Source of the DNA: Daphnia carinata
Lineage: Eukaryota
DNA length: 64,000 nucleotides
Assembly (NCBI RefSeq): GCF_022539665.2
Contig: NC_081333.1
Span: 9,300,001 to 9,364,000 of the forward strand
Reading direction: 5' to 3'
This document shows, piece after piece, positions 1 through 64,000 of this stretch (position 1 is the stretch's first letter; each line of letters starts with the position of its first letter). A model generated the notes under the pieces. That model was not told the DNA's origin, did not search any database, and saw nothing but the letters and a program-made list of their open reading frames with translations. The position numbers were made by a program, and so were the translations under genes.

Positions 1-3000
1 CAACACGATTGCCATCCCGACGCAGCTTGTCTCAATACTCCGGGCTCCTATCTTTGTGCGTGTAAGAAAGGCTATATCGGCGATGGGAAAACGTTTTGTG
101 AACGCACCTGTTTTGAGGATTGCGTTCATGGCCGTTGTTCTGGCCCACCCGATTTTCAGTGCGAATGCGAGCTCGGTTGGACCGGTTCAGATTGCCAAGA
201 AGACTGTGGTTGTTTTGGTCATTCAACATGTTATCAAGGGATTGGCACATGTGATCATTGCCAAGACCTGACTGATGGTAAGTTGCCGAATTAAAAGCAG
301 ACGACAATAAAGAATTGACTTTATTCTGTGTGATCTAGGTATGAACTGTGAGCTATGCAGGGCTGGTAGCTACGGTAATGCCACTACTTCAGAGGGCTGT
401 CAACTTTGTCAGTGGTAAGAAATGAGGTAAAAATAAAAAATAAGAATAAACCAATGTAATATTTTCGTCCAAAATAGCAATGGTCATGCCAATGGGACTG
501 CTGGGATCTGTAATCCAACAACAGGCCAGTGTTACTGTCAGGACGAGACTGAAGGGAATAAATGCGAATTGTGCAAACCTGGTTATTACGGTGATCCACG
601 TCATGGCGGTACCTGCTATCGTCAATGTTCGTCTCGTGGAATCCTTTCTTCTATCACTAACGGCAGCTTGGGGAGTTACTCGGCACCCGACAGTCGCAAC
701 ATTTATCGCCATTCCAAGAACGAGATGGAAGTGCAAGATTGCGTTTGGGTTCTCAACACGCACAATTCCGTCAGAGGAGTGACGGTCGGATTAGGAGGAG
801 ACGGACCCAAAGCTAAAGAAGCTATTATCCAGCTGACGATCCATCAAGGAGCTCGTATATTATGTCCCACGAATTACGTCTACGTTTATGACGGCCTGCC
901 CGATTTCATGTCCCTGGAAAATGGATGGACAAGACAAAATCACTTGCTTGGAGCTTACTGCTCACCGCAAACGGTCTTCCCGCTCAACGTCCATGCCCAT
1001 TCAGGCATTATGACCATATTTTATCGAAGGAATGACGTCAAGCAGGGGTATGTCATTGTAAATAACGTTTCATTCGTTTTCATAAGCATCATGGTTCTTA
1101 TCTATCTCTAGGTTTAATGCATCTTTTACTGTACTTTCCTGCCCTGCTAACTGCCTCCCACCTCGCCAGTGTGTTGCTGGTAAATGCAGTTGCCCGTCTG
1201 GCTGGGTTGGTACAGACTGCGAAGGACAAGTTTGCCCAAACGATTGCTTCTCTCAGCTCGACCATGGAAAGTGCGACATGAGCGCCGGTCGCTGTCTCTG
1301 CCAGAAAGGCTTCGCTGGTGCCGATTGTAGCCAAGCTCGACGCCGTTCTTCCATCGTCGTTACAGAGTTGATCGACCCTCACAAACTGACGGAAGGTCTG
1401 GAGCATTTGAAAACAGTGCTGCCCAGATTGGGTCATAGTCTGGCCGTCGATCATCGCGGTTCACTTTGGCTTTTCGGGGGCTACTCCATGTCGCGCGGAC
1501 CGTTGAATGATATACGAGAATTTGAAACGAAGAATCTCACATGGCTTCAGGTAACTGTTCATATTCAGCCGGGCGTGGGGGGTGGAGAGTCATCTCTTCC
1601 ACCTGAACGTTATTTCCATTCTGCCGAGTACGTCAACTCGCAACGAAGTCTTTACGTTTATGGTGGCATGGGTCATCGCGATCGTGCCTCCAGCGCTTTC
1701 CTCTCGGATTTTTGGAAGTTCGACATCAATTCAAGACGTTGGATGGAAATCGGAACGCGTGGCGTCGTCCCTCCGCTAGCAGGGCACACGTTGTCGTTGA
1801 GACATGACGGTGAACACCAAACACTGCTACTAGTAGGCGGATTCAGTCCGGAATATGGTTTTATGGAGAAAGTGATGGAATTCAGTCCTGAAAATGGTAC
1901 TTGGACTGTCCTGAATACAACTGGAACACCACCCATTGGTACGAAATATTGTTTCTAACATTTTATATATTTTAACTATTATTTCGTGTTCTCTTTTTGT
2001 AGGAATTTACGGACATAGCGCAGTGTTCCACGTCTCGACGCGGAGCCTCTACATCTACGGCGGAATGCTGTACAAAGTGGATAAAGTTGTCCCGTCCAAC
2101 GAATTGTACGCTCTTCATTTCCCCAGTCGACGCTGGTCGTTGCTGACTGTCGACCGGGATTCGAATCCGCCCGAACTTGCGATGCCTCGTGCCCGTTATC
2201 TGCACGCCGCCGTCACCACAGAAGACTACATGCTCATCATCGGCGGCCAAACGGAGCCAACCAATAGCTCGGACACTCTAATGGCCTACTCGTACGCTTG
2301 CAACACCTGGATCAATCTCGCCCAGCAGAAGAACAACGCCGTCGAGCTCATCGGCAGCCCATTGGCTCCGGCCGTAGGTCTGGCTGCAACTCGACATCCA
2401 GCCAGCGGCTCGGTTTATATCATGGGAGGAATGTGGGCGGGTGCGGCCCAAGGAACGCTCATCAAACTTGAAGTGCCGGACGACCTCTGCGCACTGTGGA
2501 GCAATAGCAAGCTGAAATGTAAAGCCACTCCGGGCTGTTCTTATTGCGCCGTCTACGAGCCATCCGGATCCAATGCCACTTTTTGCTACTCGACATCAAA
2601 GATATCGCCGGAACGCTGCACTCAACCTCAAGGAGTCCTCGAATTCTCCAAAGGAGCTGCCTGTGGGCCGGAGCGCGTGGCCAGTAGAGATTGCTATCAG
2701 CACGCTTCTTGCAGCGAATGTCTTGGCGAATGGCCCATCTACCGTGGACTGCCACAATCTTGCCAATGGTGCACCAACTGTAAATCGGGACGTTGTGTAC
2801 CTTACGGGGCCGACTGCCAGGAAGAGAATCGATGCGAAGTCAAACAGCGTGATACGGTCGATGCCGCCCAGTGCCACGAAAGATCTTGCCCAGCTTCCGA
2901 TTGTGATAAATGTAAAGATTTGGGACGATGCATGTGGACCCGTCAGGTATCAAGAGATGAGATCTTTATTTTATAAATCAATGTTTAATTTTTAAATCGA

Positions 3001-5832
3001 ATTTTTAGGTTGTTCGAACTAGCGAATTAAGTCGCAAATTGCATACTCTACCAATCTATGAATGGAATTGCGTTGGCCGTAACATCAAAGACAGTTCTTC
3101 ATTCTTGGTGGTTAGCATGCCACCACAGCAGTGTCCTCTTCGTTGCTATCAACATAATGGCTGTAGAGAGTGCCTGGAATCCACCGGTGGCGAAGGTGGT
3201 TGGCACGAATGTCGATGGTCTACAGCACTTGGTCAATGCGTGGCACCCAGTTATCAGTCGCTGCAATGCGTGGGGGGAATGTGTGGTGCTATTTTACAAG
3301 GATCCGCCAATTCAGCCTGCCCCAGACCTTGTTCCCAGTTCACGCAATGTTCCACTTGTCATCAGCAACCTCACTGTGGTTGGTGTTCATTAGATTCCGC
3401 ACCTGTTGGAGGCATCGGGTTGTGCAGCCGTGGTACACTAGAAGGTCCGCTAGATGGTTCTTGTTCATCACTGGACTACACGCGCGTTCTCGATCGGATT
3501 AATGTGACGGCCATCACACAACAACGTAAACCGTCTCAGAGCAAATTAGCATCATCGGCTTCGCTTCTGGAGAAAGCTACTACATGGAACTACCAAAGTT
3601 GTCCGGCAGAAAACGAATGCCTTAACGGCCATCATTCTTGCGATGCCCGTTCGGAACGATGCCTTGACCGTCCTGACGGATTCGAGTGTCTTTGCTCAGA
3701 TGGTTACGTCTCGGAAAATCAAATTTGCCGGCCAGTGTGCCCTCAGGTAAAACCTGTTTTCTAATAATTACAACTTATTCGATTAACTCTCGTAAATGTT
3801 GCACACAGGGATGCGTCCATGGAGATTGTCTCGAACCGAACGTGTGTCGCTGCCATTTTGGTTTTGTTGGTGCTAATTGTAGTACCCAATGCAAGTGTAA
3901 CGGGCATTCAGAATGTGCTGGACCAGAAGCGGATCAGTTGGATGTTTGCCTTGATTGCCTCAATAACACCATGGGCCCACAGTGCACGCGTTGCCGACCG
4001 CTCTTTGTTGGCGATCCGCGTAACAATGGCCAATGCATCTCTTGTCTGGAATACTGTAATGGCCACACACCCATCTGCCACGGACATAATTTATCTTTAT
4101 CTAATCTATCCCCGCAAACCACGAGCGAATTGTTCTTACTGCAATCGGCTGGCTGGAGTAAGACGGCCGAGGCCGCTTGGGTGCGTCTCATCGGCGAAGG
4201 TCCAAAAACGCAAGCCATTTGTCACGCCTGCTCCAACTCGACCATGGGAGAAAAATGCGAAGAATGCATTCCTGGCAATTTTAGGGGCGTCGAGGACCGC
4301 AGAAAGCCATGTCGTCCGTGTGAGTGTCACGGCCACGGTGACATTTGCCATCCAGTGACAGGAGAATCGTGCAACTGTCAAAACAATACGGAATCCGACC
4401 CTCAATGTCGAAGTGGCACTTCATTCGCAAGTTTAGGTCTACCCGGAAGATCATTGTCCGGTGGATCACCAGGTTTACTTCCTACACCAATACCTTGCTG
4501 GTCGCTTCAGTGTGACAAATGCAAAGAATATTACCTGGGCACCCCGACGCAGGGGCATCAATGTTACCGTCAAATGTCCGTCGACACCGAATACTGTCTC
4601 GATCCTGAAACTCAAGAAGAATGCAACCGGAAGCCGACGCCGCTTCATACTCGACGTCCCGTCTTTTTCGCAATTCAACCCAAGTTCCTAAACGTCGATA
4701 TTCGGTTGCTAGTCGATGTGGCCCAAGGTGGCGTTGACTTGTTTTTCGCACCTCGCGACGACATGTTCATCGTCCGACAAGATCCCTTACATCCTAATGG
4801 CCATCGCGTTGAATTGGATCCAAAATACATCATCATCACTGGTAAATGCAGCAACGTAATGAACGCTAAGCAAATGTAACGCATCTTTTATTGCTATTAG
4901 GTTCGCTGGCTTTCGATCACAGTGGCCAACCTTTGGTCCAGCATCCCAATACGTCCATTCCGGTGGAACGATTGGTGAACAACACTTCGGACCGCTACAC
5001 CTTGTCGTACCACATTGTAGAGAAGATGGCCAGCGGGTTGACGACGTTTTTGACAGTAACGGATCCGTTTAGTGTCGTCATCGTCCGAGGTCTGCAGAAT
5101 CGGCTCGTCTTGACCTTGCCCCAAGACCGACACGATCTCCGCTCGACGCGCTTTTACATCCTCATCCAGGGAGTGGGCAGCTCGTCAACAGAAGCCACTC
5201 TGGGCTCTCTCTTTTTCCGACAAGATCAACCGCGAATCGACCTTTTTGTCTTCTTCTCCGTTTTCTTCTCCTGTTTCTTCCTGTTCTTGGCCGTCTCCGT
5301 AGTTGCATGGAAAGCCAAACAAGCTATCGAAGGCCGACGGGCCCGCGAAAGGCAAGCTGTTGAGATGGAGCACATGGCTCGACGTCCGTTCGCTACCGTT
5401 TCTGTTTTTCTTGAAGCCACGTTACGTGGCCAAAAGCGATTACGAGACGGCAAACGTGCTGGGCAGAATGTCGGACTTCAAGTTCATCACACGACGCTAA
5501 CAGCTCAACTATGCTCTCCCCTGCGGTGGAAGCGGAGGAGTGCCTCGCGGCCAGATCATCACTCGCAAGTGCATCATGAGTTCCACGGGGCAAGCGTTCT
5601 GACCGAACAAGACTCGGTCGGACGTTTGGCTGGTGCAAACATAGGACTCCAACCTCGCCATATAGATATCCGTCCGTTAGCTGTGGAACCGACAGCTGAC
5701 GGGGTTGCAGCCATTGCCACACTCATCGTCCAGCTTCCTGGTGGTAGACTTGCACGTACTCAGCTGACATTGGCATCCGCTTTGGTTCTTCCGCCACGTA
5801 ATCGATCGAATTATCCGACCACGGAATTTTAA
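1..5832 (+). CDS. MEGF8: Multiple EGF-like domains protein 8 (attractin/MEGF8 family), 5'-truncated by the window edge; exons ~1-277, 339-414, 478-1047, 1112-1938, 2003-2946, 3009-3746, 3809-4841, 4901-5832
   Basis: The spliced frame (GT-AG introns of ~60 nt) encodes EGF and laminin-EGF repeats (CNGH...), a CUB-like segment (YVYVYDGLP), kelch repeats (GHSL..LWLFGG, GHSA..LYIYGG), PSI domains, [27 protein letters not shown] (transmembrane) and the cytoplasmic MARRPFA motif. Stop TAA at 5830-5832. Confidence 0.93.
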
Positions 5833-6400
5833 AGATAAGTTTTGCTTTTCTGTTTTTATTATTTTTCTTTAACTTAATCGTCGTGTCTGACAACTGTTTA
5901 TATTTGAATAATTTTTCGACTCATTTTTCCTCCGTATTACCTCGCGTTTTTCTGTGTGTTTTCTCTCCGTTGTATTTTGTAATTTATCCGAACAAGTATG
6001 ATGTACAAATACGGTCTCGTCGACGTATTTCATGTGCAAATTGCTACAATGACGTAGCAGCTAATTTCCCCTTAACCGCCAGTAAAACATGACGAATTTT
6101 CTTTTTTTACCAATTCATGTGATATATCACGGGCCATAATTGATATTGTACTGCTGATTAGGCACAATAAGTTCCTCTGTTTGGCAAGCGTACCACCGTT
6201 CCGTTGCGACCTACCGTTTTATGTAATACTTTCTCCCTTTCTATTTTTTTACGATAAACGTCAAAACAAAAGAAAAAAAATTACAAAAAGTGTATATATT
6301 CAAAAAAGTGAATAAATACATTTTTTTCCCACCGAAAACTAGAAAAAATACCGCCGTAAAATAATTCTGAAATCACGAAATTCTTATCTTATTTACAACG

Positions 6401-9400
6401 TTAAGATCGATCGACAATCGTGTTGTCGTAAGCGTAAATTTCTTTGGTTTTTGCCTCTGGATTAACTGTTGTTGCAGGGCCACCGTTGACTTGTTTGGCA
6501 GTTTTCACTGGTGGTGTGTAAAACCACCAAGCCAAGATGGAGAACAAAAATGTTAAACCTTTAACGACCAGCGCTAGACCAACCATCGCTCTATAGAGGT
6601 AAAATGAAATATTTGTAACATTTCTTTACAGTTTTGCAATGCAATTTTTACCTGCTAAATGAATAATTGTTGTAAATTAAACAAGATCCGCTATTTTCCG
6701 AGTTGCCATTGCAGTCGTTTGTGTGCGTCCACAAGACGCAAGAACTGTCTATGAACAACCCGAAGATCATGGGGCCTGGGATAGCACCTACGAAAATGAA
6801 ATTTGGATTCTTGATCCAGCACTTTGCCATGTGTCATGCGTAAAGTACTTACCGAAAAGCCGCCATATAATCATCTGGGTTCCTAATGCGAAGGCTCTTC
6901 GATTGTGTGGCACACTCCTTGCAATGGGCATCAAGTAGGTTGTTTTTTTTTTTTAAAGAATTTCATTATACTCTATTACCTTAATGTAGCCGAAAGAATA
7001 GGCATACTGTTTGCGAAAACAAGTGCCAGGAAAATGAATAGCAAAACTGTGAATAGGTAGAGTTGATAATTGCATTTAGAGGACGTGCATGTCTGACGAG
7101 CTGCCATGACGTCCACCTCTGTGCCTCCAACGACCTTCATCCTTTTATATTCCGGGGAATTTATGCACGAGCAATTGGAGTACACCTAAATGCGATCTTT
7201 GTAACTATCTGTTGACATTTCTTTCGAAACAGGAAGTAGAATTAATCCTTACGCCGAAGGATTTGGATTTCAATCCGTCGACCACTGTCTCGTGAAACGA
7301 TGTGCATCCAGCATGGCAAGGAGAATAGTAGACGATGTTATCGATACCACAAACAGGGCTATAAGTATCTAATGAGCAGGAACAATTGGCATTGCAATCA
7401 GATACGATATTTAATTCCTGTTTCCCACTTTAAAAAATAAGTTAGCGTTATTCATTAATTATTTTTAATTATTTTGTAAATCTAGTTTACCTGTAAGGAA
7501 CTGTCACTCCGGCAAAGTCTTGATTGGGACAATAGACCTGTTATCAGAAGATGAAGGGGTAATTCAAGTTTCGATTTAAAATCCTTGATTTCAGATACCA
7601 TAAAGGCCAATGAAAAGATGAAACTGAGGGACACCCAGAAACACGACATTTTCAAGATGGACCTTGGACGCATGCGATAGTGCTTAATTAGATAACCACC
7701 AGTGTAGGAAGCGCCACACCCACAAGGTATAACTAGTCCACCTAATTTTTCGCAATTGTATCGTTACCGAATTTTTTTTAGAAAGATAAAAAATTATTCT
7801 ACCAACGATAACAGCAGTCATGGCGGGTGACAATGAAAACTGGCTTTCAATTATCTTCGGTAAGAATGCACCAAAACCTGCCAGTAGCATTGCCTCGCAC
7901 GATTGCTCCAGGCAAATGAATAAAAACGTCCAACGTGTAGCTAATTCTTTGATTGCTGTAGGCAACTCTCGCAAGCTTTGGCCAACACTTATTGCCGCAT
8001 CTGTTAGGCAGAGATGGTTTAGTCCAGATTATAGTCATCTGCTTTTCAAATTACCTTGCGTGGTGGTTTCGGCATCATTTTTGGAATCATACTCTTCATC
8101 CTCGTCCGGGAGTTCTGTTTTGGAATCTTCCGCTTCCTTCGCTGCGGCCAGTGCTTTCGCACCTGTGGAAAGTTATGGTAAAATGAAAAAGAAATATTGT
8201 TACTAACTAAGCGTCAAGGTTTCTAGAATGGAAACGAATGAAGTCACCAGGTAATTCGCTAGGGAAAGCCAACAGGGGAATGGCGGCGATGCAAAGTAGC
8301 GTTCCAGCGATGACGAAACCAAGCCACCATGCTCCCACCCAAACGCTGCTTCCCGGCGCCATTCCCACCCTTTTTGGAAAATGATATGTTGAGCTAAAAT
8401 AATGATTACGAATTGAGTAAGCATTCGGACGGGAAAAACCCACTCTTTAGCTGAGATCTTATCGACGTCGACGTAAAGACGAAGTAATTGCCCGCCAGCA
8501 ATATAGCCAAGAGCGGGACCTAGCATTGTGCTTCCGTAAAAAACTCCTGCGAAAAAAAATGTTCACGTTATTTATTGCACATGTGATGTCATTTCCGCTT
8601 TGGGAAGTTATATTCACCGCTGTAGATCGGTTGCATTTTGTGGCTGACCTTGAGTATACAAAAGTAATTAAGGTAAGCATTTGAAGGAATCATTGTTAAG
8701 AAAAACGACTGACATTTTCATCTATGAAGGCTGTTCCGAGGGTGTACAGCGGAGCTCCTCCAGCACCCATAATAAGCTGCGCCATTAAAAAGACGTACTT
8801 GAACTTCTGTAAGGATATTCCATCATTCAGTGTTGTTATGTGATCCGCAGTTGAGCAACTGGCATTCACTGACGGCGATAAGGAACAAGTGCCGACGACT
8901 TGTTGTTTGACAGAAGCCTATGCACAAAACAACCATGGATCGCTTTTGTTATTGTATTTTTGAGTCAGGTAATAAACCTGGTAGAGTCCAGACGCCAAAT
9001 GAGGAGTGGCAAACACGAACGAGCCTATGCCCAACAACAAAACACCGTAGCCGACCCAACGCGGTTTGCATGCACCTTTACGACCTCCTAGATAAGAAAC
9101 TGGCAGAACCTATACATGAGTATTAAATTTTAAGATGTCAAATAACAGAAAATGTTCTTTAAAGTCATTAAAACTTGCAGTCAAAAATGAAGCGATATCA
9201 TAGCAGCCGATAATCATCCCGCTGTCCGTTGACGTGAGTTCGTACCGCCGCTAGACGCAAAAACACAGGTATGAACTTGAAAATCATAGCGAATTTGTAA
9301 TAACCGTTACCTCTATTGTGCTGACGCAAACGTTGAGAAGGCCATTGATTAAAAAACCTGTTTGAAAAGCAATTATTACTATAGCCGGCTGAATAATGTA

Positions 9401-9817
9401 ACACTAGGAGGTAGGTCATTTCAGGGTTCAGTGGTCCAGTTTATTATTTAAATCACGTCGACCGGTGATCCATCTAAAATTAGAAAACTGGGCATTGTTT
9501 TTGTCAGCTTTCCCAGCACATTCATCTTAGAAATATGTTGTTTTGAAATTGCCAAAATAATAGCCAATTTACTAAAACTTTCAGATACAAACTCTGCAGT
9601 AATTAGTTTCTAGATTACGCAAGAAAATATCTTTGTTCTTACTTTGAAAGCCGCCGGCCCAACAGATCCAGAATAAAAAGGATTTTGATGTAGATAGGCG
9701 TTGTAGGAATCTCGGTTTCCAGCAGTACCATCCACATTGTCCTCCGACGTCATCCAAATCCGCAGTCGACGCTGGATCCGAGGATTTGGCATTGTTGATG
9801 GTATTCGCCATTTCCAT
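6401..9817 (-). CDS. Organic anion transporting polypeptide (OATP/SLCO family, SLCO4/Oatp26F-like), multi-exon
   Basis: Spliced exons give [63 protein letters not shown] (OATP signature), [10 protein letters not shown], a Kazal-like Cys region, YSNCSCI and [23 protein letters not shown] at 9815-9817, stop at 6401-6403. Confidence 0.93.
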
Positions 9818-11103
9818 GGTTCCTGCCAAGTCTCACTGCAGAAACGTTTGCTACGTTTCGTCCAAGGTGCGAACGCGAGATGACTAGTTTAAAGGGAAAG
9901 TACAAGGCACCACTCAAATTCGTCACGAAACCAGCAGACGAGTTTGATTCCACACGGGTCTTCTAAAAAGTGAGAGTAACTTGCACAGTAACCACCACCA
10001 GCAGTACTGGCGGCCTATTTACTACTTTCTCCTTTCATTCTGCGTTCGTACTGTTTTCACTCACGAGCACAATTAGGGCGAGACAGCAAAAGGACTATTG
10101 TCGTTGCTGGATTGCAAGATTTCTTTTTGGAATTTGAGCCTGACTTATTCTAACAATGCCAGACTTTGTAGACGAGTTGCCTCTACCGAAGAAGAATCAC
10201 GATTAAGACGAAACAGCAGTTGACCAGCAGACAAAGTTCGAACGTACATTTCAAGTAAAACTGGTTAACAATGTCTTATAATGCAACAGGTAGTGCAGTT
10301 AAATAGGAAAGGCTTTTCTGTTCGTTGCACAACAGTCAATGTGAGGGTCCACGAGGGGCGGTCCTAAACATGAAACTTCCTCCCAAAACGAAAGGCAGAG
10401 TGACGCAATTCCCTTAAGTTACGTGATTGATCTTAAGGTAGTCCTGCAAAACACGCAGGCGCCGTCTGTCTCTTCCCTCGACAACTGTGTAATGCTATTC
10501 ACGTTTCTTTTTTTTATAGTTTAACTGTTTTTGTTTGTTTTGATTTTTTTAGAGTTAGCCGTGGGTACTACCAACTCAGAGGCAACAGCAGACAGGTAGA
10601 AAATGCAGGCATTGCTCGCGCTAGGAGCCTTGGATCTGCTTAACATGGGAGATAGTTAAGAAACTGCACATCTTCCGTGTCACAGCCGAACACGACAAGG
10701 TAAATGGTACCGCATTTTCTTCCAGTCTCTCGCCTCTCACTTAGGAATGATGAATATTTCCAGTACTTACGATTTGTTTACCTCGCCGTAGGTAATGTAG
10801 AAGGCTGAGGGAAAGCCGTAGCGAAGATGAGTCCGCTACGGAAGATATCATATTGGCAATTGGATTCGCACTACACTACACGCACTCGGTTCCGTCGGTA
10901 AGACAAGACGTATGTACGTTCATCAAGCTTTTACCCGGCTTACTCTAATGTATTCTGCATCTTTAATTTTTCACATTAATTCCTAATCCCTAAAAAAAAA
11001 AAAAATATATTTTTCGCCTAATCTACTTGTTTGCGAATTCTATAAGAGTCCTAAAACAAACAAAAGCGGAATAACAATACGAAATTCATGATCGAAAAGA
11101 ATT

Positions 11104-13549
11104 TCAACAAGTTGATGGACAATTTTCCGCCATTCTAATAGGATCCGGAATAGATGATTGTGTTTTGCTGCGCGGATGATCCAACAAAGCTGGACATTCA
11201 ATAGTTTCATTCTGAATGCCGTCCATCGTAGTCAACAAATCGTAATTGATTCGTTCACTAACTACGGAATCACCCCTATTTAAACACAACGAGAAAACAA
11301 AGTAAGTTGAGTTAAACAAATATTAAATATTTCTTAACATACTTGTAGTCGGGGTGTTTGATGACAAACTCCCGCATCCAGTGAGCTATGGTCATCAGCT
11401 CACCACTAGCACGTTTTTGAATAAGCCGTAAGTATTGATGTATTGTGCAATGGGTATCAGCGTCCACTTCGACACTTGACAGGTAGCTGCTTATGAGAGG
11501 TAATAAGCCCTGGAATTCGTCTCCCTTAAAAAATCAAGAAGAAGAAGAAACATTGAAATTTGTCACGAAAATAATTAACTTTATATCAGAGAAACAAACC
11601 TTTCCGTTTATTATTTCTCCGATTGTCATCTCTACGGAAATGTCGTCTTGTTCAGTTCCTACAGAATTAGGAATAGATTCTGACGAGTTTTGCGTAACCA
11701 GGTCTTTCCGGAACCAGAATTTTTCCTTCAGCACCGCATCGCGCTTTTGGGCCCTTTGCATATTCTCGTCCACTTTACTTATCGGTATGAGGAAGTTAAG
11801 TCTGTAGGTAAGAATGACTCGTGTTAACAGAACAATGAAGCACACGTAGGCTGCATTTTCAAAATCAGTTATTTGTGCTTCACAGGGTCGGAATTCAACG
11901 CGCCACCCTATGGTGCTCTTCGGCGGTGGTGGCTTGAAGCGCATCGTTTGCCAATTGGTCGACTGGAGGTTCTGTGAGTATTAGCGAAGTGTTTATAACT
12001 TTTTGGTTTTAGCCTTTAACATTGGATGTACCTCAAAGTGATCCGAATCTTCTTCGTCATTCTGGTTAATCTTTTCACTGAACAGAGACACAGGATCCCG
12101 GATAAAAAGATGTGCAATATGTTGGGCTAACAGATGATCAATATCAGCATCACGCATTCGCTGGTAAGCCTCTTGATCTATTACCAGTGGTATATCGTTG
12201 TATCTATTCAAGAATGTAGATAAGCATAATTATCAGTATGAAGATAAAAGTGCTTTTCCGCGAAAGTTTTTACCGGTCGCCTTCCGGAGAGAGATATGAA
12301 TCGATCGAATCGTATCGCGATTTGTTAATTCGGAATCTATTCGTCTTCAGCGGTTCTAGACCTCTTTCCTCTCTCGTCCGGCAGTCAACTGAGCTAGAAA
12401 TTATGTTCCACCGACAATCCGTGTCAGCAATGTAACCATGCTGAATTGGCGAAGCGGCAGTTAAAGCCAACATAATTGGGCACATGGGTGCAAGTTGATC
12501 GTATAATGTACGAGATTCTTTGATATTGCAAGCTTGAAAAGTCAGCTGCAGGCAGCATTGGCCCATTCCGAATCCCATAGCGTCCATATATATATGATCT
12601 GGCAATGCATTTTTCCCTTTCTCCCCATCATCTCCCAATGCACTTAAATCTTCTTCGAAAGGACTTGGGGTATTTACATCTTTAAAAACTTTTCAGAAAA
12701 TAGTCGTTACGCTAAGCAAACTCTAAATTAGTTACAAAGTTTACTTGGGACATTGATAGCAACTTTCTCGCCTCGCCGCTCGCGGATGTTGCGGGTTAAT
12801 GTCCGAAACCGTGGATGTGCCAAATAAATAGCCTCGTCCGGGAAAAATAATGAACGTGACGCGCTATTCACAGGATCTGGTTTTGCTTTAGGGACACAAA
12901 AGCCTTCGCAACCCAAGCGCGGGAATGCCGTAATAGAAAGGATGTGTTCATCCTTTTCCAGCAAAGCTGACACCTGTCGGATTAACAAAAGCATGTTATG
13001 TTACCCTTCCCTATCCAAATACTAGAAGCGTACCTCTTTGCGGCGATTTTTCATATTAGCCTCTACAATATTGAAATGAGCCAGTAGCCCTCCATATGGC
13101 TTCCCTGGAGTACCTTCAATCATGTAACTAGCAAACTCAGGTCTCCACAAGGAAGAAGCCTTCCTAATTAGTATGATGTTGCAATTAGGTTTTATGGTTA
13201 AATTCAATTAACATAAACTGAAAAGTTTTACTCTGGAGTTTCCTTTTCAGTTGTTTGGAGAACAGGTAAAAGTTCTTGGGCACGAAGAGAGAGCTGGGCT
13301 TTCTTTTCTTCATGATTGAACTTAACCAGCATGTATTCAATCTATAAAAGAAAACTGTTAACTAAATTTGTTTTAAATGCTAATATATTTGTATAATACC
13401 TCATCTCCCCACTTTAACACGTCACCTTGTTTATCTTTTAATAGAGTGTAAAGATTTATGAACTGAGTAATCCCATGCTCACGAACATGATCTGCTAACT
13501 TTTTTGTTTCAGGCCAACTCAATGGACTTCCTTCAGATAACAGACCCAT
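11104..13549 (-). CDS. GCLC: Glutamate-cysteine ligase catalytic subunit, multi-exon
   Basis: [12 protein letters not shown]...[75 protein letters not shown] and GWRVEFRP motifs lie in exons joined by short GT-AG introns. Confidence 0.97.
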
Positions 13550-14722
13550 TTTTAAGACGAAAACGATCCTGCACAAGAAAATTCATCATAATTTCATACA
13601 TACCGCTAGCAAAACAAGGTAACTAGATAATTAGAAATAAGATGATTAGAAATCAAAGAAAGAAAGTAGATTTTGCGAAACGCAGAATGCGAGTAATTTA
13701 GCTCTTGCACGGTTCCAAGCAACCACATGGGTCCAAGCAACCGCTTTGTACCTTCAAAAACACGGTTTAGTGCTTCGGAAACAAAGTGTTGAAATCGGTC
13801 TTTAACAAAGAGTAGAAACCCCTATTTGCTGTGTAATGTTAATAGATAAATACGTCGCCTCTGACACTGACGTCTGCTATACGTTATGTTGAGTTGAAGC
13901 ACCGCTTTAAAGACTTGTAGCTCATCCACATAATGTAACAAAATAGCAACTCACAATGACGCGGACTAAAATCGCCACTGTCATCATGCATTTGATTTCA
14001 AAAAGAAAAGCAGTATATTATAAGGAATCAGTTTACATAAGCTCTATTAATCTCTGGCGAGAAACACAAAAAAAATATACTTGTATTATGATAAACAATC
14101 TCGTTTCCAGATAACGATATAATGAAATGTGTAATTTGTTGTTTGAACTAAATAAATTCAAACGTCAAAGAGAGTTGTACAAGCGTTTTGAACAATAACA
14201 CTACTCATGGGAAAAAATCGTGAAATGTGATCGAAAGCCAAACACACACTAAACCCACGGAACCTATGATATTGGCCATCGTGTTCATTGACCAACTTCG
14301 TCTTTGGCATTCATAATAATTTATTTCATTATCGTCTATCAACAGGATAGGACACTGTTTCCCAATACAAAAAGAAACATAGTTTTTAACTTTACTTTTT
14401 ATTTTTAACAAATTCAACAAATTTCATACATCGTACATTCGTACACAGTGAACAAATTATTTTTATCAAGAAAATAATAAAAAAAAAGAGAAAGCGCCGT
14501 GGCCTTAGCGCAGAAGTCTCAGTAAGAAAAGGCATGCTTCCCTAAACACACAAATGAGATGAAAATCATTGTTTCACAAATTTCCCTTTCAGGTTTTAAA
14601 ATTCGGAAATAACCAAACTTTTTTCAGTTAGGTAATTTTCGTTTTTATGATACCAATAAGCCTACAAGTAAAGGAAATGTTAGGAAAATAGAATTCAGAC
14701 GCATTGGTATCACTGCAACAAT

Positions 14723-14730
14723 TATCGATA
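14723..14730. promoter_or_regulatory. DRE core-promoter element (TATCGATA) upstream of the eIF5 first exon
   Basis: Exact TATCGATA ~110 bp upstream of the first donor site (GAG|GTGAGT at 14844). DRE is typical of arthropod housekeeping promoters. Confidence 0.6.
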
Positions 14731-14799
14731 TCTAAGAATTCCTACCCTCCCCTTATTCTGTTTCATCAGATCTTTTTGCGTTTTCTCATTGTTCATGAA

Positions 14800-15784
14800 C
14801 GCATTACTTCACGATTAAGTCGGAGACGTCGATTATCCGTGAGGTGAGTAAAACATTGTTGGTCAATTACCCTTTAACGAACGAATTTTTACAATTTCTT
14901 CCTAAGAGTTGTCACCACAGTTCTCAAAAAAACAAATTAGCCAGCAATTGCCAGTCGCACCCAGTGTCGTGGTGTCTTCGCCTCTCGCCATTTCTTTCGT
15001 CAACCGTGGACCTACCTGCTCCCATTTATTCTTCACGCTGCGTGCGAAGTCCCTACGAAGGACATAACCAATTTTATATGAATTTGAATATCCATTCAGG
15101 TACTTGAAAATCCTTTTTAAACTAAAAATTTTCCTGTTGGAAGCCATTTTAACCTCATTTTCATTTCCCATACATCTTCCAGTTTTCAGCTTGAAGTATG
15201 TAACTTGAAATTTTTTATGTTTAACCCCTTACTAGATTTTTTACCATCAGTGGAGAGTCGTGGAGGTTGTTTAGCTGTTGTGTTCCAACCCCAGAAAACG
15301 ACATCGTGCATGTTGACTTCCAAACCTTGCCATCTGGCAAATCAGAGGTGAATTCAGTTTGGATACTGTAGGGCAAAATAAACTCTCAAACAATAATTTT
15401 TTTTTTCTTTCAGAATATCAAAATTTTCCAGTGGTCGTCACTGGAAGTTAAAGGAAATAAAGTCCTTTATCTGCACATCCTGAGTGGTGATCAAAACAGC
15501 TTTGACTTTCATGTCGTCAATCGTATTTGTTCTGAAGAGCAGGCCTTAAATTCCATGCTGGATTTTGATCCCAATCACAACATCTTTTCATACTTGATTT
15601 TGAGAACAGGCCCTTCTCCTATTTTTGATAGTAGGAGATTCATCAATCATCCCATCCTATTTTCGTGTTTATGCAATAGTAGCATATTTTCAGGTAAACT
15701 TGCTTCGTAGTATTAAAGCTTCCATTAATTTCTAGAACAAAATTGTTTTAATAGGTAAATAAGAACAACAAATCGGTAGCTATA
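14800..15784 (+). other. Spliced 5' leader of eIF5 (exons ~14800-14843, 14907-15099, 15236-15347, 15414-15693, 15755-15784) carrying several uORFs
   Basis: Donors at 14844 (GTGAGT), 15100 (GTACTT), 15348 (GTGAAT) and 15694 (GTAAAC) with matching pyrimidine-rich acceptors. TSS is approximate and some acceptors have alternatives. Confidence 0.6.
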
Positions 15785-17355
15785 ATGGCTCTCAACGTAA
15801 ATCGAAACGTTTCGGATGCGTTTTATCGTTACAAAATGCCTCGCCTGTTGGCCAAGGTAGAAGGCAAAGGGAATGGCATCAAGACCGTCATCGTCAACAT
15901 GACCGAAATCGCTAAAGCACTTGGACGTCCACCAACTTGTAATATTTTATTACTTTATTGTTACCAAAGAAAAAAAATTAAATGCAAACATTCGTTTTCT
16001 CTGCAGATCCGACCAAGTTTTTCGGCTGTGAATTGGGAGCTCAAACGCAATTCGACATCAAGAACGATCGTTTCATCGTCAATGGTGCGCACGAGGCTGG
16101 GAAACTGCAGCAAATGCTTGACATTTTTATCAAGAAATTTGTCCTGTGTCCTGGTTGTGACAATCCTGAAACCGTCCTAACGGTATATGCTATCTCACAA
16201 TTTATCTTGCTAACTTTTCGTACTAACATATTTCAACTTAGGTCCATGCAAAAAAACAAACCATTTCACAATCTTGTAAAGCTTGTGGATATAATGGCCA
16301 ATTGGATATGCGCCACAAACTGACCACGTTCATCCTTAAAAATCCCCCTGGTATTTCCTCGTTCGCATAAAGTGTTTAAGGCTGAGTTGCTAACATACAT
16401 GTTCACTTATCAATAGAGTTAAGCCCTGCTGCCCAAGGAGCGTCTCTTACTGAAGGCAAGAAGGCCAAGCGAGGAAAGAAATCAGATGGCCAAAGCGGAG
16501 AGAAGGGCTCAGATGGATCCGAAAATGAATTAGACGCTACAAATGAGGTTGATGAAGATGATTGGGCCGTAGACGTTAGTGAGGCTGCAGTGAAAGCTCG
16601 TATGGAAGACTTGACTTCTGGCGCTAAAGGGCTAACTATTTCGGATGATTTGGAGAAAACTCCCAAAGAGCGCATCGATTTGTTCTATTCGTTTGTCAAA
16701 CAACGTCGCGATCAAGGAATGCTCTCGAAACCAGGTGCCGACAAGGACATAGTTTCGGAAGCTGAACGTCTGGATGTTAAGGATAAGGCACCACTAATAT
16801 TGTGTGAATTGATATTTGATAGCAATATTCTTTCCCAGGTAAAACCAGATAGTAGATTTATTGTTTAATTCGTCAGTTATTTCAAAATTGTAACGTATTT
16901 AGATGAAGACATACCGTTCCCTGCTTTCCCGTTCCACCCAGGGGAATCCAAAAGCACAGAAAGCATTGCTCGGTGGCGTTGAATGCATTATACAACTGAA
17001 CCAAACAACCTTATTGCCGAAAGTTCCACACATTCTTAAAGGACTTTACGATCTGGATCTGGTTGATGAGGAAGTCATGATCGATTGGGGTTCAAAGCCA
17101 AGTCGTAAATATGTCAGCAAAGAGCTCAATGCTGAAATTCTGGCTAAGGCTCAGGCGTTTATTACGTGGTTGAAAGAGGCAGAAGAAGAATCGGAGGACG
17201 ATTCCGATGACTCCGATGTTGAAATTGAATATGACGATCGAGCAAGACCTACCACCTTAATCGAGCAGAAGAATGCAACTCCGCAGTTGGCTAAAACGGC
17301 TGTTAAGGTCAAGAGTGACGACAATGAAGATGATTTAGATATTGATGCCATCTAA
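15785..17355 (+). CDS. EIF5: Eukaryotic translation initiation factor 5, multi-exon
   Basis: [52 protein letters not shown], a C2-C2 zinc ribbon (CPGCDNPET...CKACG) and a W2 domain with AA-boxes ([27 protein letters not shown]), ending DDLDIDAI*. Confidence 0.97.
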
Positions 17356-17870
17356 AGATAGACATGGATTTCTTGGTTCAAACAGTATATTTGTTAGTGG
17401 TGCCTGGGACTTTCTTCTTCTAGCACTGTAGCCCTGGATTTAAGACTGGAACTAGGCGTTTTTTTTTCTTGTTTTCGCGTTTCCTTCTTTGCTTCGTTAA
17501 CTTTCACTTCATAAAATTCTTTGGGCCATGTTGTGTTAATCTGTCGATGGCCATCACATTCAATTCCCTTATAGAATTTGCTGTTCGTTCTTCCATTAGA
17601 GCCCCACCCCCTTAAAAAAATACACAAGATTTTCATCCAGTTGTATACTACATTCATTGTCAGTTTTTTCATTAAATATTGGAACTCATGTTAACCAAAC
17701 CGCTTAAAGATTGCTTGGCGTTCTGCAGGAGGAAATGAATTATTATTTGGCGGGCGTGTACACTATGATTGGTCGCAAAATACTAACTGAATACCGAGAT
17801 GTAACGCAGATGAATGTTTTACATCTTTTTAGTTAAAAAGCTATGTTGTTTTAAACTGCATTGTCTTATG

Positions 17871-17878
17871 TATCGATA
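17871..17878. promoter_or_regulatory. DRE element (TATCGATA) in the eIF5-KLC intergenic region, probable KLC promoter
   Basis: Exact TATCGATA ~220 bp upstream of a GTAAGT donor at ~18099 that plausibly ends a non-coding first exon of KLC. Confidence 0.5.
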
Positions 17879-19418
17879 TATACTGCGTACCCGCGATAGG
17901 GAGGTATCGGAATGGTTTGTCAAGTCATACTCGTACATACCGCAACAAAAACTGGCAGCACAGACTACTTTTAGTAATGGTGGAAAAGGCGAAGTGACGT
18001 GTGCTCTACGAAACGATATTCAGCTCGTACGGAATCTGAAGAGTATCACGTCGAAATTAGTTAGTGTCTTCGTTGTCTCCTAAACCGCTGCAGTCCTTGT
18101 AAGTTATATGCTTGAACACTAACACTAGTTCAAATTCTAAGGCGACATTCGTTCTCTAGCTTGTACAATGACTTTTGGAATGTATTCTACAAATACTAGT
18201 TGTATGACTAATGTTTTTTTCAAGTCTAATGGACGATGAGAACGAAAATCAGAATACTAGATGTTTTTGTCCAGTGAAAGATTGCTTATTGTATGTGTAA
18301 CTCTAGAGGAGCCATACTTGATGCAAGAAAACTAAAGTGAATGTTGAAAACCGCAGTCAGCAAAAATTTGAGTTAATTTCATTCTCGCTGGAAATCTGGT
18401 AATATTTCATTTTTGTTGTTATGAATCTGCTTACAATTATTCTGTGAGGCAGGCTGATACAAAACTGTACAGGCAAGAGATGACAATTCATTCCTTTCCC
18501 TTAGGCCCACTTTCACCTGACATTGGATTTACATGGCCATTGGTCTTATTTAATAAATGGAGGCCACCAGCTTTGCTTTCTTTGTTTTCCGTTTGTTTTC
18601 TCGCCCACTTCCGCTGCGGCTTTATGATGTACCTGTTCCTGCCTCAAACCAGGGGACATCGGTAACGCCGAGTGCTTTCCATGTTTTGGCCTGCAGCGAA
18701 CCTTCCATTCGTAAAGTTTTTATCGAGCCCATCTTCGATTGCATATAATCGTCAGTCACATCAGCTGATTTGTCTGCTTCATACTAGTGAAGAATTAACT
18801 TGCCATCTACTCATTGATATCATTTATTGATTCGAATCAAATGCGTCTCTCGTGTAAAGTCTTATCGCTCATGTGTGTTTCAGTATATCATCTCAACTCA
18901 GAATCACCAACCGTAGCAATCCTTGTTTCTTAAGACTTTTGAGCTAGACTAGACTGTCTTACAAAATGTATATGGAATCGATAGTTTGGAGGCCGATCCG
19001 GTACACTACCTTGCGAGTGGTTTGCGGGTTTTACGCATCGGTTCGGACGGCGCACGGGCATGCGCGTTGTTGCCCTTCTCGGTCTGAGAAAAAGAATCAA
19101 TATAGCGTGAAGGTAATGTGCTGGAGTTTCGGTGAGTGTATGACGTGTCGTTGCTCTCGGGATATGAAGGCCGTATCGTGTTCTTTCTCGTCCTTTAGAA
19201 GTAAACCTTAAAAAACGCGTGCTGTTGTGTCCCCGTATCTTCCCTGTTTGTGGGGTTGATACAGAGGATTGCCGAATCCTAGCGGTTTCATGCGGTCTTG
19301 GTGATAACTTTTAAACTGTGAAAAAGTGCGAGTAGATCCCCGTATTTTGGAAACAAGAACTCTACTAGAAGCTGTTAAGTATCCACCGTCTAATGTTTTT
19401 TAGGAAAACGTGGCGGTG

Positions 19419-25283
<5,865 letters not shown>

Positions 25284-25693
25284 CATCGGCCACCTCTTAT
25301 GCGCTGTTCAACGATATTTTGGCTCATTTCGTTTCCTTTTGCACCTCTGTTTATTCTTTCGTTAAACTGTGATTTTGCAGTCCTAAATCATTTAGTTATA
25401 AATGACAACCTAATTGATTTGACACCCTCTTCTGTGAGGCTTTATTTGTCTGACGGAATCACGTATTCCTGCTTAACTGAAGTTGCGTATTCCACACTTT
25501 TTCCTTATGTGCGACAGCTGAGAGATTGCTAATGCGCATTATTTTGATTGATTTCACCTGACTTCCATGCGTAATCGCCGTCACAGTGGTATTTCGTTGC
25601 TCTGCGTCACATTTGGGAAACTATAAACTTCCCGTTATAAATTAGTGCTGTTTGAAGACTCGCGCGAACCATGTATTTGAGAATAACTTGAAT

Positions 25694-25699
25694 AATAAA
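25694..25699 (+). terminator. Candidate polyadenylation signal (AATAAA) of the KLC long isoform
   Basis: AATAAA ~410 nt after the 25283 stop, followed by U/GU-rich sequence. Confidence 0.45.
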
Positions 25700-25959
25700 T
25701 ATTACTTGCTTTGATTTCTGCGTACGTTTCTTCATAGTTTGTGGCTACGATCTACGCAACGCCAAATTTTCCGATAGGGATTCAGCCAATTGAGATCATA
25801 TAGTACACCACCGACGTATACTGACGTAGAGAACATGCTCAAATTTTACGTATAACCTCTTCAACAAATACACCTACGCCCATTCTTACCTGAAATTCAA
25901 AATCCTCGTTCATTTCGGTCACAATAGTTAAGTTTGGTCCAATTCTGAGACATTACCCA

Positions 25960-26455
25960 TTTTCTCAAAATTGGAAAAACAGCAAAGGCTATAGCCTTCC
26001 CACTTTTGCGATTTTTGGTCAAAACCCAACTTTGGCAAAAAACACATCCTTTCCATTCGAAATTAAATGAGGAACACGAAAAACAGGTTTGTTTTGAAGT
26101 GAGATCGAATATTTCTGCTGCATCGCGCTAGCGCTGTAGCGTACCGGCGTGCTAGCATTGTGTCAAATACTCGATTAAAAAAAAAAACGATTAACTTAAT
26201 GAAAAAATAGCAATTTTATCGGAATCAGCATTCAATTTTGAGTGTACCCTGTGATGTTCAACCAATTCCGGTGAGTGTCGGTTTTTGCAGAAAAAAGTTT
26301 TAAGCCCGACTAAATATAAGCCCGACTTTTCTTATTTTTTGCACGAATATTCGGTGTAATTCAAAAACGGCTAACTTGACAAGAAAACGAGTGGCTTTTT
26401 CTGAATCAGCGTTAAATTTTGATTATACTGTGGGATTTTCATCAAATTCCAATAG
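25960..26455. repeat. Diverged partial copies and subunits of the same repeat family
   Basis: AAGGCTATAGCCTTCCCACTTTT at ~25985. Two related ~90-nt blocks (GAATCAGC.TT.AATTTTGA...AATTCC...TGTC..TTTTTG) at ~26190-26287 and ~26370-26467 also resemble the end of the 321-bp unit. Confidence 0.7.
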
Positions 26456-27399
26456 ATGTCATTTTTGACCGATTTTGACAAAAGTGGGAAGGCTATAGCC
26501 TTCTCACTTTTTCATTTTTGGCTAAATCCTAGTTATGACTTTAAATACATGATTTCGATTTCAAATTGATTGAAAATCATAAAAATCAAGATGGTTTTGG
26601 CGTGGGAACTATAGTTTCTGAAATAAACGTAAAAAACGGATGAATAAAGTTGTTGCGCTAACAGCAATTGTGTTCCGTTAAGTTCCAAAACAAGTGATTA
26701 GGCAACAAAACAAATGGAATTTGAAGTCACCGTTCAATACTGATTGTACATGGTGAATATCTTTCAATTCCGAGAGATGTCATTTTTTTCAGATTTTGAC
26801 AAAAGTGGGAAGGCTATAGCCTTCTCACATTTTCATTTTTGGCTAAATCCTAGATATGACTTTAAATACATGATTTCGATTTCAAATTGATTGAAACTCA
26901 CAAAAATCAAGATGGTTTTGGCGTGGGCATTATAGTTTCTGAAAAAAATGTAAAAAACGGACGAATAAAGTTGTTGCACTAACAGCAATTGTGTTCCGTT
27001 AAGTTCCAAAACAATTAATTAGGCAACAAAACAAATGGAATTTGAAGTTACCGTTCAATACTGATTGTACATGGTGAATTTCTTTCAATTCCGAGAGATG
27101 TCATTTTTTTCAAATTTTGACAAAAGTGGGAAGGCTATAGCCTTCTCACTTTTTCATTTTTGGCTAAATCCTAGATATGACTTTAAATACATGATTTCGA
27201 TCGGAAATAGCTTGAAAATGACAAAAATCAATGTTAATTTGACGTAGGCCTTATAGTTTCTGAAATAAATGGAAAAAACGACTGAACACAATTATTGTGC
27301 TAAAAGCAATATTGATCCGTTAATTTCCAAAACGATTGCTAGATGAGAAAACAAATAGAATTTTAAATTTTCATGAAAAAATTCAGACGAAACGCGCAT
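26456..27399. repeat. Tandem repeat, ~3 copies of a 321-bp unit, each with a 32-bp near-perfect palindrome
   Basis: GACAAAAGTGGGAAGGCTATAGCCTTCTCAC starts at 26477, 26798 and 27119 (spacing 321, 321). Flanking sequence is nearly identical between copies; the third copy diverges distally. Confidence 0.95.
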
Positions 27400-27552
27400 T
27401 CGTATCATATTTAGTCAAATATCTCTGAAGATGAACAGCTTATGTATATGGATATGGAAAATAGGGTTTTTTTTTAATTTCCAAAACGATTGCTAGATGA
27501 GAAAACAAATAGAATTTTAAATTTTCATGAAAAAATTAGACGAAACGCGCAT
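27320..27552. repeat. Direct duplication of ~80 bp (27320-27399 and 27474-27552)
   Basis: TTAATTTCCAAAACGATTGCTAGATGAGAAAACAAATAGAATTTTAAATTTTCATGAAAAAATT(C)AGACGAAACGCGCAT occurs twice, differing by one indel. Confidence 0.9.
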
Positions 27553-28216
27553 GAGAGTCCTATACGAAATGCTAAACTGAATATCACAAGACCTTATATT
27601 TTCTTATCCAATTTTGAGAATGTCAACGATATCTGTGGACACACAAATCAAAAACCCTGCTTTAACAGTCCGAAATACCGAAATAGCCGATCGAGCAGAC
27701 TGCCCCCAAACAAATCATGAAATAAAAAAGAAGAAAACGTCGATAGCATTCTGGCCATAGTCAGGTACATCTGTTAAGAGTGACAAATGCACCCCGTCCT
27801 CTGTCAACTTCCTGAACATGGAACTAAACAGAAGAAAAGAATATGTTTACCTATGTGTGTGTAAGGAAAAGAATGGCTTTTATTTCGCTGAATTTTTACG
27901 GTATCTCAACCGCTACATGGAATTGTTGTCTTTCTTTTGTGGAGACGAGAAAAACTGAAGTAACTAGAAACAAAACAGAACTCATTCCAATGTCAAAGGT
28001 TTGACGATTAGCGAATATGGCAATAGAGAAAATGATTACTGATCGAACGTACATCACACGAAAGCAAGTTATAAACTATTTCTACAAGCAAGTTATATAT
28101 ATAATTATAATCGCGGGGAAACGAAAATGCCTTTCTAAAGTTAACCAGCAGAAAACGAAGGATACTTTTTTAGGATGTCATCGATATTCAATATTTGTAC
28201 TGCTGTTGCCTAGTTA

Positions 28217-31200
28217 TCAATCCTTTTTGGCCAGACTAAGACGTCGTACGTTGGGGATATCATATTCCTCCATGGACATGGCACGAGATCGTCTGCGACC
28301 AGCCTCCAAGTCTTGGGCGTCCGAGCCTGAAATTTTTTTATTTAAAAATGATGATGTTAAGCAAAAGTGGTACAAAGCTTTTATTTTGGGCTGATGTTTG
28401 GACTCACTTTGCGATGTGGTGCGACTGCGAGAGCTCCAACTTCCAGTTACCGAAAGGGAGCTCAACTTTCCAAGCCCCTGGACATAGAGAACCAAGTTGT
28501 GCGCAAACTTCTCCGGCTGGAAAAAAAAATCACACATAAAACGATTTATTTACGAATTTTCTTACGGCACTATTTCAATTGTATGCTATAAAATTAAAAT
28601 AATAGCAAGTGGAGAAAAAAGTATGTGGCGTAAAAGAATAGGATAGCCTCCCCCATTTATTCGCCTACTTGGTCAAGGAGAGGGGAGCCGAAGTGTCCTT
28701 TTAATGTAATAAAGGCCAAATTACTGACCACAAATGCTGTTGCACTCATGGTCAGCCTCATTTTCTGACACTGAATAGCCTCATATTAGGTTTCGTTTAC
28801 AGTCCTGACCGTGGCGACGAAAAGGGAGGTGTCCAGTTCGATTACTTCGACGTCAACGACGTCAGCTGTTCGCGCAAAAGTGGAAAACGAAATACAGCAA
28901 TAGCAGATGAACTTACAGCTTCCATGAGAACGTCGCCTACGCCGTCAATTAAGACGAGCGTCGATTTTGTCTTGTTCATGTGATTGGCCATGGTGCGCAC
29001 TGTGTGTAAATGAGAAGCCAAGCTTCCGGCCACCAGCATGACGTCAGTCTTGAGCTGCGACTCGAGCACTTCGCTTAAATCCGTCCGACTGCATTATACA
29101 GAGAAAATATTTAAAAAACAAAGAATTTGAATACGTTGGCTAATAATAACCAGATGAAAGCCTAGTCTTTTAAGCCAATCAAAAGAAACTGAGCCTTCGA
29201 TATCTATGTCGTACAGTCTTTGTTAGCATTAGGTAGGATTTAAAATAATACTCAAGCTGTTCCCTTAATATCACAAAGTCAAGAAGAAGGGAATAAAAGC
29301 ACCGCAAAAGACAAGATTGATTGGCAAAGAAAGAAGAAAGCCTATGCAAACCGAAAATAAAAGGACGACATGCAATCAGTTTCTGTCTGCAGTAGGTCTT
29401 CCAGTACAGCATGTTGCATCATTAAGAACACTGTCGTTTGATGCACTTGTGTACGAAAAAGATTGTGAAACAGCCATGACACACGATTCCTCCAAACTAC
29501 TTTTTCATCTCCCCATTTATCTCTTCCTTTCTTTCGTCCACATTGCCGATTCACGCCACTTTCTCGTCCTTTAGAAATATATCTTTAAAATAAAATAGGA
29601 CAGAAAAGAAAAAAAAAGAAAAGAGGAACGAATTGCATTCTCACTTCGGTGAGCCAGCAGGAGTATAAAAGAGAAGTAGCAAGCTGATTACATGGAAATA
29701 GAAAGGGCAATAGGGCGTCAATGGAATAAAAAGTAATCCACTAGCTATGCCACCCGGATCTTGTGAACGAAAAGAAAAAAAAAAGGAATTGGAAAAGACA
29801 GGAGAAGCTGGCCACTAATAGACCCTAGGGTACAATCAAAGAACGTAGTATGGTGCTGTGGTCAATACTTGAGAAAGGTCTCCACATAGCGACGCAGATT
29901 CTTTGGGTTGATCGTACTGCGCAACTTGTGCTGGTACTCCATGATAACCTTTTCTTTGTTCTCCGACCGTTCCAATTGCTAAAATTCACAAGACAAGAAA
30001 CATGAGATTCTCCCTACTAAAAATGATTACGGTATGAAAAAGACATTAAAGTAAATAGTATTTTTTTTTTTTTTTGTGATGCCCTTCCCCAGAAAGAATG
30101 CTCTGATTGAATTTTGGGTTTCTCTCCTTTTTTTTTTGTGTCTTTCTGTGAGATACTGGGTACATGGGAAAAAGATAATTTTATGTTTCTTACCTCTTCC
30201 AACGACTGCAACGCACAAGGACGTCGTTCGTAACCCATAGAGACGTCACCCCGGTGGCGTTCACGACACGCAAACAAGGAAAAAAAAAAAAAAGAAGGAG
30301 CGGCAAATGAGACAAATTATTTCATTAAATAGTTTTTTAACGACTTTTTTAGTTGACTGCAAATAATTGAAAATGTCAACACACACAAAAAAAGTAGTTC
30401 ATGGACATTTCAACAGCAAACCCACAAAAATAAGAATTACTACAGCGCTACACAAAACCTCTCCAAAAAATTGATTAGGCTTTGTTGTAGTTGATCGGTG
30501 TCGTGAGACTAAACCCTTCCATGAAAGTCTGTCACGCTCAGGCCATTAAATAGAAGACTGAGAAAGCGAAAGAAGACGCTTCCCCGGTGATGATTAAATT
30601 AACGCGACAATCATTTAAGGCTCAGACAGAAAATACTTTGCGTAACGCGACATGGTAAAGAAAATGAGCCCCCCACAAGAAATGGAAAGGCTGAAAGAGA
30701 AGCTGGATAAGTAAAAATTACGGTAACTTACACGGCCAAATTTGTGAAAGACCAAATACTGCTCGGCGGTTGGATTCATCCCGACGTTCGTCAGCTTCCA
30801 GTTGATCAGCTGGTATGCATAAAGGCCGTAGAAAGTGAAGGCGTGCGTAAAAATGAAAGGGAAATCAATTAGCCGCACAAGAGAGGAAGAATTACATTTC
30901 AAATTCGTCCGCAATTCGTTAGTTTCTCTTTAATAATGTCTTGCAATGCTTGGGTTTCCTGCCTCGTTTGACATGTCAGTCACGCACAAGTTCGTTTTCC
31001 GTTCGTTCTAAATGGAAAGCAGGAAATCTTGACGGTAAAGCCATCAAACAAAAGGACGCTGATGCAATCACTATGTATCCCAAAAGTGAAACAACAATTT
31101 AAATCCGTTTAACGGATGAAAACGGAATTTTCTTGTAAAACTAAACGCGTGCTTTTTTTCCCCGGTGGCTTTGCCGGTCATGAGAATCCCGCTGCATAAA

Positions 31201-33938
31201 AAAAAAAAACGAGTTGCGACACGACCGAAGCGCGCACGCATCGATAAACACGTACGCACCTTATCTCGAAAGTACTCCATTACGCCTGCGACGGTAGACG
31301 TGCAGTGGATCAGAATTAATCCAAGGGCGCGTTGAGGGTGATTCATGCCAAATCGAGCCAAAATATTAGCGCCGGCTCCTTCTCCAAGTCCGATGACATA
31401 AGGGATAGACAGCGAGTCTAGGACATCGACCAATCCGTGGGCGATAGTCCTCATATCGGGAAACTGGAAACTGATGGGCAAAAAGAGTTTTAAAGTCTCA
31501 CTTTTGCATTTAAGAAAAAACTTCAAAGATAAAAGTGACGGTCGATTAACTTTTTCGTTCCGGGATAGAAATGGTAAAGCGGACTTCAAACGGACAAACA
31601 ATCGCAAGTGTAGACACACGAAATCAATCGTTCTCTGTTTCACAATGCAGCACGGACGACGACGCTTTCAACCGTCACTTTGCATACAGAATATAAGCCC
31701 ATTGTAGTGTATCGAGTCCTGTATAGGGCCACTTTTAGAAAACAAAGCAAGTCTATGTGTGTGTGTGTGTGAGGTGAAGAAAAGGAGGAAAGAGAGAGAG
31801 GGAGAATAGACATACTCTTCAGGCAGGTCTAGTGCATGGTCCTCCTGACCGGGTAAGACGACGTGAACGAAGGTGGATCGCTCCTTGATGTCAGCCATTG
31901 ACGGATGATCGACAAACTTGCAGAACTCGGCATCTGTTCATTCGTTAGGGTTTTTTTTTAATTCAGGGGAAAAGATAAAACATTGAAATCAAAATCAAGA
32001 AAACATGTTGGCTTAATTTACACGATCGAATTCAGATTAAAACAGAGTCACCAGCAATTCATTACGGCCTTCGGGCCACGAATGTTTAGCAATTTACTTC
32101 GCCTGACAAATTCGTGATGCTTTAGGGAAGGCGTCTTCAGCAGAACGTTGATACGAGTAGACAGAAACGAAGAGAAAGAGAAAAGTGTAGGAAACTTACG
32201 ATTCGATCCCATATCGTGAACAGTCAGGAAAACGGGCTTGGAGTTGACATGTTGCAGCGATCCCTTTCAGCAGATCGCAGTGATATAGAATTTTTCAATT
32301 TTCATTTTTTTTTTTTTTCGTGATGTTCCGGCCGTTCCAAAGTGAAGCGAAAAAAAAAACAAGTAGAAAAGGATATATAAGTAATGAAAACAAAACAAAT
32401 CCATAACAAAAACGAGTTGTCGCAACCCACAGTGAACCATCAAAACTCTTAGTGGAACTTTTTTGTTTTTCCCCATTCTTTTTAACTGTTTTTTTTTTTT
32501 TTTTGTTCAATAATAATAAGCGGATGGGCAAGGAGAGAGGGGTGTGAGCAATTTCTGTAATCATTACGAGAGCTAAGGGAAAACGCGTGCCCCGCTGGCA
32601 AGATGATTAATCAATCACAATGAGCTTCTGCCCACATGTTCACGACTCAGGAGAAAAACAACCAGTCATTTGCTCTTCGACAGACGTAACCGCCGTCCCT
32701 ATTTTCGTTCTACTCTCTCCGATAAGTTGAGAAACATTTTATTTCCCTTTTCTTTTTTTTTGTTTTCAAAAAGTTTCTTTTAATGATTCGTATTTCCTGT
32801 TCATTTCCCTCCATACAAACCCAAACTTTGCGGTGCAAAACGTTGTTGTACTTGGATATGGACAGTCAAATTTCCGCAGTTGCTGGTACTGACGATCCTC
32901 TTCTGTACAGGCTGTAAAATGAAATGTTCCAAAATATTAGATATTTGCCATCGATTGTATACTGGATAAACATCGGAAAGAAGCTCGGTGTTTTGTTCTG
33001 CTATTTTAGTTATTTAAAAAATATATTTGGACTGGGCTGGATTCGGTCCAAAAACAAAACGAAACGAACATAAACCGATCAAGCGTGATAGGCGAGGAGA
33101 AAGCGCCACAAACCGCTGTGCACAGAGGATCGATACTAAACCCATACTGAAAAAAAATGTGCTTTTGTCCGTCGTCAAAAGCGAAAAATGAATCATAAAC
33201 TACGCGTAAATGGGAGAAAGCTAAACACGATAAATCTAAAAAGATTGAGAAAAAATGACAAACTAATGTACTATTATTTTCATGAGGGGGAAAACGACTA
33301 TTGGGTGATAGCACTAAAAATAAAGCAATTCCACCAATGGCCTGATCACTGATTTCCTGTTGTACGATTGTCAAGCGCCAGCTTCCACCAGCCGAAAATC
33401 TATTACGTTGATAACACGATTTTAAAAAAGGGGAACAAGCAGCATTGAACAGTAAGGATCATGTCGAAACTACTTAACGACATTAACTACTCGCAATAGT
33501 CTGATAAAAAAAACTGTATGCATTTTTCGTGACAACTGAGAACTTGCTCTCGTGCGGGTGAACCAACAACTGCATAAAAATTGCACCCTACAACATCACT
33601 TCTCTAGATAGCGGGAAGGGTACAGAAAAAGATCGCGGATTGACCAAAAACAAGAAGGGCACAACAAATATCAACTTGCTCAATCCTTAAACACAGAGAC
33701 CGTTTCTTAACGCGTAAGAAATTCTGATGGACATGTCGGAGATTTCCCACAGATCAATCATCTATCTAAATCCGGTTTGGAAAATTACTTGTACCAGCCA
33801 AACAAAACAAAAGAAAAAACAAAACAAAAAAGAAGATAAAAAAACAAAAAAACAAGTATTGCTTAAACTTAAAACTATGACCTCTGCACTGTCGACGTGC
33901 ACCGCGTCGCCGTTCTTAAAACGGCCGTCTGTCGCCAT
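28217..33938 (-). CDS. MESK2: NDRG-family alpha/beta-hydrolase-fold protein (MESK2 / ZK1073.1 type), proximal-start isoform; exons 33938-33882, 32911-32852, 32263-32200, 31933-31816, 31470-31260, 30809-30732, 29978-29869, 29088-28917, 28516-28408, 28326-28217
   Basis: Phase-consistent splicing gives CGNLTVHIQG...VFLTVHDMGSNH, FVHVVLPGQED, VIGLGEGAGANILARFGMNHP..LGLILIHCTST, YLVFHKFG, INPKNLRRYV, GVGDVLMEAPEKFA and RAMSMEEYDIPNVRRLSL. The first exon MATDGRFKNGDAVHVDSAE is less certain than the rest. Confidence 0.9.
30194..30205 (-). CDS. MESK2: Candidate 12-nt in-frame microexon (SLEE) of the NDRG gene
   Basis: TTGCAG|TCGTTGGAAGAG|GTAAGA; phase 0-0 matches the flanking exons (KFGR|QLER); long AG-free zone upstream. 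Confidence 0.65.
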
Positions 33939-36900
33939 GATATTGCGGACTAACAGCACCGATTGAAACTTTGAAACGCCACTTGATCGCCCAACAGCGG
34001 CACTGCACACACCAGCGACACACAAAAAACTCAAATATCTAAATAGGCAAATATTTGGAGGAAAGAATGTCTTCCTTTGCGAAACCAACGTTGACGGTGG
34101 AAGCTCCGGAGAAAGACTGGATCGGTGGGTGCGATCCTTCTAGTGCTCTCTCTCTCGTTATTGCAAGCCTTTTGTTGGAGGACAGGAAAAAGAGACCCTC
34201 GGAGACAGCGCACGCTCCCCTATCGATTTGCACTGAGCCACTTGGCGTGGAGTAGAGAACCTTAAAAGTCTCGTTTCCAAATAGCAAAATAAAAAGAGGA
34301 CGCAGAATACGAATCCTACATTGATAACTGACGATAGATAGTTAAGTCAGTTGACCCATTTGAGTGTCGACGTGCGGGTTCTGTTACGGATAAGTGTGAT
34401 GTCTGCGGACGTAAATGGTAAATATCTTTTTTGGAAGGAATAACAAACTTTTCTTTTTTGTGTGTGTAAAAAAAAAAAAAATCAACCACATCGCTGTCAT
34501 TGTCATGCAGCGGATGTTGTACACACACTGAAGAGTCTCCGAAGTCGATACGACTCGCGCTAAGGGAATAGATTTATTTTTGATTTCCTTGTAAGTTCTT
34601 CGGAAAAATTCTGCACTTGAATTGCACGATTTTCATTTCCAGTAATCACACCGGGGAAATACGAACACTCCAGATGCGAAGTACTATATCTCGTTCAGTG
34701 TGCTTAGCCACAGGGCTGAATATGAGGGTCACAAACGTCAATGCTTCGATTGGCAAAAACTGCTCCGCAAACTCGTTTCGCTGCCATGTTTTTCTACCCG
34801 AAGGAATTGAGCAAAAATTGTTGACTGCAAATGAGACGGTTTTCAGGGCAACACAGCTTCATTAAAAACAGGCGTCCAATGTCCCGTTAACCCAACAACC
34901 GAAGGTTAATTATTCTGAGTCAACGATATCGCTGATATCAAAGGTATACTCGGTCTTATCAAAACACCCTTCAACGTTGGATGTACCTCCCACGTAAATG
35001 TTCATAAAAGCACGCGCACAACTAGTCTCCCCCGTCGTTTTTAACGAACGCGAGAGAGATTAAAAACGATCTATCCCGGTGAAATTGACGCTTATTCGTT
35101 GGCGGATATTTTGGCCAGCTTCAATTTGCCGTGGTGTTGTGTTATTAATCGCGCAATCGACGGGGAGGGAGATATACACGAACCCCCTTTTCCGTCCCGC
35201 GTGATAATCGCGAGGAACAAATTAGATATGAACTCAATTCGCCATTACGTACGTAACCCGGTGATCCGGTGTCGGTTAGCAACTGGAGGAAATAACAATG
35301 GCGATAGATGAAAAGCACGTTGTTCGAAAAGAATTCATTTTTTTTAATACAAGGGGAGATTTCCGACGCACTAGATGGTCGGATCTAATCGATCCGTCCA
35401 GTTTCACGTCGTGCTGACCGCCATCAAATTCTGGGAATAAATAGAGTTTTTTATTGTCCGTATATTTTTACCCGCTTTTAAAAAAAAAAGGAAATTACAT
35501 CAAAGGGAACTCCCTTTTTACCGCTGTTGTTGACGTGCCGGGCGGATTGCGATTGGAAATGGTGGAAGAAGAGGAACACAGTCACTCGAAAATGTTGTTG
35601 ACAAGACGGCGATACGCTTTTATTTTATTTTTTTATTTATTTATTTTCCATTTGGATGGGATACGTGGGCAGGAAAGTATAGAGCCGAGCAAGTAGCGAT
35701 CCTATCTTCAAGCAGTGTGCAACTCATTCCGGAACCTCCAGTCCGGAAGAAAAAAGAATTAATACATTTTGAACAATGGATGTGTACACAGTGCTTTTTA
35801 CTTAAAGATGTTTAACAGAGCAAAGCAAATAACGAAATACACGTTGCCCCCTCACGATGATAAGTTGATATTGCGCAAAAACACAAGAGATTGTGAGGAG
35901 AGGGCGGTGGATCGATATCAACGAGTCATTGCCATCGGGTTTAGCTTGAGGGCTATATAAGAATTGCGTGCGACTTTAGCCGTCTGCCTTCCCCGTAAAG
36001 TTTTATCAGAGCAACGCAGAAAGAATGGAAAGATTTTTCTTTCTTTTCTGGAAGACATCGCCAGTTTTGAATGTGGGACGTGAGGCCTAGCTCTAGGTCG
36101 ACAAAATCCGGAATGGTCCGCCGCTGGCAGCCTTGATGAGATTGTTAATCCTTAGTTAAATCCGTAAGGGATCTTTACAAGACGGACACGGATACAGAGA
36201 GACCGAGGAAAAAGATAGACTACACAAATTCCGGAAACCATGTCGTGGACAATTTTTCTTGATAATTTGTCACTTTGAATTTAGTTTTTGTGTGCGCTTA
36301 TCAACCATCGATTTTTCTTTCGTTTCGAATTGTAAGAATAAAAAGATACCACCGTTTTCGCTGTTGAATCCAATTGTTCACACCCGTTGGCGGCAAGTTT
36401 CGACTGCGAATGCAACACGCAGATGGAGCCAAGGTATATCGATTTCACTCCAGTATAACGTTCCAATGCCTGTCGAAACCTTTTATTTTTTCCCACGTAT
36501 ATTCCAATGTGTCGTCTACGTATAAAACAAAAAAAAAGTCCGATAAAACATAATATAGCATTCCCGACAGGTCCACGCTCGGGAGTCAAAGAGTCCAATC
36601 TCCATCAGTGCTGTCTGTTTCGATATCTAAGAAAGAGCCGCTATAAAGGGAAATGTGTTACACGAAAAGAAATAAAAAACGAGCTTATACGTTTAGGCTT
36701 GAAACAGGAAGACATCGCGAAGACGTTGCAGAAATGGATTGTGTAAATCAATCGAGACGGTGCGCGTCCTTTCTTTTTTTCCTTGACTTAATCGTCGCAT
36801 TGTTAAAAGGGGGGAAAAACACACATGGCTTTAAGGAGAAAGCAAACTATACGTTGTCGAGCCCAATCGGTCGATCATGTTGTCAAGATGATGGGGCACC

Positions 36901-39900
36901 GAAAACAAAAAAGAAAACCAACCGCCATTGGCTATGATAGTTCACGATTTCTCGACAGACTAGTCCTTTTCACGAGATCAGCAATTTGAGCGTCCGCCTT
37001 CGTACAGCGTTAAACAATATCGGGTTGTTATTTTACCTTTCCACCTGCAACAACGCAAACAGACAATAGTGAGCCCCATTGCAAACAAGGAACGGACCCT
37101 GTTATTATCCCTTATGTTCAATCCTTCTTTTATTCCGACTCGCATTGACGGTTGGGCAGCTCTATTCTTCCTGTTTCTGCGTTATTGGCAACTGCACGTT
37201 TGTTTTGTATGGCTTGTATATAGCTGCAGGAGAGGACGAACGGGACAAGTGCGTGGAACCAGTCGACAGACAACCACAAAAGAGTTTGTTTTGAAAGCGG
37301 TAAAACCGCACCGGCGGCGGGGTGGGACCTCACCTGGAATCGTAGGGCGTTGCGAAATTTGTTACGGCCGTTATGTTTTGTATTTAGAAAATAAAACGCA
37401 GTTTTATGTGGGGGAGGTCTGAAACTAAACCAGGACAATTAGCTTTTTCTTTTCGTGTCACCCTTTTTTTTTTTTCTATTTCTCTATAGTTTGAAATCTG
37501 CAGCCTATTTTGATGTCCTCGTATCGTTTAAAACGCTCGTAACGACCGTTCAAAGTAAGTGGCAAAACAAGCGGCTTAAAACTTTCTCCCATGGCAGTCA
37601 AGGAAAAAGTAGCGGGCTTCTTAATTGATGATGCTATCGCATTATTTACTTTTTTTTTTCCCCTTCGATGCGGCGGCTGAAAGAGAAATAAAAGGAACGG
37701 ATTAATGAGATTCTAATATGATAACCTTGGCCCTTTTTTTTTTTTTTACATTGTTTGATTTTGATCGTTTGGTTTGCTGGATCTTCTATTAAGACGTGGG
37801 ATTTTGTTTTTCAAACTACGATCGAAGAAAGACATCTAGCGTGCAGTCATCCAACTCTCGCTCACCTGGAATTGTTACGTGAAAAAAAAAAAAGAAAACA
37901 AACAATACAATAATAAATTCAACTTTGTCCGTAAATGTCAGACATTCCCCCCCTTTTCGCCATTCATTCCCGGATAATATCGTGAATGGCATGGAACGTA
38001 AGCACCGCTTCCACATAAACCCATTTTTTTTTCATGTCGCTATCTTCCTTTTTCGCCATACTTCACTGTTATTACCATTCTTTTTGGGCAAAGTTGTTCG
38101 ACTAGCGTGCGGTGTTGTCTCGCTCGAAAGAAAACAAAACGGAGGAGCCATCAGACAATCCCCCTGTCGTCCGATAACAGGCTTGGACATCAGATGATAA
38201 AAACAAAACGAGGAAAAGAAAAGAATCCGTTAAAGAATAAGAAACGCACAAATGTACACGACGTATAATATTCGTTATAATTGCGTATCTTCTTATGCCC
38301 GTCTTCTCGCACAGTAGGAGACAAAAGAACTGCGTCCGGGAAACGTATCTAACCTTCCAATTGCTTTATTCCATTTTTTTTTAAATCGTATTGTTACCCC
38401 TCCATTATTATTATTTTTTTTAGGTTGACGTATGGTATTCAAAGGTCAGTTCGCTATAAATTTCATCGCTTCAATCCCTTTTTCGCTTTCATTCTTATGC
38501 AAGAGATTGTGTTACATACATTAGCCACACTTCGGCGTAGGCTATCGTGTTCGAAAGGTCAGTGGAGGAAAAGAGGATCACAACACGCAGAAAGAAGAAC
38601 AGACTTGCGTCTATTCTTTTATATGTATATGTATGGAGGTTTCATATGCAAAAGAGAGGCAGAGCTGTTGATTTACATTCCCACAATGCCTGGGCACACG
38701 CACGCAAGCCGTCATTCCCAGTCTATAAATATATATGCGATATATATACTGATTCTGTGCGTCTGTCTTCAATAAATGTTATATTCAGTGAGTATGTAAA
38801 TCTGATGGGAGTTTCCTGAAAAAAAAAAAAACGCTTACATACATCAAAGTCCATTCATCACGCACGCTTTCTTGATGTCGTTTGGCGTTGATGTCAGGGG
38901 AGGAGTTTTAATAGTTATTCATATCTTTACCTTAATTCGATATTATTATTATATTTTTTTTACTTTTGATAATTTAAAAAAATGTTTTTCGCAAAAATGA
39001 AAAGAAAATATCGTGGTTTATTTACGTGCGCGTTTTCTTCCGCGTTTTTGCGCAGGCCAAGAATCCGTTTCACGCGTTACGCCTCGCCTACCAGTCAGAC
39101 CACCATCCCGTGCCATCGTCAATAAATATTTCCCAAAACAAAAAGCCAAAAAACTACAAATAATAATAATAATAGTTAAAAGAAGAAGTGGGGGAGGCAT
39201 CTCCTGTTTTCTTTGTGTGTTTTGTCTTTATGTTTCCTTCAAACGTTTCGATTTCCAATGCTCATCTTTTAACACACACATATTCCCACGGTTCGTTTGA
39301 TATTTCTTTGTGTGTGTCTGGCGAGCTCACACACGACATCGTATGCTGATTGTAAACAAGGAAAACCTTAAAAAGTTAAGGGACAAACACACAGAGAAAG
39401 AGAAAGAAACGGTGATGGTGCCATATACGTAGAAAATATAGTAACCCCAACACAAGAGACAGGTATATCACGTTGTCCAGGTAAAAGAAAAAAAAAAAAA
39501 AAGGCAATTGCTTTGGGGGGTTTTTCTCTCCCGTTTGGCTGGACATGACGAATGGCCGCGCGAGCGCGCAACCGCTCGCGCGCTCCTCGTTTGGTTCCTC
39601 CGTTAAAAAAAAAATCGGAAAAAAATAAATAAATAAAATAGAAAAAGGAGGAAACAGTTGAAGGGGATATACCCAGGTTGCCTGGACCATGCCTCTGCGC
39701 CAAAATAGGGGAAGGGAAAATTTATAATGCAAAAGAAACGACTGTTGTGTACGTGTTTATATATATGGCCTGGGTCTTTTCGTTTTCGAGGGCGGGCGAG
39801 GCAGAGTGTTTCTACCCGAATAGTTTGGTACGCACGGCGGTTGTATACAATCATTTGCTGTGGGCCTCATTTTCAACGTTTTGATTGAAGGCTAAAACAA

Positions 39901-39908
39901 AACAAAAC

Positions 39909-39941
<33 letters not shown>

Positions 39942-42900
39942 CAGCGATCCAGCTGTGTGTTAGACGGAATTACTGCGTTAGTGTTTTCCTTGTATTTCTT
40001 TTTGGGTTTCCCCTTGCGTTTGGCTGTCAGGACAAATTTTAACGAAGATGAAAACAAACGAAAACGTTTCTTTCAACTCCTCCCCCGTTTTCTCTTTACA
40101 GACTTAACGAATCGTTCCCTTTAAAAAGGAGTCTTTTAGCGTCTTCTTCTTTTTCTTTTAAGAAAAAGGTATAACCACGGCTCCCCCCCCCCCCTTCTAT
40201 ATAAGCCGGCAAACTTTTTTGATGCTCTACCAATTAAGCAATTGGCTATAGTTTAACCCCCCACTAACTATTGCCTCCATGAAAGTCGATATGAGAATCT
40301 TCTTCGTCATAAAATAAAAATGTGGAAAGGAAAAAAAAAAAAAAATTTATAATTTAAGATGTTAAGTGTGGGAAAATGCCCCCTCTCTTCCAACTGTCGG
40401 AGTCGATAAGTCCTAAAGGCTATTATCCCCCCCCCCACTCCTCAAGAGCTTAATGATGGATTCATTTTAAGGTATTTTTTTTTTTTTTGTAAACATTTCT
40501 ACATAGAGTAATTTTCGAACTTAATGATAAGGTACAATCAAAATATAAAAAAAAAACACGATGCCTTGATATCGAACGCTCCTGTTTGCGTTTGCTATTT
40601 TTAAAGCCAATGGAAAGAAAATCGTTGGAAAATGTTTTTTTTACGAGCGAAAAGAAACGTGAGAACTATTTCAACAGTTGCAGTTTACGTGTCTACCATA
40701 CAATTTCTTTGCGTGTCTCAGACGAAATGAAAGAAAAATCCAAAGTCTTTGGGAACAGCACAAATGCCAAACTCCAATAAAAAAAAAAAAACGGTGCCGC
40801 ATTCTGGCGTGGACACGGCCGATCCGTCGCCATCGTGCCATTGCACGTTTTCCTTTTTCTTACAAAGTCAGGGTCGGAGCGCAGGATTTATGGAACAACT
40901 TTTGCAGGGAAGGGGGGGGGAGGGGGTGTTGACGTGCCATCGTTGTACGGCGTAAATCGGCTTATTGATATAATGCCGCGTGTAAGATATAAGACAATAA
41001 TCCCCGTAGAAGAAAGGAGAGTCATCGATAACCATTGGTTGTAGCGGGGGAACTTCATCGAGCTAATTGAACCCTCATCACAGATGAGAAACTCGTGAAG
41101 CCAGCGATTTCGTTCACGTCGACGAGAGAGAGAAAAAGAAAACTTTCCCTGACAGTTGATGAGAAAATGATTGAAACCGAATCGAATCGTGTCTTCACGG
41201 GTATACAACACTTGGCGTGTAACGGCTATAAGATGCATGTGTTTTAAAGATCTACGACGTGCCTTTTTCAGGTTCTTCACACACAAAAAAAAAATGAATT
41301 CTTTTCATCGTTTTATTTTTATTTCTTTTCGCGGCTTACAATAAAAGCCACGTCTCTTTCCCTCAAGAAATAGGTTTTACCTTTAAGCAAGAGAAGAATA
41401 AAGGTGAAAGGGGAGAAAACAACAAGAAAATATTATTCCATCTTTTTTATATTATGAAAAAAAGAAAAAAAAAGACAAAAAATTGGTTAGATAGACCTCC
41501 TGGAGTGCGGAAGCTACTAAAGGATAAAGAAAGATGGAAGGGAATAGTTACACACAGACGTGTGTGATGAACCCGACCCAGTGCGCCGGTTAATGCCATG
41601 TGACGTTGAGGATTTTTTTTTTTTACATCCCGTTTTTATTATTATCATTTCGATGCTTATTACTTTGGTCGTCTTATAGTCATCTTATGGTCGTCGGGAT
41701 AGAAAAAGGCCGCATGTCATTATTTAGTTTAATGTAGTATTAAAATATGACGATAAAGGAGGGGGGACATTGTTGAGTATTCCATTGGTGTGTAAAGAGC
41801 TTCGAGTTTCGACGGCCACGGGCAATCGTTTCAACGCGTACACGAGATTTGATAAAAAAAAAAAAAAGAAAAACTAAATGCGTGATTTTATGTCAATTAT
41901 AGTGTCGGTTTAAAGTTAGCGAGATCATCTTTATCTGTTGGTACCAGGCAACAATGTAAAATTGATGACGTAGATAAGAAATTATTCGTGCGGCCGAGCG
42001 CGTGATTCGAAAACCAAATGAACCCGAAATTTCGGAGGCAAAAAAAAATTCAAAAAAAAAAAATATAATGAGAATAATCGTTGGAGTAGGTGGTGGCGGG
42101 TGTACATATTTTTAATCGAAAATTGGGAAATAAAGAATAGCTGTTAAACAAAACAAAAAAAGAAGCAGGTGAGAGATACAGCAAAAGGAAACGGGACGAT
42201 GAAATTCGAACTGATGCCTTGCAAGAAGGGCGGCGTCAGACCGAAAGAAAAAAGAAAAAGGGATGCCATAATAACAATAAAAAATAGAAAATAAAAAATA
42301 AATGAAAGAAGAGACGGAAGATGAAGCTGAATGGTCCACACCTGTGGCACATTTGCATATAATACAAGAGAAAGAAAAAAAGACGGTCCTTATTTCGTAG
42401 CTTATGGGCTGAACGGCGTGGAATATCTACCGGACAAATCAGCATCAAGTCAGATCTAAATATTTTTTTTTTTTTTAAAGGAATAAACATTTAACGAAAA
42501 AAAAAAAAAAAAGGACGGACTCTTTGACACTGTTTTCCGTTTACCGAAAGAAAAAAAAAAACATTCTCCAGCGTTTTATAGACGTGCGTGTTAAATGCAA
42601 TTAAGGATCGGATTCATCACGCAGTACGACACAAAATGTTTTTCATTTTCGTTTTGTCCACCACCAATAACACACCTGGATGATTTGACTTTCTCATCTG
42701 GCAACCCCCCCCCCCCGTCTCCCGTCTCTCAGCAACACCCTCCACGATGCAACCCCTGCGGACACGATTCACCTGGAATCGTTGCAACTCCGTTTTCGAA
42801 AAAGGCTATAAAAGAAAAAAAAATAATATAACACGACCGAAAGAAAAAGGGGGACACGAGACAAACGTTGTCGTTTTTGGGAAAGTTTTCTTCTTTTCAC

Positions 42901-45900
42901 GTTTTTTTTTTTTTCTGTATGTCGCCCTAGGTTGGAGGAGAGAGAAAGAACAGAATTATATCCCCCCCCCCCCCCCCCCCCCCTTTTTGTATCCGTTGTG
43001 TGGACAAGAATGAAATTCGAGTATTTCACCGATAAGTTTAAACTGCCGCCAAGCCTTTTTTTTTTTTTTTTTTTTATTAAATAAAATTGATGTGCAAACG
43101 ATGACGACCGCGCCCTCCTGCAGTGAAACCAACACACAAAAAGAAAAAGTCGTCTGGAAACCCACGTCCTTTCTTTTTTTGTTGTTGTCCAGGTGCGCTT
43201 CAGACAAACTCACCTACATCCAACCCTATTGTAGATAGATGTTGTGTCCCCCCACCGACCGGTGTAAGGAAACATGGAGCGTTTAGGAAAAACAAGGAAA
43301 GAAGACAAAATAAAAAAAAAGGGCAAAACAATTTATGGAAGTGGGCGAAATTCAAAAAGAAAATGTTGTCGTCATCCAGACATGTTCTCAACCCCCGTAG
43401 TCTTTAATTCTCGTATTCGTTTGTAAAAAAAAAAAAAAAAAAAAAGAGAAACAATGAAAAGGGGTGGTTTTCTTACCTATTATAGACGCACACATATGCA
43501 CGGAGGAACACAATAAATCGGCCATTGGCGCCACGTCGTTTTTGCTGGAATTTCTTTTTTTTTTTTGTTTTTTTTTTGGTTTGGTTTGTTTCTTTCCACT
43601 GTCTAAGGAGCGGCCTTTTTGCCAGTTGAATATCTCGCGACTGAAGGGATTTTTTTTTTTTTTTTGTCGGCCGCTGCGTTGTCGTTTTTTTTTTCTGGAA
43701 CATAATTTACTGTTTATATCCATTAAAGATATCTGGCAGACGAGTATATGTTCGGCAGCAAATGATAATATGCAAGAGACAAAAGACGACGAGAATGATT
43801 CGTAAAAGAGAGACAAAAGTGAATGAATTTTGAATTTTTTTTTTTTTTTTTTGGTTTGGGGGGGGGGGGGGGGTTTTCAAAAAAGTACCGGTCATTAAGT
43901 TGCCATTAGCGTCGCTCGTTAGGGCCAATGAATATATTGAAGGAGAGAGAGAGAGAGAGACAGAGAAACAGAAAACGGAATTCTTTTTATTTTCAAGGAT
44001 ATTTTCTCTTTTCTTTTATTCTTTCTAAACGAAATAGAAGACAATAGTTCCATACCTAGCGCGCCATTACATTATTTGCGCTTCTCACAATTGCTGTCTG
44101 TACCCGGTACTGCACGCACCTGCGATCATTCCTCTCCTTTTTTTTTTTTTTTTTTGCCATCGATAATAGGATGGGCCTTTTGTTCCTCCCGCGTGACTCT
44201 GTTTCGAATCATCTGAACGACGGATAAAAAAAAAAGAACCGTTTCTGAATTATCAGTCGGCCTTACGGAACGAGTAACAACACCTTCCCTTATCTCCTTC
44301 ATTTTAATCCGTTCGCTTTCAAAAAGAAATTAATTTTTTTTTGTCCTCCCTTGTGTTATAGCAACTCGAATCAAGTCGGTTGCTGCAAGGCATTCGAGAA
44401 GCCTCGTCTTCTTTTAATATTTTCTTCGATAGCAATCATGATGTTGGCCGGCACGCAACCGCACAGTCACGGATTCGCTACGGTCGCTCACTCACGGTCG
44501 GTTCTTGTTCCCTCCATTTTTATTTCCTATCTTTTGAGTCCCGTACGAGAAAGATCAACGCGCAGAGTCAGCTGGCCGAAACGTTAGACATTTACTGGAA
44601 CGGTATGGCAAGTTTTGAGGGCAAAAATTGATGAAGGATAAACGTCTGAATTTTCCTTTTCCATCTTCCCGAACAAGAAAAACAGTGGGGAAATTCATTT
44701 TTTTTTTATTTCCTCCCATATTCATCGGTCAATTATTTTACATCTTTCTAAAACCGAGTAAGAAGAAAAAGGGAAGTTATATTTCCCCTTTTTAATTTAC
44801 GACGTGATTATTTTTCTTCCAACGTCTGCTTCATGGGACGTGTATGATGTAATAAGCTTATAACCAAACATGTGAATAATAGGGTAAAAAAAAAAAAGAG
44901 GGTAAGCAAGAGATCTTATACCATTAGGGGAAGAACAAAAAATTAATGGAGCCATTTGCTCTGCCATGCTAAAAGGGATGCATATTGTTAGCAAAGAGAA
45001 TCTTGGGTGGGTAGTAACCACGATGTGTGGCCTTTTTTTTTTTTCCTTCTTGTTTAAAAGCAACAGCAGCTAAGGAACGACTTCAAAAAAAAAACAAAAA
45101 AAACACCGGCAATAAGCTGGACCTTTGGGCCAGTTGGGAAATGAATCAGTGACGAGAGCGGGGGGTTCAAAAATGATCAAAAAGGAGACCGAAAAAAAAA
45201 AAAAAGAAGTTGACATTTTTTTTTTTTTTTCTCTCTCTTGTTTGTTCCAGACAGTTAAGGTCAGAAGGGCGGTTTGTGTTTATGTCCCTTGTACGTCTTA
45301 GGCCTACCTATAGATTCTCTTAGACCTGGAAGGGCGGAGACAAAAAACAAAAATGTCCTCTAAACTTTTAGAGAAAAATTTTTTTTTTTTTTGAAAGGTA
45401 AGAAGGATTTTTTTTTTAACACTATATCTTTCTCTTCCATCGTTTTCCTGCGCTGTTCTTATCTGTTTTGAGCCTTCAGTTTCTATCTTTTTTTTTTCAG
45501 AGGAAAAAGAGCTCACGAGCCGACTCGCTGCTGTCTACACAATCGACGAAGGTGTTCCAGTCTACCTTTTTTTTCTGCTCAACACCTTACTTTTTTTTTT
45601 CCTTTCATGGCGGCTTTTTGCTTGTATCCCTCTAAATGCGCAAGGTAAATGGAACATTCCAATTGCTCCCTGTTAACACACACAACAAAAAATTTCCCCA
45701 GCTTCTAACTTGAATGCATCTCGGCTATTCTTATTCTCCCAGCTTATTTTTTACGACCCATTTTTGTTTTGTTTTCAGCTGGTGGTGCGCCCTCCAATCG
45801 GCCGGCCATTTCAAAGTGGGTGTGCTGCTGGATCGAATAGCCGCCCCTGAAAACAAAATCCAATGAAAAAAACAAAACAACACAAGTATAGAAAACAGAG

Positions 45901-46546
45901 ATGTATATACAATCTGTATGCCTACGTACACATATATCACCGAGAATGGAAATAAAATGGGCGAAAAGCGCCAACAGGTAGAAGAAGAAGATTATGGGCG
46001 GTTGTTTTGGAACGGCCTTTTCTTATTTTCCTTTAGAAAAACAAAAAATATCTACGTACATTTACGAGCTTCCTTTCCGATAAGGGTAAAGGATTGTTGG
46101 CACACAGCTGGGACATAACAGCACACATGTCGCTCTCTTGATTGTCTAACACAACTTTCAAATATTTGTTGTTTTTTTTTGTTTTTTTTTCTGCATTTTG
46201 AAAGGCTTCGCTTAATTGGTGGAATTCCTCGTCAAAAGGAATTTCCTTTGGCAAGACGTGGGCGAGCAGATGACCGTGAAAGATTGTCCTTAAAAAGACG
46301 GGCAATAGCAAAAAGAAATGTCGGATAAAAAAAAAAAAAAAAAGACAAGGAAACATCCAGCTGGTGATCGTTAATTAACCCGTTTAGATGTTGAGGAATT
46401 TTTGCTTGTCAAGAAATAAGTAAGAAGAAAAAAAAAAAAAAAAAAAAAGAACTTCTAAATGGAACATTCATTACAGTCGATTGGGCGTTGATGACCATCA
46501 GCTCCGACGTCATCTTCTTCCACTGGAGGAAATCTCCGTTTTATGC
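31891..46546 (-). CDS. Overlapping alternative-frame ORF over the NDRG N-terminal exons (5' end not identified)
   Basis: The -1 frame is stop-free through exons 46546-46475, 32911-32852, 32263-32200 and 31933-31894, ending at TGA 31893-31891 (~78 codons visible). Confidence 0.55.
43214..43225 (-). other. Candidate 12-nt microexon (GGTTGGATGTAG) in the long NDRG intron
   Basis: Consensus donor TAG|GTGAGT, acceptor AATAG, and ~160 nt upstream with no AG dinucleotide. Confidence 0.5.
46475..46546 (-). CDS. MESK2: 72-nt distal exon of the NDRG gene: contains an alternative NDRG start (ATG at 46513, MTSELMVINAQST) and is fully open in the -1 frame (xIKRRFPPVEEDDVGADGHQRPID)
   Basis: Acceptor TTCTTCCTTGCAG|G, donor ACT|GTAATG. 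A GC-balanced island in A/T-run intron sequence that joins in phase 0 to PVQKRIVSTSNCG. Confidence 0.7.
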
Positions 46547-49500
46547 CTGCAAGGAAGAATTTTTTTCAGACAGTTACTAGAAGAAAGATCCATCAAGTGA
46601 ACAGCACGACTGCAAAATAAAAAAAAAATTGTTCTTTAGGTCCGGCTGTTTTTTTTTTTTTTTTTTTAATGCTCGTCGATAAGCGCAGCTTCGTCTCACT
46701 AAAGTTGAATTATGAAAGGAGAAGAAAAAAAAAAAATTTAGCGTTGATCACGAGGGCTACAGCTAAGCGACGCCCGCACGCGTATCCGATTGCAATTATG
46801 CACGCCGGTTTCCAAAAAGACGAAAAATAATTTGCTTTTTTTTTTCTTTAAAATCTCCAGCAAGCATGAAGGTTGGCAAGTATATAAAAGCACCAGAATA
46901 ATCTCTACAACAATGTGCTATATGTCTATATACCCTTCAACATCCATTTTTTTCTGTTCAATTGATATGCAACAAGGAAAATAGAGAAAGGCATTCCGGC
47001 TATTCTGCACAGGTATGGAAAACAACATACCTACGTGTGTGTGTGTGTGCGTGTGGTCTTATGGTCATGCCAACATATGAGGCTCTCTACTCTAAATTCT
47101 TCAGATAACAACAACTCAAAAATAAAACAGATGAAAAAAAAAGGGTACAAGAGGGTTGTCCAGAGGTACGCAGTTTTATGTAGTGCTTCAACGGCTGTTT
47201 GTATTGCAGCACTCGTCCTTTGAAAAACAAAAGAAGGGGTCGCTATAGAAATGGAGATGTCAACGCGCTTTCGTATCTACCTTGATGGGTTTTGAGTGAG
47301 CCCGAGAAGAGTATATCTGTTTCATATTTTCTTATCGGCAAAGTAGGGGTGGAAAAGAAGGGGTGCAGCTATTTTAATGGGAGGGGGTAGGGACATCAAA
47401 GTTAACCAAGCGAACCGAAATGTTAAAGAAAAAAAAACAAAAAACTCCCAATGCCGTGCGGCTTGGGTTCTGTTATTGTGTAATGCTGCGTTTAATGTAC
47501 CTTTCGTGGATATGGTTTATCTGACTATTTTCTTCTTCCCGCTTTCAAGTCGAGCGAGCGCACGAAAAAGATGAGAGCGATGGACGGCCATGGCCGTCCG
47601 CTTCAGCAATTAAAGTTCACCGTTTTTTTTTTTTTTTTCGATAGCGCAGCATCAGCTGATGCGAGTCGAACTCGAACAATTCAGACTTTCCCTGTCCTGT
47701 TTTGGGGGAAAACTATTGACGCGCGGACGTAAACAGTTATTTCGTTTATATTCCAATTGGTTTGCTTATTGACATTTTATTTCTAACGACAAAGACGGTG
47801 CATGTAATCAAAGAAAGCCCAATAACATTTTTTTACTCAATTCCTGAGTATAGCAGCAAGAAAAGAAATAATTGCTGTGGGATGTAAAAATTCAATAGAA
47901 AATAACCCCCATTAAAAAAGAAAATGTTTCATTTGCATTTTTGCTTTTTCGGATTTTTTTTTTTTTCAAAAATAAAATGGAGGACTAATTAAGAACAAGC
48001 TGGGTGGGTGATGTAATTACATCGTTTCCAAGGTACACGTATATTTGACTCTTCTTATTATATGTAACCCCGTTAGCTAAGCTCAATTAGCAGCGCGTCA
48101 GCATCCGAAGAAACAGACCGTAAGAAGCGTCTTTTGTTTGTGGCACATCAAAAACAGAGAGGGAAAAAAAAAAGAGTAGTAAATTGCATACAGTTACACG
48201 CATAGGATATCATCGTCGGCCATCTCTCTCTACAACTCATCTCCATATACTGCGCATATGCATGCACGTCTCGCTGTTATCGTTAAATGAATAACAGTTA
48301 TAGTAAAGCACTAGAGAAAAGCGAATTAGCATGAATAAAATTATGAAGCGCAAAACCATAGAGACGGCATAAATTATAATCATTTCAATAATTTTTTTTT
48401 TTTTTTTAAATCAACGATGTTGTTTTGAATAATAACGTTGTAAGACTGGTTCTTCTTTTGTTTTCCGTCCTTTGTGTTGAAACGTTTCTCTTCTCACCCA
48501 AATAAAAACATGTGACACATTAAAGTCTTCGTTTCTATTCGGTATAATTTATAGCCCCAAATATCCCGTTTATGATGACTGCATTAAGAAATCCGTGGCC
48601 CGTTATTGTATGTGATTAAACAGATATTGTCCCACACACACACACAAAAAAAGTCAGCCGACATTAGACGATCACCGGTTTGCGGACGAGTTCAGTTTTT
48701 ATATTCGCTTCAGTTATCGATGGCATTTCCGACAACGTAAAACCTGTTGCCAGTCATTCCAGACTGCGAAGAGAAACTAAACAATATGCGCAAAAGATGG
48801 AAAAATAAATCCATGGAAGAAGAAAAAAAAAATGATGGATAACACGAAATGTTTTTCATGGCCTTCAGATTTCTTCGCTGGGCCTCCATTATATCGAAGC
48901 AACAACTGATATTAGCATATTACTCTATCCATTTTTTTTTTTTTGTTTCTTTAGATCGGTCCACAGTAGAGAGAAGGGGAGAAGAAGAACAGCTCTGATT
49001 GATCCGTGTTTCTTCAGTTAGACAAGAAGATTGGAGAAAACGTTCAAAAAGAGAAAAGTGATTTAAATTTTTTTGTGTTTATGTTTTTGTGGGTCGTAAT
49101 GATTGCGAGAAAGAGAAACAACTGAACATCTATCCAACTTTCTCTCTTTCTTTTTTTTCTTTTCAAACCAGGGCTCGAGTGCGATCCTTCCGTGTCGTGA
49201 TACAAACTAATGACGTGTTATGTATTGTCACGCCGACGCTCAAATCGCCTTGATTGCACCGAGTGTTTTCCTTCGTTCATCTTTTATACATTTTCGCACC
49301 TGGCCACAGTAGATCTCGGTCGTACACACACACACACACACACACAAAAAAAAATGAGTCACGCGCGTGATGATCGTGCCATCGTCATTACGTTAACTTG
49401 CGCGTATAGGAGTTGTGCAACAAGCAAAAAAAAAAAAAATAAAAAATAGGGGTCTGTTTCTAACTAATGGAAACGAGCAAATGACATTTTCCCAGTGTAA

Positions 49501-51459
49501 CAGACGAGAGGAGTGTGTTACGGTGACACACCTTGTCTCTGTAACCTATACTAGAATATGCACACAGACATATTTTCCATTTATGACAGTGTTTTCTTCC
49601 TTTTTTTTTCTGGTTGAGTGTCTGGGGTTTAAAGAAAAAAAGAAAGAAAATGATACACGTTCATTAGACTGGAAGAAATCGAGGGGCACGTAATAAGTGG
49701 CACCACCACAGTCGACTACACCCCGTTAGAGAGTTGAGGGAGAGGTAAAAAAAAAAAAAAGGGCAATGATAATGATGGAAATGTTCCATCTTCTTTTTGT
49801 TTATTTTCACACGATACATCTGGAAGTGTCTTCAAATGGAAATAGAGGGGCATTGTAAGCAAAAATTCTTGTTTGCTCGCTTTTATCTAACGACGTTCGT
49901 GCATCTCGCTATGGAATGTTGTGTTTGTTTGTTTTTCTTTTTTTCTCTTTTGGCCAGAATGTTTTCAGAAGATGTTGAGCTTAGCAGTTGCAGGTACGAG
50001 GAAATCGACTGCTGGCAGACGGCGCCACGATAGTATAGTTCCAGATGTGTTCCAGTAGAGTCCCAATGCATTTATATAAAGCATCTAGCTGAGAAAAAAA
50101 AAGCAAACTTAAGTATCAGGAGATTACGTGACACTCAAAAGCATCTCTATATATACGTTTAAAACTAAAGGATGAGCCTCTTCTCGACACTTTTCGTTGA
50201 CTGGCCTCCAAAACGATAGGGAGGAAAGTGGGAGTCTATACAAGGAAAAAAAAAAAGTGAATTGAGGGAATAAACAAGACACAAACACTCATCACACAAA
50301 AGAGCCGAAAAGGTTAACAGAAGAAGAAAAAGATTTTTTTGTGTGTGTCTGAAAGCGTCGGACGCCACCGTGTCAGACATCTCAAAAAATCCAAAGGGCT
50401 GATTTGAAGCGCACGATAAGATCGGCAGAACGGTAGGGAGGTTGAGTTGCTGTGATGACGGAACATTCATCTGCCAATCAAAACACAAGAATAACAATCT
50501 GACACATATATAAAGAAGAAGAAGAAGAAAAAAAAAAAGAGGTCTATTTGTGTATGGAACAAGAAGGAAATCGAAGGTGAGCATCAGTTGTTCTCATCTT
50601 CTTTTGAACGTTTTCAAATGATATGCAGCCGTCAGCGTCGCACATCGTGGGGATTTAGATTGTTGGTTATTTTCTTTTTTATTCCTCGACTACGTTACGT
50701 CCAAGAATTATAGACTTTTTCTTTTCCCGAATAAGCTCGCAGCATTTAAATAGGGACTGAATTATAGAGACTCTTTAGCAGCCAGAAGCAGCTCAGCCTA
50801 AATATATACAGCCTCCGTTTTTTTTTTTATATATATTCCTTTTGGCTTTATTTTTCTATCCGTTTTCTCTGAGATGATCGCCCCCTTTCGTATAGGCTGT
50901 TTTCTCTTTTCCTCCAACCTCACGACCTCCTTCAGCTGTCCCTTGTTTTGTGTGTATTTCCGTTGCCTCCGCCGATCTCGTCCAAGATCTTTCTATTTAT
51001 ACAGCAGTAATAACTAAACACACACACACACACAACTTTATTACAATAAAGCACTAACATCTTTCACGTATAACAGGAAGGGAGATAAACATAAGAGAAA
51101 GTTCTTTTTTTTTTTTCTATTTCCACCTCGAATTTCAAAGAAAATCGAGTCGAGTTTACCCCGGGAAACCTGAATAAAGAGGACACACATCACCCGATTG
51201 GAGGGCAAAAGAAAAACACACCTGGGCGTGTTACGTGTACCCTGCCCGGTTACACAAAAAATAAGGGAGACCTGAGGGGGTATATGTATACTGACGATAG
51301 TAACGTAATATCCTATATATGTTCATAACTGATATGAAGTGGAAAAAATGAAATTTGAAGGGAATATAGAATAAATCCGATTACGTATGCACGCAGCCTC
51401 TGTGTATAGGCCTGTGCCTTTGGCCTTATAATTTTTGTTTGAGGGATACATCTTTTTAC

Positions 51460-51499
51460 CTGTTAGTGGGACGAGCGGTCACTGAAGGCTGATGAGCAT
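51460..51499 (-). other. Candidate 40-nt cassette exon
   Basis: Poly-T tract + AAG acceptor and CAG|GTAAAA donor. Only the phase 1->2 frame is open (xAHQPSVTARPTNR). Confidence 0.35.
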
Positions 51500-54400
51500 C
51501 TTTAAAAAAAAAAAAAAAAAGAGAAATTTTGTTTGACCACCTATATATTTTGTTCCATGTATTCTGGCCTTGTTCCTCCACATCGTTGACCTGTAGCGCC
51601 AATAGCTGCACTACCTGTATAGAGACACGGTTACGTATTCACCTGCATCATATAAAAATAGAATATTCGTTGCGTGTCTGGTTCTGTATCGTACACACGA
51701 TCAGCTGCCCTTATTCGTTCCTATTTCCTGAAAGTGTGGCTGCCCATGCACACACATGCGTATTCCATATTTATATTGGTGTGCAGGTAGAGAGACACAC
51801 CAGACGCGACATGTGCTGCGCTCGCTTGATGCGACTGGTGTTGTGACGCGTTCTTTTTTTCATGGTGCGTGGATGACCGCAAGTTTCAGCTGAGGTCACG
51901 TGACTCGTTTGTCTTAATCCGAGTGCGAATAAAACTGTTCAATCTACAAGCTTTACACGAATATATATAGGTCATCTCAGCCAACCCATTTGACGCAATT
52001 GCTGTGCTGGTTTTACGGCGATCTGTTGCTAGTCAAAGTGATGAACTTTGTTTTACTTTTGTCTGATTATACTGCAAACAAAATGAATTTAAGAAGCACA
52101 CACACACAAAAAAATCTATTTCTCTCGTCCCGTAGACACTCTTGATGAAATGAAGGAGATTGATTCATCTGCATTTGCATGCTTTGCATAACGTCGACTT
52201 TCCCTTCAATCAGCTGACCATGTAGCTTTGCGTGCGTTGCATAAAACAAAAACAAAAATCCCGTTTTAAAATATATATATATATATATTTTTTTTTTGGT
52301 TACGTAAATTGAATACTAAGAGCCACACCCCAACACCGTTGCATTTTCTTGTTGTCGTGCGGAATTTCTGAGTGATGTTCTTCTCCCCCATCCGGGTAAT
52401 TCCATTCAATTGTAGGTCAAATATGTAGCGTAATTTTTAGCGCACCCTTGAGGCTGCGTGCATGAATGGGATGAAATAACACATAGATGTATATTTGTAT
52501 CGTAGTCCGCTATATTATAACAATACATAAACACGTTTTTAATTCCCAGAATTGAGCGTATCAAAAATTATATAGACCGACACATGCGTAGACGATAAGT
52601 AGGCTAACTGTGTGACTATGCATCTATATACACGTTCGTCTATTGTTTCGTGTGACGCTGCCAGTATATATATATATATATATATACATATATATTCTTA
52701 CATTGTTGCTGCTTCACCTGGAGATGATGCATCTGCTACGCCCTTGGGCTATTCTCATCAGCAACTGGGGGTCTTCTTCATCAGGAAAAAATATTTTTAG
52801 ACAAGAACAAAAAATATTGTTAGGTGTGGCCGAGGCCAACCAGGCCGGCAGGCACATGGTCATCAGCAGCTTTGGAGAAGTCGAAAGATTAAAAAATAAA
52901 AAAAAGGGGGCCTATGTCCAAAATTTAAGATTCTCTCCATCCACAACTGACCGTCACAAAAAAGGGTCTAATGACCTCAGCTATCTCTCCTTATAGGTCT
53001 GTTGAAATCTAAAGAGGCAAAGAAAAATCGGATGTATACGTAACGAGAAGCTTAAAGGGTAAACTATAAACAGCGCTCTTAAAAAGCCAAAATAACGGAA
53101 AGAAAAAGAAAAAAAGGGGAACATGTTAGAATGACAACCGGAAATGGCATTCAGTGACAGCGGATGAAAAATGTTTTTAAATGAACAACATCAAACACAC
53201 AAGAGAGAGAGAGAGAGAGACAAGAAACGGAAAAAGAAAATTATAAGAAACAACATGCAAAGCAAAGAAAACCGGACACGGTCATCGTCTATTTTTCCTT
53301 GAGTAGTGTGTATATACATAATATTTTATCTGCTTGTTTTGCCAATCATTGTGGCGATAGCGGAGTTGGCATCAAGTTTTTACGAGTTCCTATATATACA
53401 ATTTTTTTTTTTTCGGTTAGGATGACGTACGTTTTTTTTTTTTTTTTTAAGTTAGGTGAGATTGTGTTACGTTATTATAGACATAGAAAAATTGTTCCAA
53501 GTCATCATCATCAGGCCTCCGGTTAAACGCTGAGCTCCATTTTCTTTTTCTTTTTTAGAGGAAGCAAAAAAAAAAAAAAAAGAAACGGAAGTCGGTCGTT
53601 CGTTTGAAAATGAACACAACATAAAAGTTAAGAACGTACAATTTCCAAAGCATCGATAACAAACGTCTTCGTTACAAATATTCCAAAATTCAAGAGGAAA
53701 ACGCCAATCATCTATAACACAACATCACATCTGCCTAATTTTGAAAAAAGCCAAAGGAAAATGTCCAGTTTTCTTCACAAACACATCCGAAGGTGTAAAA
53801 AAAAAAGGAGAGGAGGTTCCGGCAGAAGCCGAACGGCAGCTGCAACGTGTCCTCAACATTCGAGGCGTTGGAAACTGGAGAAAGACGAGGGGGTAAAATA
53901 AAAGAAGGACTGTAGTTTTTCGCCTCCTTCTCTGCTTGTAATCGGTAAAAAAGAAGGGAAAAGAAAAATGGAAGAGAATGAAAAGAGGAGGGCTGTTGGA
54001 AAAAAAAAAAAAAGAGAGGAACACATCGCCAACGTGAACAACGAACCTTCAGTTGCCTCTCGGCTACGATCGACGACGGACGCGTAGTTGTTGAGCTCCG
54101 GCCTTTTTTTTTGAAATTTTCGTTCAAATTTACCGCGTCATTTTCAAACGCCAAGTTTTCTCGCATCATCGACAAAGTCGTCCTTTTTTTTTTTATTTAT
54201 TTATTTTTTTTTATTTTGCGGTCAAGTGAATAAAATAAAAGACGGAAGAGAGAAAATCTGCTATCGTGATCGCATACTTAACGGATTAACCATCATCTTT
54301 GGCGGACTCTGAGCAGCAGGTGGAACCAAACGACAATTCTCATCGGATTTTTTTTTATTATCTTTCACGTGGACGTCTCTGGAATCATAGTGCGATTAAA

Positions 54401-57400
54401 GAACGTCATCCGACTTTGAAAGGTATGTTGAAACATGAGTCATACCTGTTTATCAATGCCATTGAAAATCAGTTCGCGATCTTAACGTCACATAGAAAGT
54501 GGGCAATTAAACGGCATAATTCCAAAGATTCTTTTTTTTTTTTGGGTTGGAGTTCGACGTATTTTTTGGTGGGGAGTCTGGGTGATAGAAGAGAACGTGA
54601 CGCCGCAAAAAATATTATTCGATTTTTTTCTCTTTTGAACTGTTTGGAAATATATGGACTCACATATACGAGCCGAACAACAACAACACATTCGAGTCGG
54701 CTCGAGGCGCTTCGAGTCGGTCGTGAATCGCCTCGTGTCTTTTGCTTTTTTTTTTTTTTTTTGTTCGCTTTTGTGCACATCCTGGAAATGTTCTTGGTCG
54801 ACCTTTTTGTCTGGCCACCTTTGCGTCTTCTTATATATATATATAGCGTCTATACTACGCGATGTATAACAGCCGCAAAATAATGATAATAAGGAAGAGA
54901 ACGAACAACATTTTTTTCTTGATTTTTCTTCCTTCGACGCGCTATAGGCGAAAAAGCCAAAGGTAACCTTGACGTCGCGTCGTGCACAAATGCCATGAAA
55001 AAAAAAAAAAAAGAGAATGAAAGGAGGTGAAAAAAAGAAATGGCGTGGGCTAATGTCGTGATCCCGCGTTCAGACATTCGAAATGATACCGAATAAATCT
55101 GGCGAAATGTGATGATGCGTTATACTCGATCGTACGGCCCCAAGTCCCTGCTCTTCATCAACTCGAATGAATGTTATAAGCGAGCAGCCTTATTATTCCG
55201 TTCTTCGTTTTTAAACCGAATCCCCCCCCCCCCTTTTTTTTTTTTTTTTTTAGTTGTTGTTTATTTTATTTTTTTGTTCATCATCAAAATGTTAAATTAA
55301 CAATGCACCAAGACCTCCCGCCACGTCACGCGCGCGCGCTCTTTTCAAGCTATTTTTACAATCCACCTTCTTCATTTCACCGTCTATTTCAAAAGGTAAA
55401 AATAAAGAAAAGAAAGATTATTCTTTCTTATTTCTTTTTTTTTTCCTGCCATGATGAGAGCGTTAAGAGCCATACACCAAGCAAATTACTCTCGTACACA
55501 TCCAAATACAATACACGCCGGGCGGATCTCTTGCCCACCGTCCCCCGGGTTAAACGCCGGTCGTGGCTCGTTCAACGAAAATACCGAGATCGTTAATTCC
55601 CTTTTCTTTTCTTATTTTATTTTATACATTTATCTCTCTTCCCTCCTGTTCCTTTTGTTTTTCTTTCCTCTTCATTTTTCCTTTTTTTTTTTTTATAGAA
55701 CGCGAGGATATTAAAGACGATGGCACATCAATATTTATCTGTGTACATACAGACGTTGAATTTTGTGATGTTTTTTTTTTTCGTTCCACCTGTTGGCGTG
55801 CGGCTTTTATTTCAAAGTTACTTTTTTTTTTTTTTTTGGCCTCGTTTTTATAGGTTTTCCCTCCCCTTAAGGGCCTTCGCTTAATCAATCGATCAGAGAG
55901 AGTCAAGGTGGAGAGCGGCAGCATCTTTTCATTTCTCTCCCCTTCGACGAACTACGTGACGTGTTGAGTTTTTGTTTTTCCCTTTTTCTTTTGAAACATC
56001 GCGGGCGGTCACGGGATTTTTTTTTTTTTTTTTTCATTGAACAAAACGGTTTTAGAAAAAAAAGGGAAAACTTTTAGCATCGAATCTCCCATTCAAAATG
56101 TGTCTATAAAACTGGCAACATCCACCATCTTATCGATGTGTTCTTAACCGAAAAAAAGGCTCGTATAATGTGTGAAAAACAGACCCCCTTCTTCGAATCA
56201 ATCAATCTCCGCTTGTTTCCTTCGAGAAAAGCTTTTCTTTTTTCAAACAAGCAAATAGCAGAAGAATGCGCATTTTTTTTTTTTTTGGGGGGGGGGGGGG
56301 GGGGTACAAACTACAAAGTTCAGGGTCTGTCCGCCACACGTAGATACGTTCAAATAAGAACTTTTGTATGCACAGATTTTTGTTGTCTTGTATGTGTATG
56401 TTTTTCTAGTTACATCCAGAACCCCTGCTGATTAGTGGCTTTTCTCTCTGGAAAATAAAAAAAAAATACGTAGCGGACATGTCTTCGTCAGAAAAGGTCT
56501 ACCTTTATTTTGTTTTCTAGTCGACTACGTGTGACAAGCCAAAGAGGAGCCAAGCACTTTGTTATACAAACATACATTTGAAAGAGGGGGCGATGTTAGA
56601 AGAAGAAAGGCCCTCCCCCGTATTTTTTTTTTTTTTTAACTTGATTTGTTTCTATTTCGAAATGCATAACCGATCGTCACATTTGGGTTAGACGAGAGGG
56701 AAAGAAACAGCTCCAGCATAAAAAAAAAAGGAATTCAAAAATTGAGTGTCACACTAAAATAGAAACTGGAATGACATTTGCGTGTGCGTGAAACTGTTGG
56801 ACGGTCTTGAAACACGAAATGTTTCTGTACATTCATCACGACTTGAGAAAGCTCTTTTCTTTTTTGTTCTACGTCTTAACGTGTCATTGGCATACGTCTG
56901 ACGAAAAAGAATGTCGTTTTCTTCCTTTTTTTTTCTTTTAACATCAACAAAAAGTGGCGATTGTAAATGAAGCGGTCCAGCTGCTTCACGAACATATTTC
57001 ATCATCGAAATCTGTCCCTTTTTTTTGTGTGTGTGTGTTGTCTTTTCTTCTAGTACTTTGCGACGTTTTGAAATAAGAATGTCCTTGGCTGTGCGATCAC
57101 AAAATCTTTGGCATTTCCTGATGATATTCAAAATAATGAATCCAGTTAGTGACCCTATCAATAGTCGAATCGAATTTCTGGTGAAAAACTTCTATGTGGG
57201 TGTTTTGCGTGACATTAGAAACTGTCAATCAACTGGGGCTGACCCGCCCATCTGCAATTTTCAATTGAACGCGGCACTCGGGCGTGAAATCATTGCCCTC
57301 CTTTCACTGCAATTAAAGTTTTTTTTTTTACCTCGATGAAACATTTAATAGAATTATGAACATGAAAATATAGAAGGTTAATATTGTGAAAAAAAAAAAA

Positions 57401-59918
57401 TCCATTACGAAGCATATCATAATATACGATGGGCGGGGGAGTCTTTGGAACGATTTTCAAGGTGACGTCATTTGGCGTAGCGTAGCGTAAACGTACCGTG
57501 AAATGAGGAAAAGTTCTTTCTTTTTTATTTTGTTGAATAGCTTTAAAAAAAAAAGGAGTCTGTTATGGGCACTTTCACGACGTTTTACCCTTCGCTGAAT
57601 CTTTTTTCAATGAAATTTTTGAGGAATGACGTCACGTCTGCACGTTAGGCATCCAGTATTCAAGGTCTGTAATAACACCAGGCGCCATGTTTGAAGCAAA
57701 AAACAAAAATTATAATTATTTATTATTATCTAGAAAAAAAAAAATGAAATAGAGTCACGAAATATGATGAAGGAAAATAATGCTAGTTATTGCGCAAGAG
57801 CCTCATAGGCATACAACGCAGAGTTCAGTAGCTCAAACCTGCCGCAAGGAGATTTCTCTTCGAAACCAATTGTTTTCTCGTGATTCTTTGAACTTAACAA
57901 GCCTACCAAAGCCAGTTTGACCCTAATAATGTTTTAAAAAAAACGTTGCTTCTTCTTCCCGCATTTGCCTGTGTAAAGAATACAACGGCAAACGATCATG
58001 GTGAGATTCATCAGTGAGCTGCCGGATTTTTTAATTTAAATTGTTTATCACCAAACAAAATCCGACCGTTATTTTTGTCCGTATTTTTTTTTTCTTGCCA
58101 TTTTATATTATTTTCAATCCAGTAAAAAAAAAAAATATTTTAAAAAAGGGGACAAACAAAATGTGCATCCGGGCGGTTCCTATGTCGTGGTTTCGTAGCG
58201 CGTTTATGTACCTGTCGGCCATGAATAATCTAGAAGAAACAAAAGAATAATCCAAATGAACCGGATAACCCCCCTGACAAAAACCTGTTTTCCTTTTTTT
58301 TTTTTTTCCCTTCTTTGAAATCCATTCCCCACCCACCATATTTCTCCCTTTTTGCCTCAATGGCATGTGATGGTAGATGGGACAGGGCCGACATGAACAT
58401 TTGTTTCGGACACACTCTTCCTTATTTTTTGTTATTTTTATTTTTTTTTAAGTCACTCAAAAAAAGTTGAAGAGCGAAAAAGATAACCCGAATGTCCGGT
58501 TGAAATCAACGTTTGAAAATGACCGACTTCCGTTTTGGCTTGCGGACAAACTGCTGTGCAACGTTTGCGGCCATACTTGATTATATACACACAAAACCTT
58601 GGAACCAATTTATTTTATTTGAATAGAGACACACAAAGGCGTACTTCCTTTCTCCCCCCCCCTCTCTTCGATGGCTGTTCAGAATAAAAAAAAAAAAAAG
58701 GGAAATGAAATTGTAGGAAATGAGACAAGGCCACTTTTGGCATTTAATTGCTGGGTTTTCTTATACTGCATCCCGCCCATCAGCGTTTTTCTAGAAAAAA
58801 AAACAACAAACCCAAGCCAAAAAAAAAGTTTTGGATGGTTTTATTGTTTCCTCCCTTTTTTTTTTCTTTCTCGCGTTTTGAAAAAAAAAAAAGAATTTGC
58901 GGGGATTTTAACAAGATTACAATCAACCACAGCAAAAAAAAAAAAAATGCTGATGCAGAACTCGCGTAGTTCATTGAACGAATTAGATCCACCTCAACTT
59001 GCACCGCATATAAGCACGCCATCACGAAGCCGGCCACACTTGTGATAATAATAATTTAGGAAAAGACTGGACTACGCGTTAACTCTATCAACAAAAAAAT
59101 GGTGGGAAAATGTGTCGAACAATTCGAAAGAAATTAAAATGTAAGCAACAAGAAATTTATCATTTCTAGCTTAAAAAAAAAAAAGAAACGAGAAAAAAAA
59201 ATATGGTGATTAGAGCCGTGCAGTGCGTTGGGTTTCAACGCGTCACGAATATTCGTTTGGATACGCTTCGCCTGTTTCTTTCGTCGCCATCACATCATCA
59301 CGATCAATCAATTAAACTTTTTTCTTTCTTTCTTATTTCTTTTTTCCTTTTTGTTGTATAGGTAGAATGAAATTCTATTCGGGACCGTGAGTAAGCGTGC
59401 CATTTATATCGTCCCTTTTCTTTCTTCAACCAATCAGAAAAAGAAAAAGAATTCCAAGAGAATTTATTTTAGAAAAAAAAAAAAAAGAAGTTGTTGACCT
59501 TCTTTGACACAAGCGAAATGACTGCGTCCTTTTTTGTTATAAAGAAAAAAAAAAACAGATAGACATTTAAGATTTAAAAAGAAAAAGGGACGCGAAAATA
59601 TGATTCGTTTTGTTGGTTCAACGGTACATCTCAGGTGGTGTACCATCGTGGCTGTGTTTTCGTGTCACGAGGGCGAGCGGGACACTCGATGCGCATCATC
59701 ATATTCATGAGAGAGAGAGAGACGCGCATTTCTTTGGTGACCAATCGCCTCTAGTTCGGTCCGAATGTAAACCGGTACTCGCCATTAGAGGAGTAGTTAA
59801 ATAAATACGACTATTTTTGACTCTGAGAAAACAGAAGAAGAAAAATTTAAAGATGGCCCCGTCTTTGATTTGGAAAAATATATGTTTCTCTCGGTCTATC
59901 CATCTCTCTCACACTCAC

Positions 59919-60001
59919 CTGTTGCCGTGTGCGACTTGAGCCGGCTCACTAACTCCGCCCTTCAACCGTGATCTTGTATACACGCGCTCCCGCTGGTAGT
60001 C
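59919..60001 (-). other. Candidate 83-nt upstream exon, probably of the NDRG transcription unit
   Basis: Acceptor CATAG|G and consensus donor CAG|GTGAGT; GC-rich. Only the phase 0->2 frame is open (DYQRERVYTRSRLKGGVSEPAQVAHGN). Confidence 0.5.
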
Positions 60002-63000
60002 CTATGCACAGGCAAACCCGGAAGAATAAAAAAAATATAAATATATAATTCAACACTCGGGGCATACACGTCCCGAAACGAAGAAAAACTCTTCAAAGTT
60101 CATTATACTTTTTCTCTTCTTTTTATTATAAATATTCGGTAGATATATTAACATCTCCTCTCGTATAAATAGACATCTTCTCCTATTTTGGCGTTGACTT
60201 TCACAACCGAGCAGCGGTAGCTTTTAATGATGAAATCTCCAATTTTCGTTTTTCCTTTTTATTTCTTTAAAAACTGTGGGGGTTTTTTGGGCTCGCGCGT
60301 TTCTTTTCAGCCTCCCCGCTATAACATCACGCTGCGTGTGTTGGTTTTCACGCGTGTACCGAACCCTACTTCAACCTCCTTTTTTTTTTTCAAAATGAAT
60401 TCAACCTTTTTCGCCTGCCATTTTTTTTTTTTTCAAACAGTTTCATTCCATTTTGAAAAGGTCCTTTTTAAATTCTATTCTCTAGGCTATATATTCGATA
60501 CGCGTACGAATACAGACAGAATCACATGCCCCCCCCCCCCTCATTTCACGTTGTGACGCATCACATTTTACCACTGTCGTGAGGCGGCATTCATCCGTGT
60601 TCTTTTGGTCATCGTTCGATCGGCCAAGCTTGAAAATGTACACACATTTTTCCTCTTTGCCCGACCTATAAATAAAAGCCGCTCCTTCGTTTTCTCTTTG
60701 ATTGTTAACACAAAAATAAATATGGACAATGAGAGACGCCTCTGATCGTGTCCAACGAATTCTTATCGCTTTAAAGAATAGACGAAAACAACTTTCATGT
60801 CCACCTTCTGCGTGATGGTCAAAGCGTGCCGTTCACACACTTTGAAGTTTCTGTAACAAAAACGTCTAAATTATTGTTGTTGTTTCCCAGATGAGTGCGG
60901 TTCGCCAAAAAAAATGGCCATCTAAATAGTACGTGTGCGTCGGTAGAATGTTCCAGCGCATAACGTTTAGGAATTTTTCCCGTGGCTTGTAGACATGTCG
61001 ATTTTTACCCGAACGAGTGGAACAGTTTTTTTTTATTTAAAGGAAAAGACAGAGAGATGCTGGAACTATTTTGTGCAGTCGGTTCACGTCAGGGGGATGA
61101 ATACTGCACGTCATAGAGGAAAACCTTGTAGGGTATAAAGCAAGGGCATCACCAGAAAAAAAAAGAAACGTGACTTAACTTGCTGAAGAACTTCTTTTGT
61201 TTTTTTTTTAAATTAAAATTTTTTTTTTCTAAGGGACGGTTGTAATGCGCGCTGTTTTAAAAATAAATTTTCTAGTTTTTTTTCTTCTACCTTTTGTTCC
61301 ATGCCCGGCCTAATCGTCCCGACAGTCCTCATTTGGTTTGCAGTTATAATGGTACATCCACTACTAGCTCGCCTTAATTACTCGTAGAAAAAAGACAAAC
61401 GCGCAACGGCCCAAAAAAAGAAAACGCACGATTTTTTTTGCCCCGTTGCGTCGGAGATATTCAAAAATGGAAAAGATTTCGAATAATTTTTCGCTCCCCC
61501 TATTTTTTTTTTATTTTTTTTTTCTTCTCAAGGAAGCTCACGATTCTTCACTTTACTTCTCTTTTGTTTATTCCTTATAGTTGCACCAGAGTTTCTTTCT
61601 ACCTTTCGGGGGCGCTTCAATCCGTGTCGTGTCAAACCCCAAAAAGAAAAAAAAAGAACACGCCAAAGTTCATCATCATTATATCGTCTATTAAAAATGT
61701 CGATGTGGGTCATTCTTTCAGGCAGAGAAAATACAAAATAAAAATAGGCCGAGCTGATGCAAATGAATAAAGGATACATTTACATTCGTTCGGCACGAAT
61801 CGTGAGCCTATTCACGTTCAACCCGATGGGAATGCATAGTAGCATCTCGTCTTACTTCTCTTTTTTTTTTTCTTCCCAAAATTCAAACGATAGATTGAAG
61901 CAGCATTTCTCTAGACATTCCATAAAGAGCCGATGTTTGAACTGACTGTGGCCCATGAAAACGTTGCCGTCGCCGCTTCGTCTGGAACTTTTTAACAACA
62001 AGAAAAAAAGAAAAAGAAAGACGGATGGTGGCGATGACTCATGTGGCTTGGCAGAGAGCCACACTATTTCGTCTATATGGTCATGTGTCTGCGTGTGTAC
62101 AAGTTGATGGGTTCCTTTTTTTTTTTTCTTTTTCAAATGCACCGGCATTTGCATCGACCGCTATATTTCCCCCGCTCGCATCTGACTATTTTCGTTCACC
62201 TCTTGCCAGTGTGTTTGCATCAACGAACGAAACAAAACATGCCCGCAGAGGACCAAATAGAACACAAAATATTAAAAAGAATAAAACCCTTTCAAAAAAA
62301 AAAAAGATGTGGATAAAAACGGGAAAGAGACTGCGGTTATAGGTTACAATGATCGGGAGCGGTCGCGCGCACGCGCAATGTTCTTCTTTCCTCATTTTGA
62401 AAAAAAAAAAAGGAAGAAATAGCGGGCTTACATAAATTTTCGTGCTATGAGATATAGGCGTGTCTGTTATTATCCAACCCACCGGTGTGGTGGCCTGAAA
62501 CGAAACACACACACCACCCCCCCCCCTCCAGAAAGAAGTAACTGTATGGTACATTTACAACCCTGCGAGATGATGAAACACCGCTGCCAGGTATTTCTTG
62601 CAGCAGCCCCCCCACCAGGTGAAGCCAAGAGATCGTGTGACGCAGTGGCCCGCAAAAAGCCATCATCAGCTGTTGATCTTCTTTTGCTTTTTTTTTTTTT
62701 CATGTTACACTTGTACATGTACAACTTGAATTCATGATTCTTTTCTTCTCGACGCCAATTCGGCGAAGTCGACTTGTTATACGCTTTTATGCTAATCGCA
62801 GTTCGTCTTATTTTTTTGTGAAGCGTTTATTCGAAGTTTTTCCACGTTATTTCGTCCAGTCTTTTATTTTTTGACCATAAGAGTACCGCAATGGTTATTA
62901 GGACTGCTGCTGTTAGAGCCTTTATTCGTTTTTGCCTCTTTTGTTTTTAAAAAAAAAAAAAAAACCTAAAAATGTTTAATTTATTTTGTGTTTCGTGTGC

Positions 63001-63721
63001 GCACGAAGAGAAATTAAACATTCTCTTTCGTTTGAACGACCTTTAGTTGTTCAGGAAAAAAAAAATTTCATCGCCTCGGCATCCGCCCTTTTGAAATAAA
63101 ATTTCATTTTCTTCCAAAAGAGCAAACGAAAATAAAAACGAAAACCTATTAAATAGCCACACACTTTCTTTTGGCGTGTCTTGTTCAACACAAGCCTTGC
63201 CATTTCCAAAAAATGTCTATCCATTTTTTTTGTTGGTTTCTTCTCTTTTATCCAAACACACATTTCGATTGGTAAAAAGCGAAAGGAAAAAATCATATTT
63301 CGTTTTACAAGCGTGAGAACGCATTTCCTTCCCTTATGCGTCACACAGTTTTCCACTGTCCCTCTCATCGGCATTATTCATAAATCAAAAAGAACGAGAA
63401 GTTTGAAAAAAACCCTCATCTTTTCCTCAATCGTCGCTCTATCAACTGCGTTTTTCCCCCTACCATTGTGACGTGAGGTCATCACTCGAATTGCATATTT
63501 ACGCTGTACCCCCGCTTCTAATACGACTCCAACTCTCGTATATAAACATTTGCGTGCACGCACTAATGACAGATTACTCTTTTGTTACCGACTTTCTACA
63601 GGGCCTCTCTCTCGCCCACACACACCCGTCTTATTGTTTAAAAACAATTCCACTCGGACAACCCCATTGTCTTCTCTAAAAAAAAAAAAAAAAAAAAATT
63701 CCTCCTTGATTTTTTACACAC

Positions 63722-63812
63722 CTGGGATTGACGTCGTCGATTCTGCCTGTTTGAAACGCCGTCATGGAAACGGCCGCTAATGCCGGAGCTGGCGGAGCAG
63801 CTGTAGCTCCGC
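63722..63812 (-). other. Candidate 91-nt upstream exon (strand ambiguous, see findings)
   Basis: Branch-like CTAAC then CTAG acceptor, CAG|GTGTGT donor; GC-rich island with two open frames. Confidence 0.4.
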
Positions 63813-64000
63813 CTAGATTGGCGCCAGTTAGCGGCGTCCTCAGCCAGGTAAAAAAAAAAAGAACGTTTAAAATATCTTTATATTCAAGTGACTGTGTTAG
63901 TGGAAAAATCAATCAAACATTTCCTTGGATCCTCCGAATTTTGTTAGACACGAAAATGAAATTGTAAAAAATGCATTTTGAAAAAAAAAAAAATATTTTC

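What the first reader, a model, noticed from the sequence alone, without database searches (positions are those of the whole stretch)
43214..43225. 12-nt microexon that would be poison for NDRG but in frame for the overlapping protein
Seen: a consensus TAG|GTGAGT donor, an AATAG acceptor and a ~160-nt AG-exclusion zone (43228-43386) define GGTTGGATGTAG. Inserted between exons 46546-46475 and 32911-32852 it reads GGT TGG ATG TAG (stop) in the NDRG frame. In the -1 frame it reads W-L-D-V-A and stays open. Inference: a splicing switch that shuts off the distal-start NDRG isoform while keeping the alternative-frame protein; its frame-specific openness is consistent with the dual-coding model.
Basis: partly seen in the sequence, partly recalled or inferred. 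Interest (0 to 1): 0.72.

Follow-up and report, generated by a model that had tools for sequence, protein, structure and literature searches.

The report
Candidate stop-carrying microexon in water-flea gene
A 12-letter stretch in a long intron of a water-flea NDRG-like gene has splice signals laid out like those of the gene's other skippable exons and is likely a tiny optional exon that would cut one predicted gene version short, but no RNA evidence was obtained and the proposed second, overlapping protein is not supported.

Summary
The sequence facts hold: AATAG acceptor, 12 nt, TAG|GTGAGT donor, 159-nt AG-free zone, and a stop in the NDRG frame. The window is a Daphnia NDRG/ZK1073.1-like gene. 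The element is the only 3-30-nt YAG..GTRAG unit with an AG-free zone of 100 nt or more in 25.5 kb of sense intron (16-25 of 150 shuffles reach one; one antisense locus). Its far-upstream pyrimidine tract mirrors exon 4 and the gene's real 12-nt SLEE microexon. So a real microexon is about an even bet; inclusion was not tested on RNA. Dual coding is not supported: the other frame has no Met in 78 codons, two longer open runs lie elsewhere in that frame, it is broken in 2 of 5 orthologous loci, and synonymous sites vary normally among Daphnia-type loci. 'Stop here, open there' occurs in 9 of 63 control 12-mers. Best reading: an ordinary candidate poison microexon of an unconfirmed distal isoform; a chance pseudo-exon is nearly as likely. 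Side finding: exons 5-8 look mosaic with another crustacean's sequence.

The parts
43214..43225 (-). Candidate 12-nt cassette microexon; Gly-Trp-Met-stop in phase 0; contains an ATG-TAG start-stop
   Evidence: Sequence; acceptor weak (rank 561 of 1179 AG), donor rank 61 of 1316 GT; inclusion not shown
43228..43386 (-). 159-nt AG-free zone with a pyrimidine tract about 140-40 nt upstream of the acceptor and a purine-richer last 40 nt
   Evidence: same profile as exon 4 (zone 180) and the SLEE microexon (zone 136)
43208..43213 (-). 5' splice site GTGAGT
46475..46546 (-).
   Evidence: Most coding-like spot of the intron; donor weak (rank 390 of 1316); no protein record found
34090..34481 (-). Proximal first (non-coding) exon; 5' end approximate
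   Evidence: Contigs of 3 of 4 runs join 34090 to the next exon
33882..34038 (-). Proximal start exon, ATG at 33938; start of the annotated main isoform
   Evidence: Spliced CDS equals RefSeq protein P0119; joined onward in 3 of 4 runs
32852..32911 (-). Exon 3, first shared NDRG coding exon
32200..32263 (-). Exon 4 (64 nt), weak acceptor with long AG-free zone; holds the internal ATG of the annotated 310-aa isoforms
31816..31933 (-). Exon 5; the other frame stops about 40 nt into it; letter-identical to another crustacean's exon
30194..30205 (-). Real 12-nt in-frame microexon (SLEE); internal positive control
   Evidence: Present or absent in homologous proteins; letters seen between exon joints in contigs; conserved in L005

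Best explanation
This is likely a real but mostly skipped 12-nt microexon in the long 5' intron of a Daphnia NDRG-like gene, which would put a stop 16 codons after the start of a predicted distal isoform and so would switch that isoform off, with no second protein involved. Shown: the splice motifs, the AG-free zone, the stop, and the likeness to exon 4 and the SLEE microexon. Inferred: that exon A is spliced and translated, that the acceptor is recognised through the distant pyrimidine tract, and that inclusion turns the distal frame into a short upstream ORF, followed by decay or restart at the exon-4 ATG.
For: Only such unit in 25.5 kb of sense intron; over the whole window the same filter (zone of 100 or more) returns this element, the real SLEE microexon and one antisense locus. 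Pyrimidine profile matches exon 4 and SLEE; exon 4's zone is long in 3 of 3 orthologous loci too (104-138 nt). Exon A is the top coding-like spot. The family uses several short alternative N-termini and optional small exons at this position in flies, locusts, amphipods and other crustaceans. The fly gene CG2082, the inferred orthologue, has an eMIC-sensitive 9-nt microexon (PMC8797185 table S2).
Against: No RNA or orthologous DNA covering the element was seen. It lacks the UGC, UCUC and CUAAY motifs typical of fly eMIC exons. A looser scan shows no strand excess (5 against 5). About 262 donors in the intron pair with acceptors at scores as good as exon A's, 51 of them with an open in-frame ATG (antisense 212 and 38). 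None of 174 stored proteins starts with exon A's peptide. The optional exons of relatives at this position are coding, not stop-bearing.
Confidence: 0.4

Rival explanations
1. Chance pseudo-exon: an AG near a good donor at the end of a low-complexity U-rich stretch, never or only noisily spliced.
For: 11-17% of shuffles give a hit under the generic filter and the antisense strand has one; 8 of 451 sense and 8 of 475 antisense YAGs have zones of 100 or more; weak acceptor and no branch consensus.
Against: Zone of 150 or more plus AG|GTRAG plus a multiple of three is rare in shuffles (0-4 of 150 for either filter); zones of 150 or more occur 3 times on sense and never on antisense; the profile matches two real exons.
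Confidence: 0.33
2. A real microexon that lies in the 5' UTR: distal transcripts would be non-coding up to exon 4, and the 12 nt would only add an ATG-TAG start-stop element that tunes translation.
For: D. magna, D. pulex and D. pulicaria each have an annotated 310-aa isoform starting at the exon-4 ATG, so transcripts without an upstream in-frame ATG are on record; no record has exon A's N-terminus.
Against: Exon A has two in-frame ATGs, the first with A at -3, and looks coding-like. The 5' ends of those annotated transcripts were not seen.
Confidence: 0.14
3. The donor is real but the 12-nt exon is not: TAG|GTGAGT would be a recursive-splicing ratchet point or the end of a longer or first exon.
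For: AG|GT junction in a 13.6-kb interval, within the size range of fly recursive introns (10.1101/006163); three ratchet-like TTCCAG|GTGA sites lie further down the same intron.
Against: No TT at -5/-6 (196 of 197 fly ratchet points have it); the second AG scores lower than the first and has another AG 10 nt before it.
Confidence: 0.08
4. One reading: a switch that removes the distal NDRG isoform while keeping an overlapping protein in the other frame.
For: The other frame is open to the same codon in the window, L006 and L007. RefSeq models of D. pulex and D. pulicaria read exon 3 in that frame from an upstream ATG (P0113, P0115). Synonymous divergence in exons 3-5a is lower than downstream in the four pairs with L001 (p 0.007-0.093, uncorrected) and across four taxa (17 of 34 against 43 of 60, p 0.045).
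Against: No Met in 78 codons; runs of 81 and 67 codons elsewhere in that frame exceed the 66 here. Stops in L005 (codons 6, 36) and L001 (codon 40); no synonymous depression among window, L005, L006 and L007; other-frame identity 18-22 of 37 against 30-34 of 38 for NDRG. The D. pulex models skip exon 4 and return to the NDRG frame, and their first exon has no match in the window. Only two repeat-protein hits among 1.84 billion representatives.
Confidence: 0.05

Closest known systems
eMIC/Srrm234-regulated neural microexons of arthropods (10.1101/2021.02.24.432780; PMC8797185), including the 9-nt exon of fly CG2082 and this gene's SLEE exon
   Same: Tiny length, weak 3' splice site, long AG-free zone, host gene family known to carry microexons
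   Different: No UGC near the acceptor, no UCUC tract, no CUAAY; strong donor; carries a stop instead of coding residues; regulation untested
Poison exons and poison microexons (PMC8605326 passage; BAK1 example in 10.1101/2025.11.26.689062)
   Same: Inclusion would bring a premature stop
   Different: Frame-preserving length with a stop at codon 17 of a predicted alternative N-terminus, so it may act as an upstream ORF instead of through decay (inference); would hit one promoter's isoform only
Dual-coding genes and multiphasic exons (GNAS1, XBP1, INK4a in PMC1868773; 269 fly gene models in PMC4528330)
   Same: An open second frame over coding exons; D. pulex models read exon 3 in two frames
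   Different: Here 234 nt, without its own start, broken in 2 of 5 loci and with free synonymous sites among Daphnia-type loci
Drosophila ratchet points (10.1101/006163)
   Same: AG|GT in an intron over 11 kb
   Different: No TT at -5/-6 and no pyrimidine tract next to the AG

Membership tests
eMIC-dependent microexon | 3-27 nt with weak 3' splice site | tested here: met
   12 nt; acceptor rank 561 of 1179
eMIC-dependent microexon | Long AG exclusion zone | tested here: met
   159 nt
eMIC-dependent microexon | UGC near the 3' site, UCUC-rich tract, CUAAY branch point | tested here: not met
   0 TGC in the last 60 nt, 0 TCTC/CTCT, no CTAAY in 170 nt; SLEE has 2 TGC and 3 TCTC/CTCT but no CTAAY either (features)
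eMIC-dependent microexon | Neural inclusion that depends on Srrm234 | not testable with these tools
   Needs tissue RNA and knock-down
Poison exon | In-frame premature stop on inclusion | tested here: met
   Stop in phase 0, conditional on exon A being translated
Poison exon | Included in mRNA and raised by NMD block | not tested
   No reads were laid over the element
Poison exon | Conserved in relatives | tested here: inconclusive
   No exact 22-nt match in metagenome contigs; orthologous loci too short
Dual-coding gene | Second frame longer than chance (500 nt in PMC1868773, a mammalian and conservative threshold) | tested here: not met
   78 codons; third-longest run in that frame of the CDS
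Dual-coding gene | Second frame open across species | tested here: not met
   Open in window, L006, L007; stops in L005 and L001
Dual-coding gene | Own start codon | tested here: inconclusive
   No Met in exon A to exon 5; possible upstream ATG exons are at chance level (56 sense, 45 antisense donors)
Dual-coding gene | Suppressed synonymous change in the overlap | tested here: inconclusive
   None among Daphnia-type loci (p 0.55-1.0); lower in pairs with L001
Ratchet point | TT at -5/-6 before AG|GT | tested here: not met
   AT at these places (rule)
NDRG / ZK1073.1-like family (host gene) | Ndr domain PF03096 and homology | tested here: met
   108 of 108 hits carry PF03096; CDS equals P0119

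The most novel reading that the evidence does not exclude
One microexon toggles a Daphnia-specific dual-coding transcript: it ends the distal NDRG frame while an overlapping protein of about 80-90 residues, started from an upstream exon and open in all three Daphnia-type loci examined, is still made.
Probability: 0.05. Interest if true: 0.7.

Novelty: new member of a known kind. Interest (0 to 1): 0.22.

Why it matters
If real, it adds one unannotated stop-bearing microexon, and a distal isoform, to an uncharacterised NDRG-like gene whose fly counterpart marks R8 photoreceptors (PMC9751288). It would be a small test case of promoter-specific shut-off by a microexon in a crustacean. That is modest. 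Only the unsupported dual-coding reading would surprise a specialist. The mosaic exons 5-8 matter for anyone using this gene sequence or the identical RefSeq protein.

Tried and rejected
No whole genome is held. Run search: no RNA holder listed on record; 24 runs with word shares of 0.05-0.07, guessed RNA. Contigs of 4 of these 24 were laid on 27700-42200, which holds neither the microexon nor exon A; no joint or loose end from a distal exon was listed at 32911, but 5 joints and 181 loose ends were not shown and the contigs come from relatives, so this is no evidence. Exact 22-nt motif in metagenome contigs: 0 hits. Related loci: 7 of 210 candidates confirmed, none reaching the distal intron. 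Exon A in the NDRG frame: 3 candidates, none scored. Other frame: two repeat-protein artefacts and no usable Atlas hit. D. pulex first-exon peptide: no match in six frames. Coding model: cannot tell frames apart on short exons, as true exons 3 and 10 score higher in the wrong frame. Earlier findings: nothing in 4 look-ups. CG2082 not found in 12 supplementary files of PMC4528330; file 1 was not searched. One GCLC exon is 97% identical to D. magna, so it shows no mosaic.

Full report
Setting. The finding lies on the minus strand in the long 5' region of an NDRG-family gene. All 108 homologues of one exon carry PF03096 and the best are Daphnia ZK1073.1-like proteins. Eleven exons from ATG 33938 to stop 28216 translate to exactly the RefSeq protein XP_059350503.1, labelled D. 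carinata (P0119). Contigs of 3 of 4 public runs (guessed RNA, from relatives) join a proximal first exon ending at 34090 to the start exon and on to exon 4. The annotated main isoform therefore starts downstream of the candidate and is untouched by it. The fly counterpart is likely CG2082: fly hits are annotated together with exocyst component 4, and CG2082 lies immediately 5' of sec8 (PMC1326216, passage).

Observation. All stated letters and coordinates are right. In the 25.5-kb sense intron 59900/60000-34500 it is the only YAG + 3-30 nt + GTRAG unit with an AG-free zone of 100 nt or more. Block shuffles reach one such hit in 25, 18 and 16 of 150 runs; with AG|GTRAG in 3, 0 and 4 of 150; with a zone of 150 or more in 1, 0 and 3 of 150. 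The stricter thresholds were chosen after seeing the element. Over the whole window the generic filter also returns the gene's real SLEE microexon (30205-30194) and one antisense locus at 59362. A looser matrix scan, trained on only 28 partly orthologous donors, gives 5 acceptors on each strand. The best argument for reality is architecture: pyrimidines peak far upstream and drop over the last 40-80 nt before a weak AG, as in exon 4 and SLEE. Against it, the UGC, UCUC and CUAAY motifs described for fly eMIC exons (10.1101/2021.02.24.432780, passages) are absent. Neither RNA inclusion nor conservation could be seen: the one read-laying that returned covered only 27700-42200, the motif had no exact match in metagenome contigs, and the seven related loci end short of the distal intron.

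The distal exon. The poison reading needs exon A (46546-46475). Its splice scores are ordinary: about 262 donors form pairs at least as good, 51 with an open in-frame ATG, against 212 and 38 on the antisense strand. Its composition is not ordinary: a 72-nt window at 46532 is the most coding-like of 2111, although the exact exon is matched or beaten by 38 windows and the model cannot tell frames apart. A 13-residue alternative N-terminus fits the family, which has several short first exons and optional small exons here in flies, locusts and crustaceans. No protein with this N-terminus was found (weak search; 0 of 174 stored proteins). D. magna, D. pulex and D. pulicaria instead have annotated 310-aa isoforms that start at the exon-4 ATG. 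These fit either non-coding distal exons or exon A plus a stop.

Dual coding. The other frame runs 78 codons from exon A into exon 5 and has no Met. Upstream exons that could supply one are at chance level (56 sense, 45 antisense donors). In that frame the CDS has 9 stops in 366 codons and open runs of 81, 67 and 66; the proposed overlap is the third. Across five loci it is open to the same codon in the window, L006 and L007, and broken in L005 and L001. Synonymous differences in exons 3-5a against downstream: 16/44 vs 33/77, 17/45 vs 29/77, 6/48 vs 9/91, 15/40 vs 34/76 and 16/41 vs 33/76 for the Daphnia-type and L005 pairs. The window-L005 pair (13/43 vs 10/87) is distorted by the mosaic below. 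Against my reading, the four pairs with L001 are lower in the overlap (p 0.007, 0.025, 0.055, 0.093; four-taxon 17/34 vs 43/60, p 0.045; uncorrected), but L001 itself has a stop there. D. pulex exon 3 matches the window in 16 of 17 NDRG residues and 10 of 16 other-frame residues. RefSeq models P0113 and P0115 do read exon 3 in the other frame, then skip exon 4 and rejoin NDRG: a multiphasic exon of the common kind (269 fly models, mostly without proof of function; PMC4528330, passages). Searches with exon A's other frame gave only two repeat proteins and no Atlas hit. The 500-nt chance threshold for mammals (PMC1868773, passages) is not met, though XBP1 and INK4a are shorter too. The frame-specific openness is weak evidence: 14 of 63 control 12-mers ending at AG|GT stop in phase 0, and 9 of 63 also stay open in the other frame.

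Mechanism. Most likely (0.40) a low-inclusion cassette whose weak acceptor is defined from the distant pyrimidine tract and the strong donor. On distal transcripts it would end translation after 16 codons, leaving decay or restart at exon 4; the proximal isoform would be unaffected. Every step after the sequence motifs is inferred. A chance pseudo-exon (0.33), a 5'-UTR microexon with an ATG-TAG element (0.14), a ratchet point or longer exon (0.08; fails the TT rule of 10.1101/006163, passages; background PMC8605326, passages) and the dual-coding switch (0.05) are the rivals.

Known context and novelty. Fly CG2082 has an eMIC-sensitive 9-nt exon and a 6-nt exon (PMC8797185, supplement rows) and marks R8 photoreceptors (PMC9751288, passages). 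Poison microexons are known (BAK1; 10.1101/2025.11.26.689062, one passage). The listings for CG2082, ZK1073.1 and microexon plus Daphnia (titles and abstract starts only) showed nothing on this element; the library lacks most subscription papers. At best this is a new member of a known kind. Interest 0.22.

Caveat on the sequence. Exon 5 (118 of 118), the last 141 nt of exon 6, and exons 7 and 8 (76 of 78, 106 of 110) match metagenome locus L005, a more distant crustacean, while exons 3, 4 and 9 are 77-81% identical and introns do not align. Ten residues in exons 5-8 follow L005 against D. magna, D. sinensis and D. pulex; contigs of relatives differ from the window at 30-31 of 211 letters in exon 6 but at 1-2 of 110 in exon 10. 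An assembly mosaic is the likely cause (inference); one GCLC exon shows none. The other frame's stop lies in this stretch, but L006 and L007 have it at the same codon, so the conclusions stand.

Noticed in passing
window 29869-31933 (minus), against L005: NDRG exons 5, 6 (3' part), 7 and 8 are 96-100% identical in DNA to a more distant crustacean while other exons are about 78% and introns unrelated; 10 residues follow L005, not Daphnia species. Likely an assembly mosaic, also present in the identical RefSeq protein; real exon-only transfer is the unlikely alternative.
   Followed up: partly
window 42772, 37865, 37333 (minus): Three ATTCCAG|GTGA sites on the sense strand of the long intron, all with TT at -5/-6 like fly ratchet points. 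TTNCAG|GTRA: 3 seen, mean 0.19, 0 of 300 shuffles; looser TTNYAG|GTR: 4 seen, 8 of 300. Candidate recursive sites or donors of unannotated exons.
   Followed up: partly
window 42773-42805 (minus): Candidate 33-nt in-frame exon with strong acceptor (rank 3 of 1179), good donor, 82-nt AG-free zone, no stop in the NDRG frame; resembles the optional small exons of relatives at this position.
   Followed up: partly
window 30194-30205 (minus): The 4-residue SLEE microexon position is shared across crustaceans, locusts and a horseshoe crab; decapod proteins show two different 4-residue inserts, suggesting mutually exclusive microexons.
   Followed up: partly
window 32200-32911; proteins P0113, P0115, P0116: D. 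pulex and D. pulicaria RefSeq models skip exon 4 (or 3 and 4) and read exon 3 in another frame; exon 4 has a long AG-free zone in all four genomic loci.
   Followed up: partly
window 59918 (minus): Best-scoring donor of the region (CAG|GTGAGT, rank 1 of 1316), possibly the end of a far-distal first exon.
   Followed up: no
window 43711-43732 (minus): A second long AG-free zone (180 nt) 500 nt upstream of the candidate, before a possible 22-nt exon.
   Followed up: no
window 26445-27337: Tandem repeat, 321-nt unit, 2.8 copies, 90% matches, downstream of the NDRG 3' UTR.
   Followed up: no
protein P0122: A protein nearly identical to penaeid shrimp NDRG-like proteins is filed under a Gammaproteobacteria genome, likely host contamination.
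   Followed up: no
window 1-25000: Neighbouring genes: glutamate-cysteine ligase; from recall of the translations, also MEGF8/attractin-like, an organic anion transporter, eIF5 and kinesin light chain.
   Followed up: no
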